Positions 1 to 64,000 of a stretch of 64,000 nucleotides of DNA are shown in pieces; the first letter of the stretch is position 1, and each line of letters opens with the position of its first letter. The translations under genes were made by a program, and so were the position numbers. The notes under the pieces were generated by a model. That model was given only the letters and a program-made list of their open reading frames with translations, searched no databases and was not told the DNA's origin. Source of the DNA: Gammaproteobacteria bacterium (GTDB lineage Bacteria > Pseudomonadota > Gammaproteobacteria > CBDBNL01 > JAAOII01); assembly GCA_965207705.1 (NCBI GenBank), contig OZ242292.1:1637276-1701275 (forward strand). The letters are read 5' to 3'.

Positions 1-162
1 CTCATTAAGTGCCGTTCGCTCCCCAGACGAACAGCTTTTGCCCTCAGCCGCAGTCCAGCAGTGTCATCGCGAAGGTAATCCGCTGGGGATTTGTGAATAA
101 TCCGTTGTTGGCAATAATACACTACTAATATACCAGGGGGGTATGAATGCTTGCTATACAGG

Positions 163-300
163 TTTGTAGGGGCGGAGGGCTTTGTTCATCCCCCCCTATA
201 TTCATCCCCCCCTATATTCATCCCCCCTGTATTCATCCTCCCTATATTCATTCTCTCTTGCTCCGCCCGCAAGATGCATAATACTCGCGACAAATCATCC
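163..300. repeat. REP-like palindromic element in which the hairpin loop is expanded by about 5 degenerate tandem copies of a 15-16 bp unit (TTCATCCCCCCCTATA)
   Basis: GTTTGTAGGGGCGGAG ... GCTCCGCCCGCAAGATGCATAATACTCGCGACAAA matches the REP core and tail found at about 9 other sites in this window. Between the two stem arms lies the unit TTCATCCCCCCCTATA repeated in tandem with decay. Confidence 0.8.
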
Positions 301-509
301 CCATGATTGCTTTGCCTGACTTATGCGTCAAACCTGTTCATAAGCTGTTTATAATCTGTGTAAAATCAACACAAATTTTGTCAATAACCTGTCAATAAAC
401 AATAAAAAATTGTTAATAGCTTGTTAGTATATGCTGCTAATGTTCAGCTAATACGCTGCTAATATGCTCATAATATAGCCCTTACACCCCCTCTTTGCGG
501 TATACCCCC

Positions 510-537
510 TTGATTTTTTGTAATTATTCACTATAAA
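510..537 (+). promoter_or_regulatory. putative sigma70-type promoter of clpB (TTGATT-N16-TATAAA) with RBS AAGAGGA at 546-552
   Basis: -35/-10-like hexamers with 16 nt spacing lie about 20 nt upstream of the clpB ATG, with a good Shine-Dalgarno. No convincing sigma32 -10 box (CCCCATNT) was seen. Confidence 0.35.
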
Positions 538-557
538 TAACAATAAGAGGAATTACT

Positions 558-3146
558 ATGCAAATTGAAAAATATACAGACGGATTAAAAGAGGCATTGC
601 AGCAGGCACAGTCGCTGGCAATAGAAAAGGATAATAGCGCTTTGGAGCCAGCGCATCTATTGGCTTCTTTGGTGGATAGCTCTGATAGCTTGTCACATCA
701 ACTATTAAGCAAGCAAAATATATCTTTGGAAGGACTAAACCAAAAACTTGATGGCTTGTTCAGCGAACTTCCTAAAGTTAGTGGTGGCGGCGCTGATAAT
801 CTTGGTGCTTCGCGTGACTTTATTAAGGTTATCAATAAAACCGAAAAATATGCTAAAGACAATGGCGATAGCTATGTATCAGGAGAATGGGTGCTACCAG
901 CTATTTTGGATGCAGGCGGCAAAGAGAAAGATATACTCTATTCGCTGGGGCTGGACAAACAGCGACTGCTGGATGATATACAAAGCATTCGTGGCGATAC
1001 CAAAGTAGACAGCAGCAGCGACCAAAGTGGCGAGGATGCCTTGTCCAAGTATACGATTAATCTTACCGAACGCGCTGCCAAAGGGGATCTGGATCCTGTG
1101 ATAGGGCGCGATGATGAGATTCGCCGCACAATTCAAGTGCTGCAAAGAAGGCGCAAGAATAACCCAGTCCTTATAGGCGACCCAGGAGTTGGCAAGACCG
1201 CTATATTAGAGGGCTTGGCGCAACGGGTGGTGAATCGTGAAGTCCCTCAATCAATGCAATCCAAACAAGTATTATCATTGGATATGGGTTCGTTGCTTGC
1301 TGGCACCAAGTACCGCGGCGACTTTGAAGAAAGGATGAAGGCGCTATTAAAAGAACTCAACAAAAAACAAGGCGAGGTAATTCTGTTCATTGATGAGCTT
1401 CACACTTTGGTGGGAGCAGGCAAGGCGGAAGGGGCAATGGATGCTGGCAACATGCTAAAACCAGCTTTGGCGCGTGGCGATTTGCACTGCGTGGGCGCCA
1501 CCACGCTTAACGAGTATCGCCAGTACATAGAGAAAGATGCGGCGCTTGAAAGACGCTTTCAAAAGGTGTTTGTTGGTGAGCCAAGCCGCGAGGATACAGT
1601 GGCAATTCTTAGGGGGTTGAAAGAAAAATACGAGGTTCATCATGGAGTGGATATTACCGACCCAGCGTTGGTCGCCGCGGTGCGCTTATCAGAAAGGTAT
1701 ATAAGTGATAGGCGTTTGCCAGATAAAGCAATTGATTTGATGGATGAAGCAGCCAGCCGTATTCGCATGGAGATGGACTCCAAGCCCGAAAAATTAGATA
1801 TAGCCGAGCGCCAACTGATTAAATTGAAGATAGAACTTGAGGCATTAAAGCAAGAAGAGGACCCTTCCTCTAAGAAGCGTCTAAAAGAAGTGGAGCAAAT
1901 AATCACAGAGAAAGAGCGTGAGTTTGCTAATCTCAACGAGGTGTTCAAAAAAGAAAAAGCCCACTTGCAAGTTGCGCAAGACATTAAGTCGGAACTTGAC
2001 CAAGCGCGCAGCGAACGAGAAAGCGCTAATCGTGATGGCAACTTAGCCAAGGTTGCCGAGTTGCAGTATGGCACTATTCCATCTTTAGAAAAACGGCTTG
2101 AAGAAAGTTTGAAAGAGGCAAGCAATAAATCCGATACTAACGGAGTGCAAATACGTAGCAAGGTTACAGAAAATGAAATAGCCGAAGTGGTTGCCGCCTG
2201 GACGGGGATACCTGTAGCCCGCATGTTAAAAGGCGAGAAGGCGCGTCTGCTTGATATGGAGAAGCAATTGCAGCAGCAGGTTATCGGACAGGAAGAAGCA
2301 ATTAGCGCTGTCTCTGATACGATTCGCCGCGCTCGCTCGGGGATGGCAGATCCTGAGCGTCCCAATGGTTCGTTTTTATTCCTTGGTCCCACCGGCGTTG
2401 GTAAAACAGAAATGTGTCGCGCTATGGCAGAGTTTCTCTTTGATAGTCGTTCGGCAATGGTGCGCTTGGATATGTCAGAGTTTATGGAAAAGCATAGCGT
2501 AGCTCGTTTAGTGGGGGCGCCTCCTGGTTATGTTGGCTATGATGAAGGAGGGCAATTGACCGAGGCGGTTAGGCGGCGTCCCTATTCTTTAATTCTGTTG
2601 GACGAAGTGGAAAAAGCTCATCCTGATGTATTCAATATATTGCTGCAAGTTTTAGACGATGGACGTTTAACTGATAGTCAAGGACGCACTGTGGATTTTC
2701 GCAATGCTATTATTGTTATGACTTCAAACCTCGGCTCGGATGATATTCGTAAGTTCAAAGATGAGGAGTATGATGTTGTGCATGACATAGTAATGCAACA
2801 TGTTAATAAGCATTTTCGTCCCGAGTTTGTGAATCGGATTGATGAGATTATTGTATTTCGCAATCTGAAGAAAGAACAACTTAAGGCAATTGCTGATTTA
2901 CAGATTAAGCTACTACAACATCGCTTGACAGAGCAATATGAGATTAAGCTGAGTATAGCAGATGCTGCCATGGATGCTCTGATTAATATGGGCTTTGATG
3001 AGGTGTTTGGGGCGCGTCCGTTAAAACGCACTATCCAGAAGAATATTGAGAATCTACTTGCCGCAAAAATATTAGGAGGTGAGTTACAGCCCGGCAGCAG
3101 CGTTAAGGTGGACTACCTTGACAAACATTTCGTTATAGCAAAATAA
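558..3146 (+). CDS. clpB: ATP-dependent chaperone ClpB (Hsp100 disaggregase)
   Basis: 862 aa with an N-domain and two AAA+ modules: Walker A GDPGVGKT and GPTGVGKT, a middle coiled-coil region, and a C-terminal small domain. Diagnostic ClpB motifs are present throughout. Confidence 0.97.
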
Positions 3147-3234
3147 CTCTCATAAATAATGTGCGGAGGCACAAGGTGCATGGGGACGCATACAAGCATA
3201 TATAGATTAAGTATTTTTGCTATATAATAACCAC

Positions 3235-4518
3235 ATGCAATTAAAAGCTAATTCTCATATTGACGACCTAAGCAAATATGTCGCCGATATCGCTTCAGCT
3301 GCTCGCACTGCGGCAGCAATTATGGCAGCTGCCCCTACAGCGCAAAAAAATCATGCTCTACTCATAGCGGCTGACCTACTTGAAAAACAACGCAATAATG
3401 TTCTTGCTGCCAATAGCAAGGATATGGATAATGCCCAAAGTAACAATCTCGCTACGCCATTGTTAGAGCGTCTGGCTTTAAATGATGAAACCATTAATTC
3501 CATGATAACTTCGCTTAAGCAGGTTGCATCCTTGGCTGACCCTATTGGCGCAATCAGCGAAATGAAGTACCTGCCAAGCGGCATAAGAGTTGGCAAGATG
3601 AGGGTTCCGCTTGGAGTTGTCGGCATTATTTATGAGTCGCGTCCTAATGTTACCACTGATGCCGCTTCGCTGTGTTTGAAGTCAGGTAATGCCTGTATTC
3701 TACGTGGCGGCTCTGAAGCAATTAATTCCAACATGGCAATAGCGGAGATTATGCAAAATGCCTTGACTAAGGCAGGCCTTCCAGCGGCAGCAGCTACTCA
3801 GGTGCAGTCCACTGACCGCGCTATTATTTCGCATTTAATTTCCACTACAGATTATTTGGATGTCCTAATACCGCGCGGTGGCAAAGGACTTATTGAAAAA
3901 ATTAGCAGCGAGTCGCAGGTGAATGTTATCAAACATCTTGATGGCAACTGCCACGTGTATGTTGATAAGGACGCCAATTTAGAAATGGCGTTGAAGATAT
4001 CAGTAAACGCCAAGACCAGACGTTATGGAGTGTGCAATGCTATGGAGAGTTTGTTGGTGCATAAGCAAGTTGCCGCAGATTTTCTGCCACAGCTGGCGGG
4101 TGAATTGCAGCAGCATAAAGTTGAATTACGCGGCTGTCCGCGCGCTTGCCAGATATTGGCAAATATTAATCAGGCAACTGAGGATGATTGGTCTGAGGAA
4201 TACCTGGCTCCTATATTATCAATAAAAGTGGTAGATGATCTTAGTGCGGCTATTACGCATATTAATCAATACTCCTCGCATCACACAGATGCAATAATCA
4301 CTGATATGCATCCCAGTGGTGAGTTATTTATAAGAGGAGTGGATTCAAGCTCAGTTATGTGGAACGCCTCAACATCTTTTGCCGATGGTTTTGAATATGG
4401 TCTCGGCGCTGAGGTGGGAATTTCCACCGATAAGTTTCATGCGCGCGGACCAGTTGGTTTGGAAGGGCTAACCTGCCAGAAATTCGTAGTGTTAGGCACG
4501 GGCGAAACCCGCAACTAA
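3235..4518 (+). CDS. proA: gamma-glutamyl phosphate reductase ProA
   Basis: Aldehyde dehydrogenase-fold protein with ProA-typical segments ([39 protein letters not shown], catalytic Cys region [11 protein letters not shown]). The ORF track starts at a TTG at 3217; the ATG at 3235 is the more likely start. Confidence 0.93.
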
Positions 4519-4583
4519 TCATCTAGCTGGGGATGGCGCATACACATCCTTATATTTGGCATTAATTTTTTATTCGTATACAC

Positions 4584-4611
4584 TTGACATTAATTATAAA
4601 GGTGGTATAAT
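4584..4611 (+). promoter_or_regulatory. near-consensus sigma70 promoter (TTGACA-N16-TATAAT) upstream of GLUG lipoprotein paralog 1
   Basis: Perfect -35 TTGACA at 4584-4589 and perfect -10 TATAAT at 4606-4611 with a 16 nt spacer, about 90 nt upstream of the ORF start. Confidence 0.6.
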
Positions 4612-4703
4612 TACTTGTGTTAGTGTAATTGTCACTAATAAGTGACGGTTGACTTATATTGTTTTACAGGTTGGTGAAATAGATAAGTAGATAACGAATC
4701 ACA

Positions 4704-6179
4704 TTGAGCTATGTTATGTATAATCTTTTTAGAAAGACGAATGTCTTAGGACGTTGCGTGTTTAATGGGGATGCCACTCAGGTAGAACAAACTACCTCAA
4801 CTAACCTTTATATTAACTGCTACATAAGAATCAGGCGATATATACTTTTTCTTGTTACCCCTATAATTCTCTTCTCTTTAATCTCTTGTACCTTAGATGT
4901 AGCTAGCACTGATGATGAGTCGCCAACATCACCTCCCTCCAGCTCTAGTAGTGTTACTGCCAAAGGGTTGAGTTCTAATTATGTAAGCATATCCTGGGAT
5001 AGCGTCTTGGGTGCCACATACTATCAAGTATATAGCAGCACAGGGTTATTAGTTGCCACTGTTTTCCTTCCTGTCACTAATTATATTGTCACAGGTCTTT
5101 TGCCCAATACTGAATACATCTACCATGTAAGAGCATGTAATGTATCGGGCTGTTCAGATTTGACCAGCGTCTCCGCAACTACTGAGACCCCACCCATTAT
5201 CAATGGTACCGCTGAAGTTCCGCCCATCATCGATGTTACCGCGGAAGTTCCACCTGTCATTAATGTTACTGCTGAAGTTTCGCCTGTCATTAATGTTACT
5301 GCTGAAGTTCCAACTATCATCAGCAATGCCGCTGAACTTGCGGCTATTGGCACTAATAGCTCCACTTTATCTGGCGACTATATTCTAACTGGGAATATAG
5401 ACCTATCCACGATATCCAATTGGCGACCCATTGGCGATAACCCATCTAACGGATTTACTGGCAGTTTTGATGGTAATGGCTATAGCATAAGCGGGCTAAG
5501 TAGTTCGGGTTATGAATATGCCGGTTTGTTTGGCTATGTAAAAGACGCCTATATAAGTAATATTGGAGTTATAGCTGGCAATATATCCTCTTCTAATACT
5601 TTCGCTTCTTCAGCAGGAGGATTAGTTGGCTATGCTTATTATAGTGATATTAGCAACTCTTATGCAGTAGTTACGGACGATATATCCGCTTATGATGGAG
5701 GAGGGTTGGTTGGCTATGCTTATTATAGTGATATTAGCAACTCTTATGCAATGGTTGCGGATGATATATCTGCTTATGATAATTATGGTTCTTCGGCAGG
5801 AGGGTTGGTTGGCAAATTTAATGATAGTAAGATTAGTAATTCTTATGCAGTAGTTGCAGGTGATATATCTGCTTCTGATGATTACGGTTCTTTGGCGGGA
5901 GGGTTGATTGGCTATTTTGTTTACAGCTTTATATCAGTGGATTACGTTAATAAGGGCGCTCCAGTTAGTAATTCTTATTACAGCGCTAGCCGTGAATATT
6001 CGCAAGGGAGTTTTAGTAACTCTTTTGGAACTTATCAGACAGTTGATGAACTGCGCGCCTTAACTGCTGTGTCTACTGGCTGGGATGGGGCTATCTGGAA
6101 TTTTGGCACTGATGCCGACCTGCCAATGTTGGTTGCTACTCCTCTTACTGTGCCTTTGCCAAGTATTTTCCATGAATAG
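4704..6179 (+). CDS. surface lipoprotein with an FN3-like domain, five 10-aa tandem repeats and GLUG-motif beta-helix repeats (paralog 1 of 3)
   Basis: Internal lipoprotein signal (RIRRYILFLVTPIILFSLISC lipobox) at aa about 45-63. An FN3-like segment is followed by TAEVPPIINV x5. Then comes the conserved PTIISNAAELAAI...YILTGNIDLS...WRPIG...FTGSFDGNGYSISGL module and repeated GGLVGYAYYSDISNSYAVV (GLUG-type) units. The true start is unclear: no ATG, GTG or TTG lies immediately before the signal peptide. Confidence 0.75.
   Translation: MSYVMYNLFRKTNVLGRCVFNGDATQVEQTTSTNLYINCYIRIRRYILFLVTPIILFSLISCTLDVASTDDESPTSPPSSSSSVTAKGLSSNYVSISWDSVLGATYYQVYSSTGLLVATVFLPVTNYIVTGLLPNTEYIYHVRACNVSGCSDLTSVSATTETPPIINGTAEVPPIIDVTAEVPPVINVTAEVSPVINVTAEVPTIISNAAELAAIGTNSSTLSGDYILTGNIDLSTISNWRPIGDNPSNGFTGSFDGNGYSISGLSSSGYEYAGLFGYVKDAYISNIGVIAGNISSSNTFASSAGGLVGYAYYSDISNSYAVVTDDISAYDGGGLVGYAYYSDISNSYAMVADDISAYDNYGSSAGGLVGKFNDSKISNSYAVVAGDISASDDYGSLAGGLIGYFVYSFISVDYVNKGAPVSNSYYSASREYSQGSFSNSFGTYQTVDELRALTAVSTGWDGAIWNFGTDADLPMLVATPLTVPLPSIFHE
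5190..5339 (+). repeat. 5 tandem 30-bp repeats (encoding TAEVPPIINV-like decapeptides) inside GLUG paralog 1
   Basis: ccacccattatcaatggtaccgctgaagtt repeated with a few substitutions five times. The last unit diverges into the conserved IISNAAEL module, so it is a possible VNTR or contingency repeat. Confidence 0.85.
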
Positions 6180-6321
6180 AATTATTATGGGCGAGGAGCT
6201 ATTTGCATCCCCCTGGTTCACCTCATTCTAGCCCCACATATATAAGAGATTTGTTATATAATAGGGCTATGCAACTTAAAGCTGGTTCTATTAGTGTAAC
6301 CCTCACAAGTCCTTTCCGCCT

Positions 6322-7104
6322 TTGAAATCATTTGCTTTTTTGGGTGGCGCCTTTGACCCTATTCATATAGGGCACTTAAGAATACTCATTGCGCTTAATG
6401 AGATTTTTAACTACACCAAACTATTCATAATGCCTTATGCTGTTTCTCCCACCGCTAAGGCATCGATTGCAGATGTCCCATCAAGGTTGGCGATGGCGGA
6501 GTTGGCGCTGAAAGGTTATAATAATTTTGCGCTGGAAAAAATTGAGGCAGCTTATGCCAACCGGGGGGACATAATGCGGGGGGATACAATAGATGCGAAC
6601 ACCAAGGAGGTAACTGCCAATTACACCGTAGATACTTTAACCCAACTGCGCCAACTTCATGGCGATGATTGTCATTTTAGTTTTATAGTGGGTGATGATG
6701 TTTATGCATCTTTGGATGAGTGGCATAAGTGGCAATCGTTATTTAACCTAACTAATATTTTGGTTATTAATAGACACGATACCTCGCCGAGCGCTGCGGT
6801 GATAAGTAACGAAAAGGGGAAGATTATTAGCAAGCAGATTGATGCGACTAAGTTATCCAATCCTAATAATTCCTCTAAATACTCACAAGATATAAACCAA
6901 GTCCATCAAGTAAACGACATGCTTAATCCGTGTGATGAGTTTATTTCCTGCCCTAATGGCGGTATAATAAAGGTTAAACTACCTGTGCTTGATATTTCCT
7001 CTTCTGATATTCGCGCTAAATTAGCGGCTGGCGAAGATACTTCATTCTTAGTTCCGCCACAGGTGTTTGAATATATTAAAATCAATCAACTATATAGAGG
7101 ATAA
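6322..7104 (+). CDS. nadD: nicotinate-nucleotide adenylyltransferase NadD (TTG start, with about 45-aa insertion)
   Basis: The N-terminus AFLGGAFDPIHIGHL is the (H/T)xGH nucleotidyltransferase motif typical of NadD, and the C-terminal SSSDIR motif is present. The gene sits in the conserved nadD-rsfS neighbourhood. At 260 aa it is longer than the usual roughly 215 aa because of a low-complexity insert. Confidence 0.85.
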   Translation: MKSFAFLGGAFDPIHIGHLRILIALNEIFNYTKLFIMPYAVSPTAKASIADVPSRLAMAELALKGYNNFALEKIEAAYANRGDIMRGDTIDANTKEVTANYTVDTLTQLRQLHGDDCHFSFIVGDDVYASLDEWHKWQSLFNLTNILVINRHDTSPSAAVISNEKGKIISKQIDATKLSNPNNSSKYSQDINQVHQVNDMLNPCDEFISCPNGGIIKVKLPVLDISSSDIRAKLAAGEDTSFLVPPQVFEYIKINQLYRG

Positions 7105-7461
7105 ATGGAAGATAAAAAACAGGATATGAATAGCAAGGATATAGCAAGTTTCCTACTTGCGGCAATGGAGGATATAAAAGCGGATAATCCAGTTTGTATG
7201 GATGTGCGCGAAATAACTGATATAACCGATTATATGCTGGTGGCAGCTGGTTCTTCTAGTCGTCATATTAAGGGTATATGCAGTCGCATATTAGAGGCGG
7301 CAAAACAGAATAATGTGGAAGTGTTAGGAGTTGAGGGTGAAGATAGTAAAGAATGGGTGCTGATAGACCTAAACTCAGTTATAGCCCATGTTATGTCTTC
7401 TGAGCAAAGGGAACTTTATCAGCTGGAATCATTATGGAGCGTCCCGCCTGAAAGCAAGTGA
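7105..7461 (+). CDS. rsfS: ribosomal silencing factor RsfS (Iojap/YbeB)
   Basis: 118 aa with an Iojap-like core (MLVAAGSSSRHIKGICSRILEAAK ... WVLIDLNSVIAHVM) in the conserved position after nadD. Confidence 0.88.
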   Translation: MEDKKQDMNSKDIASFLLAAMEDIKADNPVCMDVREITDITDYMLVAAGSSSRHIKGICSRILEAAKQNNVEVLGVEGEDSKEWVLIDLNSVIAHVMSSEQRELYQLESLWSVPPESK

Positions 7462-7522
7462 TGAAAGCGGACGATTATGTAATAAGCTATATTTGACTTA
7501 TTCCCATATATAATTACTAATA

Positions 7523-9379
7523 ATGGCATTTTTTTCAAGCAAGGCGATAAGAAACCAGGTAGAGGAGAATAGAATCTTCCGCGTCCGTATAGGAGTGCTT
7601 AGTTTCATGCTTCTGATAATGTTTGTCGTAATATTGTCAAGAGTTGCCTACTTGCAATTAATCAACTATGATGAACAGATTAGTCGCGCTGAGGATTACC
7701 ACATAAGATTACGCACCATAACCCCAGAAAGAGGATTAGTGTATGATGCCAAAGGACGGTTATTGGCGGGCAACATATTATCTTATGCTTTATATATCCA
7801 TCCTCTTAAGATAAAGAACACAGAGCTTCTTATAAAGGGGATTGGAAAATTGCTCCCATTGAAAGAAGAAGCACTCCAAAGTTTTTATAAAGAGCTGGCA
7901 AATGTCAGAAGACGTAATCAGCTAATCTTGCTGCATGAAGTCCTTACCGAAGAAGAAATTGCCAAATTAATGGTTAATCGCTATAGATTATCTGGCATTG
8001 ATATTCAGCCACATTTTCAGAGATTTTATCCACAGGGGGAGTTAGTGAGTCATGCGATTGGTTACACAGGAATAGTATCGGATAAGGATAAGCAGAATAT
8101 TAATCTTGAATATTATAGCGACCTGAACAGAATAGGTAAATTAGGACTTGAACGTTTTTACGAAAAGGAGCTAAGAGGTGTTCCAGGTGTAGAAGAAGTT
8201 GGAGTTAATGCTTATGGCAGAGTAGTGGAAGTATATCGTCAGGAAAGACCACAAAGAGGGCTTGATATGTCGTTATGGCTTGATATGAGTATTCAAGAAT
8301 TTGTGTGGGATGTGCTTGGAGATAAAAAAGGGACGATTATAGTTTTGGATGCTAATAGCGGCGGGATTGTTTCAATGATTAGCAAACCATCTTATGATAA
8401 TAACAAGTTTGTTGCGGGGATTAGTCGCGCCGAGTTTGCTAAGCTGCGCAATCAGAAGTCCGCTCCATTACTTAACCGCGCAGTTGCTGGCAGATACCCG
8501 CCTGGCTCAACAATTAAGCCATTTTATTCCATCATTGCTTTGAGCAATGAAGTGGTTACACCTAAAGATACTATATTTGATGAAGGATATTTTAGCCCGC
8601 CTAATAGTGATATTGTATTTCGTAATTGGAAGAGATCGGGGCACGGCGAGGTTAATCTAAAACGGGCTATACGAGTGTCTTCAGACACATACTTTTATAA
8701 TCTGGCAGCCAACATGGGCTATGATTTGATGAGAGAAGGTCTTGAGAGATTTGGCTTTGGTAAAAAAAGCGCTCATGATATCCATGATGAATTAACCTTA
8801 CCCCTACCGACCGAACAATGGAAAATGGAAAAGTATAATCTTCCTTGGTTTCCTGGCGATACAGTTAATATGGGAATAGGGCAAGGGTATTTTGTATCCA
8901 CCCCTATGCAGCTGGCAGCTGCAACTTTAATTTTGGTTAACAAGGGCAAGAATATTAGACCGCGTCTGGTTAAACAAATTGCAACAGAGGCAATGTATGA
9001 AGGATCTCCAGATATGGCAATTAGTTCCGATGAAAAGAATTGGGACTTGGTCTTCGCAGGCATGGAGGAAGTTATGCATCACAAAGAAGGAACTGCAAGA
9101 AGAGCGGGCTATAATGCCGCCTATAGAATGGCTGGAAAAACAGGGACCTCGCAAGTGATATCTCTTAAAATTATTGAAGCAGCAAAAAGTGAGGGGCGGG
9201 AAATAAGGGAAGAGTGGGAAGACCATGCTTCGTTCACTGGATATGTGCCAGCAGATGACCCTAAGTATATAGTCACAGTTGTGTTAGAAAATGGCGGTTC
9301 TGGTTCTCGTGCTGCTCTGCTTGCAAGAGAAGTGACGGATTATCTAATATTAGGAGAAGATAAAATTGGGTTGAAATAA
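7523..9379 (+). CDS. mrdA: peptidoglycan D,D-transpeptidase PBP2 (MrdA)
   Basis: 618 aa with an N-terminal TM anchor, a PBP dimerisation domain and a transpeptidase domain (STIKP active-site serine motif, SSD, KTGT), located upstream of rodA. Confidence 0.92.
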   Translation: MAFFSSKAIRNQVEENRIFRVRIGVLSFMLLIMFVVILSRVAYLQLINYDEQISRAEDYHIRLRTITPERGLVYDAKGRLLAGNILSYALYIHPLKIKNTELLIKGIGKLLPLKEEALQSFYKELANVRRRNQLILLHEVLTEEEIAKLMVNRYRLSGIDIQPHFQRFYPQGELVSHAIGYTGIVSDKDKQNINLEYYSDLNRIGKLGLERFYEKELRGVPGVEEVGVNAYGRVVEVYRQERPQRGLDMSLWLDMSIQEFVWDVLGDKKGTIIVLDANSGGIVSMISKPSYDNNKFVAGISRAEFAKLRNQKSAPLLNRAVAGRYPPGSTIKPFYSIIALSNEVVTPKDTIFDEGYFSPPNSDIVFRNWKRSGHGEVNLKRAIRVSSDTYFYNLAANMGYDLMREGLERFGFGKKSAHDIHDELTLPLPTEQWKMEKYNLPWFPGDTVNMGIGQGYFVSTPMQLAAATLILVNKGKNIRPRLVKQIATEAMYEGSPDMAISSDEKNWDLVFAGMEEVMHHKEGTARRAGYNAAYRMAGKTGTSQVISLKIIEAAKSEGREIREEWEDHASFTGYVPADDPKYIVTVVLENGGSGSRAALLAREVTDYLILGEDKIGLK

Positions 9380-10518
9380 TGAGTACTAATATTCTACGCC
9401 GTGACCGTTTTATAAAAAGGTCTTTTATTGCTCGGTTAACTCGTATTGAATCAACTAACCTTGATATCCCCTTAGTGCTGTTGCTTGCGCTCCTTATGGT
9501 TATTAGTTTGTTCACTATATATAGTGCCAGTGGAGGCAATATAATATTAGTATCCAAGCAAGCAATATTTTTTGTACTCGGCTTTGTTATAATGTTTACA
9601 GTGGCAAGGTTTGAGATATATCATTTTCGCAGATTTGCTTTTATTCTGTATATTGCCGGGCTATTTTTATTAATCCTAACGTTATTTATTGGGCCCGAGA
9701 TAAATGGTTCTAAACGTTGGATTAATCTTGGCTTGGTTAATTTTCAGCCAGCAGAATATATGAAAATAGTTCTGCCATTAACTATCTGCTGGCTGCTAAC
9801 CTACAAGCCCCTTCCCATTAGTTGGTATCAATTAGCTGCCATAATATGTGTAGTTTTTGTTCCAGTTGCTTTGGTGTTTTTACAGCCAGATTTAGGGACG
9901 GCGATAATCATAGTATCTTCCGCCGCCTGCCTCATTTTTCTTGCTGGCATACGGATGAAAATAGTTGTGCCTATGTTAATTATTTTTGCTGCGAGTTTGC
10001 CTTTGGCTTGGCGTTACATTTTGCTTGATTATCATAAGAAGAGAATACTTTCTTTTGTTGACCCAGATTCCGACCCATTGGGTTCTGGTTGGAGCTTAAT
10101 TCAATCCAAGATAGCTGTGGGAACTGGAGGGGTGTTTGGCAAGGGATGGGGTAATAGTGATCAAGCTAACTATGAGTTCTTGCCCGAGACCCATACAGAT
10201 TTTATTTTCTCAGTATTTGCGGAAGAGAATGGTCTTTTAGGGGTTTTGTTATTATTATCAATTTACTTTTTAGTTATTATTCGCAGCTTTTATATTGCCA
10301 TGCAAGCAAGGGATTCATTTGAAAAGCTATTCTGTGGAGGTTTGATTTTTATTTTTTCCAGCTATATACTTATTAATATAGGAATGGTTACAGGTTTGCT
10401 GCCCATAGTGGGAGTTCCCTTGCCTTTGATAAGTTATGGCGGAACTTCTTTGGTTACTGCTATGGGGGCGTTTGGTATCCTTATGTCGGTTGCAGTTCAT
10501 AGTCACAAGGTAACATAA
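9379..10518 (+). CDS. mrdB: peptidoglycan glycosyltransferase RodA (SEDS family)
   Basis: 379 aa polytopic FtsW/RodA/SpoVE-family protein immediately after mrdA, overlapping its stop. Confidence 0.92.
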   Translation: MSTNILRRDRFIKRSFIARLTRIESTNLDIPLVLLLALLMVISLFTIYSASGGNIILVSKQAIFFVLGFVIMFTVARFEIYHFRRFAFILYIAGLFLLILTLFIGPEINGSKRWINLGLVNFQPAEYMKIVLPLTICWLLTYKPLPISWYQLAAIICVVFVPVALVFLQPDLGTAIIIVSSAACLIFLAGIRMKIVVPMLIIFAASLPLAWRYILLDYHKKRILSFVDPDSDPLGSGWSLIQSKIAVGTGGVFGKGWGNSDQANYEFLPETHTDFIFSVFAEENGLLGVLLLLSIYFLVIIRSFYIAMQARDSFEKLFCGGLIFIFSSYILINIGMVTGLLPIVGVPLPLISYGGTSLVTAMGAFGILMSVAVHSHKVT

Positions 10519-10544
10519 ATTTACTTGTTCCTCTCTTGCGACGC

Positions 10545-10876
10545 AATTCTGGTATGTTGCTTGAATTCACGACGCATTTCTGGTATGGTGTTTGAACGAA
10601 CGATGATGGTCTGTAGGGGCGGAGCTGCGCTCCGCCCGCAAAATGCATAATACTCGCGACAAACCATCAGCATGCTCGCATCGCTCTGCCCGCAAAATGC
10701 ATAACACTCGCGACAAACCCTCGCTATGCTCGCGACCTTCTTATATGTGATGCATAAATTCTTGCGACACCCGTTTGATATAATGCATAAATTCTTGCAA
10801 CACAGGTCTGTAGGGGCGGAGCTGTGCTCCGCCCGCAAAATGTATAATACTCGCGACAAACTCTCGGCATGCTCGC
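10545..10876. repeat. composite REP cluster: two full hairpin cores (10608-10660, 10802-10855), one core-less tail unit and a 27-bp tandem repeat (10549-10604)
   Basis: GGTCTGTAGGGGCGGAGCTGCGCTCCGCCCGCAAAATGCATAATACTCGCGACAAACC occurs twice, with a partial copy in between. Direct repeats CGACGCAATTCTGGTATGTTGCTTGAA and CGACGCATTTCTGGTATGGTGTTTGAA are also present. A 112-aa minus-strand ORF here is an artefact of the repeats. Confidence 0.85.
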
Positions 10877-10924
10877 CTTATTTATTAATTTATTATTAAG
10901 AATTATTTTATAATAACTGTAGTT

Positions 10925-12208
10925 ATGAATATAAGAACATTATCCAAAGTCCCTAGTATTGGAGTAGCGTATGCAAGTAACTCTTTTATAAACAGCCCAG
11001 TTATAAACAGCTCGTCTCAAGAATCAGCAAAATATTTTTTACAAAATCAATTACCAAATGCTGAGTATCATCTTATTCCTAAGTCAGAGCTTATCAAAAA
11101 TAAAAGTGTTTTTATTGCTGAGGTGCTAGGTGATAGCATGGAAAAATTTAATATATATAGCGGTGATGCTGTTTTATTCGAAAAAAATAAAAAAGTAGAA
11201 AATGGTGATATCGTAATAATGGAAATCCAGGGTAATTTATTAATTAAACAGTACAAAGAAACTAAAGAATACATACATATATATTCTCATGACAAAGATA
11301 AAGTTAATAAAATTAAAAAAGATAGAGTTAAAATTATTGGTAAAGTATTTAATATTATTGAGTTGGCAGAAAGAAAAGAAGAAACAGCGCAAATCCCTAA
11401 ACTCGTAACAAATCAAATTGTTCATAGCGAAGCAATTAAATTTATGAAACAGCTGCCAGAACATTCAATTGATTTGACAGTAACATCTCCCCCTTATGAT
11501 AATTTACGCAGCTATGATGGCTATAACTTTGATTTTGAAGGCATTGCAACAGAATTATTTAGAGTTACCAATAAAGGGGGTGTGTTGGTTTGGGTTGTGG
11601 GCGACAAAATAAAAAATGGAAGTAAAACATTAACCAGTTTCAGGCAGGCAATTACTTTTCAAGAACTGGGGTTTTGTGTGCATGATATCATGATATATAA
11701 GAAGAAAAATACACCATTCATGCGTTCTAACGGATACACTAACTGCTTTGAATTTATGCTGGTATTAGGTAAAGGGAAACCAAAAACATTTAATCCAATT
11801 AAAATCAAGACAGTTAGACAAGGGTTAGAGTTACTGACTCATAACAAAGGTCCTGATGGTATAAATAAAAAAACCTTGGCTATGCTAAATAGCAAGAAAA
11901 CCAAAACTAATATTTGGGAATATGCTGTTGGCTTACATGGATCAACTAGTGATAAAGAGGCGTTTCAACACCCAGCCATATTCCCCGAGCAATTGGCAGA
12001 GGATCATATATTATCTTGGAGTAAGCCAGGTGACCTAGTATTTGATCCAATGTGCGGTTCTGGGACAACTTGTAAAATGGCAGCTAAGCATAAAAGACGC
12101 TATTTGGGATGTGATATTTCTTATAAATATGTGGCAATAGCAAGGAATAGAATAAAGGTAGTGGAGGATGCTTTATCTTTGTTTGATGAATTGGATGGCC
12201 CTTCTTAA
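10925..12208 (+). CDS. fusion protein of an N-terminal LexA/UmuD-like S24 peptidase domain and a C-terminal beta-class DNA N4/N6 methyltransferase (orphan; SPPY motif suggests N4-cytosine or N6-adenine)
   Basis: aa about 60-150 carry the S24 signature (VLGDSMEKF...GDAVLF...NGDIVIMEIQGNLLIKQYK...VKIIGKVFNI, with Ser in GDSM and Lys in LIKQ). aa about 170-425 carry DNA methylase N-4/N-6 motifs in beta order: motif IV DLTVTSPPY, then HPAIFPEQL, then motif I FDPMCGSGTT. The gene is strongly AT-rich relative to its neighbours, and no restriction endonuclease gene is adjacent. Confidence 0.7.
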   Translation: MNIRTLSKVPSIGVAYASNSFINSPVINSSSQESAKYFLQNQLPNAEYHLIPKSELIKNKSVFIAEVLGDSMEKFNIYSGDAVLFEKNKKVENGDIVIMEIQGNLLIKQYKETKEYIHIYSHDKDKVNKIKKDRVKIIGKVFNIIELAERKEETAQIPKLVTNQIVHSEAIKFMKQLPEHSIDLTVTSPPYDNLRSYDGYNFDFEGIATELFRVTNKGGVLVWVVGDKIKNGSKTLTSFRQAITFQELGFCVHDIMIYKKKNTPFMRSNGYTNCFEFMLVLGKGKPKTFNPIKIKTVRQGLELLTHNKGPDGINKKTLAMLNSKKTKTNIWEYAVGLHGSTSDKEAFQHPAIFPEQLAEDHILSWSKPGDLVFDPMCGSGTTCKMAAKHKRRYLGCDISYKYVAIARNRIKVVEDALSLFDELDGPS

Positions 12209-12261
12209 TATTTGTGAATCTTCATCAGTATAGTATATAAAATAGCAATGCAGGTTTTAAA

Positions 12262-12346
12262 CTTGCGACGGTGGTCTGTAGGGGCGGAAGCATATATACC
12301 CCCCTTGGCTCCGCTCGCATCGTACTTATGTATAATACTTGCAATG
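12262..12346. repeat. REP-like element, degenerate, with an insertion in the loop
   Basis: CTTGCGACGGTGGTCTGTAGGGGCGGAAGCATATATACCCCCCTTGGCTCCGCTCGC...TATAATACTTGC matches the REP core with a loop insertion related to the CTATATTCATCCCCC module. Confidence 0.7.
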
Positions 12347-12368
12347 TACTCTATTTACTACAACAAAT

Positions 12369-13014
12369 TATGAAAATACAACTATACTCAGACCGCACCC
12401 CCAACGGCTGGAAGATTGAAATAATGCTCAAAGAGTTGGGCATTGATTACGACTTCCACCATATTGACATAACCACAGGAGACCAGTTTGGCAAAGAGTT
12501 TCTGGCAGTAAGTCCAAACAATAAAATACCCGCTATTATTGATCCGCAGGGTCCTGACAATAAAGAAATATCTCTTTTTGAATCAGGCGCTATCCTCATA
12601 TACCTGGCAGAGAATTATAAAAGCCCTTTATTGCCACAAGAGCCGCGTCTAAAATACGAGACCTTAGTTTGGTTAATGTTTCAGATGGGTGGCATAGGTC
12701 CCTTTCTTGGTCAAGCCCATCATTTTATCCGCGCTGCCCCCCAGAAAATTGATTATGCAATTACAAGATATGTAAATGAGGCATCGCGTCTTTACAAGGT
12801 TATGGATAATCGCTTGGCGGAGCATCCGTATCTGGCTGCTGATGACTATACTATTGCAGATATTGCTTGTTTTCCTTGGATTTTCTCTCATCAATGGCAA
12901 CATCAGAATCTTGATGATTTCCCCAACCTACAAAAATGGTATACAGCCATTGAAAGCCGTCCTGCAGTTAGGCAGGTTTTTAAGGATATACCCCAACGTG
13001 AGTTAACCCCGTAG
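12369..13014 (+). CDS. yfcG: Nu-class glutathione S-transferase (YfcG/YghU-like disulfide reductase type)
   Basis: Collinear similarity to E. coli YfcG (TPNGWKI...SPNNKIPAIIDP...LFESGAILIYLAE...WLMFQMGGIGPFLGQAHHF...IADIACFPW). The ORF-track start at 12271 lies inside a REP element, so the ATG at 12369 (MKIQLY) is preferred. Confidence 0.85.
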
Positions 13015-13021
13015 GGGACAT

Positions 13022-13170
13022 TGTCGCGAGCTTTATACATTTTGCGGGCGGAGCGCAGCTCCGCCCCTACAGACCTATGTCGCAAGAATTCAAACAACAT
13101 ATCAAATGGGAGTCGCAAGAATTCAAACAACATATCAAATGGGCGTCGCAAGAATTTATGCGTCATAAAT
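13022..13170. repeat. REP element in reverse orientation followed by 2.6 tandem copies of a 33-bp unit
   Basis: GTCGCGAGCTTTATACATTTTGCGGGCGGAGCGCAGCTCCGCCCCTACAGACC is the reverse complement of the REP core. After it, GTCGCAAGAATTCAAACAACATATCAAATGGG(A/C) occurs twice, then a truncated copy. A 68-aa plus-strand ORF here is a repeat artefact. Confidence 0.85.
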
Positions 13171-13198
13171 CACCAAATATCTCGTATAATAAATCATT

Positions 13199-13870
13199 AT
13201 GAAGATATACGAATTAAGCTCTGCTGACGGCACACTGTTCAGCCCGCCATGTTGGCGCACTCGCTTGGCTTTGGAGCTATTGGACCTGGATTACCAGTCA
13301 ATGCCCATCCCATTCACCAAAATTAAGGATGTAGATGAAGGTCAATTTACTACAGTTCCTATTATGCAAAATGAATCTGTCATAATGAATGATTCGTTCA
13401 ATATAGCGGAATATCTTAATACTACTTATGCCATTCGCGCCAAACTATTCGCTTCTGCTGCTGAAAAGGCGCAAGCAATATTCATGCAAAAGATTATGGA
13501 CCACATCCATCAGCTAACTGGCAAGGCATTGTTGTATGATGTTTTTGAGGCGGTTGCTGATGAAGATAAGGAATACTTTCGCGCTTCACGTGAGAAGAAA
13601 ATAGGTAAAACACTTGAAGAGATTAAACCACTTAAGGACGCAACAATTGAGGCAATGCTAACTGCTTATGCCAACCTTGAAGGATACGCAGCGGGAAATG
13701 ATTTTTGGGGCGGGGACAAGCCAAACTATGCGGATATTACTATCTTGTCTCATCTACAACTGCCAGCGCAGATAGGCGGCACTAAAATCCTTGAGGCGCT
13801 GCCTAATATAAAAAGTTGGACTGAAAAATGCGCCAAACACCTGCCTTCGGTTGGGCTGTGGAATAAATAG
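13199..13870 (+). CDS. glutathione S-transferase family protein
   Basis: 223 aa with a thioredoxin-like GST N-domain (Cys-containing SPPCWRTRLALELL, VPIMQ) and an alpha-helical GST C-domain. The subclass is not assignable from the sequence alone. Confidence 0.6.
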   Translation: MKIYELSSADGTLFSPPCWRTRLALELLDLDYQSMPIPFTKIKDVDEGQFTTVPIMQNESVIMNDSFNIAEYLNTTYAIRAKLFASAAEKAQAIFMQKIMDHIHQLTGKALLYDVFEAVADEDKEYFRASREKKIGKTLEEIKPLKDATIEAMLTAYANLEGYAAGNDFWGGDKPNYADITILSHLQLPAQIGGTKILEALPNIKSWTEKCAKHLPSVGLWNK

Positions 13871-13954
13871 TTGAATAAATAGCGGAATAAATAATGAAAT
13901 CAATAATAGCATCAATAGTAATACCAGTAATAGAGACAAATTAATTTATCTTCT

Positions 13955-15178
13955 ATGGATTTAGCTTATATAGATTCGCATCGCAAGGATTATGTTAAAT
14001 GGAGGCATCATCTTCATCGCCATCCTGAGTTATCGTTTCAAGAACATAGTACCGCAGATTTTATTTGCGCTAGGTTAGAAGAGTTTGGCGTCTTATATCA
14101 TAGGTTAGGCAGCGCTGGATTAGGCATAGTAGGGGTGGTAAACAAGTCGGCGGGCGAAAATAATGTAGCGAATAACGCGGCTAACAATGCAACTAACAAC
14201 GCGGCTAACAATACACCTAACAATGCCACACAAGATGCTATAGGTTTACGCGCTGATATTGACGCTTTACCTATAGTTGAGAATAACACTTTTGCTCATC
14301 ACTCTGTAAACGAAGGAGTCATGCATGCCTGCGGACATGATGGACACACTGCGATGTTGTTGGGGGCAGCCCAATATGCTGCAGCGCATAGCGAGGAACT
14401 ACAACGTGACGTTTATTTCATTTTTCAGCCAGCAGAAGAGATGGGCGGCGGGGCTGCAAAGATGATAGAGGATGGTTTGTTTCAAAAGTTTAATATGCGC
14501 CAAGTTTATGGCTTGCATAACTGGCCTGGCTTGAATATAGGGGACTTTGCAATCTGTAAAGGACCTATTATGGCGGCAGTGGATTTCTTTGACATTACAA
14601 TAAGCGGAGGAGGCGGGCATGCAGCCATGCCGCAGCTGTTATCTGACACTGTGGTTACCGCAGCGCAGATTATAACTCAGCTACAAAGTGTCGTAAGCCG
14701 CAATACCGACCCAACCGATGCTTTGGTTATCAGCGTAACCTCAATTAAAGGAGGAGATGCATACAATGTCATACCTTCCGAGGTGCTTTTAAAAGGGACA
14801 ATCCGCTATTTCAATAAGGAGGTGCGCGAGCAAGCCCTGGAGAGAATACACGCGGTGCTTACCGCCAACTGCTCCTGCAACGGACTAAAGTTTGAGTTTG
14901 ATTCTCACACTACCACAGCTGCTACTATCAATCATGAACAAGAGGTTGAACTCGCAGCGCGGGCGGCGCAAAACATTAGTAAAGGCAGGGTATTGCGTGA
15001 CATTAGCCCTAGCATGGGAGGCGAGGATTTCGCTTATATGTTAGCAGAGAAACCAGGCGCTTATATTTGGATGGGTAATGGCGAGAGTGCATCTCTTCAC
15101 AACCCTAATTACGACTTTAACGATAATGCTTTAGTGCCAGGAGTTAAATACTGGCTTTCTGTTACAAACATCACATAA
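13955..15178 (+). CDS. M20D-family amidohydrolase (hippurate hydrolase / N-acyl-amino acid amidohydrolase type) with an Asn/Ala-rich insertion
   Basis: The HPELSFQE, MHACGHDGH and GGGAAKMIEDG motifs of the M20/M40 aminoacylase family are present. A low-complexity insert NNVANNAANNATNNAANNTPNNATQ lies at aa about 68-92. Confidence 0.85.
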   Translation: MDLAYIDSHRKDYVKWRHHLHRHPELSFQEHSTADFICARLEEFGVLYHRLGSAGLGIVGVVNKSAGENNVANNAANNATNNAANNTPNNATQDAIGLRADIDALPIVENNTFAHHSVNEGVMHACGHDGHTAMLLGAAQYAAAHSEELQRDVYFIFQPAEEMGGGAAKMIEDGLFQKFNMRQVYGLHNWPGLNIGDFAICKGPIMAAVDFFDITISGGGGHAAMPQLLSDTVVTAAQIITQLQSVVSRNTDPTDALVISVTSIKGGDAYNVIPSEVLLKGTIRYFNKEVREQALERIHAVLTANCSCNGLKFEFDSHTTTAATINHEQEVELAARAAQNISKGRVLRDISPSMGGEDFAYMLAEKPGAYIWMGNGESASLHNPNYDFNDNALVPGVKYWLSVTNIT

Positions 15179-15196
15179 AAATTTAAATTAAATACT

Positions 15197-16015
15197 ATGT
15201 CCTTCATTTATGGCTTCAGCTATCACTTTGCTCTTTATGGCATAACTTTATTATTTAGTATATTCGCCGCTTCTTTTTATTATTTTATTCCTTCATCTAA
15301 ACCATGGTTGATGCCAAAAGTCCACGGTTTTATTTGCTGGATGTTACTTGGGTCAGCAAGAGTAAAACTGGAAGTTCATGGCAAAGAACACTTTGATAAG
15401 ATGCAAGATGGCTCGTATCTTTTGGTATGTAATCATGTAACCACTATGGATCCGCCCATTCTTATGCACGCGCTGAATAAATATGATATGAGGTATGTTT
15501 ATAGTTTGAGAGCGGCGCACCGAATACCTGTTATAGGCAAGTGGATTGGTTTTGCCTTTGATGCTATGGGTTGGATTAGTATCAAACACGATGACTCAGA
15601 AGGTACGGCATTGAAAAAGGTCTTGAATGCAGGGCGTAGGCAACAACGTCAGGGGATACCTCTGCACATGGGTATTTTCCCCGAAGGAGTGAGGACTCAT
15701 GACGGAAAGATTAGTGATTTTCAGGATGGGGCATTTTATTTATCGTTGATGTTAGGGCTGCCAATAATACCTGTGATGCTACAAGGAGTTCATTCGGTGC
15801 ATCAATATCAGTCGTTAAAAATTAATCCTGGCACGATTGGAGTTCAGGTTTTACCACCGATACAACCGCCTAAGGTAGAGAAAGGGCACGGTAATCTAAG
15901 AAGACAAGCAACGCAACTACACGATGAAGTGGAGAAAATGTATAAAAGTGTTCCTAACCTCAATCATGATCCGAATGCTTACAGAAAATATAAAGGGGAT
16001 AATCCGGCTAACTAA
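15197..16015 (+). CDS. PlsC-family lysophospholipid (1-acyl-sn-glycerol-3-phosphate) acyltransferase
   Basis: It has an N-terminal TM segment, the HX4D motif (CNHVTTMD) and the FPEGVRT motif III. Confidence 0.75.
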   Translation: MSFIYGFSYHFALYGITLLFSIFAASFYYFIPSSKPWLMPKVHGFICWMLLGSARVKLEVHGKEHFDKMQDGSYLLVCNHVTTMDPPILMHALNKYDMRYVYSLRAAHRIPVIGKWIGFAFDAMGWISIKHDDSEGTALKKVLNAGRRQQRQGIPLHMGIFPEGVRTHDGKISDFQDGAFYLSLMLGLPIIPVMLQGVHSVHQYQSLKINPGTIGVQVLPPIQPPKVEKGHGNLRRQATQLHDEVEKMYKSVPNLNHDPNAYRKYKGDNPAN

Positions 16016-16020
16016 TTTAT

Positions 16021-17514
16021 ATGAATGACGATATTTCAACTGAAGAAAGCATAATTCAACAACGGAGAGAAGAATTACAAAATCTTAGAGAAAGTTCTTG
16101 GAAGTTTCCTAATGATTTTCGCCGCAATATAGCGGCGCAGGAATTACATACTCAATATGATGATTGCGACAACGAGCAATTACAGAAACAAGAAACACAG
16201 TATAAAATTGCTGGGCGCATAGTCCTCAAACGAGCGATGGGCAAGGCATCTTTTATTACCCTGCAGGATTATAGCGGCAGAATTCAGGCATATATCCGTC
16301 AGGATAGAATAGGGGAGGAAGCATATCAGCAAACTCAACATTGGGACTTAGGCGATATAGTTGGAGTTACTGGCAAGGTGTTTAAGACCAAAACCAATGA
16401 GCTGACAATTCAAGTTGAAGCAGTTAATATGTTGGTTAAGTCGCTGCGTCCATTGCCGGATAAGTACCATGGCTTAACAGATACCGAGCAGCGTTATAGA
16501 AAACGTTATTTAGATTTAATGCTCAATCAAGACAATGCTGATATATTTCGTGGACGCAGTAAAATCATTACTGCTATCCGCGATTTTTTTATAAGCAAAC
16601 AATTCTTAGAGGTGGAGACACCTATGATGCATACTATTGCTGGCGGCGCTCTTGCCAAACCATTTGAGACATTTCACAACGCGCTGGGGGTAAAGATGTT
16701 TTTGCGCGTTGCTCCCGAGCTATTCTTAAAACGGCTATTGGTGGGTGGCTTTGAAAAGGTCTTTGAAATTAACCGCAACTTTCGTAATGAAGGGCTTTCT
16801 ACCAGACACAATCCCGAGTTCACGATGTTAGAGTTTTATGAGGCATACGCAGATTACAATGACTTTATTCTACTAATTGAAGATTTGCTTAGCAAACTAA
16901 CCATTGAATATTGCGGCAAGGATAACATCATATATAAGAAGAATGAAATATCCATGAGTAAGCCGTTCACAAAGATTACGCACGAGGATGCAGTGTTGCA
17001 ATATAATAAAAACCTTAATAAAGATGACTATGCTTCGCAGGACAAGATGCGCGACTATGCCACAACCCTGGGAATTAAACCTGACAGCGACTGGACACTG
17101 GGTAAACTACAAAATGAGGTTTTTGAAAAGAGCGTTGAAGAGAAACTATTGCAACCAACTTTTATCACCCAATATCCAGCGGATATTTCTCCTTTAGCAA
17201 GACGCAATGATAATGACCCGCATATTGCTGACAGGTTTGAGCTGTTCATTGGTGGCGCAGAAATTGCCAATGGCTTTTCCGAACTCAACGACCCTGAAGA
17301 GCAAGCAAGAGTGTTCAAGATGCAAGCGGCGGCGAAAGAAGGCGGTGATGAAGAGGCAATGCACTATGACGAAGATTACATAACCGCATTAGAGTATGGC
17401 ATGCCGCCAGCTGCAGGCGCTGGTATTGGTATTGACCGTCTGGTTATGCTGCTTACTAATAGCGATGCTATTCGTGATGTCTTACTCTTTCCCCACCTCA
17501 GACCCAAAGATTAA
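16021..17514 (+). CDS. lysS: lysyl-tRNA synthetase (class II)
   Basis: 497 aa with an OB-fold anticodon-binding domain and class II motifs (FRNEG, GGAEIANGFSELNDP, GIDRLVMLLT). Confidence 0.96.
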   Translation: MNDDISTEESIIQQRREELQNLRESSWKFPNDFRRNIAAQELHTQYDDCDNEQLQKQETQYKIAGRIVLKRAMGKASFITLQDYSGRIQAYIRQDRIGEEAYQQTQHWDLGDIVGVTGKVFKTKTNELTIQVEAVNMLVKSLRPLPDKYHGLTDTEQRYRKRYLDLMLNQDNADIFRGRSKIITAIRDFFISKQFLEVETPMMHTIAGGALAKPFETFHNALGVKMFLRVAPELFLKRLLVGGFEKVFEINRNFRNEGLSTRHNPEFTMLEFYEAYADYNDFILLIEDLLSKLTIEYCGKDNIIYKKNEISMSKPFTKITHEDAVLQYNKNLNKDDYASQDKMRDYATTLGIKPDSDWTLGKLQNEVFEKSVEEKLLQPTFITQYPADISPLARRNDNDPHIADRFELFIGGAEIANGFSELNDPEEQARVFKMQAAAKEGGDEEAMHYDEDYITALEYGMPPAAGAGIGIDRLVMLLTNSDAIRDVLLFPHLRPKD

Positions 17515-17803
17515 AGGCAGGGGATATAGAAGGGGGGTGTATAGAGGCGGCATGTTCAACTCATAGCAGCCAATATAGTCAAAAATATAACTAATAAATT
17601 TAATCCTTTAATTTACTTATAAGGTTGTTTTTTTGTTATAATTACCAAACCGCCACATAAGTCGGTTTTCAGCCCAGCGTAGAATATTTGTTTTTATGTT
17701 TATACAAGTTCCTAATACCTGCATTTACAAGCATGTATTTGCAATAGGATATTAGTATAAACATAATTTGATTTATTTATAACCAATATAAGGTAAAGGA
17801 ATT

Positions 17804-19009
17804 ATGGAAAGTAAAAAAGTGTTATGCGTGCTATACGATGACCCTATCACAGGACATCCTAAAGAATATGCCCGCGACGATATCCCCGTCATAAGCAAGT
17901 ACCCTGATGGACAAACAGCGCCCAGCCCTAAGGCAATTGATTTTAAACCAGGCGAGCTTGTGGGTTCTGTATCTGGCGAACTCGGCTTGCGGCGGTTTTT
18001 AGAAGACAAGGGTTATTCGTATGTAGTCACCTCAGACAAAGATGGAAATGACTCTGAATTTGAAAAGAATTTGCACGATGCCAGCATAGTAATTTCCCAG
18101 CCCTTTTGGCCCGCCTATCTTACTGCGGAACGCATTAAGAAAGCTCCTAATTTACGTTTGGCAATCACCGCAGGAATTGGCTCTGACCATGTGGATTTAC
18201 AGGCGGCGATAGACAACAATGTAACTGTTGCTGAGGTAACCTTCTCCAATAGTATCAGTGTTTCCGAGCATGTAGTAATGATGATTCTCGCTTTGGTGCG
18301 CAATTATATTCCATCATATCAATGGGTGACACAAGGCGGCTGGAACATAGCGGACTGCGCTGCTCGCTCTTATGATGTTGAAGGAATGTCTGTAGGCACG
18401 GTAGCTGCTGGTCGTATTGGCTTGGCAGTATTAAAACGGATGAAACCATTTGACGTTAAGCTCCATTACACCGACCGTCATCGCCTCCCCAAAGCAATTG
18501 AAGGCGAGCTTGGACTCACCTTTCACGAAAGTGTGGAAGATATGGTCAAAGTATGCGATGTGGTGACTATAAACTGCCCCTTGCATCCAGAGACAGAACA
18601 TCTTTTTGATGAAGCAATGATTGCTAAGATGAAACGCGGCGCCTATCTAGTTAATACAGCGCGCGGCAAAATCTGCGACCGCAATGCCGTAGCTAATGCA
18701 TTGGAAAAAGGACAACTTGCCGGCTATGCTGGTGATGTATGGTTTCCCCAACCAGCCCCAGCAGACCATCCCTGGCGGACAATGCCTCATCATGCAATGA
18801 CTCCACATATCTCAGGCACCACATTATCTGCTCAAGCAAGATACACCGCAGGTACTCGAGAAATACTTGAATGTTGGTTTGACAATAAACCTATTCGTGA
18901 AGAATATCTTATCGTTGATGGCGGCAAATTAGCTGGAGCTGGCGCTCATTCCTATAGCGAAGGAGACGCAACCAAGGGCTCTGAAGAAGCGTCCAAATTT
19001 AATAAATAG
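17804..19009 (+). CDS. fdh: NAD-dependent formate dehydrogenase
   Basis: 401 aa with collinear similarity to the Pseudomonas sp. 101 / Moraxella FDH family (KVLCVLYDDP...GHPKEY, GxGxxG Rossmann AAGRIGLAV, PHISGTTLSAQARY). Confidence 0.93.
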   Translation: MESKKVLCVLYDDPITGHPKEYARDDIPVISKYPDGQTAPSPKAIDFKPGELVGSVSGELGLRRFLEDKGYSYVVTSDKDGNDSEFEKNLHDASIVISQPFWPAYLTAERIKKAPNLRLAITAGIGSDHVDLQAAIDNNVTVAEVTFSNSISVSEHVVMMILALVRNYIPSYQWVTQGGWNIADCAARSYDVEGMSVGTVAAGRIGLAVLKRMKPFDVKLHYTDRHRLPKAIEGELGLTFHESVEDMVKVCDVVTINCPLHPETEHLFDEAMIAKMKRGAYLVNTARGKICDRNAVANALEKGQLAGYAGDVWFPQPAPADHPWRTMPHHAMTPHISGTTLSAQARYTAGTREILECWFDNKPIREEYLIVDGGKLAGAGAHSYSEGDATKGSEEASKFNK

Positions 19010-19063
19010 CCCAATAATAATCGTTACAACAAGAGAGCATATATTAGTTAATATCAGTTAAAT

Positions 19064-20284
19064 ATGAACTTACCCTCCACTATACGGATTAAAAACGGGG
19101 AAAAGGCAAGACCTACCTTCTCCCCTGAAGAGTTCAAACAAAGACAACAAAACCTTCGGGCGCTGATGGCTGAAAATAATATTGATGCGGTGCTTTTTAC
19201 CTCAATCCACAACATTAATTACTTTAGTGATTTCCTCTATTGCTCTTTTGGCAGGCCCTATGGCTTGGTAGTTACCAGCGATAAGGTTGCCACTATTTCT
19301 GCCAATATTGATGGCGCTCAGCCATGGAGACGCACCGTAGGAGATGATAATATCATTTTTACTGATTGGCAAAAAGATAATTATTTTCGTGCTGTCCAAG
19401 AGCTGTTAGGAAAATCTACAAACATTAAAACCTTAGGTGTTGAATACGACCACATAACCAAAGAACGTCTTGATAAATTACAAGCCGCTTTCCCTAACGC
19501 TCAGATTTGCGATATAGGAGTCAAGTCCATGAGCTTGCGGATGCTTAAGTCACCAGACGAAATTGCTCTGATAACAAATGGCGCGTTGGTATCTGACACT
19601 GGCGGTTATGCCACAGTAGAGGCAATAGCCGAAGGAGCGCCAGAGTATGAAGTGGCTCTTCACTCAACCCAAGCGATGGTGCGTAAAATTGCCGAGCTGT
19701 ATCCACACGCAGAACTCATGGATACTTGGAGTTGGTTTCAGTCCGGGATTAATACAGACGGCGCCCATAATCCAGTTACGTCGCGCCAAGTTCAAAAAGG
19801 CGATATTCTTAGTTTAAATTGTTTTTCTATGATTTCTGGCTACTACACCGCTTTGGAAAGAACCCTATTCTTTGATAGTTGCGATGCAGCATCATTAAAA
19901 CTATGGAAAATAAATTGTGAGGTCCATGAGAAAGGGCTCTCTTTGATTAAGCCCGGCGTCCAGTGTAAAGAGATAGCGAAGGAACTTAATAAAATATACG
20001 AAAGTTATGATATACTTAAGTACAGGACTTTTGGCTACGGCCATTCATTTGGTGTCTTATCCCATTATTATGGGCGTGAAGCGGGATTAGAATTGCGCGA
20101 AGATGTTGAAACAGTTCTGCAGCCAAACATGGTTGTATCCATGGAACCAATGATTATGATTCCCGAAGGACAACCAGGAGCGGGCGGTTATCGTGAGCAT
20201 GATATTCTTGTAGTCACTGAAAGTGGCAGTGAGAACATCACTGGGTTTCCGTATGGTCCCCGGTCCAATATAGTTCCAATATAG
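19064..20284 (+). CDS. creatinase (creatine amidinohydrolase)
   Basis: 406 aa, collinear with Pseudomonas putida creatinase (TFS..E...RQ..LRA, NINYYSDFLYCSFGRPY, WFQSGINTDGAHNPVT, FGYGHSFG, PGAGGYREHDIL) and about the same length. Confidence 0.9.
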   Translation: MNLPSTIRIKNGEKARPTFSPEEFKQRQQNLRALMAENNIDAVLFTSIHNINYFSDFLYCSFGRPYGLVVTSDKVATISANIDGAQPWRRTVGDDNIIFTDWQKDNYFRAVQELLGKSTNIKTLGVEYDHITKERLDKLQAAFPNAQICDIGVKSMSLRMLKSPDEIALITNGALVSDTGGYATVEAIAEGAPEYEVALHSTQAMVRKIAELYPHAELMDTWSWFQSGINTDGAHNPVTSRQVQKGDILSLNCFSMISGYYTALERTLFFDSCDAASLKLWKINCEVHEKGLSLIKPGVQCKEIAKELNKIYESYDILKYRTFGYGHSFGVLSHYYGREAGLELREDVETVLQPNMVVSMEPMIMIPEGQPGAGGYREHDILVVTESGSENITGFPYGPRSNIVPI

Positions 20285-20313
20285 TAAAGGGATAGTTAGA
20301 ATAACAAGTCAAT

Positions 20314-21420
20314 ATGAATAAACAAGCAGATACTTTAGTATCATTTAAGTCAGTAAAAAAGAGCTACGATGGAAAAAGCTTAATCATCAAAGACCTTAAT
20401 CTGGATATAAACAGAGGAGAGTTTGTCACTCTTTTAGGTCCTTCGGGTTCGGGGAAAACTACTTGTCTGATGATGTTAGCGGGTTTTGAGTCGGTTACTG
20501 CTGGTGAAATTCAAATTGATGGCAAGCCAATTCAAAACATACCTCCCAATAAACGAAACCTTGGTATGGTTTTTCAGGATTATGCGCTTTTCCCTCACAT
20601 GACGGTTAAAGAGAACCTTGCTTTTCCGCTTGAAGTTAGAAAAAACTCCAATGATGAAATCAAACAAAAAGTTGATGAAGCGCTTAGCATGGTTGCCCTT
20701 AGCGGTTATGAGTCAAGACGTATAGGACAGCTATCAGGCGGGCAAAAACAAAGGGTTGCCGTTGCCAGGGCTTTAATATTTCGCCCCGAGATTATTCTGA
20801 TGGATGAGCCATTAGGAGCTTTGGATAAAAATCTGCGCGAAGAAATGCAATTTGAAATAATGCGCTTGCATGATTCGCTGGGCATAACCTTTATTTATGT
20901 AACCCATGACCAAAGTGAGGCAGTAACTATGTCTGACAGAATTGCGGTTTTTGATGATGGGGAGATACAACAATATGACTCTCCCACTCAAATATGGGAA
21001 AAGCCACAAAACGCTTTTGTCGCATCTTTTATTGGTGAGAATAATTGCCTGAAAGGTAAAATAGAAAAGATTAGCAAGGGTATATGCAGTGCCAAATTAG
21101 AAGATGGTTCGCTTATTAAGGCGCAGGCGGTTAATGTTTCACACGCAGGGGAGGATAGCACCTTGACAGTTCGCCCAGAAAGGGTAACTGTCGGCAAAGA
21201 TGCTGCGGCACTTAAAGGTAAGAATTATTCAAAAATAAAAGGTAGGGTACTGGAAGTCATTTATATGGGCGACCATATTCGTATCCGTATGAGGGTTGGA
21301 AATAGTGATTCATTCATTATTATGGTTGAAAACACTTCTGACCACCAACATTACAAACAAGGGGAGACGTTAAATTTGGCATGGAGAGCCGAGGATTGTC
21401 ATGCTCTTGATGCTACTTAA
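20314..21420 (+). CDS. ABC transporter ATP-binding protein, PotA/PotG-like
   Basis: Walker A GPSGSGKTT, signature LSGGQKQR, Walker B ILMDEP, and a C-terminal TOBE-like regulatory domain. Confidence 0.88.
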   Translation: MNKQADTLVSFKSVKKSYDGKSLIIKDLNLDINRGEFVTLLGPSGSGKTTCLMMLAGFESVTAGEIQIDGKPIQNIPPNKRNLGMVFQDYALFPHMTVKENLAFPLEVRKNSNDEIKQKVDEALSMVALSGYESRRIGQLSGGQKQRVAVARALIFRPEIILMDEPLGALDKNLREEMQFEIMRLHDSLGITFIYVTHDQSEAVTMSDRIAVFDDGEIQQYDSPTQIWEKPQNAFVASFIGENNCLKGKIEKISKGICSAKLEDGSLIKAQAVNVSHAGEDSTLTVRPERVTVGKDAAALKGKNYSKIKGRVLEVIYMGDHIRIRMRVGNSDSFIIMVENTSDHQHYKQGETLNLAWRAEDCHALDAT

Positions 21421-21445
21421 TTATTATTAACAATATATATATATT

Positions 21446-22552
21446 ATGACAAAACATACTATAACTAAAGCAATTGCAATTACTGCAGGCGCTACATTAT
21501 TAGCTGGTCTTGGCGTTGTATCTAATGCTGCTGGTTCCTTGAACATTGTTTCTTGGGGCGGCGCTTATACTAAAAGCCAAACCGAAGCTTATCACAAACC
21601 ATTTACCAAGAAGTCCAACGTTAAGATCAATAATATTGATCAAGGTTCTGCTTCTCCAGCTGGGCTGCGCGCTCAGGTGAAGGCAGGCAAGGTTACTTGG
21701 GATTTGGTTGATGTTCTTGAAGCAGATTCAGCTCGCTTATGCGATGATGGTATAGTCGAGAGAATTGACTATAACACGATTCTTGCTCCAGGCAAAGATG
21801 GCTCTAAACCCACCGATGATTTCGTTGGAGGATTGAACGGCTGTTTTATTCCACAGATAGTATACGCAACACTTTTTGGCTACAATACAGAAGTATTTAC
21901 AGGCAAAAGGGTTCCTAAAACTATCAAGGATGTATTTAATCTTAGAAAATTTCCTGGTAAAAGGGCATTTGAAAAACTTGCCGCCAATAACTTGGAATGG
22001 GCTTTGATAGCTGATGGAGTTAAGATTAAAGATGTCTATAAAGTTCTTGGCACTGAAAAAGGTGTTGCAAGAGCTTTTAAGAAGCTTGATACTATTAAGG
22101 ATTCAGTTATCTGGTGGGAAAAAGGCGCGCAACCGCCACAACTCCTGGCTGATAAAGAAGTTGTAATAGCCAGCGCCTATAATGGACGTCTGTTCAATGC
22201 TCAGTTAATTGAAAACCAACCCATTGCAATAATATGGGATGGACAATCAGTTGAGATTGATGGCTGGGTTGTCCCCAAAGGTAAACTTTCTAAAGAAATG
22301 AAGGACTATTTATATTTTGCTACCGACTCACAACGTTTGGCGGACCAAGCAAGGTATATTTCCTATAGCCCAGCGCGTAAATCCTCCGCTACTTTAGTAT
22401 CCACTTTAGCAGATAATCCAAGCATTCAAGTAGGACCTCACTTGCCTACTCATCCTGATAACTACTTTAACCCTTTGGTTAAAAGTGCAGAGTTCTGGAT
22501 TGATAATGGTGAGAGTTTAAATGAACGCTTTCAAGCATGGTTGGTTAAATAA
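21446..22552 (+). CDS. periplasmic substrate-binding protein, PotD/PotF family
   Basis: A signal peptide followed by an SBP fold with similarity to polyamine/opine-type binding proteins, encoded between the ATPase and permease genes. Confidence 0.75.
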   Translation: MTKHTITKAIAITAGATLLAGLGVVSNAAGSLNIVSWGGAYTKSQTEAYHKPFTKKSNVKINNIDQGSASPAGLRAQVKAGKVTWDLVDVLEADSARLCDDGIVERIDYNTILAPGKDGSKPTDDFVGGLNGCFIPQIVYATLFGYNTEVFTGKRVPKTIKDVFNLRKFPGKRAFEKLAANNLEWALIADGVKIKDVYKVLGTEKGVARAFKKLDTIKDSVIWWEKGAQPPQLLADKEVVIASAYNGRLFNAQLIENQPIAIIWDGQSVEIDGWVVPKGKLSKEMKDYLYFATDSQRLADQARYISYSPARKSSATLVSTLADNPSIQVGPHLPTHPDNYFNPLVKSAEFWIDNGESLNERFQAWLVK

Positions 22553-22567
22553 CCCTTCCTAATATTA

Positions 22568-22607
22568 CAAACCGAGTTGGGGGACTCGGTTTGTTTTTTT
22601 TATTTTT
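22568..22607 (+). terminator. Rho-independent terminator/attenuator between the SBP gene and permease genes
   Basis: AAACCGAGT-TGGGGG-ACTCGGTTT perfect 9-bp stem followed by TGTTTTTTTTATTTTT. Confidence 0.65.
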
Positions 22608-22626
22608 ATAAAGGATTAGTAAACTT

Positions 22627-23841
22627 ATGACACGGACAATAAAACAACAGTATCGTAAATCTCAAAATCGTCTGCGCTTACGCGCTTTGCTTTTGGTGTC
22701 TCCTTTATTGATATTCATCTGTGTGATGTTTCTTATACCTATCCTGCGGTTAATGGTAGTTAGTACCGATAATCAGGATATGTATGAGTTAGTACCTCAG
22801 ACCCGTGACATAATTCAAACTTGGGATGGCAGCGGCACCCCCAGCGAAGAAATATACGCCGCATTTCTGGCTGACTTAAAAGTAGCAAAAGAATCTCAAA
22901 GAATTGGGCAAATAGCCCGCAGATTAAACTATGAATTGCCCGGCGCTCGGACTTCTGTGAATCGTATGGGGCGGCGCTTGGATAGTATATCTCCCCCATA
23001 TAAAGAAGCGTTCGCCGAGGTAGATGAAAAATGGGATGGACCTGCCTTATGGAGTATTATTAAACGGGAAAGTTCTCTTTACACTGCCTCTTATTATGTG
23101 GCAGCCATTGATATGAAGTATTCACCTGAGGGAGGACTTGAGCCGCGTCCCGACTATCAACAGATCTATGTAAAATTATTCATTAGAACTATTATAATAA
23201 GCGCAATTATAGTTTTGTTGTGTTTCCTTTTAGGGTATCCTATTGCTTACCTGCTTTCCACTCTGCCAGTCAAGTACAGCAACTTACTAATGATATTTGT
23301 GTTATTGCCATTTTGGACTTCTTTGTTAGTTAGAACCACTTCTTGGATAGTGCTTCTTCAATCGCAAGGAGTGCTTAATTCTTTCTTTGTTTTGCTTGGT
23401 TTAGTTGATGATGAGAATAGAATTCAGATGGTTTACAACATGACTGGAACGATTATTGCTATGACTCATATTTTGCTGCCTTTTATGATTTTGCCCTTGT
23501 ATAGCGTAATGAAGACCATCCCGGCTAACCTGATGCGCGCTTCAATATCCATGGGTGCTAGTTGGATTTATTCTTTCTTTCGCGTTTATTTCCCCATGTC
23601 CTTGCCAGGGGTTAGCGCTGGCGGACTTTTAGTTTTTATTCTTGCTATTGGCTACTATATAACTCCAGCTTTGGTAGGCGGTAGTTCGGGACAATTCATT
23701 TCAAACCTCATTGCCTATCATATCCAATCATCACTTAACTGGGGGCTAGGCGCCGCATTAAGTGCAATGCTGTTGGGATGTGTTCTAATTCTTTATTGGG
23801 TTTATAATCGCCTTATTGGCATTGATAAGCTAAGCTTCTAA
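22627..23841 (+). CDS. ABC transporter permease, PotB/PotH-like, with a long N-terminal extension
   Basis: The C-terminal half is a typical 6-TM BPD_transp_1 permease (EAA-like loop). It has an extra periplasmic or N-terminal segment of about 130 aa. Confidence 0.8.
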   Translation: MTRTIKQQYRKSQNRLRLRALLLVSPLLIFICVMFLIPILRLMVVSTDNQDMYELVPQTRDIIQTWDGSGTPSEEIYAAFLADLKVAKESQRIGQIARRLNYELPGARTSVNRMGRRLDSISPPYKEAFAEVDEKWDGPALWSIIKRESSLYTASYYVAAIDMKYSPEGGLEPRPDYQQIYVKLFIRTIIISAIIVLLCFLLGYPIAYLLSTLPVKYSNLLMIFVLLPFWTSLLVRTTSWIVLLQSQGVLNSFFVLLGLVDDENRIQMVYNMTGTIIAMTHILLPFMILPLYSVMKTIPANLMRASISMGASWIYSFFRVYFPMSLPGVSAGGLLVFILAIGYYITPALVGGSSGQFISNLIAYHIQSSLNWGLGAALSAMLLGCVLILYWVYNRLIGIDKLSF

Positions 23842-23863
23842 GCATCTTATTTAGCATCTTGTT

Positions 23864-24706
23864 ATGAAATCATATTTAACTCCCGCAGAAAGAATAGGGC
23901 GCTGGACTTACCTGGTATTCTGTTGTTTGGTATTTATCTTTTTGCTATTCCCGCTTCTCGTAATAATTCCGCTGTCTTTTAATTCTATTCCTTACTTCAC
24001 CTTCACTAAAGAGATGCTTGCTCTTGACCCTGAGGGTTTTTCTTTGAGATGGTATAAAGATTTTTGGAGTAGTGAAGAATGGCGACTGGCTGTAAAGAAT
24101 AGCTTCATAATTGCCATATTTGCCACTTTATTGGCAACCTCCCTTGGCACCCTGGCGGCTCTTGGACTTTCGCGTTCCTATATGCCATTTAAGAATTTGA
24201 TTATGGGAATTCTCATATCTCCTTTGATTGTCCCTATTATCATATCCGCAGTTGGTATGTTCTTCTTTTTTGCTGATGTAGGATTAGCAAAAACATATCT
24301 GGGAGCTATTCTCGGTCATACAGTTGTGGGCACGCCTTTTGTTGTTATAACTGTGACTGCTTCGCTTAGTGGCTTCAATTATAATTTAGTTCGCGCGGCG
24401 CAGAATCTTGGCTCTAGTCATTGGCGCACCTTTAGGAAGGTTATTTTTCCGTTAGTGACGCCTGGGGTTATATCTGGCGCTCTTTTTGCTTTTGTTGCTT
24501 CTTTTGATGAGGTAGTAATAATTCTATTTGTTGGCGGCTTTGAGCAGCAGACCATAACTGTCCGTATGTGGTCGGGAATAAGAGAAGAGATTAGCCCAAC
24601 TATCCTGGCAGTGGCAACATTATTTTTAATTATTTCAGTATTCTTATTAACCACCATTGAGCTTTTGCGCCGCAGAAATCAAAAATTACGCGGCATCGTA
24701 GAATAA
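23864..24706 (+). CDS. ABC transporter permease, PotC/PotI-like
   Basis: 280 aa, 6 TM segments, with the EAA motif region ASLSGFNYNLVRAAQNLGSS. Confidence 0.82.
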   Translation: MKSYLTPAERIGRWTYLVFCCLVFIFLLFPLLVIIPLSFNSIPYFTFTKEMLALDPEGFSLRWYKDFWSSEEWRLAVKNSFIIAIFATLLATSLGTLAALGLSRSYMPFKNLIMGILISPLIVPIIISAVGMFFFFADVGLAKTYLGAILGHTVVGTPFVVITVTASLSGFNYNLVRAAQNLGSSHWRTFRKVIFPLVTPGVISGALFAFVASFDEVVIILFVGGFEQQTITVRMWSGIREEISPTILAVATLFLIISVFLLTTIELLRRRNQKLRGIVE

Positions 24707-24727
24707 ATTGGACATTACGACATAGTT

Positions 24728-24756
24728 TCTGTAGGGGCGTGAGCTGCGCTCCGCCC
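24728..24756. repeat. truncated REP core (hairpin only) between convergent operons
   Basis: TCTGTAGGGGCGTGAGCTGCGCTCCGCCC, followed by a second 11-bp-stem inverted repeat ATGAGGAGAGC-TA-GCTCTCCTCAT. Confidence 0.7.
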
Positions 24757-24792
24757 GATGAGGAGAGCTATGCTCTCCTCATAAAAAAACGA

Positions 24793-25758
24793 TTATTCCT
24801 CATCCATTGCTACAGCGCATCCCTTAAGCGCCGACAAATCTGACTTTATAATAAAAGTTGGTATTTCCCTCATATAGGAATCAAACCTGCCTTTATTTTC
24901 AAATCTACGCCTCAAGGAACTATTAATAAAATACTTATGGTGCTTGCTTACAATCCCTCCCCCTATGTATACTCCGCCAAATGCTCCTAACACTAATCCC
25001 AAATCTCCTGCCACATCTCCCAAAGCGCAAGCAAACATATCCATTGCTTCCATGCATGACTCATTCTTTTTGTTAATTGCCAACTCCGCTATCTTTTGTT
25101 CGTTAAAGTTTTCTATGGGCTGTCCGTTAATAGTGCATAGAGCATGATACAACCTCTGCAGCCCCTTTCCCGTAAGAACTCTTTCCGCCGAAATACGCGG
25201 CAGTTCGCTGCGCAGAATCTCCGCCACTAAAATCTCCCTTTCGGTTTGTGGAGCAAACGATATATGCCCCCCTTCACCTTGTAAGGGAATCCATGCGTTC
25301 TGTGCTCGCGCCCATATAAGCCCAGACATTCCCAATCCAGTTCCAGGTCCTAATACCCCTATAGGGGAATCTTTTGCCACTTTGCCAGAACCAAATTTAA
25401 TATAGTCATCGGGTTTTAGTAAAGGAACTGCCAGAGAAAGGGCAGTAAAATCATTAATTATTTTAAGTTGGCTAAGCCCTAATTCCTGTTGCAGCTTGGT
25501 GCGATAGAATTGCCAATGGCTATTGGTAAGTTGTATTGGATGAGTATGCACTGGACAAGCAACAGCCAGGCATGCTCTATCGGGCTGTTGTTGAACTTCT
25601 TGAAGGTATTTTGTTATAGCATCGCGTGGATGATTAAAATCGCTAACTTTATAAACCTTCTCTTTGGAGACAACTCCATTCTCAGCTATGCCAAAACGAG
25701 CATTGGTGCCTCCTATATCGGCTACAAAAATTGGGCTATTTGTTAAGTCGCGCTTCAA
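24793..25758 (-). CDS. glk: glucokinase
   Basis: 321 aa with a ROK-less Glk-type N-terminus (IFVADIGGTNARFGI) and collinear with E. coli Glk. Confidence 0.88.
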   Translation of the reverse strand: MKRDLTNSPIFVADIGGTNARFGIAENGVVSKEKVYKVSDFNHPRDAITKYLQEVQQQPDRACLAVACPVHTHPIQLTNSHWQFYRTKLQQELGLSQLKIINDFTALSLAVPLLKPDDYIKFGSGKVAKDSPIGVLGPGTGLGMSGLIWARAQNAWIPLQGEGGHISFAPQTEREILVAEILRSELPRISAERVLTGKGLQRLYHALCTINGQPIENFNEQKIAELAINKKNESCMEAMDMFACALGDVAGDLGLVLGAFGGVYIGGGIVSKHHKYFINSSLRRRFENKGRFDSYMREIPTFIIKSDLSALKGCAVAMDEE

Positions 25759-26725
25759 CTTCCTTTAACTTGGGTGAAGATTCCAACCCTCCCCGTTTGG
25801 TAACGGATAAGGCAGCGGCATGATTGGCAAAATTTAAAATATAGTGTAATTCTTCATCGGTAAGCGCAAACTTATTTTTATTATTAGTATAAATATTGGC
25901 TAAGTTATACAGCACTGCCCCTATAAAATTATCTCCTGCTCCTGTGGTATCAACTACCTTGCATTTAATCCCTGGCAGGTGTACAGGTTCGTTTTTCTGA
26001 GTAAAGGCGCTGCACCCCTTGCCGCCTCTGGTTATTAGTATTAGCTTACAGCCGAGTTCAAAAAGATTATCAACCACTGCTTTTTCTTTTGCATTAGGAA
26101 ATAAAAAATGCATTTCATCTTCAGAAAATTTTACTATATCGGCATGAGGAAATAAGCGATGGACGCTCATCGTTAATAGCTTATCATCCTCCCAAATCAA
26201 TGGTCTAATGTTCGGGTCATAACTAACCAGCACATTATTTTTTTGCGCCAGTTTCATTCCCCATTCGGTGGCTAGGTGGCTTGATTGGGTGGTCTGACAA
26301 TTGGAACCGCAATGAAATATTGCAGTATTTCTAAACCATTCTTCTTTCCAGTCATCTTTACGAAACGCCAGATCTGCGGCACAGTGAGAATCGCGATAAA
26401 TATCAAAACTTCTTTCTCCATCCTTATCATGACTAACAAAGGATATAGAACTCTTTAACCCATCTAATTGGTTGCAATAGTTCATTCTTATTCCTTTATT
26501 ATCCATATAATTCATCAGAAAATCGCCAAACGTATCTTTGCTTAGCTTGCCGACAAAATATGCCTTGCTGCCAAGCTCTGTGATAGCCGAAGCAACTATT
26601 GCTGGAGAACCGCCCGCATATTTGCTAAAGTGCTCTATGCCCTGCCTCTCCTCGTCCTTATTGTCCGTAAAGGAGAACATATCTATAAGAAGTTCGCCAA
26701 AACATATAATTTTTGATTGACTCAT
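25736..26725 (-). CDS. PfkB-family sugar kinase, probable fructokinase
   Basis: Ribokinase-family motifs are present (N-terminal GELLIDM, C-terminal DTTGAGDNFIGAVLY). The context, next to an alpha-glucosidase and glucokinase, suggests fructokinase. Confidence 0.7.
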   Translation of the reverse strand: MSQSKIICFGELLIDMFSFTDNKDEERQGIEHFSKYAGGSPAIVASAITELGSKAYFVGKLSKDTFGDFLMNYMDNKGIRMNYCNQLDGLKSSISFVSHDKDGERSFDIYRDSHCAADLAFRKDDWKEEWFRNTAIFHCGSNCQTTQSSHLATEWGMKLAQKNNVLVSYDPNIRPLIWEDDKLLTMSVHRLFPHADIVKFSEDEMHFLFPNAKEKAVVDNLFELGCKLILITRGGKGCSAFTQKNEPVHLPGIKCKVVDTTGAGDNFIGAVLYNLANIYTNNKNKFALTDEELHYILNFANHAAALSVTKRGGLESSPKLKEVEARLNK

Positions 26726-26763
26726 TTGTTAGGTATTAGATGGTTATATTTAAATATTTATAA

Positions 26764-27876
26764 TTAACTATTATACAGAATGCTCTCGCCAGATTGGTTA
26801 AATATATAACAGTCCGCTGCTTGAAAATATACGCTGACATTCTCTTTCGCCCCTTTAAATTCTTTTGCTTGACAGGTTATTACATTGTCTTTGCTTATCT
26901 CAATATATGCATAAGAGGTATTGCCAAGTTTCTCCAAAGTGATTAGCTTGCCGTCCACTTTAATGCTATTCTTATGTTCTTGTTTTATGCCTACATTTTC
27001 GGGGCGCACTCCTATGATAATCTTATCGCCTTTTTTGATTTGAGATGAACATTTCTTATTAAGGTCTATGGTTATTTCTTGCGAGTTATTAATCTTGCCT
27101 TTAATTGACATTGGAACTGATTTATCTGATACTGCGGTAACCTGGCAACTAATAAAGTTCATGCTCGGAGAACCTATAAAACCAGCAACAAATATATTAC
27201 ATGGTTTTTCATACAATTCTAATGGATGTCCAATCTGTTCCACCTTACCATCATTTAGCACGACTATACGGTCTGCCAGGGTCATTGCTTCCACCTGGTC
27301 ATGAGTTACGTAAATCATGGTAGTTTTTAGTTTTTTATGCAGCCGCGCCATCTCAATTCGCATCTGCACTCTGAGAGCGGCATCAAGGTTAGAAAGTGGC
27401 TCATCAAATAAAAATAGTTTGGGTTTGCGCACTATAGTTCTGCCAATAGCAACCCTTTGCCTTTGACCGCCCGACATATCCTTGGGCTTAGCATTCATAA
27501 GATGCTTTATTTGCAAAACATCCGATGCGCTATCCACACGCTGTTTGATTTCTTCTTCCGATATTTTAAGATTGCGCAAGCCAAACGCCATATTTTCATA
27601 AGTATTCATGTGTGGGTATAAAGCATACGACTGAAACACCATTGCCACATCCCGTTTTACTGGTGGCATGTCGTTTATTACATCGCCGTTCATTATCAGT
27701 TCTCCAGCTGTTATGTCTTCAAGTCCAGCAATAAGACGTAGTAAAGTGGATTTACCGCAGCCAGATGGACCAACGAAAACTATAAACTCACCAGTGTCTA
27801 CTTCAAAGCTAACATCTTGAAGTATATCTACATCGCCGAAGCTTTTGCATACTTTATTTAATTCTATACTGCTCAT
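26764..27876 (-). CDS. sugar ABC transporter ATP-binding protein (MalK/UgpC/MsmK type)
   Basis: Walker A GPSGCGKST, signature MSGGQRQR, Walker B LFLFDEP, and a C-terminal TOBE domain. Confidence 0.9.
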   Translation of the reverse strand: MSSIELNKVCKSFGDVDILQDVSFEVDTGEFIVFVGPSGCGKSTLLRLIAGLEDITAGELIMNGDVINDMPPVKRDVAMVFQSYALYPHMNTYENMAFGLRNLKISEEEIKQRVDSASDVLQIKHLMNAKPKDMSGGQRQRVAIGRTIVRKPKLFLFDEPLSNLDAALRVQMRIEMARLHKKLKTTMIYVTHDQVEAMTLADRIVVLNDGKVEQIGHPLELYEKPCNIFVAGFIGSPSMNFISCQVTAVSDKSVPMSIKGKINNSQEITIDLNKKCSSQIKKGDKIIIGVRPENVGIKQEHKNSIKVDGKLITLEKLGNTSYAYIEISKDNVITCQAKEFKGAKENVSVYFQAADCYIFNQSGESILYNS

Positions 27877-27880
27877 AATA

Positions 27881-29539
27881 TTATTTTAGTTCAATTAAAC
27901 ACACCCCATAAGGAGGCATGTTGATTATATCTGCGGTTAATTTTGTGTTGTTAAAAAAACTATGCGGAGTTATTTGCTTGCCTTGATAAGGAGTTTTAAA
28001 TTCCTTGTTATGTGGCGAATAATTAAATACGCATAATAATTTTTTATTATTATGTTCGCGCACAAACGCGAAAATATCCTTATCTGCTTCAACCAACTTC
28101 ATACTGCCTTGCTGAAGAACCGGCTCTTGTTTTCTCCATTGCAACATTGCCCTTGTAAACCAAAGCATTGATGACTTGTCTTTTTCTTGTAAATCAGCTG
28201 CCATTTTTAGATGTTGCTTGGGCACTGGCAACCAGGGCTTTTCTTGTGAGAAGCCGCCATACTTTTCATCAGATGTCCAGGGCATGGGTGTGCGACAACC
28301 ATCCCGCCCTTTATACTCGGGCCAGAACTGTTTGCCATAAGGATCTTGCAAATCCTCAAAAGCAATATCCGCTTCTGGCAATCCTAATTCCTCGCCTTGA
28401 TAGATGCAAGGGACGCCACGCATGGTTAATAACAAGGTCATCATAAAGCGGGTATAATCTGCTTGCAATTCGGGAGGGACTCCTTCCCCCTCATCACCCC
28501 CTCCATTATATCCCCCTCCATTATATCCCCCGCGGCTCGCCACCCGCGTCACATCGTGATTGCTAAAAGCCCAACACGGATAACCGTCTCCAAGGTTTTC
28601 ATCTAAATAGGTAAAAACTTTATACAAGTCGGCAGCATTAAATTCGCTTAGAAAGCAAAAGATATAAACCGAGTGCAATCTCTTGCCCGACTTAGTATAC
28701 AGGCACAAGGTATCAAGCTGCTCATTACCGCCAACTTCACCCACCATAAAACTACCAGGATACTTGTCTGCTACAGCGCGCAATTTTTCTATGAACGGCA
28801 GGTTTCTTTTATAATCAATGTCGTAAAGATGGTCTTGCATGAAGTATGGGTTAACCTTAGTCCCACCAAAAAAATTATCTTCCTTTACTGGCGGGTTGCT
28901 GCGCAGTTGCGGGTCTTGAGTATAGCAATGCGCGGTATCCAATCTAAATCCATCCACTCCTTTACTAAGCCAAAAATCAGCAACCTCAAGTATTGCCTTT
29001 TGCGTTTCCTCATTGTTAAAATTCAGGTCGGGCTGTTCCTTGAGAAACTGATGCAAGTAATACTGAGCGCGGCGCGGTTCCCATTGCCAGGCGCTGCCAC
29101 CAAAAATAGATAGCCAGTTATTGGGGGGAGAACCATCTGCTTGGGCATCCGCCCAGACATAGCGCTCATCTTTGCCTTGTTTAGCAACCGCCTGCTTAAA
29201 CCAATCGTGTTGATCCGATGTATGATTATATACTTGGTCAATAATTATCTTCATCCCCTGATTATGGGTTTGCTGGACTAACTCATCAAAATCCTTATTG
29301 CTGCCGAAAAGCGAGTCCACTGCGCAATAGTCCGCAATATCATAGCCGTAATCCTTCATGGGCGACTTAAAGAAAGGGGAAAGCCACAGCTTATCAATGC
29401 CAAGGTCTTTTAGATAGCCGAGTTTAGCGGTAATGCCAGGAAGGTCTCCAACTGCATCGCCGTTTGATGAAAAAAAGCTGCGTGGGTATATTTGATATAT
29501 AACCTCATTTTGCCAACTTGTATTTAGAACTGTTGTCAT
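27881..29539 (-). CDS. GH13 alpha-glucosidase (oligo-1,6-glucosidase / sucrose-isomaltulose hydrolase type) with a Gly/Tyr/Asn-rich insert
   Basis: GH13 subfamily signatures are present: QIYPRSF, DGVGDLPGI, GIDKLWLSPFFKSP, DQVYNHTS, GVDGFRLDTA, MVGEVG, and FSNHD at the final catalytic region. An unusual insert GGYNGGGYNGGGDEGEG is also present. Confidence 0.88.
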   Translation of the reverse strand: MTTVLNTSWQNEVIYQIYPRSFFSSNGDAVGDLPGITAKLGYLKDLGIDKLWLSPFFKSPMKDYGYDIADYCAVDSLFGSNKDFDELVQQTHNQGMKIIIDQVYNHTSDQHDWFKQAVAKQGKDERYVWADAQADGSPPNNWLSIFGGSAWQWEPRRAQYYLHQFLKEQPDLNFNNEETQKAILEVADFWLSKGVDGFRLDTAHCYTQDPQLRSNPPVKEDNFFGGTKVNPYFMQDHLYDIDYKRNLPFIEKLRAVADKYPGSFMVGEVGGNEQLDTLCLYTKSGKRLHSVYIFCFLSEFNAADLYKVFTYLDENLGDGYPCWAFSNHDVTRVASRGGYNGGGYNGGGDEGEGVPPELQADYTRFMMTLLLTMRGVPCIYQGEELGLPEADIAFEDLQDPYGKQFWPEYKGRDGCRTPMPWTSDEKYGGFSQEKPWLPVPKQHLKMAADLQEKDKSSMLWFTRAMLQWRKQEPVLQQGSMKLVEADKDIFAFVREHNNKKLLCVFNYSPHNKEFKTPYQGKQITPHSFFNNTKLTADIINMPPYGVCLIELK

Positions 29540-29549
29540 ATTATGTTAA

Positions 29550-30557
29550 TTATCCTTTAACTGCGCCAGCAGTGAGACCGGATATAATCCTCTTTTGAAA
29601 AATCAATACTAACACTACCAAAGGCACGGTTACTATTACTGATGCAGCCATTATGTCTCCCCAAGGAATCTCTTTATGGGATGCGCCAGAAAGCAATGCA
29701 ATGGCGACTGGGACAGTGCGCTGACTATCGCGCAGTATAAAAGTTAAGGCAAAAAGAAACTCATTCCAAGCAGCTATGAAAGCCAGCAGACCAGTGGTAA
29801 CTAATGATGGCCATAGTAACGGCATAAAAACTTTTGCCACAATGCGTAGGGGAGAGGCGCCGTCCATTATTGCTGCCTCTTCAAGCTCAATTGGAATTTC
29901 ACGCATAAAGGCAGTCAGAACCCACACAGTAAATGGCAGGGTGAATATCATATAGGAAAAGATTAATGACCCTAATGAGTTGAACAATCCAAAGAGAGAT
30001 ATTAATTCAAATAAACCAGAAAGAACTGATATTTGCGGGAACATTGACACGGATAAAATAGTTAATAATAGCAGCCCGCGCCCGCGAAAGCTTATACGAC
30101 TTAACGCATAGCTGGCAGTGACCGCCAGCGCTAATGAGATAGCTACTACCACAGTTGCCACTATAACCGAGTTCAGAAGGTTGCGCCCAAAAGAACCGCC
30201 CCTAAACACCGAAATATAGTTACTTATATCTATGGACTTTGGCAGATAATTAATTTCAAAAATAGCAGTCCCCGACTCAAATGAGGTTAGGATGGCATAA
30301 TAAAAAGGAAACACTGTAAAAAGTATGATGACACATATCATCCAAATTATCCACACCCTTAATGTCTGATTGAATAGATGACATACATAGCCAAAAGCCA
30401 ATCCCGCTAAAGCCGCCAACGCCTTACTGCCAAGCCCCCAGCTCATATCGGCGCTCTTGGCGATTAACGCCAATAGCAGCCATAATAATATTGCCTGCCC
30501 TATAATTTCCAGTCGTCTAAATAATGGAGGCATTTCCAGATTCATATATTTCGTCAT
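29550..30557 (-). CDS. sugar ABC transporter permease (MalG/UgpE-like)
   Basis: 6-TM BPD_transp_1 permease with an EAA loop (EAAIMDGASPLRI). Confidence 0.82.
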   Translation of the reverse strand: MTKYMNLEMPPLFRRLEIIGQAILLWLLLALIAKSADMSWGLGSKALAALAGLAFGYVCHLFNQTLRVWIIWMICVIILFTVFPFYYAILTSFESGTAIFEINYLPKSIDISNYISVFRGGSFGRNLLNSVIVATVVVAISLALAVTASYALSRISFRGRGLLLLTILSVSMFPQISVLSGLFELISLFGLFNSLGSLIFSYMIFTLPFTVWVLTAFMREIPIELEEAAIMDGASPLRIVAKVFMPLLWPSLVTTGLLAFIAAWNEFLFALTFILRDSQRTVPVAIALLSGASHKEIPWGDIMAASVIVTVPLVVLVLIFQKRIISGLTAGAVKG

Positions 30558-31474
30558 GACCCTAACTTAACCCTGCCAAGCTTTATATACAGTATGGTAA
30601 GGATTGAAATAATTAAGAATAATGCCGTGGAGGCACTGGCGCCATAACCGAACTTGGAAAAATCAAACATTTCAAGCTTGGCATAAACCGACATGCTCAT
30701 TGTTGCTTCATTGTTGGGAGTTAGCACATAAATCAAATCAAATATACGCAGTGAGTCCAAAGCGCGAAAAATTATTGCCACCATAAGTGGTTGTTTGATT
30801 AAAGGCAAGGTTATAAAGAAAAATCTTTTAATTGGGTGGATGCCGTCAACTTTCGCGGCTTCATACACTTCTCCAGGAAGCAATTGCAGAGCCGCCAAAG
30901 ATAACAATGTCATAAAGGGAGTGGTCTTCCAGACATCAGCTATTATGATAGCCACCATAGCTGTGTCTGGGGTTGCGGTCCAGGCAATTGGTTGGCTAAG
31001 AATACCAATTTGAATGAGAATATCATTAATTATTCCAAACTGGTCATTGAGCATCCAAGCCCACATCTTGGCGGATACTATTGTGGGAATTGCCCAGGGT
31101 ATGAGGATAGCAGCGCGCACGATAGCGCGTCCGCGAAATTGGACGTTGAGAGCCAGGGCGATTAGTAATCCTAAAACTGTTTCAATTGATACGGAAATAA
31201 CTGTAAAGTACAGAGTGTTCCAGACGGCTCGCCACCAGGAACTATTGGCGAATAAACCCCTTAGTTCGCCATTTTGATTAAGATGTAAGTAATTCTTAAA
31301 CCACACAAAATTATAATCGTCTTGTCCGAACTCCAATAAATCTGTGAAGCTAAAAAAGATAGTGCGTAGCAGGGGCCATGCCGCAGTAAAAGCTAGAACA
31401 GCTAACATGGGAGCCAAAAACAGCCATGCGGTCTTAACTCTCTGCTGTGTAAAAATACTTTGCTGACTCGGCAT
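30554..31474 (-). CDS. sugar ABC transporter permease (MalF/UgpA-like)
   Basis: 6-TM permease with an EAA loop (EAAKVDGIHPIKRFF), overlapping the downstream permease gene by 4 nt. Confidence 0.82.
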   Translation of the reverse strand: MPSQQSIFTQQRVKTAWLFLAPMLAVLAFTAAWPLLRTIFFSFTDLLEFGQDDYNFVWFKNYLHLNQNGELRGLFANSSWWRAVWNTLYFTVISVSIETVLGLLIALALNVQFRGRAIVRAAILIPWAIPTIVSAKMWAWMLNDQFGIINDILIQIGILSQPIAWTATPDTAMVAIIIADVWKTTPFMTLLSLAALQLLPGEVYEAAKVDGIHPIKRFFFITLPLIKQPLMVAIIFRALDSLRIFDLIYVLTPNNEATMSMSVYAKLEMFDFSKFGYGASASTALFLIISILTILYIKLGRVKLGS

Positions 31475-31496
31475 GTTTTACATTATACCTTACTCG

Positions 31497-31535
31497 TTAA
31501 ACAAAAAAGGGAAGTCAATGACTTCCCTTTTAAAA
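31497..31535 (-). terminator. Rho-independent terminator/attenuator downstream of the sugar-binding protein gene (minus strand)
   Basis: AAAAGGGAAGTC-AAT-GACTTCCCTTTT perfect 12-bp stem. On the minus strand it is followed by a UUUUUUGUUU tract. An adjacent 8-bp repeat AAATATTT x3 lies at 31533-31560. Confidence 0.65.
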
Positions 31536-31570
31536 TATTTAAATATTTAAATATTTAAAATGAACTAAGA

Positions 31571-32857
31571 TTACTGACCCCAGCCACTTCCTCTAAGCTC
31601 CTCAAGTTTTCTTTCCAAATTCTGCAAACTCGCTTCTGCGGATATGCTTTTGGTTAGAACATTATGAACCGCAGTCCAGAACTCCTTGGAAACCTCATTA
31701 TATTGTTTCTTAGTTGGAGCAGAAGGCCGTGGTACTGCTTGTTGTAAAACATCCAACCAATCAGCAAAGAATGGAACTGCTTCCAATACTTCTGCATCAC
31801 TATATAAAGAGGGAATTGTTGGCATCTTAGAACCGCGAATCGCATTGAACTTTTGCACTTCCTCGCTGGCGAGATACTTAGCAAGCTCAATGGCTTCATC
31901 TTGTTTCTTAGAATATGTGGATACTGCCAGATTCCAGCCACCCAAAGTAGCTGCTGAACCAGCGCCACCTGTAGGCAACGGAGCTACGCCAATTTTACCT
32001 TTAACTTTAGAGTCCTCGGCATTTTGTCCCAAAGAATAAGCATAAGGCCAATTGCGCATGAACACTGCATCGCCTCTTTGCCAGAGTCCGCGAGCTTCTT
32101 CTTCCTGGTAGGTTGTAACCCCTTGCGGAGATATACCACCAACCCAGCTGGAAGCCAATCTTAGAGCTCTTGCCGCATCGGGATTATTTACCGAGATGCT
32201 GCCATCCGCTTCAATGATTTGACCACCACCAGATGATTTTATCCATTCCAGGGCATCGCAGGTGAGTCCTTCATAAGCATTGCCTTGAAAGACAAAACCA
32301 TACATACCGTCATTTCCTTCATCTCTTTCGGAGTTCATTATGTACTCCGCAGTGTAAGTAAGGTCAAGCCAGGTCTGAGGAACTGGTTCATCGTATTTAT
32401 CCAACAAATCCTTACGATAATAAAGCGCTGGAGCATCGGTGAAAAAAGGCAAAGCAACTAAACGGCCATTTGATGTTTGCGATTGAATAATCGCGGGAAA
32501 GTGTTCTCCTGCAATATCGCTGGCAGCATCACTAAGGTCTACTAAATGATTGTCTATTTGTGGCGCCCATATAACATCTACAACATATATATCTATGTCA
32601 GAAGATTTAGAGTTCAGCCAAATTTTGAACTGGCCAAATATATCTGTAGTGGAAGCAGGCATTTGAACAATTTCAACTTCTTGTCCGGTTTCCTCTTGGT
32701 AGTCATCAAGAACTTCCCTCATTAATTCTATATCTTGCCCTACACTGCCATAAGCAATATGCAGAGTATCTGCCCCTTTGTTAGCACAGGACACTAGAAA
32801 TAACGAAGCAATAGTCAATAATGAAACCATTATGTTTGATAATTTAAAATATCTCAT
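31571..32857 (-). CDS. sugar ABC transporter periplasmic substrate-binding protein (SBP family 1)
   Basis: 428 aa with a lipoprotein-type signal (LFLVSCANKG) and a maltose/trehalose/sucrose-type SBP fold. It is the first gene of the minus-strand sugar operon. Confidence 0.8.
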   Translation of the reverse strand: MRYFKLSNIMVSLLTIASLFLVSCANKGADTLHIAYGSVGQDIELMREVLDDYQEETGQEVEIVQMPASTTDIFGQFKIWLNSKSSDIDIYVVDVIWAPQIDNHLVDLSDAASDIAGEHFPAIIQSQTSNGRLVALPFFTDAPALYYRKDLLDKYDEPVPQTWLDLTYTAEYIMNSERDEGNDGMYGFVFQGNAYEGLTCDALEWIKSSGGGQIIEADGSISVNNPDAARALRLASSWVGGISPQGVTTYQEEEARGLWQRGDAVFMRNWPYAYSLGQNAEDSKVKGKIGVAPLPTGGAGSAATLGGWNLAVSTYSKKQDEAIELAKYLASEEVQKFNAIRGSKMPTIPSLYSDAEVLEAVPFFADWLDVLQQAVPRPSAPTKKQYNEVSKEFWTAVHNVLTKSISAEASLQNLERKLEELRGSGWGQ

Positions 32858-32970
32858 AGTTTTGATTTATCTCTTGTTTAATAATAATAGTCGTTATTAT
32901 AAACTTAATTTAGTTATATGCTCCTTTCCACAAAATAATCGCAAAATAATTAAGATATAATAACCTACTT

Positions 32971-33576
32971 ATGGGAAAGAACGAACTAGAGAATAGAGAT
33001 AACTGGCAAACAGAAAGCGGCGCTAATGCACTAAATCTAGAAGAAATTTTCTTCTTAATATTTAAGAAAGAATTTCAAAAACCCGCCAATCTGAATTTTC
33101 AAATAAGAAAGAACCCCAAAGAATTTAAGAATATCTATAAAAATGTTAAACTCCCAAAAGGTGTTATTAAAGAAATATATAATCCTTCTAAAGATTACTT
33201 ACATGGCATCGCAATAGACTTTGCCATAGATAACCTACTAACGAATAAAACCTTATATATTGAAATAAAAAGACAAGATGGTTGGGTTGAGGGCATGCCT
33301 TCAAGTGCTGGCAGAGGGAACGCCCATGAAAGACTTTGTAAGTTTTTTACACCGGGATTACTAGGTGTTTTAAGAAAAGAAGGCAAGATAGATAACCTAC
33401 ACCTGCCTTTCTGGGCTGTTTTTGCTGGCAATATAACAAGAGATCCTAAAAGGGTAAGAGAGATAACTCTCTGGTTCCAAGGATATAATGATAATTTTTT
33501 TATGTGGCGTGATACAAAGAATAGTACCAAGCTTATCAATCATTTTAATAAAAAGTTAAAGCCCTTGCTCAGATAA
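32971..33576 (+). CDS. type II restriction endonuclease, EcoRI/MunI family (PD-(D/E)XK)
   Basis: 201 aa with the motif IDFAID ... LYIEIKRQDGWVEG ... SAGRGNAHER, which matches the catalytic D...E-x-K and the downstream GNAxER signature shared by EcoRI, RsrI and MunI. It converges on, and overlaps the 3' end of, an adenine methyltransferase gene, and lies in a very AT-rich island. Confidence 0.7.
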   Translation: MGKNELENRDNWQTESGANALNLEEIFFLIFKKEFQKPANLNFQIRKNPKEFKNIYKNVKLPKGVIKEIYNPSKDYLHGIAIDFAIDNLLTNKTLYIEIKRQDGWVEGMPSSAGRGNAHERLCKFFTPGLLGVLRKEGKIDNLHLPFWAVFAGNITRDPKRVREITLWFQGYNDNFFMWRDTKNSTKLINHFNKKLKPLLR

Positions 33577-34236
33577 TATATCTAGCCCCCAAGCGTCCCA
33601 GTCATCGTGCTCTTCTCTAGCAAATAATTCTATTTTATTTTGATTGGGGAATATTCTATTAATATTGTTTCTAACTTCAGCGGGCTTAGCGCTATGCTTG
33701 GTGCGAGGGACGTTTATTAACTGCTTAACATTTCTAGCTGCCCTTGTCGGTATTTTACCTCTCTTAAATAACAAACATAATTCACAATACGACATAGTAT
33801 ATTGTCCGGGATTATGCATCATCTTATTCCATACAAAGGCAACTGTTTTATACTTAAAGCCCCAAGCATTTCCTAACTTTATTGCTTGTTCTAAATGGGG
33901 GTTGGTAGTCCACATAAATAATATACAATTATCATCTGCGATGCCTCTCACTGGTATTTCCATCATCATATCCAATTTCATTGTAGGATATTTAAAACTG
34001 GCAGAACTCACGAATATTTTCTTCTGATAATCAGAGTTGATTTTCTTATTTAACGTATTATCAAATTGTAGCTTGCCATTATAATCCCAAGGAGGATCGG
34101 CATAAATAACTTCAAATTTTTTATTAGGGAATTTAGGGAACAATAAACCTTCATCATGCAAAGGGTTGGATTTCCTCTTTTCATGTTGTATAGGGTTATA
34201 TAAAGAATACCCTGAAATACTATTGCTGCTTGCCAT
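33556..34236 (-). CDS. MT-A70-family N6-adenine DNA methyltransferase (cognate MTase of the adjacent REase)
   Basis: 226 aa with the catalytic DPPW motif (VIYADPPWDY) and conserved MT-A70 blocks (ILFMWTT, AIKLGNAWGFKYKTVAFVWNK, KHSAKPAEV). Confidence 0.8.
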   Translation of the reverse strand: MASSNSISGYSLYNPIQHEKRKSNPLHDEGLLFPKFPNKKFEVIYADPPWDYNGKLQFDNTLNKKINSDYQKKIFVSSASFKYPTMKLDMMMEIPVRGIADDNCILFMWTTNPHLEQAIKLGNAWGFKYKTVAFVWNKMMHNPGQYTMSYCELCLLFKRGKIPTRAARNVKQLINVPRTKHSAKPAEVRNNINRIFPNQNKIELFAREEHDDWDAWGLDILSEQGL

Positions 34237-34366
34237 ATAAAATCAATCTTAATCTAATTATAAATTGTAAAGGAATATTCTAAATAATTCCAAGTAATTC
34301 TAAATAAATATTAATGCTTATAGGTAAAAATTAAAGTAGTATATAATTCCCTAATTATTTTAATAA

Positions 34367-34747
34367 ATGAATAAAATACTATCTAATCAACTGAACGTAA
34401 TAAAGCTTGTTTTGATAATGAGCATCTCTTATGCTGTTGTTGCGCTTGTTTTGGGACTAATAAAAGATATAACCATCGGTTTATCATTTTTATCTGGCGG
34501 CATTATTTATGCCGTTGCGATATTGATTTATGGTTTGATGTATTTTTCGCGGCGTGGTGCAATATCATCGCAACAGGTGCTGGTTTCCTTGGCATGGGGC
34601 ATCCTAATGAAATATTTAATCATTATTGTTTGTTGCTCACTCCTTTTGATATATACCCCCGTGCATAGTGGAGCATTTTTCAGCGCTCTGGCAATTGCTC
34701 ATTTAGCTTATATTGGGTTTATATCCCTGTATAATCGTTGGAATTAA
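34367..34747 (+). CDS. atpI: ATP synthase protein I (AtpI), small membrane protein preceding atpB
   Basis: 126 aa, 4 predicted TM helices, in the canonical position upstream of atpB. Confidence 0.6.
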   Translation: MNKILSNQLNVIKLVLIMSISYAVVALVLGLIKDITIGLSFLSGGIIYAVAILIYGLMYFSRRGAISSQQVLVSLAWGILMKYLIIIVCCSLLLIYTPVHSGAFFSALAIAHLAYIGFISLYNRWN

Positions 34748-34784
34748 AGCTATATTAAAATAATTATATATTGAAACAGGATAA

Positions 34785-35621
<837 letters not shown>

Positions 35622-35732
35622 AAACATTAGAAAGAGTAAAAACATCTTATAATAGGATAGAATGAAATAAAAATTTATGGGTAGAAATAACCCAAAGTTT
35701 ACAAGTTTATTAATTATTACAATTTGAGGTAA

Positions 35733-36462
<730 letters not shown>

Positions 36463-36463
<1 letters not shown>

Positions 36464-37026
36464 TGGAAACCATTGCTCGCCCTTACGCTCGCGCCGCTTT
36501 TGCTACGGCGCAACAGGCGCAACAAGTTCAAGATTGGTTTGAATTTTTTTGCGGACTGGAGAGGTTTATTCGCTCCAAGCAGCTTGTTGATACTTTGAAA
36601 AACCCTACCATTAGCAAGAAAGATAAAATGTCTTTGTTTCTTTCATTGTTTGCTGAAGGAGGGGAAGGAACAACATCCGCGGCAACGTTAGCATTGCCAG
36701 AACTGAAACAACCACAAAAGAACTTCTTATCTGTAGTTTTGGCTAACAGAAGGGTTGAGTATTTGCCCGCCATGAAAGAGTTATTTAATCAAATGAAACT
36801 TGCGGCTGAAAATACTATAAACGTCCAGGTTACTACCGCGTATAAGCTGGAAGAGAAGGAAAAATCTAATATAGCGCAGCTAATTGGTAAATTGACAGAC
36901 AAGAAGGCGGATATTATTGAAGAGGTTGATGCTTCTTTAATAGGGGGAGTGATTATTGAATGGGATGGAAAGACAATGGACCATTCTATTAAGGGTAAGC
37001 TAGACAAGCTAAGAACAAACTTATAA
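36463..37026 (+). CDS. atpH: F0F1 ATP synthase subunit delta
   Basis: 187 aa OSCP/delta family protein (C-terminal GGVIIEWDGKTMDHSIKGKL) with a short Gly/Glu/Thr-rich insert. Confidence 0.9.
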
Positions 37027-37051
37027 GTAATTAATATAGAAGATAGACATT

Positions 37052-38608
37052 ATGGAGAAACTTAATTCCACAGAAATAAGCGATATCATTCGCAAAAAAA
37101 TTCAAGATTTATCATTATCATCAGAAGCCGATAGCGAAGGGACTTTGATTGCCGTATCAGACGGCATTTTGCGGGTTCATGGACTACGTTCCGCCCAGTA
37201 TGGAGAGATGATAGAGTTGCCTCAAGGTGACACTGGAAACAGTTATGGCATGGTGCTTAATTTAGAACGTGACTCAGTTGGCTTGGTAGTTCTGGGCGAC
37301 TACGAGCACCTTAGAGAAGGAGACAAGGTTCGTTGTACAGGCAGAGTTTTAGAGGTTCCCGTAGGTGAGGGGCTATTAGGACGGGTAGTCAACCCACTCG
37401 GCGCTCCTTTGGATGGCGGCGGAGCTATCACAACCAAAGAAACATTGCCTATAGAAAGGGTTGCCCCAGGCGTGATAACCCGCCAATCAGTTTCTCAGCC
37501 AGTTCAGACCGGCTATAAAGCATTGGATGCTATGGTCCCTATAGGACGCGGACAGCGTGAACTTATCATAGGAGATAGACAAACTGGCAAAACCGCAGTA
37601 GCCATAGATGCCATTATTAATCAAAAGGGAACAGGAATTAAATGCGTATATGTTGCCATAGGACAGAAACAATCTTCAATTGCCAACATAGTTAGCACTC
37701 TTGCAGAGCATGGGGCGTTGGAGCATACTATAATTGTTGCGGCGCCAGCTGCAGCGCCAGCCGCAATGCAATTTATTGCCGCTTATTCTGGTTGCGCTAT
37801 GGGCGAGTTCTTTCGCGACCGCGGCGAGGATGCGCTAATAATTTATGATGACCTTACCAAGCATGCTTGGGCTTATAGGCAAATCTCTCTTTTGCTAAGA
37901 CGCCCACCAGGGCGCGAAGCATATCCTGGCGATGTTTTCTACTTGCACTCTCGTCTATTAGAAAGAGCATCGCGAGTTAATACCGCGTATGTTGAAAAGG
38001 CAACATCTGGCAAGGTAAAGGGACAAACAGGTTCTTTGACCGCATTACCCATAATAGAAACCCAGGCCGGCGATGTATCAGCATTTATCCCCACTAATGT
38101 TATTTCAATAACCGACGGGCAGATATATCTTGAGACAGATTTATTCAACGCTGGTATCCGTCCAGCAATTAATGCTGGTTTATCTGTGTCACGTGTGGGC
38201 GGCGCGGCTCAAACCCCCATCATCAAGAAGCTTGGTGGTAGCGTCCGTTTGGCGTTAGCGCAGTATCGTGAATTGGCAGCCTTTGCTCAGTTTGCCTCAG
38301 ATTTAGATGAGGCAACGCGTAAACAGCTGGAACTTGGACAAAGGGTTACCGAGCTAATGAAACAGAAACAATATAAGCCGCTTAGTGTGGCGTTTATGGC
38401 TTTTAGCTTGTTCGCCGCCAACGAAGGATTTTTGGACAAACTGGAAATCAAAGAAATAATTACTTATGAAGCAGCTATGCATGATTATATTCAAATTGAG
38501 CACAAGAAACTGGTTGATGAGATTAATAAAAATGGCGCTTACAATGATGACATTGCCAAGCAGATGCGCAGCGCTTTGGAGAGTTTCGCCACCAACGGCA
38601 GCTGGTAA
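37052..38608 (+). CDS. atpA: F0F1 ATP synthase subunit alpha
   Basis: 518 aa with Walker A GDRQTGKT and collinear similarity to F1 alpha. Confidence 0.97.
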
Positions 38609-38647
38609 TTTAGGGACGCAGCTGATAGAATTGCTAATAGATAAGTC

Positions 38648-39547
38648 ATGGCAGTAGGCAAAGAAATAAAGACCAAAATCCGCAGTATCCAAAGTACGCG
38701 CAAAATTACGAGTGCTATGGAGCTGGTGGCAGCCAGTAAAATGAAAAAGGTGCAGGAACGGATGGCGGCAACTCGTCCCTATAGCGCTAATATGATTGCG
38801 ATTATCCATCAGATAGCCGCATCCTCGTCAGAGTATCACCACTCTTTTATGGATGAAAGAGAAGTTAAGAATGTCGGCATGATAATTGTATCCAGTGACC
38901 GTGGTCTATGTGGTGGCCTTAACTACGCTTTGTTTAAGAAAACCCTACTCAGCGAAAAAGAATGGGAAGAAAAAGGCGTCAATACTAAGATGGCGGTGTA
39001 CGGCAGCAAAGGAGGTAATTTTTTCAAAGGGATGGGTAAGCACATGGAAGCGGCGCAAAGCAAATTGAGTGACCATGCCACTATGGATGAACTTGGTGGA
39101 GTGCTCAAGGTTATGTTAGACCTCTACCGCGATAAAAGCATAGATGCGTTGTACTTGGGATTTAACCGCTTTGTCAACACTATGGTGCAAGCCCCTACTT
39201 TACAACAGCTTTTACCCTTACCTTCGTATAAAGAGGAAGTTGCTGACGGTAAATACGAGATGCCTCAGCAAATACTACAAAGGAAGTATGCTTGGGACTA
39301 TCTTTATGAGCCAGATGCAAAAGAATTATTGGACAAGTTATTGGAAAGATATTGCGAATCTTCTTTATACCAAGCGGTGGTAGAAAATCTATCCTGTGAA
39401 CAGGCGGCAAGAATGATAGCAATGAAAAGCGCAACTGATAATGCTGGAGAGATTATTGAGGAATTACAACTCATCTATAATAAAGCTCGTCAAGCGGTTA
39501 TTACTCAAGAAATATCTGAGATAGTTGCAGGTTCTGAAGCACTTTAA
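38648..39547 (+). CDS. atpG: F0F1 ATP synthase subunit gamma
   Basis: 299 aa gamma-subunit family protein (N-terminal MAVGKEIKTKIRSIQSTRKITSAMELVAASKM). The expected atpD and atpC do not follow. Confidence 0.95.
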   Translation: MAVGKEIKTKIRSIQSTRKITSAMELVAASKMKKVQERMAATRPYSANMIAIIHQIAASSSEYHHSFMDEREVKNVGMIIVSSDRGLCGGLNYALFKKTLLSEKEWEEKGVNTKMAVYGSKGGNFFKGMGKHMEAAQSKLSDHATMDELGGVLKVMLDLYRDKSIDALYLGFNRFVNTMVQAPTLQQLLPLPSYKEEVADGKYEMPQQILQRKYAWDYLYEPDAKELLDKLLERYCESSLYQAVVENLSCEQAARMIAMKSATDNAGEIIEELQLIYNKARQAVITQEISEIVAGSEAL

Positions 39548-39658
39548 TTTATTGATAATTTATTAATAATTTATTGACTTCTTGATTTTTAGTTCTTTAT
39601 CTCTTTAGCGCTGATAAAATGAACTTGTGTTAAATGACACCAATTACGACTTTTAATT

Positions 39659-40537
39659 ATGGCTGATATATCATTTATAGGGTTAGGGGTTATGGGATTC
39701 CCGATGGCATCCCATCTTGCCAAAGCGGGGCATAGAGTTACAGTTTATAATCGCACTCCTGCCAAAGCTCAAGCATGGTTGGAACAGCATAAAGATTATT
39801 CCGTTGCTATGGCATCTACTCCAGCAGAGGCGGCGCGCGACAAAGATTTTGTCATGTCATGCGTTTCCAAAGACGAGGACTTATTTGAGGTCACCTTAGG
39901 AGCACAAGCAGCTTTCCATACAATGAAAAAGAGAGCAGTTTTTATTGACCACACCACCGCTTCGGCAGATGCGGCGCGCAAATTGGCGAGTGAAGCACAA
40001 AGAAGGGGATTTAATTTTATGGATGCGCCTGTTTCTGGCGGTCAGTCCGGCGCCGAAAATGGAATATTATCCATCATGTGTGGCGCGGAGAAGAGTGTTT
40101 TTGAACGTTGTTTGCCAGTTATGAGCGCTTATGGCAAGAGCATCCAGCTTATAGGGGATATCGGCTGCGGACAGTTAACCAAGATGGCTAATCAGCTATG
40201 TGTTTTGGGTTTAATTCAATCACTGGCAGAGGGTTTAACTTTTGCTAAGGCGGCTGGGCTTGACACAGAAAAGGTATTTGCTGCGGTATCGCAGGGAGCT
40301 TCGTGCTCTTGGCAAATGGAGAACCGTTGGAAAACTATGGCGGAAAACAAATTTGATTTGGGTTTTACCGTAAACCTGATGCGCAAGGATATTGGCATAG
40401 CTCTTGACGAAGCAAAAAAATTAGGTGTTACCTTACCAGTAGCCAAACAGGTGGACGACTTTTACGAGGAGCTACAAAAGATGGGTGACGGAGATTTGGA
40501 TACTTCATCATTAATCAAACTATTGAAAAAGTGTTAG
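39659..40537 (+). CDS. NAD(P)-dependent 3-hydroxyisobutyrate dehydrogenase / 2-hydroxy-3-oxopropionate reductase family oxidoreductase
   Basis: N-terminal Rossmann motif ISFIGLGVMGFPMASHL. It is a member of the 6-phosphogluconate dehydrogenase-like HIBADH family, with catalytic Lys region DAPVSGG. Confidence 0.85.
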   Translation: MADISFIGLGVMGFPMASHLAKAGHRVTVYNRTPAKAQAWLEQHKDYSVAMASTPAEAARDKDFVMSCVSKDEDLFEVTLGAQAAFHTMKKRAVFIDHTTASADAARKLASEAQRRGFNFMDAPVSGGQSGAENGILSIMCGAEKSVFERCLPVMSAYGKSIQLIGDIGCGQLTKMANQLCVLGLIQSLAEGLTFAKAAGLDTEKVFAAVSQGASCSWQMENRWKTMAENKFDLGFTVNLMRKDIGIALDEAKKLGVTLPVAKQVDDFYEELQKMGDGDLDTSSLIKLLKKC

Positions 40538-40581
40538 TGAAAAAATGCTAATAAAGTTTTATACACATTTTTATACACACT

Positions 40582-40659
<78 letters not shown>

Positions 40660-40664
40660 ATTTT

Positions 40665-42026
40665 ATGAGGATATGTTTTGCTGGCATATTCTTCATTCTA
40701 TCCACATCATTTTCTGCGAGCGCTGTTTCTGCTTTGCCTGATATAAGCGCTGGCACGCGCATATCTTCCGAGCAAGAAAAGCAGCTTGGACGCAATTGGC
40801 TTAGAAGCAACTACAGGATATTGAAGGCAGTGAATGATATTGCGCTGCAATCTTATGTTGAAGAATTAGTGCGCAGAATTAAGCAAGGACCAGAACTCTC
40901 CAAGTATGATATGAATATCGTCCTTATGGATAACCCCAATTTTAATGCTTTTGCTGTTCCTGGCGGGGTTATGGGTATTAATCTTGGCGTGCTGCAATTA
41001 GCGGAAAGCGAAGGAGAATTTGCCTCAGTTGTAGCGCATGAGTTGGCGCATCTTAGCCAAGACCATTTTATTAGACGGGTGGAAAGGGCAAGGACTACAA
41101 ACAGCGCCGCGCTTGTTTCAGTATTCACTGGCATTGGCTTGTTGCTGAGTGGAAATATTCCGCTGGCAGCGCTTGCCATTTATGGTGGAGCTAATTATCA
41201 ATTAGAATCATATCTTAGTTTATCGCGTCGTTTTGAACGAGAGGCGGATAGTCAGGCAACGGTATTTTTACGCAATAGTAATTTTGATTTATCCGAGATG
41301 GCAAATATGTTCTCCCGCTTAAACGCCCTTAGCGGTAATCAAGAGATTGCTGGATATGCCAGCACTCACCCCCTTACTATAGACAGAGTTAACTATGCAT
41401 TATTAAGAGCAGGGCAGCAACGTAGTCAAAAGTTCTATACTTCTGGCGATTATAGTTTTGTTCGGCTGCGCGCTCGGGCTATATTAGGAACTCTGCCGAT
41501 TATCTCAGGTTATGGAGCGGATGGCGATTATACCCGAGTTTTACAATTACAAAAACGTAATAAACACCTGCAAGCCAGCAAGATATTGAAAGCGCTGTAT
41601 AAGGATTACCCATTTTCGGTGATTATCTACTGCTCCTATCTTGAATCTATGATTGCATCAGGACAAACCGAAGAGGCAATCGCCAGTATAAATTACAAAT
41701 TACGCTATTCTTCTCGTGAAGGGTTTTTATATTATTTTCTTGCTCTTGCTTATGCCAAGCAGAAAGATTACACCAAGGCAGCGGCACAGATGGAAAAGTT
41801 GGCTTCCGCCACACCAGAGAATCCTGATGTGTGGCTTAAACTTTCTTTTTACTACAATAAATTAGAGGATAAATTTAATATATTTCGTTCCCGTTCTGTC
41901 TATCAACTATTAATTGGGGCTAAAAGAGAAATGCGCGAAAGCATACAGTTAGCCAAAGAAGAGGCAAAAGATGATGAGATTCTATTAGTTCAGTTGGATA
42001 ATCTGCACCAACGATTAATTAATTAG
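40665..42026 (+). CDS. bepA: BepA-like periplasmic M48 metalloprotease with TPR domain
   Basis: A signal peptide, the HEXXH motif (VVAHELAHLSQDH) with downstream Glu, and C-terminal TPR-like helical repeats. The ORF-track start at 40545 runs through the tRNA, so the ATG at 40665 is preferred. Confidence 0.8.
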   Translation: MRICFAGIFFILSTSFSASAVSALPDISAGTRISSEQEKQLGRNWLRSNYRILKAVNDIALQSYVEELVRRIKQGPELSKYDMNIVLMDNPNFNAFAVPGGVMGINLGVLQLAESEGEFASVVAHELAHLSQDHFIRRVERARTTNSAALVSVFTGIGLLLSGNIPLAALAIYGGANYQLESYLSLSRRFEREADSQATVFLRNSNFDLSEMANMFSRLNALSGNQEIAGYASTHPLTIDRVNYALLRAGQQRSQKFYTSGDYSFVRLRARAILGTLPIISGYGADGDYTRVLQLQKRNKHLQASKILKALYKDYPFSVIIYCSYLESMIASGQTEEAIASINYKLRYSSREGFLYYFLALAYAKQKDYTKAAAQMEKLASATPENPDVWLKLSFYYNKLEDKFNIFRSRSVYQLLIGAKREMRESIQLAKEEAKDDEILLVQLDNLHQRLIN

Positions 42027-42047
42027 TGGGGTATTATTATATAATGC

Positions 42048-42076
42048 TTGACTTTATACAACTAATTACTTATAAT
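42048..42076 (+). promoter_or_regulatory. near-consensus sigma70 promoter (TTGACT-N17-TATAAT) upstream of GLUG lipoprotein paralog 2
   Basis: -35 TTGACT at 42048-42053 and perfect -10 TATAAT at 42071-42076. Confidence 0.55.
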
Positions 42077-42084
42077 TAACTACT

Positions 42085-43986
42085 ATGGATGTATATGATA
42101 CTGGTACCTATTTAATAGGTAAGAAATCAGGAGGTATAATTGGAGCTACAACTGGAGGCGATATTGTCAGCAATAATCACCACGGTTTTATATTCAAAAG
42201 AATATCCCCACTGCTACTTTTACTAACCTGCGTTTTGCTTCTAACTGCTTGTGCAAGTGGTAAAAGTGGTGAAAGTAATCCTGTTACAGATATTATGGAA
42301 GATGCTCCAAATTTTGAAGATTCTCCAAATTTTGAAGATGCTCCAAATTTTACTGCCTCTGTTTATAGTTTTGTAGCCATCTCCATTGATTTAGAAGGTA
42401 AAGTATTAGGCAGAGTTGAGGCAACAATTAGTGCGAATAACTCTAACCAAGCCGCTCCCAACTACGCTTATGCTGCGGATAATGGCGCAGCCGATGATAT
42501 TTTTACCCTTAACCCCACCACTGGAGACATTGCATTAAAACGCTCGCTTGTTACTGCGGATACAGGGGATTATGTTTTTGCTGTCATAGCTAAACAAAGG
42601 GGAAATTCTGCTGAAGGACGCGCTAATGTTACTGTAAAGATATTAGATATAGAAGGAGATGAGGATATGGATGGCTTCATGAATGCTTATGATGTAGCGC
42701 CAATGAATAGGACAGTTAATGTCAGCGGTACTGGCATTCCTGGCGACCCTTATATTATTAGCAATATCTATCAGCTGCAGGCAATTGACGGAGTGGATCA
42801 TAAACATAGATATCTTAACAGAACCTCCCTCGCTACTAATGGTCAGTGGTTATATGGCGCTAACCGCACTGCTCAGTTACAAAGTAGTTATCAGCTCAGC
42901 AATGATATAAATGCAAAGGTAACGCGCGACTGGAATGGAGGTGAGGGCTTTAACCCGATTGGTGATTGCGGCGGCACTTCATGTTATGCTACTCCAATAA
43001 ATCCTTTCAGTGGGGTTTTTAACGGTGCTGGTTTTACGGTGGATAATTTATTTATAAATCGCACAGAAGATGGTGAGATGAGAGGCAATATCGGCTTATT
43101 CGCTTTAACTGGTAATGCTAAGATAATGAATTTGGGGCTGGAGAATTTGAACATAACCGTGTCAGTTCTTGCTAGAGAACTTGCTACGGGAATTGGGGGA
43201 TTGATAGGAGGAACGCGAGAGGAATTACAGCAGTTAGCCGCTAATTTAAATCATGTTTATGTGACTGGGAATATACAAGCTATAGACAAGTCACCTAATT
43301 CAAACAATTCCATATATGTAGGCGGGTTAATCGGTGAGGCAATAATTAATATAGATATTAAAAATTCTTATACAATTGTTAATCTTATTGGAGGCAGCCA
43401 CCAAGGAGGTTTATTGGGGGTAAATCTTGCTAATACAAAGGTATTTAAATCATATTCACTTAATAGAATAAGTGGAACTGGGACTGGAGGAGGGTTGTTA
43501 GGAGCTGACAGGCTTAGATTTTCTCCCACTGCCTCTTATACAGTGAGTTATGCAAATACTTCTGATGATGTATTCAGCTTGGTGGGTTTGAAGGTTACAG
43601 GCAGACCAGTAGATAGCAATACCTCTTATTGGCAGAGTGAAATGGAGGGAGGGATGGTTAAAGGGGTAGTAAGAAGCTTAGATGGCACTGCGTCTAAGGG
43701 ATTAAGTGTGGCGCAACTGCAGAATTGTGAATTAGATGGGGTTATGATTGATGGCACATCTGCAGGAGTTTGTGCTGGGCTGTTTGCTGAAGGTACGGAT
43801 GCCGATCCTCTGTGGGGCGATCAAACTGAGGATGGAGTTACCACTGGTTGGGACTTTTTACCTGTTGGTGAATATCCCTATCTGTTTGCCAACGATGACG
43901 AAGGCAGAGACCTATTGCCAACAGTTGCTGAACAAAGATGCCAACGCAATAAAATTTTCTACAACCTCCCCTGCGCCACCGAATAA
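42085..43986 (+). CDS. surface lipoprotein with calcium-binding Asp-rich motifs and GLUG-motif beta-helix repeats (paralog 2 of 3)
   Basis: An internal lipoprotein signal (FKRISPLLLLLTCVLLLTAC) is followed by an EDAPNF x3 repeat. Then comes the conserved DPYIISNIYQLQAI...WNGGEGFNPIG...FSGVFNGAGFTVDNL module and G-G-L-I/L-G repeats. Confidence 0.75.
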   Translation: MDVYDTGTYLIGKKSGGIIGATTGGDIVSNNHHGFIFKRISPLLLLLTCVLLLTACASGKSGESNPVTDIMEDAPNFEDSPNFEDAPNFTASVYSFVAISIDLEGKVLGRVEATISANNSNQAAPNYAYAADNGAADDIFTLNPTTGDIALKRSLVTADTGDYVFAVIAKQRGNSAEGRANVTVKILDIEGDEDMDGFMNAYDVAPMNRTVNVSGTGIPGDPYIISNIYQLQAIDGVDHKHRYLNRTSLATNGQWLYGANRTAQLQSSYQLSNDINAKVTRDWNGGEGFNPIGDCGGTSCYATPINPFSGVFNGAGFTVDNLFINRTEDGEMRGNIGLFALTGNAKIMNLGLENLNITVSVLARELATGIGGLIGGTREELQQLAANLNHVYVTGNIQAIDKSPNSNNSIYVGGLIGEAIINIDIKNSYTIVNLIGGSHQGGLLGVNLANTKVFKSYSLNRISGTGTGGGLLGADRLRFSPTASYTVSYANTSDDVFSLVGLKVTGRPVDSNTSYWQSEMEGGMVKGVVRSLDGTASKGLSVAQLQNCELDGVMIDGTSAGVCAGLFAEGTDADPLWGDQTEDGVTTGWDFLPVGEYPYLFANDDEGRDLLPTVAEQRCQRNKIFYNLPCATE

Positions 43987-43991
43987 ACCAC

Positions 43992-44250
43992 GCATAAATA
44001 CTTGGTATATAGGTCTGCTGTAGGGGCGGAGCCAGGGGGGATGAATATAGGAACCGCCCGCAAAATGCCTAACTCTCGCGATGTACCATCGGGATACTCG
44101 CAACATACCCCTGGTATGATGCATAAATACTTGCATTGTACTTATGTTCGGTGCATAAATACTTGGTATATAGGTCTGTAGGGGCGGAGCTGCGCTCCGC
44201 CCGCAAAATGCCTAAATCTTGCGATGTACCATCGGGATGCTCGCGACACC
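43992..44250. repeat. REP pair: one element with the 15-nt module inserted into the hairpin loop, one canonical element
   Basis: The first copy is GGGGCGGAGCC-AGGGGGGATGAATATAG-GAACCGCCCGCAAAATGCCTAACTCTCGCGATG, whose loop carries the reverse complement of the CTATATTCATCCCCC unit seen at 163-300. The second copy is canonical: GGTCTGTAGGGGCGGAGCTGCGCTCCGCCCGCAAAATGCCTAAATCTTGCGATG. Confidence 0.85.
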
Positions 44251-44254
44251 GAAA

Positions 44255-45280
44255 TTAAAACTGTTCCCTAATATCCGATGTAATCGTATCCACAGAAACC
44301 TCCAACGACCGCTTAAACGGCTCTTGCCTAATCGGACATTTCTTCACTTGACAATGAGGGCACATAATCGGACGGCAAGGGTCAAAATGAAGTATAACCT
44401 CACCATTGCCTTGAGGGATTAAGAGTTTGGTAACATCTTCGTTTATCTGATGCAATTGTTTTGCATCATAATAAGAAGGGACTACTAGGTGCGCATCCAC
44501 ATAAAAAGAATAGCCCGACTTCCAGCTACGCAAATTATGAAAGTTTATCCAATGCGGCTTGGAGTGCTTAGTCAAGGATTCTGTAATACTCTGCAGCTGT
44601 CCTTCATCTGCAGTATTCATTAACTGATTTACCGCATTTTTTGTTACACTCCATCCAGTATAAAATAAAAGCAGTGAAACCAAGATTCCGATAATCGGGT
44701 CTATAATCGCCCAATCGGTAAAGTGAACTATAGTCAAGCCCACCAAGATTCCCACCGAAGTCCAGACATCAGATAACACATGCTTACCATCCGCAACTAA
44801 AGCTAAGGAGTCCAATCGCTTTCCCTGACGAATTAAATAATAGCCCAGCACCCCATTAACCACACTGGCGCCTAAAACTATAATAAGCCCTATTTCCAAG
44901 CGATAAATTGAGGGACCTTCTATGAGCTGTCCAACACTTTCAATAACAATAATGATTGCCGCCATGATAATCATGGCTCCTTCTACGCTGGAAGAAACAC
45001 CCTCCACCTTGCCATGCCCATAAGGATGATTCTTATCTGCGGGGGCATTGGCTATTTTAATTGACCATATAAGTATGATAGCTGCAACTAAATTAACTAT
45101 GGATTCCAAAGCATCGGATAAAACAGCTACTGAACCAGTTATGAGATATGCGGCAAACTTGGCGACTAACAGCAGCAATGCCACTGCCAAAGAAATTAAA
45201 GCGCAATTTAATCTCTGACGAGATTTTTGCTTGGATTGAGAGTTAGGCAACCCCCTGTTGGGAATGTTGTTTGTCTGCAT
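44255..45280 (-). CDS. cation diffusion facilitator (CDF) family divalent-metal efflux transporter with a Cys-rich C-terminal tail
   Basis: 6 TM helices with CDF signature regions and a cytoplasmic C-terminal domain ending in a [15 protein letters not shown] cluster. The start is uncertain, and the gene overlaps the 3' end of lipA by about 40 nt. Confidence 0.8.
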
Positions 45281-46217
45281 GGTAAGAAGAACGAACCAAA
45301 GGACCAGAAGCCACATTCATAAATCCCATTTTATCACCAAGTGCGGCATAGTATTGAAACTCACGCGGATGAACATAACGGGCAACTGGAAGATGAGATA
45401 AACTGGGTTGTAGATATTGTCCTATGGTTACCATGTCCACCTTATGTTGACTCAGGTCAAAAAGCATCTGTTCAACTTCTTCCATTGACTCGCCTAATCC
45501 CACCATTATGCCCGACTTAGTAGGGATGTTAGGACGTCTTTCCTTGAATAAACGCAACAAACGTAAAGACCATGAGTAGTCGGAACCAGGACGAGCTTGA
45601 CGATACAGCCGTTCTACCGTTTCCAGATTATGATTAAATACATCGGGCGGGGTTTCCTCTAAGAGTTTTAATGCAACCTCCATTCTGCCACGAAAATCGG
45701 GGACTAATATCTCTATTTTAATGTTGGGGGATTTGGCGCGAATTGCTGTAATACATTTAGCAAAGTGGTCAGCGCCGCCATCCAACAGGTCATCGCGGTC
45801 CACTGAAGTTACCACCACATACTTGAGATTCATATCGGCAATAACTTTGGCAAGATTTTGCGGCTCTTCCTCATCAAGTGCTAAGGGGCGTCCATGAGCT
45901 ACATCACAAAAAGGACAACGGCGTGTGCATATATCTCCCATAATCATAAAGGTAGCAGTTCCGCCGCTAAAGCACTCGTTCAAATTGGGACAAGATGCTT
46001 CCTCGCATACGGTGTGAAGATTATGACTACGCAGCACCTGTTTAATCTCTTCTACCTTTGGGTTTAAAGAAATCTTAATCCTGATCCAATCTGGCTTGCG
46101 GATAGGGTCAGTGGTTGGTAGTATTTTAATGGGAATACGCGCCATTTTTTCGGCAGCGCGTAGTTTAACCCCGCTGGCTAGCGGTGTTTTGCTGCGTGTA
46201 ATAAGATTTTCAGCCAT
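45243..46217 (-). CDS. lipA: lipoyl synthase
   Basis: Radical-SAM CxxxCxxC (CTRRCPFC), the additional N-terminal Cys cluster ([12 protein letters not shown]) and the C-terminal RSSY motif. Confidence 0.96.
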
Positions 46218-46419
46218 AGGGGGTATTATAACCTATATATTGTTGCGAGCATTCTGATTGTATGAACCGATAAGTACGACATAAACTGGATAGTTTGCTA
46301 CGGAAGTTAGGGGGAGGTTAGCAATGGGTGGGATAATGCCAAACTAATATAAGGCGAGCATTTTGTGGGCGGAAAAGTTGCCCTGCCTCACGGAAACTAT
46401 GTTGTTTGTTTATGTACGC

Positions 46420-46989
46420 CTATCCTGAAACGCTGACTTTCTTATTAATAAACTCCAATTCCTCTACTTCTTTATTTCTTACCTCAATATCCTCAAAACA
46501 GCTAATCGCTTCAGGTTCAGTCGTAAATGGCTTCCATCCAAGCAGCTTTTTTATTCTTTCTTCTAGCCCAGCATCAGGATATTTCTCATTTATCATATAA
46601 GCTGCTGCCAGCTTTTCCAACCTACCAATTTTTTTATCTAAAAACCAGCCAGCAATAAAATTGATTTCATCTTTGAACTTGTAATTATCTTTTTTTGCTT
46701 CAACCCACTTTTCGACATCTTCATAAAAATCATAAGCACATCCATAGCCAACTGGAGGGAAGCCCTTACTCAGTATAAAACTATCATTTAACATACGTAT
46801 CTCATCTCTTAAGTCAAAAGCATAAGGACCGTAAATATCCTGTATAAATTTGTAATCTAAAGGAACACCTAACATTCGCTGTGCAATATAACATCCTTTT
46901 TGTAAATGAATCATCCCTGCCCAACCATTTTTATCTTTTAGTGCGCCGAGCAAAAAACAAATAAAATTAACTCTATCCTTTTCTTCCAT
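46420..46989 (-). CDS. hypothetical protein; N-terminal region resembles a Panacea/DUF4065 (SocA-like antitoxin) domain
   Basis: 189 aa. aa about 25-75 (HLQKGCYIAQRMLGVPLDYKFIQDIYGPYAFDLRDEI) fit the KLQKLLY...G.PL...F..W.YGPV pattern of Panacea domains (recalled from memory, not verified). It is AT-rich and transcribed directly downstream of the HD-domain gene. Confidence 0.35.
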   Translation of the reverse strand: MEEKDRVNFICFLLGALKDKNGWAGMIHLQKGCYIAQRMLGVPLDYKFIQDIYGPYAFDLRDEIRMLNDSFILSKGFPPVGYGCAYDFYEDVEKWVEAKKDNYKFKDEINFIAGWFLDKKIGRLEKLAAAYMINEKYPDAGLEERIKKLLGWKPFTTEPEAISCFEDIEVRNKEVEELEFINKKVSVSG

Positions 46990-47078
46990 AATATACCTCT
47001 TTAATAATAACTTATATATTCTATATTAAATGTTAATAAAATATAGAAATCAATTAAACATTGTAATAACTTTTAGTA

Positions 47079-48512
47079 TTACATCTCATTAAGTAGAATC
47101 TTATCTTTATTATTCTTAATCCACTCCTTAATATCACCGCTCTTATCTGGTTTTGCAAAGATATAACCATAATCAAAATCTGTTGAAATTATATGATTAA
47201 ATATATTAGAGCAATTCTTCGCTTCCTTTATAGTTCCATCTTCTAATTTTACAGGGAAATCTAAGTTCTCATCTTTGTCAGTACTTTTGCCAATATTTTT
47301 AATAATTTCTTCAGAGAATTCCTTTAAAATTTTACTATATATTAGCTCTGTAGGAGTAGATAAATTTAACCTTTGTAGAGAATCATCTTGGATTGTTGTT
47401 TGCGCCAAATGTTCTGTAAATATCTTTTTATCATCAATATTTTGTTTGTATACTAATCTAAATCTATACTTTCTTTCTAGCAATTTATTAGCGTGATTAT
47501 GTAAGCGATGTTCGGAATTATCTTGTATCATAAATAGTTCCCTTAATATGTCAGAGTCCGTACATCGTAAATACCCTTCTGGCTTATCCTCATTAACTTT
47601 AAAATTCTCTTCTTTCATAAGTTCCTTAAGAAAACCCTGTAAATGCTCATCATATATCTTGCGGGTAGGATGCTGGTAAACCTGACTATACATCCAATGA
47701 CGAGACATTAATAAAGATTCCACCAATGGTAAATCTTTTTCATGAATACCTAAAGGAATGCTATCATTATTATCATTTAAAGGTATATCTAGGATACGTA
47801 ATGAGCGCACTAATCTATCTTTATCCACCAATCCATAAGGCACTCCAATATGACATGAATCTCTTAATAAATAGTCCATTCTGTCGGCTCCAAAAAGGTC
47901 GCTTGTTATGATACTACTCAATATTTTTTTCCAAAGCTCTTCTGGATTTTCTTCTGTCGTAAATTTAGCAGTTGCTATTGAGGATATTATTTTAGGATCT
48001 AATGTTCTGCTTCCATCGGGCGCATTAACCGGTATCTGTTCAAAAAACTCAATCATTTTTCCAGTGATTAATTCACGAGTTAGATCTTCATGATTTATTC
48101 CTTCTAATATTTTTTCTCCCGTGTGTGAAAAAGGTAAATGTCCCACATCATGACACAATGCTGCCATGCGTAATGTCTGGCGCCAATATTGCTTGTCGCG
48201 CAATTGCTCTTGAAATACTTCTCGGGATCTCTTGGTTAAATTATCGTCATCCATAACAACATCAAATATATTAGTGGCGAGTTCCATAACGCCCAATGAA
48301 TGTTCAAAACGTTTATGGCTGGCCCCTGGATAGATGAGATAGGTCATAGCAAGCTGATGAATATCTCGTAAGCGTTGAAATTGAGGGGAATCAATAACTA
48401 CTTTTTCTTCGTTAGTATAACTAACAAATTTGTGTATAGGATCACGAACTATGTGATTATTTTTCATTACATTATCTACTTTATTAAATATATACGCGCT
48501 TTTCCTTAACAC
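47079..48512 (-). CDS. SAMHD1/dGTPase-like HD-domain dNTP triphosphohydrolase
   Basis: 477 aa. The N-terminal region DPIHKFV...VIDSPQFQRLRDIHQLAMTYLIYPGASHKRFEHSLGV ... LCHDVGHLPFSH is highly similar to the HD core of human SAMHD1 and bacterial Dgt (the H...HD...D metal ligands are present). The gene is AT-rich and lies between core genes lipA and dprA. Confidence 0.8.
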   Translation of the reverse strand: MLRKSAYIFNKVDNVMKNNHIVRDPIHKFVSYTNEEKVVIDSPQFQRLRDIHQLAMTYLIYPGASHKRFEHSLGVMELATNIFDVVMDDDNLTKRSREVFQEQLRDKQYWRQTLRMAALCHDVGHLPFSHTGEKILEGINHEDLTRELITGKMIEFFEQIPVNAPDGSRTLDPKIISSIATAKFTTEENPEELWKKILSSIITSDLFGADRMDYLLRDSCHIGVPYGLVDKDRLVRSLRILDIPLNDNNDSIPLGIHEKDLPLVESLLMSRHWMYSQVYQHPTRKIYDEHLQGFLKELMKEENFKVNEDKPEGYLRCTDSDILRELFMIQDNSEHRLHNHANKLLERKYRFRLVYKQNIDDKKIFTEHLAQTTIQDDSLQRLNLSTPTELIYSKILKEFSEEIIKNIGKSTDKDENLDFPVKLEDGTIKEAKNCSNIFNHIISTDFDYGYIFAKPDKSGDIKEWIKNNKDKILLNEM

Positions 48513-48605
48513 AGTACTTCTTATTGTTAATATTCTTTATAAGGGCTTTTATTATTAATTCAAGATGTAAATTAGCTTAGTTTTGTTTATGGGGTGAATA
48601 TTTTA

Positions 48606-48848
48606 CGGGCGTAGCAAGAATTTGGACGTCATGCAGGAGTTCATCGCGAGCATGGTTATGATTTATCGCAAGAGTTAGGCATTTTGCGGGCGGAGCGCAG
48701 CTCCGCCCCTACAGACCTATATACCAAGAATTTAAGTATTATACCAAGGGTGTTTTGCAAGAATTCTGATGGTTTGTTGCGAGAGTTAGGCATTTTGCGG
48801 GCGGAGCGCAGCTCCGCCCCTACAGACCTATATACCAAGAATTTTTAA
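48606..48848. repeat. tandem pair of REP elements (reverse orientation) with shared flanking modules
   Basis: GCGAGAGTTAGGCATTTTGCGGGCGGAGCGCAGCTCCGCCCCTACAGACCTATATACCAAGAATTT occurs twice about 120 bp apart, immediately downstream of the dprA stop. Confidence 0.85.
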
Positions 48849-50041
48849 TTTCGGTGGTAGAGGTTATTTTCTTGGTATATTAGCTGGCTCAGTTCAAGCT
48901 CAATCAGCGCCGAGTTGATACTACTGACTGGTTCTTTAGTAAGTTCAGCTAACTGGTCTGCATATAAGGGTCCTTTATCCAAGACCAGGAGTATCTGCTG
49001 ACTGACGCCAGGCAGCCCCTCAGGATGCTTGCCAGGATGCCCATCGGGCGGTTTGCCAGGATGCTCATCAGCTGCTCCCGAAGCCACCTCCTCAAATAAA
49101 CCCCCAGATAATTCGCCACTCTGGCTACTTCTCGCAGTTCCTCCCCCAGCATCATTCCTTGCTGCACTCCCAACACTTCCAGCCAGCTGATACTTAATTG
49201 CCATTCCATAGCTTTGATACACTGGCTCCAGATGCTTGATTATATCTTGGTGATTTGTGGTTAGATTAGCGCCATCTTGTATCATCTTGTTGGTGCCTTC
49301 AGATAATGGCGAGCGAATAGAACCAGGTATGGCAAAAACCTCGCGCCCCTGCTCAGCGGCGAGCCGCGCCGTTATCATAGCGCCGCTTGCCAAGCCGGCT
49401 TCCACTACCAGCAACCCGAGTGTAATCCCACTAATGATTCTGTTGCGTTGAGGAAAGTTTTGTCTAAGCGGTTGCACAGAGCGCGGAAAGATTGAAACAA
49501 TAGCCCCGCCATTATCAACTATTTTGTTGGCAAGGGTGTGATGGGCGCGCGGATAGGTTATATCAATACCAGTCCCTATAATCGCAATTGTTTTGCCTCT
49601 TTTATCTAATGAATTAATATGAGCAGTCGCGTCTATGCCATAAGCCAAGCCACTTACAATGCAGATGCCATAGTCCGCCAGAGACGAGCTAAACGCAGCA
49701 GCATTCTGGACGCCTTCACGCGTGGGCTTGCGTGAGCCAACTATGCCAAAAAGCGGGAAACGTAAAAGCGTAGGGTCGCCGCGCACAAAAAGAAGCGCCG
49801 GCGCTCCTTTAGTTTGTTTTAGTAAGACAGGGTAGCGCTCATCTTCATAAGATATAAGATGATTATGCGGGCTGCTTTGCTCCCAGCAAAGATCCTGTTG
49901 GATAGTTGCGGCTAAGTAATCCTTATCCGCGGAAGATGAATATTGAGGTAAATCCTGCGACGGATAAGCCAAAGCCCGCGCCGCAGTAATACCGCAATGA
50001 AAGTAAGTTAGCCAATCCTCTATTGGTATTGGCGTTGGCAC
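48845..50041 (-). CDS. dprA: DNA processing protein DprA (Smf)
   Basis: Rossmann-like DprA core (GIVGSRKPT, SGLAYGIDATAH, GREVFAIPGS) and a C-terminal DML1-like winged-helix domain. A low-complexity insert HPGKPPDGHPGKHPEGLPG is present. Confidence 0.88.
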   Translation of the reverse strand: MPTPIPIEDWLTYFHCGITAARALAYPSQDLPQYSSSADKDYLAATIQQDLCWEQSSPHNHLISYEDERYPVLLKQTKGAPALLFVRGDPTLLRFPLFGIVGSRKPTREGVQNAAAFSSSLADYGICIVSGLAYGIDATAHINSLDKRGKTIAIIGTGIDITYPRAHHTLANKIVDNGGAIVSIFPRSVQPLRQNFPQRNRIISGITLGLLVVEAGLASGAMITARLAAEQGREVFAIPGSIRSPLSEGTNKMIQDGANLTTNHQDIIKHLEPVYQSYGMAIKYQLAGSVGSAARNDAGGGTARSSQSGELSGGLFEEVASGAADEHPGKPPDGHPGKHPEGLPGVSQQILLVLDKGPLYADQLAELTKEPVSSINSALIELELSQLIYQENNLYHRN

Positions 50042-50046
50042 CGCAG

Positions 50047-50628
50047 CTATTTTAACAAGCTAGCGACAATTTCCCAATTAACTATATTCCAGATTGATTT
50101 AAGATATTCAGGACGCCTATTACGATAATCTACATAATAAGCATGTTCCCAAACATCTACTCCGAAAAGAGCATTCTTGCCATGCCTCAACGGGTTATCT
50201 GCATTTGAGCAGCTCATAAGTTCGAGCCCGCCCTTATCATTTTGAGCTAGCCATGCCCAGCCAGAACCAAAAGTATTGGCTCCGCATAGCTCAAATTGTT
50301 CTTTAAACTTATCAAAAGAACCGAAGTCAGAATTAATCAACTCAAGTAATTTTGTTGGCGGTTCGCCGCCGCCATTAGGGCTTAGCAGCTGCCAGAACAT
50401 AGAGTGATTCCAGTGTTGTCCTCCGTTATTAAACATAGGACCATCAGGACACTTACGCACAATATCATCCAATGATGCATCTGCAAATTCTGTGCCTTTG
50501 ATAAGGTCGTTTAGTTTAGTTACGTAGGTTTGATGATGTTTGCTGTGATGAAGAGTCATCGTCTCTTCAGAGATATGAGGAGCTAATGCTCCATAATCAT
50601 AATCCAATTTAGGTAATGTATGTTCCAT
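50047..50628 (-). CDS. sodB: Fe/Mn superoxide dismutase
   Basis: 193 aa, collinear with Fe-SOD (LPKLDYDYGALAPHIS, metal ligands His and Asp in DVWEHAYY). Confidence 0.95.
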   Translation of the reverse strand: MEHTLPKLDYDYGALAPHISEETMTLHHSKHHQTYVTKLNDLIKGTEFADASLDDIVRKCPDGPMFNNGGQHWNHSMFWQLLSPNGGGEPPTKLLELINSDFGSFDKFKEQFELCGANTFGSGWAWLAQNDKGGLELMSCSNADNPLRHGKNALFGVDVWEHAYYVDYRNRRPEYLKSIWNIVNWEIVASLLK

Positions 50629-50680
50629 TTCGTATATTCTGTAAAATTAAATATTGTAGCCCATTATAGCATAATAAGAA

Positions 50681-51430
50681 TTAGTGGGCGAGAATTTGTT
50701 CCAAGAATAGCTTAGTCCTATCACTTTTTGGTTTCTCAAAGAATTGCTTAGGCGGGCTTGACTCCACAATCTCGCCTTTATCCATAAAGATAATACAATC
50801 GGCAACTCGGCGGGCAAATCCCATCTCATGGGTTACTACAACCATAGTCATTCCTTCATCCGCAAGCTCTATCATTACGTCCAACACCTCGGAAATCATT
50901 TCGGGGTCTAACGCAGATGTCGGCTCATCAAACAGCATGACATTTGGATTCATACATAAGCTGCGCGCTATTGCAACCCTTTGTTGCTGCCCTCCAGACA
51001 ATTGACCAGGATACTTATCGGCTTGCTCGGGTATCTTCACCCGTTCCAAAAACTTCATTGCAGTCATTTCTGCCTCCTTCTTGGACTCTTTGCGCACCCA
51101 TATAGGCGCCAGGGTTAGATTCTCCATAATAGTTAAATGGGGAAAAAGATTGAAATGCTGAAACACCATCCCCACCTCGCGTCTCACCATATCAATATTC
51201 TTAATATCATCGGTCAACTTTATGCCATCAACCATTATTGTGCCGGACTGATGTTCTTCCAGTTTGTTTATGCATCTTATGAGGGTTGACTTACCCGAGC
51301 CAGAAGGACCGCAGATAACTATCTTCTCTCCTTTTCTAACCGTCATATTTACGTCTCGCAGAACGTGCAATTCGCCAAACCATTTGTTCAAATTGACGAT
51401 TTCTATAATATTCTCTTGTGATTTTTTCAT
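50681..51430 (-). CDS. aapP: polar amino acid ABC transporter ATP-binding protein (AapP/GlnQ type)
   Basis: Walker [10 protein letters not shown], signature LSGGQQQR, Walker B LFDEP, and H-loop. Confidence 0.9.
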
Positions 51431-51465
51431 AATAATAATTCTCTTAGTTAATTTTGCTAATTTAG

Positions 51466-52581
51466 CTACTTGTTTTGTCGCGTGGATAGCTTACGTTCTA
51501 TTGCTTGGCTGTAACGCGACATGGCGAAGCAACAAATCCAGAACACCAATGCGGCGAAAGCAAGCCCTTCAATGGCATATTTCAACCACTCGGGGTTGCG
51601 CGTTGCGCCATAAGAGGAGTGCAATAAATCCCACATGCCTATGATGTATACCAATGAAGTATCTTTGAATAAGGCAATTAAAGTGTTCACTATTCCAGGG
51701 ATAACTAAGCGTAATGCTTGAGGCAAAATAATCATGGATGTTTTTTTCCAGTAAGTGAGCCCTAAAGCATCTGCCGCCTCATATTGCCCTTTGTCTATGG
51801 CTTGTAAACCGCCGCGAATTACCTCCGCCATATAAGCGGATTGAAATAGGGTGATGCCTATAAGAGCGCGCGCCAATTTATCAAAATCTGTTCCTTCAGG
51901 AAAGAATAAAGGAAGCATAACCGATGCCATAAATAGCACGGTGATGAGCGGAACTCCGCGCCAGAACTCAATAAAAATAATACAAACCATTTTGATAAGC
52001 GGCATATTATCTGCGCGCCTACCAAGTGCTAATGCAATACCAATAGGTAAAGAGGCAACCATTCCCACACTGGCAAGCACTATCGTTAGCATAAATCCGC
52101 CCCATCTATCGGTGGGTATTACTGGGTCAAGCAGCTTTATGCCGAATAATGAACCATGGATAATGGCGTAAGAAAACACTGGAAAGATGACCAGCAGAGT
52201 AACTCCCAAGTACATCTTTATCTTAACCGGAATAATCTTGAGGAAGAGGGGAATCGCTAAGAGGACTCCAATCAAGCCCGCTAAAGTGGGACGCCATACA
52301 AAATCCTGCGGATAGAAGCCGAAACTTATAAACAGGAAGTTTTGTTTAATAAACACCCAACAGGCGCCTGATTTAACGCAATCTTCTCCAGTGGTGCCGC
52401 TCCAGTTGGCATTTACCAGCCCCCAGGAAATGACATTATAAAATATAGTATATAGAAGCCATGCTCCAATTAGAGTAAGCACTATGTTCAATGGTGATGA
52501 AAAAAGATTACGATAAGCCCAACCAACAGGACCTTGGTTGGTTTGTAATCTCATTATCAAAGTTCTTTTGTTATTTTCCAT
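51466..52581 (-). CDS. aapM: general L-amino acid ABC transporter permease (AapM type)
   Basis: 371 aa His/Glu/Gln/Arg/opine-family permease with the conserved EAA-like loop. Confidence 0.85.
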
Positions 52582-52585
52582 AATA

Positions 52586-53794
52586 TTACCTTTCTATTAT
52601 TGCTACTTTCTTGTTATACAAATTCATCAAGGCAGAGGTTGATAAACTAAGTATTAGATACACCAACATAGTCATGGCGATTATCTCCACCGCCTTGCCT
52701 GTTTGATTGAGGGCGGTTCCCGCAAAAACAGCGACTAAATCTGGATAACCTATCGCAGTTGCCAAAGATGAGTTTTTAGTCAGGTTGAGATACTGACTTG
52801 TTTGTGGCGGGATTATCACTCTCAGCGCTTGCGGAATAATCACCAAACGCAAAGTTTGCCAGCGATTTAATCCCAACGAATATGATGCCTCGGTTTGTCC
52901 ATGAGACACTGCCAACACGCCGCCTCTGATATTCTCTGCTATGAATGCCGCAGTGTATATTGATAAAGCAAACACCAATGCGGTAAGCTCAGGTATAAGG
53001 TTTAACCCACCCTTGTAGCTAAATTTATCTGCCACTGGCATTTCAAAAAAGAGAGGAGTAGCCAGAGCAAAATATGCTATTAGCGGCAAGGATACCAAAA
53101 TTCCTAAGACGGGGAGGGCGATTGGCAATTGTTTGCCTGTTGCTGCTTGCACCCGTTTTGCCCGACGTCTGTATATTATTGATATGACTATGCTAATTGC
53201 CAATGCGGCAACTATATAAATAAAACCGCTTTCTATGATGGGTTGCGGAAAGAATAACCCCTTTTTATTAAGAACCACAGCGCCATTGAACAGGGTGCCA
53301 CTTTCTTGAACGTGCGGCAGAAAGGGAATCAGAATTGCAAAATACCAGAACATTATCTGCAATAGCAAGGGAATATTACGAAAAATTTCAATATACATAT
53401 TCGCCAGCTGTGATATTAACCAGTTACTGGAAAGACGAGCTAACCCGACAACAAGCCCAATAATAGTTGCAAATATTATCCCTAAAACGCTTATTAGAAT
53501 CGTATTCAGCAACCCGATAAAGAAGGTGGTGGCATAAGAGCTTACTCCTGTTTTATATTCAATAAAAGGACTAAAGAGTATGGGAAATCCTGCCTCAAGC
53601 CCAAGAAAGCGAAAGCCAGTTTGTATCCCTCTTTTATCCATATTATGGAGAGTGTTGTTGAATATAGACCAGAAAAAGAACAGGACTATAGCAATCAAAA
53701 TTATTTGATAAAACAATCCACGCAATCTTTTATTGCGATAAAAAGGAGTGCTGCTATCAAATAATTTAGTGTTGCTTATTTTGTTAAGTTTCAT
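52586..53794 (-). CDS. aapQ: general L-amino acid ABC transporter permease (AapQ type)
   Basis: 402 aa polar-amino-acid permease family protein in J-Q-M-P gene order. Confidence 0.85.
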   Translation of the reverse strand: MKLNKISNTKLFDSSTPFYRNKRLRGLFYQIILIAIVLFFFWSIFNNTLHNMDKRGIQTGFRFLGLEAGFPILFSPFIEYKTGVSSYATTFFIGLLNTILISVLGIIFATIIGLVVGLARLSSNWLISQLANMYIEIFRNIPLLLQIMFWYFAILIPFLPHVQESGTLFNGAVVLNKKGLFFPQPIIESGFIYIVAALAISIVISIIYRRRAKRVQAATGKQLPIALPVLGILVSLPLIAYFALATPLFFEMPVADKFSYKGGLNLIPELTALVFALSIYTAAFIAENIRGGVLAVSHGQTEASYSLGLNRWQTLRLVIIPQALRVIIPPQTSQYLNLTKNSSLATAIGYPDLVAVFAGTALNQTGKAVEIIAMTMLVYLILSLSTSALMNLYNKKVAIIER

Positions 53795-53941
53795 AACTTA
53801 CTTATGCTTATTTTATTAAGTTTCATACTAAATTATTTTGTTAGATAAAAAAACAAGGGCTGCTGTATTGCGACAAAATTGCGACAAAATTGTGGCAAGA
53901 TTGTAACAGAGCAGCCCCCGTTTATATCATATTAGAAAATA

Positions 53942-55003
53942 TTATCTAATAGGAGGCGCATACATTATGCCGCCTCTGCTCCATAGAGCATTTACGCCGC
54001 GAGGTAATTCCAAAGCGGAATCTGCTCCAACATTTCTGTCAAACATCTCGCCATAGTTGCCAACTTGGCTAACTATGTTATAGCCCCAATCATCACTAAG
54101 ATCTATGCCTTTGCCTGTTTCACCTTCGGTGCCTAACAAACGTCTAACATTAGGGTTATCACTGTCGCTTCTCAAAGAGTCAACATTATATGAGTCAATG
54201 TCATATTCTTCGGCATTTACCAAAGCATACATTACCCACTTAACCACATTAAACCAAGCGTCATCGCCTTGGCGAACAACTGGTCCTAATGGTTCTTTTG
54301 AGATAACTTGACCTAAGATTTCAGCGCTACTTGGGTCAGCAAGCTGTGTTCTGATGGCAGCCAGCTGAGATGTATCACTTGTGAGAACTTCGCATCTTCC
54401 TGTATCAAAACCTTCTTTGGTTTGCACGGAAGTATCATAAGTTATGGCATTATATTCCATGTTATTAACGCGAAAGTAATCAGCTAAGTTAAGCTCAGTA
54501 GTTGTCCCTGCTTGGATGCATACGGAAGCGCCATCAAGTTCAAGCGCATCATCAACTCCAAGAGATGTTTTAACCAAAAATCCTTGGCCATCATAGTAGT
54601 TAACACCAGCGAAGTTAATTCCCAATGTGGAATCACGGGTTATCGTCCAGGTGGTGTTACGGACTAGAACGTCTATTTCACCAGAAGCCAAAGCGGTGAA
54701 TCTTTCTTTGGCAGTCAATGCAACAAAGTTTACTTTGTCAGCATCACCAAGAACAGCAGCTGCTATAGCGCGGCAAGTATCGGCATCTAAGCCAGACATT
54801 CTGCCATTGGAATCAGGAGCTGAAAAACCGGGCAGACCACCGTCTACACCGCAGATTAAAGTTCCTCTTTCTCTAACAAGATCCAAAGTTCCTGTTGCTT
54901 CGGCTGCTTCTTCACCTGCTTGTTGTTTTGGCGCGCAGCCAATTACAAAGGCGGCGGTAACAACGCTAAGAAGCAAACCTTTTGTTAGTTTATTTATATT
55001 CAT
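53942..55003 (-). CDS. aapJ: general L-amino acid-binding periplasmic protein (AapJ type)
   Basis: 353 aa with a lipoprotein-like signal (VIGCAP) and a family-3 SBP fold. Confidence 0.85.
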   Translation of the reverse strand: MNINKLTKGLLLSVVTAAFVIGCAPKQQAGEEAAEATGTLDLVRERGTLICGVDGGLPGFSAPDSNGRMSGLDADTCRAIAAAVLGDADKVNFVALTAKERFTALASGEIDVLVRNTTWTITRDSTLGINFAGVNYYDGQGFLVKTSLGVDDALELDGASVCIQAGTTTELNLADYFRVNNMEYNAITYDTSVQTKEGFDTGRCEVLTSDTSQLAAIRTQLADPSSAEILGQVISKEPLGPVVRQGDDAWFNVVKWVMYALVNAEEYDIDSYNVDSLRSDSDNPNVRRLLGTEGETGKGIDLSDDWGYNIVSQVGNYGEMFDRNVGADSALELPRGVNALWSRGGIMYAPPIR

Positions 55004-55324
55004 AACTAATTTTATGGTTGATATAAAAATAAGATGATTATTTACTTAGTTCTGCTATCAATAGTAAACAGTTAATAAGTAACATACACATCATTCTTTA
55101 TACTAAGTATTGCCTCAATCAAACTCGTATAACTCTCTTACGAGTTATGAGTAAGATTCAAGCCCCACTAGTATTCATTTACGCAGTATTTACGTACCAC
55201 ATAATTATAGCATAACGAATAAGTTATAGAATATTAAAAGAACTTAACTTTCATATATCTATTATTCCGTTTTATAATAAACACTGCTATATAAGCAGCG
55301 GGATAAGCAGCGGGAGCAAGCAAA

Positions 55325-55398
55325 CGGGGTATAGCGCAGCTTGGTAGCGCGCCTGCTTCGGAAGCAGGAGGTCGTAAGTTCAAATCTTGCTACCCCGA
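55325..55398 (+). tRNA. tRNA-Pro (anticodon CGG)
   Basis: Acceptor stem CGGGGTA/TACCCCG, D-arm GCGC-AGCTTGGTA-GCGC, anticodon stem CCTGC/GCAGG with loop TTCGGAA, T-arm GTAAG-TTCAAAT-CTTGC, and discriminator A. CCA is not encoded. Confidence 0.85.
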
Positions 55399-55437
55399 AT
55401 TTTGATTTTATTAACTTATATATAGTAGAGGTAAATT

Positions 55438-55911
55438 ATGAAAGGAGATAAAGAAGTCATATTAATGCTGAATAATTCTTTGAGCGGAGAATTGTTTGCA
55501 ATAAATCAGTATATGCTACATCATAGCATTTTAGAAAATATAGGTCATCCTAAACTGGGTGAGCTTATAAAAAAGCAGGCAATTGACGAGATGCGTCACG
55601 CAGAGAAGCTTATTGGCAGAATATTATTTTTGGATGGTGACCCACTTATGGGTTCTAACGAAGAATGTAAGCTGGAGAAAGAACCGCCGGCGATATTGGA
55701 GACGCAGCTCAAACTTGAGCAATCTGCAATTGATATGTATCGTCAAGCGGCGGGTGTAGCTGATAAGGCGAATGACTATGTAACTCGCGCCCTATTTGAA
55801 GAAATTCTTGCTGAAGAAGAATTACATTATGATTGGCTGGAAACTCAGTTGGGCTTAATCAAACGACTGGGCTTTGCCCATTATGAAGCATCACTTAGCG
55901 CTTCGCTATAG
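55438..55911 (+). CDS. bfr: bacterioferritin
   Basis: 157 aa with ferroxidase-centre ligands and heme-binding Met (LNNSLSGELFAINQYMLHH ... DEMRHAEKLIGRILFLDG). Confidence 0.93.
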   Translation: MKGDKEVILMLNNSLSGELFAINQYMLHHSILENIGHPKLGELIKKQAIDEMRHAEKLIGRILFLDGDPLMGSNEECKLEKEPPAILETQLKLEQSAIDMYRQAAGVADKANDYVTRALFEEILAEEELHYDWLETQLGLIKRLGFAHYEASLSASL

Positions 55912-55973
55912 TTGTAATCAAGCTTTAATAGGGCTGAATTTGTAATCTGAATCTGTAATATAGCTTAACTAAC

Positions 55974-56177
55974 ATGACAGGCGATTTTGTAGAAGCAGTT
56001 AATCTTGCTGCAGCAGGACTTACTTATGTATTTATATTTTTAGGAGTTTTAATTCTCCTATTAATGACATCATCATGGGTTTTTTCCTTTTTTAATAAAG
56101 AAGCAGCAGAGGAAGATGAACTACAGCTAGCAGCTGTAACTGCGGCAGTGCAACATCATAAAATATCAAAGAAGTAA
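55974..56177 (+). CDS. oadG: oxaloacetate decarboxylase gamma subunit
   Basis: 67 aa single-TM protein immediately upstream of oadA. Confidence 0.65.
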   Translation: MTGDFVEAVNLAAAGLTYVFIFLGVLILLLMTSSWVFSFFNKEAAEEDELQLAAVTAAVQHHKISKK

Positions 56178-56185
56178 CAATTAAC

Positions 56186-58117
56186 ATGAACTCCCATAAA
56201 AGTAATTCGCAGCAGGGTCAGCAACAGCACCCGATAAAACACCCGCAAAAACACAAAGTATCTATAACTGAATTAGTATTTCGCGACGGGCATCAATCAC
56301 TGCTTGCCACCAGAATGCGTCTGGATGATATGTTGCCTATAGCTGATGCGCTGGATAAAATCGGCTATTGGTCTATGGAATCCTGGGGCGGGGCGACTTT
56401 TGATTCTTGTATTAGGTTTTTAGGCGAAGACCCGTGGGATAGAATCCGCCAAATAAGCAAGGCGATGCCAAACACCCCACAGCAGATGCTATTGCGCGGA
56501 CAAAATATTCTGGGCTATCGTCATTATGCCAATGATGTTGTGCGTAAGTTTGTTGAACGTTCTGTGGCAAACGGCGTCAAGGTTTTTCGTGTATTTGATG
56601 CATTGAATGATTTGCGCAACCTTGAGACGGCTATTAAAGCAGTGTTGGAGTTTGAAGGGCATGCCCAAGGGACACTTTCTTATACCATTAGTCCTGTTCA
56701 TACTTTAGACACTTGGGTTAAGCAAGCAAAAGACCTTGAAGGGCTGGGGGTTAACTCCATCGCCATTAAGGATATGTCTGGGTTGCTAACCCCATACACC
56801 GCCTATGAACTGGTGAAGAAAATAAAAAGCGCCACTCAATTAAGAGTGCATATTCACTGCCACGCCACTACTGGATTATCCACTGCAACCGCAGTTAAGG
56901 CAATTGAAGCAGGGGCTGATACCATAGATACTTCCATCGCCTCAATGAGCATGACTTATGGACACACGGCAACAGAATCAATGGTGGCTATCTTGCAAGG
57001 GACTCCTTATGATACAGGGCTGGATATTGACAAACTTATTGAAATAAGCGATTACTTTCGTCCCGTGCGTAAAAAATATGCCAAGTTTGAGGGCGCCTTA
57101 AAAGGAGTGGACCCGCGCATCTTGGTGGCGCAGGTACCAGGCGGAATGCTCACCAACATGGAAAATCAATTGCGCGAGCAAAATATGTCTGATAAGATTG
57201 ATGAGGTTTTACAAGAAATTCCCAAAGTCCGCAAGGAGCTTGGCTATGTTCCTTTGGTTACCCCAGCATCTCAGATAGTGGGAGCGCAGGCGATAATGAA
57301 TGTTATGAGCGGTGAGAGATATAAAACCATAACCAAAGAAACCGCCGGTATATTTAAGGGCGAATATGGCAAGACCCCAGCAGCAGTGGATGAAGCGCTG
57401 CAAAAGAGAATCTTGGACGGAGAGGAAGTGTCTCCTTATGACCCAGCAGGCAAGAAGGATGAGCTAGCCCAGCTTACCGCTGAATTAAAGGCGGAAGCAA
57501 AAAGTGGAGGGTTTGCGCTGGCAAAAAATGAGATTGATGATGTGTTGGCTTTTGCCTTATTCCCGCAAGTTGCCCTAAAGTATTTTAACAATCGTGATAA
57601 TCCCGCCGCTTTTGAGGCAGTGCCGCAAGAGGGCGAGACAAGCGCGGCAGGCGCGGCAGGAGATGGAGGCGAGGGCGCGGCTACAGCGTCAGCATCATCC
57701 CCAACATCATCAATGCCCGCCACCTATAGGGTTAAGGTTAACAACAAAGAGTTTATGGTGGAAGTTGATGCTGCAGGTGGATCCATAGATGGCAAATCTA
57801 TCAAACCTACTGGAGAAGCAAGCCCCACTATGTCGGCGCCCGCCACGCCCACACCTGCTACAGCGCCAAGTCCAGTATCAGAGGCGGCATCTGGCAATGA
57901 GCAAGTAATTACCGCGCCCTTAGCTGGCAATGTATTCAAACTTGCGGTTGAACAAGGACAAGAAGTTAAAGAGGGCGATGTTTTGATGGTGCTGGAAGCA
58001 ATGAAGATGGAATCTGAAGTTCGCTCGCCTTACAATGGCAGAGTATCCAGCATCCATATTCGCCAAGGGGATAGCGTGGCAGTTGGCGCTAAGATTATGA
58101 GCTTGACTACGCAATAA
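56186..58117 (+). CDS. oadA: oxaloacetate decarboxylase alpha subunit (carboxyltransferase + biotin carboxyl carrier domain)
   Basis: An N-terminal pyruvate-carboxylase-type carboxyltransferase TIM barrel, then an Ala/Pro/Ser-rich linker, then a C-terminal biotinyl domain with EAMKME. Confidence 0.92.
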   Translation: MNSHKSNSQQGQQQHPIKHPQKHKVSITELVFRDGHQSLLATRMRLDDMLPIADALDKIGYWSMESWGGATFDSCIRFLGEDPWDRIRQISKAMPNTPQQMLLRGQNILGYRHYANDVVRKFVERSVANGVKVFRVFDALNDLRNLETAIKAVLEFEGHAQGTLSYTISPVHTLDTWVKQAKDLEGLGVNSIAIKDMSGLLTPYTAYELVKKIKSATQLRVHIHCHATTGLSTATAVKAIEAGADTIDTSIASMSMTYGHTATESMVAILQGTPYDTGLDIDKLIEISDYFRPVRKKYAKFEGALKGVDPRILVAQVPGGMLTNMENQLREQNMSDKIDEVLQEIPKVRKELGYVPLVTPASQIVGAQAIMNVMSGERYKTITKETAGIFKGEYGKTPAAVDEALQKRILDGEEVSPYDPAGKKDELAQLTAELKAEAKSGGFALAKNEIDDVLAFALFPQVALKYFNNRDNPAAFEAVPQEGETSAAGAAGDGGEGAATASASSPTSSMPATYRVKVNNKEFMVEVDAAGGSIDGKSIKPTGEASPTMSAPATPTPATAPSPVSEAASGNEQVITAPLAGNVFKLAVEQGQEVKEGDVLMVLEAMKMESEVRSPYNGRVSSIHIRQGDSVAVGAKIMSLTTQ

Positions 58118-58166
58118 TAATCCTATATATAAGCCACTAAATAGAAGCCACTAACAATCACTAAAA

Positions 58167-59297
58167 ATGGAATACGTAAACATAATCTGGGAGGGCACGG
58201 GGATACGTAGCATAACCGCAGGGCAGGGGATAATGATATTAATATGCATACTATTGCTGTATCTGGCAATATTCAAAAAGTTTGAACCCTTACTGCTGCT
58301 CCCCATTGGCTTTGGCGGCTTGCTCGCCAACGCGCCGATTATAGACATGGCAGGTCCTGGCGGAATCCTCTATTACTTTTATTCTTTTGGTATTCAAACC
58401 AGCATTTTCCCTTTGATAATTTTTATGGGCGTCGGGGCGCTAACTGATTTCTCCCCTATGTTGGCAAACCCCAAAACTCTGCTGCTTGGGGCTGCAGCTC
58501 AGTTTGGCATATTTGCCACTATGTTGGGAGCAGTAGCACTTAGTAATGTTGGCATCTTTGACTTTACGCTAAGAGAGGCGGCGGCTATTGGGATTATTGG
58601 CGGCGCTGATGGTCCCACAGCAATTTACCTCTCTAATATACTGGCGCCGGATTTATTAGGTCCCATAGCAGTTGCCGCCTATTCTTATATGGCGTTAGTG
58701 CCATTAATCCAACCGCCTATAATGCGCCTGCTAACCACTAAAAAAGAACGTGGCATAGTTATGCACCAGTTGCGTCAGGTCTCTAAGGTTGAGAGAATAA
58801 TTTTTCCTATAATCCTGCTGCTTTTGGTTATTATGTTCCTACCTGATGCCACTCCATTACTGGGAATGTTCTGCCTTGGCAATCTCATCCGTGAGAGCGG
58901 AGTGGTGGATCGCCTAAACGACACATTGCAGAACTCTTTGATTAATATAGTTACAATTTTATTAGGAATTGCTGTCGGCTCTAAACTAAGCGCCGCTGAA
59001 TTTCTGGAAGAAAGGACTATCGCTATTTTGCTATTGGGCGTTGTGGCTTTTGCTTTGGGCACTGCTATGGGAGTGCTGATGGGCAAGCTACTAAACAAGG
59101 TTAGTAAGACGCCGATTAATCCATTGATTGGCGCGGCGGGTGTTTCCGCAGTTCCAATGGCGGCGCGAGTAGCCAATAAGGTTGGCAATGAAGAAAACCC
59201 GCATAACTTTTTGCTTATGCATGCTATGGGACCAAATGTAGCGGGAGTAATTGGTTCTGCAGTTGCCGCAGGAGTTATGATAAAGTTCCTAGGGTAA
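58167..59297 (+). CDS. oadB: oxaloacetate decarboxylase beta subunit (Na+-pumping membrane subunit)
   Basis: 376 aa polytopic OAD_beta family protein completing the oadGAB operon. Confidence 0.92.
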
Positions 59298-59317
59298 CAC
59301 TTGCGCCGTATTTATGT

Positions 59318-59450
59318 ATGCATTTTGAATTCTTGGAACGATGGTCTGTAGGGGCGGAGCTGCGCTCCGCCCGCAAGGTGCTCAATACTTGCGACACGCT
59401 ATCCCCATGCTCGCGATAACACTATTGCCATGCTCCGCCCGCAAAATGCC
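59318..59450. repeat. REP element (full core + tail, and a second core-less tail)
   Basis: GGTCTGTAGGGGCGGAGCTGCGCTCCGCCCGCAAGGTGCTCAATACTTGCGACACGCTATCCCCATGCTCGCGA followed by TGCTCCGCCCGCAAAATGCC. Its 3' end supplies the -35 TTGACT of the downstream promoter. Confidence 0.85.
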
Positions 59451-59478
59451 TTGACTTTAATTCATAATCATTTATAAT
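59451..59478 (+). promoter_or_regulatory. near-consensus sigma70 promoter (TTGACT-N16-TATAAT) upstream of GLUG lipoprotein paralog 3
   Basis: -35 at 59451-59456 and -10 at 59473-59478. The ORF-track ATG at 59477 overlaps the -10, so the lipoprotein start at 59510 is favoured. Confidence 0.55.
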
Positions 59479-59509
59479 GTTATATATGAATATATCCAGA
59501 TTTATACCA

Positions 59510-62332
59510 ATGAAAACATCAGCGCTACTATTTTCGCTAATTTGCATCTTGACGCTGGCTGCCTGTGCTGGCGGAGGCGGCGGTGGCGGAGGTAGCACAC
59601 CAGGAGGCAAACCTAATCCCCCTCCCGCTGGAATTGGCGTATTAAACTTACGGGTTATCCCTGATGAAACCAACGCTACTCTTATATGGAATAACCCTGA
59701 TGTGAATATAACCAGCATTAATATAACCTACCACAACAAAAGTACCCCTGATGCTTTACAATACTTCCCTTTAATAACAGAGGAAGATAGCATTAGCTCC
59801 AATGCAACAAACGTAACTAAAGTGATAACTAATTTAGAAGAGGGGTCAATCTATATCTTTAATGTTCGTTTGGAACTGGGCGGTGCCGATGAAAATAAAA
59901 CTGTGAATAGAGAATTATCCGAAACCCGCTTAATTGGTCCCAACCTTGACCAAGACGAATATGCGGATGCCGACCTTCTTGAAACGGATGAAGATGGAGA
60001 TGGCGTCAATGATAATCTGGATGCTTTCCCTCGCAATACCACTTTGTCCGCCTTTGCGGTTACAGAATTATCCGCACGTCCTGGCAACGGCGAGGTCACC
60101 CTTAGCTGGAATAATCCAGTTGCAGAAATAGCCAGCATTAGTATAAGCTACCAAAGAGATGATTTTGTTGGTCAACTTATGATGAATAGCAGCGCTCAAA
60201 TAACCTCTGGCGAACAGAATGTGCAAGAAACCATAGAAGGACTAACCAACGGACAATCCTATACTTTTAATGTTACCTTGACATTAACTGGCGATGATGC
60301 TGCTAAGAAAGTAATGGTAGCATCCACTACTGCAACTCCTGGCGCCTTTTCAGTAATAGATTTAGCAGCGTCTCCTGGAGCTGGCAATGTAACTCTTAAC
60401 TGGAATAATCCAGATGCAGATATAGCCAGCATTAGCATAAGCTATGAAGTTACTGGTTCTGGCATGTCCACAACAGTGGGAGCTAGCAACACTGGCAGAG
60501 GTGCGAGTGTGGAACAAACCATAACTGGACTAACCAACGGACAATCATATACTTTCAATATTAGCTTAACATTGCAAAATGATGATGCTGGCAGGGAAGG
60601 CATGGCGGTATCTGACACCGCAACTCCTAACGTCTTTGCAGTAACAGATTTAACAGCGATTCCTAACGACAGCAGCGTCACTCTTAGCTGGATAAATCCA
60701 GATGCAGATATAGCCAGCATTAGTATAAGCTATTATGAAGTTACTGGTTCTGGTGCGTCCACAACAGTGGGAGCAAGCAACATTGGCAGGGAAGCGAGTG
60801 TGGAAGAAACCATAGATGGCTTAGATAACGAAGTATCCTATAACTTCACTGTTAGTTTAACTTTAGGTGGTGACATCTATGCTGGCAGGGAAGGACCTGC
60901 GTTATCTATTATTGTGGGTATTGGACCCAATTTAGATGGAGACGAATATGCTGATTTTGTGGATAATGACGTTGATGGCGATAGTTTTATCAATGCTGAT
61001 GACGTAGATGATGACGGCGATGGCCTGATAGAGATTGCCACTGCGGCGCAACTTGACCAGATTCGCTATAATCTATTGGGCAGTAGTTTGAATACAAGCG
61101 ATGGAGTAGCCGGCGATGCCAGCGGTTGCGGCGGGCTAAACGACATCAGCGAATGCAACGGCTATGAGCTTACACATAATATATCCCTTGACGGCTATCC
61201 CAACTGGGTGCCAATTGGCAGCTGCGGAGACTTCGAGGGTACTGGCGAGAATCCTTGTACTACTGTGAGTTCATTATTCAGCACTACTTTTGATGGCAAT
61301 GGTTGGACAATTAGCAATCTTACTATAACAAACCCTGCTGCCCCCTACAACAACGCGGCAGGATTGTTTGGTGCAATCAGCCCTGATTCTATTCTGCGTA
61401 ATGTTCATATACGATCTGCCAACATTAGCGGTGGTGACAGTAATGTGGGGCTGTTGGTTGGTTATGCACAAAGAGCAAGAATTAGCAATAGTTCCGCAGA
61501 AGGAGAGGTTATGGCTACTGTGAGTGGGAAGAAGGTCGGCGGTCTGGTTGGTGATGGGGCGAACGCCAATATAACTTCATCTTATGTGACTGGCGGGTCT
61601 ATCAGCGGGCTTAGTAGTATTGGTGGTCTGATTGGTGCTGGAAATTTTGCCGTGATTACATCATCTTATGCGATGAATATTACTGTCCTTAGTGATAACA
61701 ATAATGCTGGCGGTCTGGTTGGTGCTGGAAATTTTGCCATCATTACATCATCTTATGTGGTTGGCGGGTCTGTCATCGGGCTGGATAGAGTTGGCGGTAT
61801 GGCTGGTAATGGGGAGAGCAGTACCAAGATTACTTTGTCTTATGTGGGGGACTTGTTTATCAGTGGAAGGAGTAATATTGGCGGCATGGTTGGGGGTGGT
61901 AATAGCATAATCACTTCGTCTTATGTGGGAGGTGGTGTTGACATCATAGGTACCGGTAGGAACATCGGCGGTATGATTGGTTCTGGGGATGGCGCTACCA
62001 TCAAATCGTCTTATGTTGCGGCTGATACTATCAGCGGGACTAGTCATTTCGGCGGTATACTTGGTTTTGGGACTCTTAATGCTGCCAGCTCCAACTCCTA
62101 TTGGAATAACGAGACGAGCGGTATAACTGGTGGAAGTGTGGCCGGTAAAAGCGAAGGCAAAACCACTGATGAATTGCGGAACCCAGAAATGTTTGTAGGG
62201 AGTATTTATGCAACTTGGGAGGATGATATGTGTGGTGGCGATGATGACTCCATTGCCTGGGATTTAGGCAACTCAACCCAATACCCCGCCCTCAACTGCA
62301 CTCCCGGCGGCAAAGATGCCCAGCGTCCATAA
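59510..62332 (+). CDS. large surface lipoprotein with a poly-Gly linker, four FN3-like about 97-aa repeats, thrombospondin-type-3-like Asp-rich Ca-binding motifs and about 8 GLUG-type beta-helix repeats (paralog 3 of 3)
   Basis: Signal MKTSALLFSLICILTLAAC (lipobox), then GGGGGGGGS. Repeats LSWNNPDADIASISISY...TGSG...TITGLTNGQSYTFN occur four times. GPNLDGDEYADFVDNDVDGDSFINADDVDDDGDG follows. Then comes the conserved IEIATAAQLDQIRYNL...WVPIG...FDGNGWTISNL module and repeated IGGLIGAGNFAVITSSYV units. Confidence 0.8.
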   Translation: MKTSALLFSLICILTLAACAGGGGGGGGSTPGGKPNPPPAGIGVLNLRVIPDETNATLIWNNPDVNITSINITYHNKSTPDALQYFPLITEEDSISSNATNVTKVITNLEEGSIYIFNVRLELGGADENKTVNRELSETRLIGPNLDQDEYADADLLETDEDGDGVNDNLDAFPRNTTLSAFAVTELSARPGNGEVTLSWNNPVAEIASISISYQRDDFVGQLMMNSSAQITSGEQNVQETIEGLTNGQSYTFNVTLTLTGDDAAKKVMVASTTATPGAFSVIDLAASPGAGNVTLNWNNPDADIASISISYEVTGSGMSTTVGASNTGRGASVEQTITGLTNGQSYTFNISLTLQNDDAGREGMAVSDTATPNVFAVTDLTAIPNDSSVTLSWINPDADIASISISYYEVTGSGASTTVGASNIGREASVEETIDGLDNEVSYNFTVSLTLGGDIYAGREGPALSIIVGIGPNLDGDEYADFVDNDVDGDSFINADDVDDDGDGLIEIATAAQLDQIRYNLLGSSLNTSDGVAGDASGCGGLNDISECNGYELTHNISLDGYPNWVPIGSCGDFEGTGENPCTTVSSLFSTTFDGNGWTISNLTITNPAAPYNNAAGLFGAISPDSILRNVHIRSANISGGDSNVGLLVGYAQRARISNSSAEGEVMATVSGKKVGGLVGDGANANITSSYVTGGSISGLSSIGGLIGAGNFAVITSSYAMNITVLSDNNNAGGLVGAGNFAIITSSYVVGGSVIGLDRVGGMAGNGESSTKITLSYVGDLFISGRSNIGGMVGGGNSIITSSYVGGGVDIIGTGRNIGGMIGSGDGATIKSSYVAADTISGTSHFGGILGFGTLNAASSNSYWNNETSGITGGSVAGKSEGKTTDELRNPEMFVGSIYATWEDDMCGGDDDSIAWDLGNSTQYPALNCTPGGKDAQRP
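60052..60920 (+). repeat. three tightly similar tandem repeats of about 290 bp (FN3-like modules) inside GLUG paralog 3; a fourth diverged copy lies at about 59640-59950
   Basis: Units start at about 60052, 60347 and 60634 (TTTGCGGTTACAGAATTATCC, TTTTCAGTAATAGATTTAGCA, TTTGCAGTAACAGATTTAACA) and share long near-identical stretches, for example AGATGCAGATATAGCCAGCATTAGTATAAGCTAT. Confidence 0.85.
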
Positions 62333-62338
62333 AGGGTC

Positions 62339-62447
62339 CTGCGACGCAGGTCTGTTGTAAGGGCGGAGCCAGGGGGAATGAATATAGTTTCCGCCCGCAA
62401 GATGTCTAAAACTTGCGACGGACTGTCGGCATACTCGCGATAACATA
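62339..62447. repeat. REP element with the 15-nt module inserted in the hairpin loop
   Basis: GGTCTGTTGTAAGGGCGGAGCC-AGGGGGAATGAATATAG-TTTCCGCCCGCAAGATGTCTAAAACTTGCGACGG...CATACTCGCGATAAC has the same architecture as the first copy at 43992-44250. Confidence 0.8.
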
Positions 62448-62449
62448 AT

Positions 62450-63553
62450 ATGACAGACAGAGGTTTTCTAACACTGGCAGATGGCGCCAACCGTTATAAA
62501 CGCAGCGCCTACTATGTGCAAATGGCGAAGGGACTTATCCGCTCCATTAAACAATATGATACTAATGACACCAACTTCCCCGTTGCCATTATCAGCGATA
62601 GCCAGGATAAAGAACTGGCAAGCATGGCTGATGCTGTCATCAAACCAAAATCCGAATATGGGTTGGGAACTGTGCACAAACTATTTATTGATGCTTACAG
62701 CCCCTTCCAAGAAACCATATTTATTGAAGCGGACTGCCTTCTCTACACCGAACCACAACTACTATGGCAGATGATGACTGCGGATAATCTGCCCGTAGCA
62801 ATCCAACGTCAAGGGACAAAAGAGTTTGTCAGCGGTGATGGTAATTTTGCCATTGAAGACGTTACTCATTACCTTAACAAGTGCGGAATTACTAAGTTCT
62901 CCCACACTATAGGGGGTCTAATGTACTTTAATAGGAGCACCAAAGCACAGCAGGTTTTTGCCACAGCGCGAGAGCTATACGAAAAGCGTCAAGAAATTGG
63001 CTTGCGCCCTCTACAACAAATACCTGTCGCCGATGAAACAGTATTTGCCACTGCTTTAGCCATGCATAATATTCCTACACTACCCGCAGATAAAGTGCTG
63101 CTACAAGAAGAGTTCCGCATAATTAAGCGAAGGGGCTATAGCAAGCTAAACGTCTTGGTAAAGGGCGGCGCCCTTGTAACCCACTCTGGAGCTCCTCAAA
63201 CCTTGGTAGGACATTATTCGGCATTGGATAAGTTTACATTTGTATATATAAGAGAGTTGCAAAGATTGGCGCTATATAACAAGCTGAAACCATTACTTGG
63301 TGACACTGGTGACTCTGGTGATTCGTCAAAGAGTGAGTATACAAGAGTTGATTCATCAAGAGGGGATGCGCCAGACGATGCAACTCTATTCTTGATAACC
63401 CTACTGGCTACACTAACAGCAATTCCAACATTTTTAGTAATGAAAAAACGCAGGATTGCTTATTTGCTTTCAATGCTTTGGGGCAGATACAAAGTTGAGG
63501 GGATTAAGGGCTTAGTACCAAACAGAATTAAACCTAAAATTAAACCAAAATAA
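62450..63553 (+). CDS. hypothetical membrane-anchored protein, possibly a GT8-like nucleotide-diphospho-sugar transferase (GT-A fold)
   Basis: The N-terminus FLTLADGANRY...AKGLIRSIKQY......FPVAIISD and a later IFIEADCLLY (DxD-like) resemble the glycosyltransferase family 8 layout. A C-terminal hydrophobic helix (LFLITLLATLTAIPTFLVM) and a basic tail are present. The assignment is weak. Confidence 0.35.
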   Translation: MTDRGFLTLADGANRYKRSAYYVQMAKGLIRSIKQYDTNDTNFPVAIISDSQDKELASMADAVIKPKSEYGLGTVHKLFIDAYSPFQETIFIEADCLLYTEPQLLWQMMTADNLPVAIQRQGTKEFVSGDGNFAIEDVTHYLNKCGITKFSHTIGGLMYFNRSTKAQQVFATARELYEKRQEIGLRPLQQIPVADETVFATALAMHNIPTLPADKVLLQEEFRIIKRRGYSKLNVLVKGGALVTHSGAPQTLVGHYSALDKFTFVYIRELQRLALYNKLKPLLGDTGDSGDSSKSEYTRVDSSRGDAPDDATLFLITLLATLTAIPTFLVMKKRRIAYLLSMLWGRYKVEGIKGLVPNRIKPKIKPK

Positions 63554-63557
63554 AACT

Positions 63558-64000
63558 ATGATAACCATGATAACCATGATAATTAGGAACAAACCTATAT
63601 TTTACTTTTTATTTATATCGTCTTCTCTGCTATTAACTCCATTGAAACTTATGGCTGACAACCTTGTAGCTAAAGACGCGCCGCACGGCAATTATGTTGT
63701 GAGCATCAAACCGCTACAATTAATAATGGCGTCCCTCATTACTGACAAGGATAAACTTGAGCTAATTATTCCTCCTACAAGCTCACCCCATACTCATCGC
63801 TTAAAACCATCGGACATAGTGAGGATGAAACAAGCAAATATGGTCGTCTGGGCAGGCAAGGATTTGGAAAGTAATTTAGTCAAGCCACTGCGCAATGTTA
63901 AGCATACTCTGGAACTTATCAAAGAACTAGGACTCAAAGAAGGAAGCAAGGAAGCAAAAGAAGATGACCACGATGACCATGATGAGCATGAAGCACACGA
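63558..64000 (+). CDS. znuA: zinc ABC transporter substrate-binding protein ZnuA (5' partial, runs off window end)
   Basis: A signal peptide is followed by the ZnuA/TroA family-9 SBP N-lobe (SIKPLQLIMASL, PPTSSPHTHRLKPSDIVRMKQANMVVWAGKDLE) and the characteristic His/Asp-rich loop DDHDDHDEHEAH. It is not in the ORF track because no stop codon is reached. Confidence 0.8.
   Translation, partial: MITMITMIIRNKPIFYFLFISSSLLLTPLKLMADNLVAKDAPHGNYVVSIKPLQLIMASLITDKDKLELIIPPTSSPHTHRLKPSDIVRMKQANMVVWAGKDLESNLVKPLRNVKHTLELIKELGLKEGSKEAKEDDHDDHDEHEAH

Follow-up and report, generated by a model that had tools for sequence, protein, structure and literature searches.

A SAMHD1-family HD phosphohydrolase paired with a DarG C-terminal-domain-like protein in a widespread, putative toxin–antitoxin-like operon

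Introduction

In the DarTG toxin–antitoxin system, the C-terminal domain of DarG binds and blocks the DarT toxin, and the genes are ordered toxin first, then antitoxin. In PanAT systems, a small domain is paired with unrelated toxins. Among HD enzymes, SAMHD1 and EF1143 serve homeostasis and are under allosteric regulation. Together with the Aquifex protein 2HEK (COG1078), they have been studied as stand-alone, nucleotide-regulated proteins.

Enzymes of the HD superfamily also appear in phage defense. According to Tal et al., a single-gene anti-phage dGTPase depletes deoxynucleotides as an antiviral strategy. In the Clover system, CloA, an octamer-forming dGTPase, is encoded with the nucleotidyltransferase CloB; by itself this dNTPase is toxic, and CloB keeps it in check through the small nucleotide signal p3diT (PMC12265719). 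DUF4065 has been described as a homologue of the DarG C-terminal domain (PMC13621843), and Kurata et al. 2022 (PMC8832971) list, in a supplementary table, a "YdhJ, HD domain-containing protein" (cluster pT33/T34) as a putative toxin beside Panacea-only proteins. These entries, from Ammonifex, Desulfofundulus, and Caldicellulosiruptor, follow a toxin-then-antitoxin order with a spacing of -17 to 0 nt and are marked there as untested; the HD pairing is missing from the main text of that study.

Here, we analyze a locus that joins these themes: an HD phosphohydrolase gene followed by a gene for a small, DarG-like partner. Our literature searches on COG1078/YdhJ, on SAMHD1 with an antitoxin, and on NetFlax with an HD domain turned up no description of the pair, and the words Panacea, DarG, antitoxin, neighbor, and clade are all absent from a 2026 paper on octameric dGTPases. 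An earlier note, made from the DNA alone, knew of no description of such a module. The pairing is not wholly undescribed: a comparable one is known, only as the untested supplementary-table entry of Kurata et al. 2022.

Results

Two genes in an AT-rich segment between lipA and dprA

The window, a stretch of 64,000 nucleotides from a Gammaproteobacteria bacterium (GCA_965207705.1, OZ242292.1:1637276-1701275), carries two open reading frames in the same orientation on the minus strand, one of 477 aa (47079..48512) and one of 189 aa (46420..46989), separated by a gap of 89 nt, just as the earlier note had described them. They are flanked by two housekeeping genes that lie outside the cassette, both on the minus strand: lipA (45243..46217), 100% identical to P0296 (LIAS_N and Radical_SAM), and dprA (48845..50041), whose counterpart at this locus in L002 carries DNA_processg_A and WHD_DprA. 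The closest named LipA proteins, from Thiopseudomonas and Pseudomonas, share about 68-70% identity. We judged both gene identities by the Pfam families of the near-identical locus L002, and they bear out the proposed placement of the pair. The AT-richness reported for the segment is also evident, at 33-34% GC: the GC content is 0.344 in the partner gene, 0.329 in the HD gene, and 0.135 in the spacer, compared with 0.449 in lipA, 0.491 in dprA, and 0.418 in the whole window.

The spacer (46990..47078, minus strand; 89 nt, 13.5% GC) contains a Shine-Dalgarno-like AGAGG ahead of the partner's ATG. No terminator was predicted in it by a promoter/terminator scan whose promoter calls are at chance level (12 promoter-like sites in the window, 12.5 expected). 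Elsewhere the two genes usually overlap; across this spacer, in the window lineage, they may be co-transcribed, as the earlier note had thought probable. Rfam identified only two tRNAs in the window and nothing in the cassette, and tblastn searches of the window with both proteins returned the self-match alone, with no second cassette copy.

The first gene encodes a predicted SAMHD1-type enzyme

The first gene encodes a SAMHD1-family HD phosphohydrolase. Its frame is open to a GTG at 48512, which would yield 477 aa, but the start is most likely the ATG at 48467 (47079..48467, minus strand; 462 aa), because most full-length paralogues are 459-464 aa long as called (some are 479-491 aa) and the family alignment opens at MKNNH. 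The protein scored above the Pfam cut-offs for both HD (36.2 bits, cut-off 22) and HD_assoc_2 (36.1 bits, cut-off 23.1), and the motifs QFQRLR, PGASHKRFEHSLGV, and HDVGHLPFSH were found in its translation. Its nearest relatives of known structure are 2hek, EF1143, and SAMHD1. The family profile aligned to SAMHD1 over ~350 positions with an E-value of about 1e-36 and to the Aquifex protein 2hek with an E-value of 3e-81; identity to SAMHD1 is ~40% across the first ~115 residues and weaker beyond.

The family shares with SAMHD1 and 2hek the motifs FQRLR..QL, RFEHSLGV, HDxGHxPFSH, HE, DRMDYLxRD, and Y.H. The window protein and all 18 of 18 paralogues retain residues H71, H121, D122, H125, H130, H141, and E142, as well as D210, D213, Y214, R217, D218, and H221. 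Among the 99 closest homologues from outside the lineage, 110 positions are conserved at a level of at least 95%, and these include H71, H121-D122, H125, H130, H141-E142, D210/D213, and R217-D218, metal-binding and catalytic residues that align to those of SAMHD1. The allosteric-site motif D..Q..R is present as well, as in SAMHD1, EF1143, and 2HEK. Judged by its sequence, the protein is a SAMHD1/COG1078-type enzyme in which the catalytic and dNTP-binding motifs are all intact, and it most likely hydrolyzes dNTPs to deoxynucleosides and triphosphate. Like SAMHD1, EF1143, and 2HEK, it combines the HD and HD_assoc_2 architecture with catalytic and allosteric-site motifs; it differs from these stand-alone proteins in being paired.

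HD enzymes act on diverse substrates, which lends some plausibility to a substrate other than dNTPs, such as NTPs, signaling nucleotides, or nucleic acid, with the partner serving as a mimic of single-stranded DNA in a nucleic-acid-binding groove. Deep et al. 2023 do report the DarG C-terminal domain as such a mimic, and oligonucleotides bind the allosteric sites of SAMHD1 (PMC7854603). However, the protein has kept the pocket motifs of SAMHD1 (the QL pair, RFEH, DY..RD, and Y.H), and those solved relatives with a known biochemistry, EF1143 and SAMHD1, act as dNTPases, although 2hek, which is closer, is an uncharacterized hypothetical protein. We thus regard another substrate as improbable. 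In SAMHD1, these motifs contact the dNTP and exclude a 2'-OH.

The earlier note had called the enzyme SAMHD1/Dgt-like. The SAMHD1 half of this description was supported by the Pfam domains and the profile match; the Dgt half was not. Against dGTPase models the protein scored 27.6 bits (cut-off 400, NCBIfam NF041026) and 38.4 bits (cut-off 152), and the matches were confined to the HD motif region, that to PADLOC covering profile positions 40-125 of 395. Given partial matches so far below the curated cut-offs, we rejected the assignment to the Dgt-type anti-phage dGTPases. The dGTPase of Tal et al. (NF041026, PADLOC dGTPase) is, like the window protein, an HD-superfamily enzyme, but it belongs to another subfamily, and the family studied here is always paired with a second gene. 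These weak, partial matches are also all that could recommend a housekeeping dgt orthologue lying by chance beside an unrelated small gene. That explanation is refuted by the model scores, by the absence of the HD gene near lipA in sister lineages, and by the obligate pairing (both below), and we assign it next to no probability.

The second gene encodes a protein resembling the C-terminal domain of DarG

The partner gene (46420..46989, minus strand) encodes a 189-aa protein that appears to be a stand-alone DarG C-terminal-domain-like protein, composed of an N-terminal winged helix and a helical domain. It matched the DarG models of PADLOC (3.6e-7) and NCBIfam (6.7e-6) over positions 180-307 of 329 and 185-319 of 338, and the profile of its family matched 7yk3_B (8.5e-5; hhalign 92%). 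DarG was reached in the PDB by the family profile only, the sequence search with the single 189-aa protein having found no match at all. The AF2 model, built from a 74-sequence alignment (17 close paralogues alone gave a pLDDT of 49), has the predicted fold of the DarT-binding C-terminal domain of DarG. The match to this toxin-binding domain spans the whole partner, beyond the winged helix alone. Based on sequence and predicted structure, we assign the partner to an antitoxin-type fold, as a homologue of the DarG C-terminal domain.

The likeness to DarTG extends from this predicted fold to the motifs xQKxxYF and GPYS/A (PDB 7YK3) and to the order of the genes, the presumed effector preceding the presumed inhibitor as in darT-darG. 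There are also clear differences. No Macro domain was found in the partner with the Pfam, PADLOC, and NCBIfam models, so enzymatic reversal of a modification is not expected, and the gene upstream encodes HD and HD_assoc_2 domains rather than a DarT (DUF4433) ADP-ribosyltransferase. With a score of 25.6 bits against a cut-off of 250 for NCBIfam DarG, no macrodomain, and an upstream gene that is not DarT, we rejected the partner as DarG proper.

The N-terminal region had previously been read as Panacea/DUF4065-like. An antitoxin-type fold was indeed recovered, but a match to SocA_Panacea/DUF4065 was not: the window partner has no Pfam domain match of any kind, and none to SocA_Panacea (PF13274) at E <= 1. 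Across the family, 4 of 74 members matched PF13274, all below threshold (best E 0.0025); P0139 reached 16.1 bits against a cut-off of 25.7; and a Pfam search with the family consensus and nine members gave one sub-threshold Panacea match, the rest being noise. Since the family's best score, 16 bits, falls below the gathering threshold of 25.7, we rejected membership in Pfam Panacea. A fold search of BFVD with the partner returned uncharacterized Sulfolobus virus proteins only and was uninformative on Panacea. The pair follows the same logic as PanAT, a small domain set beside an unrelated putative toxin, but its partner lacks the PF13274 match. The YdhJ/HD pairs of Kurata et al. may belong to the same family; the partner proteins listed there include WP_115792120.1 and WP_027357562.1.

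The pair is conserved across Bacteria and Archaea

We examined two samples of loci, each comprising the "best 80" rather than a random draw. In all 78 of the 78 evaluable metagenome loci picked by the HD gene, the partner lies immediately downstream; conversely, in 71 of 76 evaluable genome loci picked by the partner, the position immediately upstream on the same strand is taken by an HD-family gene or its remnant. The distance from the HD stop to the partner start has a median of -4 nt over 154 loci, the genes mostly overlapping. The partner thus consistently adjoins a putative toxin gene, the two forming one operon. The pairing is essentially obligate. Members of many bacterial phyla carry the pair, as do methanogen/ANME archaea, at ~40% identity and in unrelated contexts, and the distribution of the pair is sporadic and clearly horizontal. 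What had looked like an unknown local module of a dNTPase with a Panacea-type protein is instead a widely conserved operon. Orthologues occur in the cultured organisms Bradyrhizobium jicamae, Chelativorans xinjiangense, Pelotomaculum propionicicum, Desulfobulbus alkaliphilus, Conexibacter arvalis, and Desulfacinum infernum.

The two genes decay unequally. Among loci picked by the partner, 52 have an intact HD gene, 12 a deleted or truncated one, 7 a frameshifted one (in MAGs, such frameshifts may be sequencing errors), and 5 none. In loci picked by the HD gene, the partner is intact in 72, truncated in 2, and absent in none. One HD gene is interrupted by an IS element, with an intact partner beside it. 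This excess of HD decay over partner decay is what one would expect if the effector is costly and its partner protects. The pair has several traits of type II toxin–antitoxin systems, namely adjacent co-directional genes, patchy horizontal spread, and decay of the toxin gene, but a 462-aa "toxin" is unusually large.

Some neighbors of the pair are related to defense or mobility: L199 has a Type III R-M system directly upstream, L071 a Type ISP R-M system beside an orphan partner, L172 a serine recombinase together with HsdR, and L174 a tyrosine integrase. OLD/Gabija-like ATPases, HsdM, and DUF1156 also occur among immediate neighbors. Most immediate neighbors are ordinary metabolic genes, and the defense enrichment is modest. 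A tblastn search of sequenced plasmids gave one distant match, beside a DNA polymerase and without an HD gene; the same search of GenBank phages gave no match to the module; and in IMG/VR the pair is present on only four contigs. The more distant SAMHD1-like genes of giant viruses (23 loci) have the partner in none of the 20 loci with room downstream. No PADLOC or NCBIfam model recognizes the HD/partner pair as a system.

These patterns bear on whether the pair is a regulated accessory dNTPase unrelated to toxin–antitoxin function, with the partner as a transcription factor or as an allosteric, sensor, or activating subunit in nucleotide-pool control or DNA repair. The allosteric, homeostatic regulation of SAMHD1 and EF1143 would fit this explanation, as would the rarity of the pair on plasmids and phages, the many housekeeping neighbors, and the size and very strong conservation of the HD protein, features equally expected of a metabolic enzyme that has a regulatory subunit. 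On the other hand, the DarG toxin-binding-domain match extends across the whole partner rather than the winged helix alone, the spread is sporadic and horizontal, the window lineage carries the pair as a decaying multicopy cassette at variable sites (see below), and loss of the HD gene is far commoner than loss of the partner, which would be unexpected if the partner only served the enzyme. We consider such a regulated enzyme unlikely, while it deserves more weight than a change of substrate.

A multicopy cassette with REP-like ends

The segment in the window is one copy of a ~2.4-kb AT-rich multicopy cassette with its own leader and REP-like ends. The leader (48468..48618, minus strand; ~150 nt) is common to all eight aligned copies, homology to L001 beginning at 48618, and includes a putative promoter, read from the sequence as TTGAAT-16 nt-TATAAA at 48563-48536. 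Directly upstream of the cassette and abutting the end of dprA are two tandem REP-like units (48634..48844, minus strand; ~111-nt period) with the core GGCGGAGCTGCGCTCCGCCCGCAAAATGCC. The units, at 48646-48733 and 48757-48844, are 90% alike, and each contains a GC-rich palindrome. The 30-nt core occurs seven times in the window where none is expected by chance, and the 21-nt palindrome GGGCGGAGCGCAGCTCCGCCC lies within units of ~110 nt that are short, intergenic, and multicopy, as is typical of REP-like elements. The repeats belong to families D1/D4 and have inverted matches to 43990-44250. At least one REP-like unit is fused to the leader in every cassette copy examined.

At the other end, the conserved 3' tail (46259..46419, minus strand) contains a degenerate REP-like stretch, and the homology to L001 and L004 stops at 46259. 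Degenerate REP-like sequence follows the partner gene at about 46350-46390 and 46223-46283, and a junction alignment revealed that the window copy lacks the final ~55 nt of the tail present in five other copies. The bracketing by REP sequences suggested earlier was therefore found at both ends, with the intact pair starting near 48634-48646 rather than at 48606.

The cassette occupies several or more chromosomal sites in this lineage. Comparison of the lipA-dprA interval in relatives, as the earlier note had proposed, revealed that the pair is not ubiquitous there: it is absent from the lipA neighborhood of sister lineages, and its presence varies among close strains. The idea of an accessory insertion is upheld by this absence, but in place of a single island we find a dispersed multicopy cassette. 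Within the lineage, 3 of 9 HD copies are broken and 13 of 13 partner genes are full length, the partner being tandemly duplicated in L002 and L003. Both proteins also show lineage-specific changes.

Multiple copies, REP-like ends, a GC content low for the genome, and the breakage of one third of the HD copies are what one would see in a selfish, decaying repeat cassette, of which the window copy would be a functionless passenger of REP-mediated recombination. Nevertheless, in the window copy neither frame is disrupted and no catalytic residue is lost, omega values near 0.20 (HD gene) and 0.35 (partner) indicate purifying selection on the intact paralogues, and the same pair is conserved across phyla. 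A mere passenger is hence very improbable in our estimation.

Discussion

We slightly favor the view that the pair is a toxin–antitoxin-like or defense module, made up of a dNTP-depleting enzyme and a partner that restrains it. For this module, we infer dNTPase activity, toxicity, physical neutralization, a trigger, and a role in phage defense. The HD enzyme would destroy dNTPs and, if unchecked, would stop DNA synthesis; the partner would bind the enzyme and hold it inactive in the manner of a type II antitoxin, while its N-terminal winged helix may additionally repress the operon. Should the partner disappear, be broken down, or be displaced, as might happen on phage infection or host shut-off, the freed dNTPase would lower the dNTP pools and halt the replication of the cell and of any phage. 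The cassette has been copied to several chromosomal sites, the copy between lipA and dprA being a strain-variable insertion.

Clover offers a functional parallel for such restraint, as a two-gene operon in which an HD dNTP-hydrolyzing enzyme is held by its partner, which we presume on the side of the window pair. It may differ in its enzyme, CloA being described as an octamer-forming dGTPase, and it does differ in its second component: the window partner has no nucleotidyltransferase domain in Pfam and is predicted to adopt a winged helix with a helical, DarG-CTD-like fold. Because it lacks that domain and has this predicted fold, direct protein binding is more likely than a nucleotide signal.

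A bolder version of the proposal, which we put forward tentatively and with considerable doubt, is that of an ancient, protein-gated SAMHD1-type immunity spanning Bacteria and Archaea, in which the partner plugs a groove of the dNTPase until a phage cue frees the enzyme and dNTP starvation follows. The groove plugged by the DarG-CTD-like partner, perhaps through mimicry of nucleic acid, could be an allosteric, oligomerization, or active-site groove. A dNTPase would then count as a genuine toxin within a toxin–antitoxin system. The cassette of the gammaproteobacterial lineage studied here would moreover be a non-autonomous, REP-bounded element copying itself around the chromosome.

If the partner gates the enzyme, dNTP hydrolysis would join the toxin activities of toxin–antitoxin systems. 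It would also represent a second way to keep an immune dNTPase harmless, by protein binding as opposed to the nucleotide signal of Clover, and the DarG C-terminal domain, like Panacea, would be a portable inhibitor used far beyond DarT. Finally, since the essentially obligate pairing of a SAMHD1-family enzyme extends here to hundreds of genomes of Bacteria and Archaea, this system could illuminate the evolution of SAMHD1-type regulation.

A two-gene, AT-rich segment between lipA and dprA

An earlier note on this DNA described two co-oriented genes in an AT-rich, REP-bracketed segment between lipA (45243-46217) and dprA (48845-50041), and this observation as a whole is confirmed by the ORF coordinates, translations and base composition. 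Both ORFs lie on the minus strand: an HD gene (47079-48512, 477 aa as an open frame), whose translation contains the SAMHD1-like motifs that the note had quoted, and, across an 89-nt gap, a gene encoding a 189-aa partner (46420-46989). The true HD start is probably the ATG at 48467, giving 462 aa, since 459-464 aa is the called length of most full-length paralogues and MKNNH opens the family alignment. The two genes have a GC content of 0.33-0.34 and the spacer one of 0.135, compared with 0.45-0.49 in the flanking genes and 0.418 in the window.

Two tandem REP-like units of ~111 nt each (48646-48733 and 48757-48844, 90% alike), both containing a GC-rich palindrome, stand 5' of the HD gene, and degenerate REP-like stretches lie within 200 nt 3' of the partner gene. 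Inverted relatives of these units are found at 43990-44250. The 30-nt core occurs seven times in the window, in both orientations (10618-10647, 10815-10844, 13036-13065, 44183-44212, 48678-48707, 48789-48818 and 59353-59382), and not once in 100 shuffles. This interspersed family consists of ~110-nt units with the palindrome GGGCGGAGC..GCTCCGCCC, frequently arranged as tandem pairs.

The window's dprA carries a low-complexity HPGKxPxG-type repeat insertion at about residues 320-345, ahead of the C-terminal winged helix, and in L002, a 98-99% identical contig, gene calling splits dprA into two pieces (317 + 78 aa). A 633-aa lipoprotein-like ORF at 42085-43986 falls in no clear family; between strains with ~99-100% identical LipA its identity is only 87-90%, and it is therefore a fast-evolving surface protein.

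The HD gene encodes a SAMHD1-type enzyme

Pfam HD and HD_assoc_2 each matched the HD protein over their cut-offs. Among solved structures its nearest relatives are Aquifex 2hek, EF1143 (2o6i), a dNTPase of Enterococcus, and SAMHD1, together with the fungal SAMHD1 homologue 9mr6 (PMC12042053); the family profile aligned with SAMHD1 over ~350 positions (E ~1e-36). The H...HD...D metal site, neighbouring His/Glu, and the DRMDYLxRD and Y.H motifs are all retained in the window protein, in 18/18 paralogues and in at least 95% of the 99 closest homologues outside the lineage. Dgt-type models, the "anti-phage dGTPase" model among them, gave only partial matches well short of their cut-offs (27.6 bits against 400), so the protein is not the anti-phage dGTPase already described. 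It is a SAMHD1/COG1078-type enzyme, very probably with working catalysis. From the conserved motifs we infer dNTPase activity; action on a non-dNTP substrate is a lesser alternative.

The partner is related to the toxin-binding domain of DarG

The same profile searches left the partner without any Pfam match at E ≤ 1, and a single-sequence search of the PDB returned none; instead, the DarG models of PADLOC (3.6e-7) and NCBIfam (6.7e-6) matched it, through their C-terminal thirds only. A profile of 16 close relatives recovered 687 cluster representatives at E ≤ 1e-3 (311 of them at E ≤ 1e-10), and nearly all relatives among the 150 matches listed are stand-alone proteins of ~175-190 aa. An AlphaFold2 model of the partner alone, based on an alignment of 74 diverse family members, was confident (pLDDT 94.7, pTM 0.90) and showed an N-terminal winged helix followed by a helical domain. 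Its sole strong matches among solved structures were the DarG chains of the M. tuberculosis DarT-DarG complex 7YK3 (Foldseek E 7.7e-6, full length), and the family profile also matched 7yk3_B by sequence (8.5e-5; hhalign 92%).

The partner had been likened to Panacea/DUF4065. Pfam SocA_Panacea gave sub-threshold matches only, in 4/74 family members, and DUF4065 proteins are stated to be homologous to DarG-CTD, the toxin-binding domain (PMC13621843, a 2026 paper). The likeness thus leads to the right superfamily, although the kinship that sequence and model can demonstrate is to the DarG domain.

In the window's lineage, HD proteins deviate at E21I, K178S, G182A, E200S, G204S, F229V, D236R, GG259-260KD, Y272H and H350R, and partners at S57A and in the KPH motif at 153-155 (KPF), all positions at least 90-95% invariant across the wider family. 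These changes could reflect co-evolution at an interface.

The two genes are linked across Bacteria and Archaea

Scanning one genome per species for the partner family confirmed at least 520 loci, of which we retained the best 80. In these 80, an HD homologue lay directly upstream on the same strand in 75; bacterial hosts included Dehalococcoidia, Acidobacteriota, Planctomycetota, Desulfobacterota, Alpha- and Gammaproteobacteria, Bacillota, Actinomycetota and Nitrospirota/Nitrospinota, among others, and archaeal hosts Methanoregula, Methanothrix, Methanosarcinales, ANME-2 and Methanofollis. Conversely, among 80 metagenome loci picked by likeness to the HD protein (36-42% identity), the partner followed directly in all 78 with room for one. 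Over 154 loci, the gap between the HD stop and the partner's start had a median of -4 nt and exceeded 60 nt in only one, making the 89-nt spacer of the window's lineage atypical. More distant SAMHD1-like genes on giant-virus contigs (25-29% identity) lack a partner. Beyond the lineage, identity to the window HD protein falls straight to ~40%, a level shared by very diverse phyla, which implies horizontal spread.

In metagenome locus L100 (4309-7239), an intact HD gene precedes three partner-like stretches ~1.25 kb apart, which match only profile positions 1-140 and are thus divergent or shortened at the C-terminal end. The sole plasmid match, on Methanomethylovorans hollandica pMETHO01 (L198, 5998-6543), is a distant partner-family gene (28% identity) whose upstream neighbour is a DNA polymerase gene in place of an HD gene, and may represent a different pairing.

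Immediate neighbours in the 80 genomes (again the best 80 of at least 520) were heterogeneous, with no conserved third gene; a minority related to defence or mobility (three OLD/Gabija-like ATPases, two HsdM, two DUF1156 and two integrases). Single loci tell more. The most divergent copy within the window's wider lineage (L199, 1-8056) directly follows a Type III restriction-modification system (two Mod genes and Res), with a Fic gene ~1.1 kb downstream, and in another genome (L085, 4546-8026) the pair directly follows a Fic gene; both settings look like small defence or toxin clusters. Elsewhere, L071 has a Type ISP enzyme with an orphan partner behind it, and in IMG/VR the pair adjoins a large serine recombinase and HsdR in one contig and a tyrosine integrase in another.

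Decay of the two genes was asymmetric. Sampled by partner (76 evaluable loci of the best-80 set), the HD gene was intact in 52, deleted or truncated in 12, frameshifted in 7 and absent in 5; sampled by HD (74 evaluable, best-80 set), the partner was intact in 72, truncated in 2 and never absent. This gap exceeds the expectation from the 2.4-fold difference in gene length, in counts that come from non-random sets and in which sequencing errors may account for the frameshifts seen in MAGs. In a Terriglobia MAG (L070, 1-4964), a 3.8-kb IS element carrying DDE transposase genes splits the HD gene at about profile position 300, and the downstream partner is intact.

A multicopy, REP-bounded cassette

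Close partner homologues (60-95% identity) were confined to a handful of 1.86-2.24-Mb assemblies, with several per genome. One 2.24-Mb contig carries the cassette at four separate sites, totalling six HD genes (three disrupted) and eight full-length partner genes. The first (L001) has ubiA on its upstream side and a DHQ-synthase gene on its downstream side, and the cassette there sits exactly between two tRNA-Ser genes (4064-4152 and 6899-6988; GGA and CGA anticodons), a classical integration-hotspot setting. At the second (L003 1-12570; ERZ25069759 contig_1, 833968-846537), cassettes, one with two partner genes and one with a broken HD gene, alternate with two ~1100-aa surface-type proteins, 71% identical to one another and with faint fn3/Glug matches; the array looks like a segmental tandem duplication. 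Their similarity to the window's 633-aa ORF is restricted to the N-terminal signal region. The third site lies between lipB and rpmF.

The fourth (L086), at lipA-dprA, has a truncated HD gene and one partner. At the same interval the window has HD and one partner, and L002 has HD and two identical partner copies (5340-5909 and 6001-6570; duplication unit ~661 nt), a recent unequal-recombination polymorphism. Relatives with 83-86% identical LipA have lipA-sodB-dprA, with the cassette absent there. Presence, copy number and HD integrity therefore vary, as the accessory island proposed earlier would have it, but the interval is one of several cassette sites.

Copies share homologous DNA over window positions 48618 to 46259 (2.37 kb, 95% to L001), and the homology of another locus, L004, stops at the same 3' point. 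All eight aligned copies share the 3' tail and a ~150-nt leader fused to a REP-like unit, with the junction inside REP sequence; a conserved TTGAAT-16 nt-TATAAA in the leader is a putative promoter. As the cassette has no recombinase gene, the obvious candidate routes for its movement are REP-mediated recombination and mobilisation in trans. That it is a decaying selfish repeat is a lesser alternative; intact paralogues are under purifying selection (omega ~0.20 for HD, ~0.35 for the partner).

A candidate toxin-antitoxin-like or defence module

Taken together, the evidence partly supports the earlier interpretation, upholding a SAMHD1-type enzyme with an inhibitor-domain partner but not Pfam Panacea membership. 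From sequence and analogy we lean, if only slightly, towards a toxin-antitoxin-like or defence module, in which the HD enzyme would deplete dNTPs, the DarG-CTD-like partner would bind and silence it, and loss or displacement of the partner would release it. This reading is favoured by the partner's homology to a domain whose known role is toxin inhibition by binding; the main rival gives the partner a regulatory, sensor or transcription-factor role. A module is also favoured by the pairing itself, which is obligate, translationally coupled and in toxin-then-antitoxin order, by a distribution that is sporadic and horizontally spread, and by the preferential decay of the HD gene alongside partner duplication. 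Clover offers a precedent, with a dNTPase toxic alone and restrained by its operon partner (PMC12265719). Against the module stand the pair's rarity on plasmids and phages, the large size and high conservation of the enzyme, and the many housekeeping genes among the neighbours.

The pair belongs to none of the systems compared: it has neither the macrodomain nor the DarT of DarTG, its partner falls below the Pfam Panacea threshold and, unlike in Clover, matches no Pfam family, nucleotidyltransferase or other, and it lies outside the Dgt-type anti-phage dGTPases. The earlier impression that such a module had not been described needs one amendment: a supplementary table of Kurata et al. 2022 (PMC8832971) lists, as an untested putative toxin, a "YdhJ / HD domain-containing protein" (pT33/T34) adjoining Panacea-only proteins in three Firmicutes genera; these are possible members of the present family, and the main text does not discuss them. 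We found no other description in the literature. On sequence grounds, the pair would thus join a Panacea/DarG-CTD-type inhibitor to a new effector class; new, to our knowledge, are its near-obligate linkage across Bacteria and Archaea, its asymmetric decay and its REP-bounded multicopy cassette form.

Follow-up and report, generated by a model that had tools for sequence, protein, structure and literature searches.

Multigene families of variable surface lipoproteins are known from several bacteria, for example Mycoplasma (Vlp, Vsa and Vsp) and Borrelia (Vlp and Vsp). Repetitive extragenic palindromes (REPs), which are mobilised by RAYT transposases, are likewise a described class of element. 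The GLUG β-helix, on the other side, has barely been studied, with only four papers in the literature searched naming the motif or domain, and a lipoprotein family built on it offers a possible route to its function. Here, we analysed a 64,000-nt stretch of DNA (the window) from an uncultured gammaproteobacterium, with a focus on a gene near its 3′ end. The account that we favour, with some reservation, is that this gene is a self-contained lipoprotein cassette, comprising a lipid anchor, an FN3 stalk and a GLUG helix, in a strain-variable, recombining array, and that the REP next to it is merely a neighbour.

The gene is a genuine open reading frame that spans 59477–62332 on the forward strand. 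An earlier note on this DNA had described this gene at 59451–62332, and the frame stands. Its start is neither 59477 nor 59510: the family keeps the ATG at 59486, and the paralogs carry AAT at the place of the ATG at 59510. Read from the family-conserved ATG, the coding sequence (59486–62332, forward strand, stop codon counted) yields a product of 948 residues. From the N to the C terminus, the lipobox LAAC and a Gly/Pro tether are followed by one FN3 module, an Asp-rich block, three further FN3 modules, another Asp-rich block, a nine-coil GLUG β-helix, and a Cys-paired C-terminal cap. The label ‘paralog 3’ given to it previously is appropriate, since the family profile also matches 4695–6176 and 42076–43983 in the window. 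Searching with the protein returned no meaningful match in NCBIfam and no match in the GTDB-representative genomes scanned, and a literature search for GLUG, lipoprotein and FN3 in combination retrieved nothing relevant.

The locus lies between oadB and a downstream gene of 367 aa. In the window it carries one cassette. At the same syntenic position, four genes are found in L001, five in L083/L002, four plus an IS in L084, at least four in L085, and at least two in L087, with flanks that are 96.3% (L083) and 97.6% (L001) identical to the window upstream and 92–94% downstream. The arrays of this family run head to tail with 57-bp spacers. Within a cassette, the ends are better conserved than the interior: identity is 88–93% from the promoter to the tether and 85% at the 3′ ends, and the mean pairwise identity of the promoter block is 93%, versus 72–78% for the gene interior. 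Across 100 family members, the FN3 modules number from 1 to 8 and the GLUG units from about 2 to 16. With 17–19 or more paralogs per genome of roughly 2 Mb, these large lipoprotein genes take up a few percent of that genome. Judging from the syntenic loci, the window gene is the only copy left of a tandem array that varies in copy number and module content between close strains. In the mechanism we propose, the better-conserved 5′ and 3′ ends of the cassettes would serve as sites of recombination through which the oadB-proximal array gains, loses and reassorts cassettes, the outcome being mosaic genes with differing FN3 numbers and β-helix surfaces; in the genome of the window, the array would have shrunk to one chimeric gene.

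A more far-reaching reading, which we put forward only tentatively, is that the array is a selected diversity-generating locus, in which recombination via the conserved ends shuffles and deletes self-contained leaderless cassettes and trades them among strains that live together, leaving each strain with its own set of FN3-GLUG surface adhesins, and in which REPs have been repeatedly recruited against the −35 hexamer as insulators or modulators. If true, the locus would represent a previously undescribed variable-lipoprotein system in Gammaproteobacteria.

Regarding expression, a sigma-70-type promoter-like block is found at 59451–59478 on the forward strand, with the −35 hexamer TTGACT at 59451–59456, a 16-nt spacer, and the −10 hexamer TATAAT at 59473–59478. 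It agrees with the consensus at 11 of 12 positions and is the best match in the region. Consensus promoter sites numbered 12, compared with an expectation of 7.4 from shuffled sequence. The arrangement TTGACT-16-TATAAT-7/8-ATG precedes all 22 cassettes from six strains (the window and five others), in five kinds of upstream context, the distance from the end of the −10 to the ATG being 7 nt in the window and 8 nt in most paralogs. The ATG at 59486 has no Shine-Dalgarno sequence, and an SD-like motif is present in only 8 of 42 window genes. A TAnAAT hexamer ending 5–12 nt before the ATG occurs in 13 of 43 window genes; several unrelated window genes share a −10 that ends 7–8 nt before the ATG, as does paralog 2 at 42085. 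Because the ATG sits 7 nt after the −10 of the putative promoter, the mRNA is probably leaderless or near-leaderless. The cassette would be self-contained, with a promoter (TTGACT-16-TATAAT), an ATG 7 nt further on, and the lipobox following.

Alternatively, the two hexamers might not be a working promoter, with transcription arriving from upstream (for example, from oadGAB) and the AT-rich spacer serving as an SD-independent translation-initiation region. The array spacers of merely 57 bp, with no terminator detected between cassettes, are in keeping with this possibility, as are the AU-rich, SD-less composition of the spacer and the weak evidential value of consensus matches given their frequency in shuffles. 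However, the quality of the match, the retention of hexamers and spacing in every one of the 22 copies, and the recurrence of the same −10-to-ATG geometry before unrelated genes and paralog 2 all argue against it, and read-through from oadB would probably be hampered by the intervening REP hairpin. We regard this alternative as unlikely, and prefer the reading that each cassette has its own promoter. Speaking against our own reading, the promoter is a consensus match whose conservation could partly stem from recent duplication, and the genes of an array could be co-transcribed.

The gene product is probably an exported lipoprotein with an N-terminal lipid anchor on Cys27. The signal peptide (59486–59566, forward strand) ends in the lipobox L-A-A-C, for which the sequence MNISRFIPMKTSALLFSLICILTLAAC fits the pattern [LVI][ASTVI][GAS]C, and Ala26 and Cys27 are invariant in 42 family members; the codon of the predicted lipidated Cys27 is at 59564–59566. 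Both the LTLAAC and the GGGGGGGGS described earlier are present, the latter’s Gly run being encoded by GGCGGAGGCGGCGGTGGCGGAGG (59570–59592). This run (Gly8, 59570–59593) belongs to a Gly/Pro-rich tether, AGGGGGGGGSTPGGKPNPPPAG, at 59567–59635 on the forward strand, modelled with pLDDT <50. The tract had been suspected of being slippage-prone. Its length does vary, from 2 to 9 residues across 18 complete cassettes; on the other hand, it is an imperfect GGN run of equal length in the five closest copies. Since it can alter only in frame, a phase-variation switch at the Gly tract is ruled out. Indirect support for processing by Lgt/LspA/Lnt and for a final location in the outer membrane or at the surface comes from the Ala at +2, the three Cys pairs in the mature part that are conserved in the family, and the disordered tether. 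For a Lol-sorted lipoprotein in a gammaproteobacterium, surface exposure is not the default.

The tether leads to the FN3 modules. Pfam fn3 recognises four stretches (E 8e-23; 80.8 bits versus a gathering score of 25), and the AF2 model folds them as seven-strand β-sandwiches with pLDDT 65–86; by both score and fold they belong to PF00041. Module 1 (59636–59929, forward strand; pLDDT about 80–86 over its β-sandwich strands) is set off by the first Asp-rich block, and modules 2–4 follow head to tail at 60050–60919 on the same strand, with periods of 294 and 288 nt. Thus, the four modules expected from the earlier note are there, but only three of them are in tandem. Its description of three near-identical 290-bp repeats does not hold: the repeats are 64–80% identical in DNA, modules 2–4 share 47–66% identity in protein (32–35% between module 1 and the others), and TRF reports 79% matches over 2.1 copies. 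The number of modules was predicted to vary, and it does, with 4, 4, 4, 5 or 8 in the last-of-array gene depending on the strain. This prediction came true although its premise, long near-perfect repeats, was wrong.

Two Asp-rich blocks interrupt and terminate the FN3 region, both with the motif IGPNLD.DEYAD. Block 1, LIGPNLDQDEYADADLLETDEDGDGVNDNLDAFPRN (59930–60049, forward strand), has 12 Asp/Glu among 40 residues and resembles a thrombospondin type 3 repeat, its DEDGDGVNDNLDAFP fitting the DxDxDGxxDxxDxxP core; block 2, IGPNLDGDEYADFVDNDVDGDSFINADDVDDDGDG (60920–61024, forward strand), contains DxDxDG-type loops and is modelled with pLDDT <50. Some family members (P0032, P0087, and a 2191-aa protein in L086) do reach Pfam TSP_3. 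In the window gene, by contrast, Phe stands where the canonical repeat has Cys, the TSP_3 (PF02412) score of block 1 is 16.6 bits and so below the cut-off of 25, block 2 has no match in Pfam, and both blocks are modelled with low confidence. Of the TSP3-like Ca2+-binding motifs claimed before, the Asp-rich blocks themselves are therefore real and the TSP_3 assignment falls short; Ca2+ binding by them is plausible, if weakly supported. In our picture, the stalk would consist of four FN3 modules and two acidic linkers, both probably Ca2+-binding, of which one breaks the row of modules and the other follows module 4.

Beyond the stalk lies a right-handed β-helix (61025–62095, forward strand), which begins with an N-terminal cap containing the Cys pairs 548/557 and 580/591 and continues with nine GLUG coils, not the eight counted previously, at a period of 81–90 nt. 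It is closed by the C-terminal cap (SYWNNETSG...KTTDELRNP...WDLG..QYPALNC; 62096–62329, forward strand) with the Cys pair 916/938. Pfam GLUG (PF07581) was not reported when the full-length protein was scanned; scanning the C-terminal 435 aa alone gave 22.6 bits versus the cut-off of 20.5, and precomputed PF07581 matches exist in most family members. The coils, of 28–29 residues, form a right-handed helix as in solved GLUG domains. Gram-positive IgA1 metalloproteases have such a β-helix as their N-terminal domain (PDB 7uvk, 7jgj and 6xja), and another is known from BACOVA_03286 of Bacteroides ovatus (PDB 3n6z). Unlike the IgA1 proteases, the window protein has no M26 module, HExxH motif, G5 domain or LPXTG anchor, and it is a lipoprotein that bears its helix distally on an FN3 stalk.

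Alternatively, the helix could be catalytic, acting on polysaccharides as a lyase or hydrolase or contributing to a protease, in which case the protein would be a degradative enzyme on a tether instead of an adhesin. We consider this doubtful. The protein contains neither HExxH nor HxxEH and matches no peptidase family in Pfam or NCBIfam. In the pneumococcal enzyme, the catalytic residues are outside the helix domain (PMC7695701). Membership of peptidase M26 (IgA1 metalloprotease/Zmp) was rejected on the lack of HExxH and of any peptidase-family match, the helix domain alone being alignable. In our model, the nine-coil GLUG helix would be distal and, like the N-terminal domain of streptococcal IgA1 proteases, non-catalytic, and the product would be anchored in the outer membrane and serve in adhesion or ligand binding. 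The most likely function, as far as sequence and predicted structure can tell, is that of a diversifying, adhesin-like outer-membrane lipoprotein.

How the window gene came to stand alone can be read in part from its mosaic make-up. Strain ctg6176_9x shares a 2,512-nt segment (59669–62180, forward strand) with the window at 100% identity, in the gene that ends its array (L001 gene 4), with apparent recombination breakpoints at 59668/59669 and 62180/62181, and the flanks are 94.4–97.6% identical to L001 (2–6% different; dS 0.11–0.15). More generally, the cassettes have mosaic identity profiles, with values between 53% and 100% per 150-nt bin, and dN/dS is 0.4–1.5 in cassette domains versus 0.01–0.18 in flanking genes, estimates that come from few sites and from alignments of repetitive sequence. 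These patterns are signs of recent cassette exchange between strains. No recombinase was found beside the locus, and the sole inverted repeat in the window gene is an 18-nt pair with 83% complementarity. The 5′ 220 nt of the window gene have no exact donor among the cassettes of the other strains, the best being L085 gene 2 with 98% over 106 nt, and for this reason the history of deletion and recombination at the locus is only partly reconstructed. The window gene may conceivably be a first-of-array 5′ end fused to a last-of-array body; speaking against this, its 5′ end is matched better by other genes than by those at the head of an array.

One might suspect that the assembly has collapsed several cassettes into one, without any real deletion, as tandem paralogs are a classic cause of collapse. 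This is very improbable, given that the cassettes differ from each other by 13–35%, too much for collapse in long-read assembly, that the window appears to belong to a contig of 2.06 Mb, that none of the cassettes of other strains on its own accounts for the 5′ 220 nt, and that the junctions to both flanks are clean. A genuine reduction of the array is thus the reading we retain.

As the earlier note stated, a REP lies beside the promoter. The REP-like element (59340–59450, forward strand) has a GTAG head at 59348–59351, a perfect 9-bp palindrome, GGGCGGAGC-tgc-GCTCCGCCC, at 59352–59372, and a tail, and a second, half copy, GCTCCGCCCGCAAAATGCC, at 59432–59450 directly abuts the −35. Allowing up to 2 mismatches, the window contains 15 matches to the REP 13-mer, versus 0.88 expected, and the many intergenic copies can be aligned. 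Like known REPs, the element has the conserved GTAG head and the perfect palindrome and is intergenic, multi-copy and clustered; it differs in its long conserved 3′ tail (gcaaaatgcMtaaNNctcgcgac...catgctcgc) and in comprising 1.5 units. Rfam returned two tRNAs only and no family matching the REP, and DNA folding of the region shows the hairpin with an overall z-score of only −0.49. The element is kept before the first array gene in L001 (96.7% identity) and missing in L083 and L084. On the 3′ side of the stop codon, a small hairpin (62338–62350) and a REP variant with an enlarged loop (together 62338–62440, forward strand) are conserved after the last array gene in L001 and L002.

The REP had been credited with donating the −35 hexamer. 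A REP adjoins the promoter in only 4 of 22 cassettes; 15 come directly after another cassette’s 3′ end and one comes after an IS. All 22 are headed by the same TTGACTTTAATTYATAAT...TATAAT...ATG block. That a REP insertion created or captured the promoter has next to no chance of being correct: although the half-copy ...GCTCCGCCCGCAAAATGCC passes straight into TTGACT in the window and in L001 gene 1, and the last L084 gene likewise has a REP right next to its −35, such that REPs do recur beside the promoter, an identical −35, spacer and −10 exist at 18 cassettes with no adjacent REP, including the first-of-array alleles of L083 and L084 (oadB stop, no REP, then cacttgcaaaatatctaCC-TTGACT), seven native bases (ATCTACC) part the REP from TTGACT in L085, and in other window copies the REP consensus runs on after AATGCC as TAACTCTCGCGA, not TTGACT. 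The putative promoter is a part of the cassette, and the upstream REP is its neighbour, not its source. A REP-made promoter would have exemplified how a repeat element creates a promoter; the evidence does not support it.

Taken as a genome comparison, the locus clearly illustrates how an uncultured bacterium can be hypervariable from strain to strain: at about 96–97% flank identity, the copy number varies from 1 to 5, the FN3 modules at one position from 4 to 8, and the β-helix surface as well. Hypervariable loci of this kind usually mark an interface with the host, phage or neighbouring cells, and the array loci are useful strain markers and candidates for adhesin and receptor studies. Compared with the Vlp/Vsa/Vsp systems, the window family differs in having no switching device: a reversible switch was sought at the locus as an invertible promoter, a homopolymer or short-repeat tract in the promoter or frame, or silent cassettes, and none was found, all cassettes having their own promoter-like block, ATG and lipobox. 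The variation documented here is between strains, not within a clone. In common with those systems, and in line with the multigene families of phase and antigenic variation, in which a conserved expression region is joined to a variable exposed region, it is a large paralogous lipoprotein family with a conserved expression and signal-peptide region, divergent modular exposed parts, varying internal repeat numbers, and genes made mosaic by recombination.

The gene under study lies between oadB and a gene for a 367-aa protein, and the number of family genes at this position differs between strains. The window has one (948 aa), as opposed to four in ctg6176_9x (L001; 996, 937, 951 and 960 aa), five in the 2.24-Mb genome (L083/L002; 1080, 931, 1021, 1225 and 1028 aa), four in ctg5554_3x (L084) together with an IS, at least four in ctg5047_2x (L085) and at least two in ctg5878_5x (L087). 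Identity to the window is 96.3% (L083) and 97.6% (L001) in the upstream flank and 92–94% in the downstream flank, with a flank dS of 0.11–0.15 and dN/dS of 0.01–0.18. The 367-aa gene (62450–63553, + strand; no match in Pfam or NCBIfam) sits directly 3' of the array in every strain examined (363–367 aa). The IS in ctg5554_3x (L084 3353–4393, rve-family transposase) separates the first and second cassettes, a cassette being one family gene plus its own TTGACT/TATAAT block. Sample ERZ25069764 contains at least four co-occurring strains (L001, L087, L084 and L085; contig coverages 9x, 5x, 3x and 2x) with differing array versions, which makes its population strain-heterogeneous here.

The headline of the earlier note, that the REP just 5' of the gene created or donated the promoter's −35 box, is refuted by the comparison of cassettes, while its observations were confirmed in part and its wider interpretation is partly supported. 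A REP-like element is present, with GTAG at 59348–59351, a perfect 9-bp palindrome at 59352–59372, a conserved tail and a second half-copy ending at 59450; directly 3' of it is TTGACT-16-TATAAT (59451–59478), the best promoter match in the region (11/12). However, the same block (TTGACTTTAATTYATAAT..TATAAT, then ATG 7–8 nt on) precedes 22/22 cassettes in the window and the five other strains' loci, and only four have a REP upstream. Fifteen follow the 3' end of the preceding cassette, one follows an IS element and two follow the oadB stop codon with no REP. In L083, a REP-less case, the sequence is TAAcacttgcaaaatatctaCC-TTGACT; in L085, a native ATCTACC stands between REP and TTGACT; and the other REP copies in the window run on as TAACTCTCGCGA, not TTGACT. 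The promoter therefore moves together with its cassette. The REP, ending 0–7 nt from the −35, is a polymorphic neighbour, and REPs recur against the −35 in two different array positions.

At ≤2 mismatches, the window contains 15 matches to the REP 13-mer, where 0.88 would be expected. The repeats, for which there is no Rfam family, share a GTAG head, the palindrome GGGCGGAGC/GCTCCGCCC and a tail that is long and conserved, and occur singly or as clusters of 2–3 units (260, 10629–10838, 13042 (−), 44051–44206, 48603–48807 (−), 59364–59444 and 62356–62440); a variant with a 21-nt loop insertion is found at 44051 and 62356.

The cassettes are mosaics. Identity to the window gene swings from 53% to 100% in 150-nt bins. 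All differences from L001 gene 4 fall in the stretch up to 59668 or from 62181 onward, so that 2,512 nt are perfectly identical though the flanks differ by 2–6%. In the comparison with the 2.24-Mb genome's last gene, identity is almost complete over the beta-helix half but 71–79% over the FN3 half. No exact donor for the window gene's 5' 220 nt was found among the other strains' cassettes. In 18 complete cassettes, conservation is higher at the ends than in the interior, mean pairwise identity being 93% from promoter to ATG, 88% in the first 150 nt of CDS, 72–78% in the interior and 85% in the last 60 nt. Within cassettes, dN/dS is 0.4–0.8 in FN3 modules and 0.6–1.5 in GLUG coils, values that are suggestive only. 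Between cassettes, dS reaches 0.6–0.9, far above strain dS, which suggests that the array predates the strains; the one-gene state in the window is best read as a deletion.

An ORF scan of the window gives an uninterrupted frame at 59477–62332 (+), with three in-frame candidate start ATGs (59477, 59486 and 59510). In an alignment of the 5' region with four paralogs from one related strain, conservation is limited to the ATG at 59486: the paralogs have AAT at the position of 59510 and no ATG at 59477; a 948-aa protein is therefore most likely. Its N-terminus is MNISRFIPMKTSALLFSLICILTLAAC, with a lipobox at residues 24–27 (LAAC) in which A26 and C27 do not vary across 42 family members. Many family gene calls carry long N-terminal extensions (MLTTATQQRNSQGN...) that are probably spurious. 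A 36-nt, 12-codon indel, TTSNRIAINNQS, after codon 4 in the signal peptide, is polymorphic, about a third of cassettes carrying the insertion (e.g., L001 10010–10046 and the homologs P0001, P0002, P0007, P0009 and others); its patchy spread across arrays suggests that 5' ends have been exchanged.

The −10 ends 7 nt 5' of ATG 59486, and no Shine-Dalgarno sequence precedes this ATG. Transcription from bacterial sigma-70 promoters usually starts about 7 nt past the −10, and thus the mRNA would probably begin at or beside the ATG, i.e., be leaderless. TAnAAT ends 5–12 nt before the ATG in 13/43 window genes, several with a good −35, and an SD-like motif occurs in only 8/42, so leaderless mRNAs may be common in this gammaproteobacterium. 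Examples of a TATAAT-like hexamer near the ATG are at 7523, 10925, 13199, 30554–31474 (−), 32971, 34806 and 42085.

A protein homology search gave 146 hits; about 100 have FN3/GLUG architecture and derive from a few contigs of roughly 2 Mb, each holding at least 17–19 paralogs. The family profile finds two further members in the window, at 4695–6176 (paralog at 4704–6179, +; E 3e-17) and 42076–43983 (paralog at 42085–43986, +; E 1e-17), which bears out the label 'paralog 3'. The paralog at 42085 has TTGACT-17-TATAAT-8-ATG geometry, with REPs just 3' of the gene. Upstream, a tRNA (40582–40656, +) lies within the mechanical ORF 40545–42026, whose true start must therefore be further downstream; a second tRNA is at 55325–55398. 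The 2.24-Mb genome has a second array-like locus (L086 3315–16486) encoding a 2191-aa GLUG/TSP_3 protein, then 1372-aa and 756-aa genes. The window ClpB has a 100% identical copy in one genome and is 98–99% identical in sister strains; beyond these, the nearest MAGs are at 82% and 75%.

Several internal features differ from their first description. The supposedly near-identical FN3 repeats have a 288-nt period (2.1 copies, 79% matches by TRF), 64–80% identity in a pairwise DNA repeat search and, for modules 2–4, which alone are head-to-tail, 47–66% protein identity; module 1 is 32–35% identical to the others. Their number does vary between strains as predicted, the last-of-array gene having four (window, L001 and L084), five (L002) or eight (L087). 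An imperfect GGN tract (TRF score 33) codes for the Gly8 run; among cassettes the run ranges over 2–9 residues, which agrees with the expected length variation, but it is constant in the five closest copies. Pfam identifies four FN3 domains (E 8e-23); GLUG (PF07581) reaches 22.6 bits against a gathering score of 20.5 only in a scan restricted to the C-terminal 435 residues, and the sequence register gives nine coils rather than eight. Of the proposed TSP3-like Asp-rich blocks, the first is sub-threshold (16.6 vs 25 bits) and the second has no TSP_3 match in Pfam. No NCBIfam family covers the protein, which belongs to the FN3, GLUG and lipoprotein classes.

The full-length structure model (pLDDT 70) has four beta-sandwiches, a disordered tether (residues 1–48) and low confidence in both acidic blocks. 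The family conserves three Cys pairs (548/557, 580/591 and 916/938), in keeping with an extracytoplasmic protein. The window protein is most likely an adhesin-like lipoprotein anchored in the outer membrane. In structural comparison, the beta-helix is closest to those of the Gemella IgA1 protease (7uvk; 28.7, 21% identity), Bacteroides ovatus BACOVA_03286 (3n6z; 27.8, 23%; top Foldseek rank) and the pneumococcal IgA1 protease (7jgj; 23.7, 20%), with generic pectate-lyase-like helices from various structures at 20 or less (5–13%). In the pneumococcal enzyme this helix serves as a gating domain without catalytic function, the catalytic HExxH being located outside it (PMC7695701); HExxH was not found in the window protein, and an IgA1 protease identity was rejected. 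While no switching device was found for it, the window family resembles the variable-lipoprotein families, with cassette recombination as the process that would diversify the distal GLUG helix and FN3 stalk.
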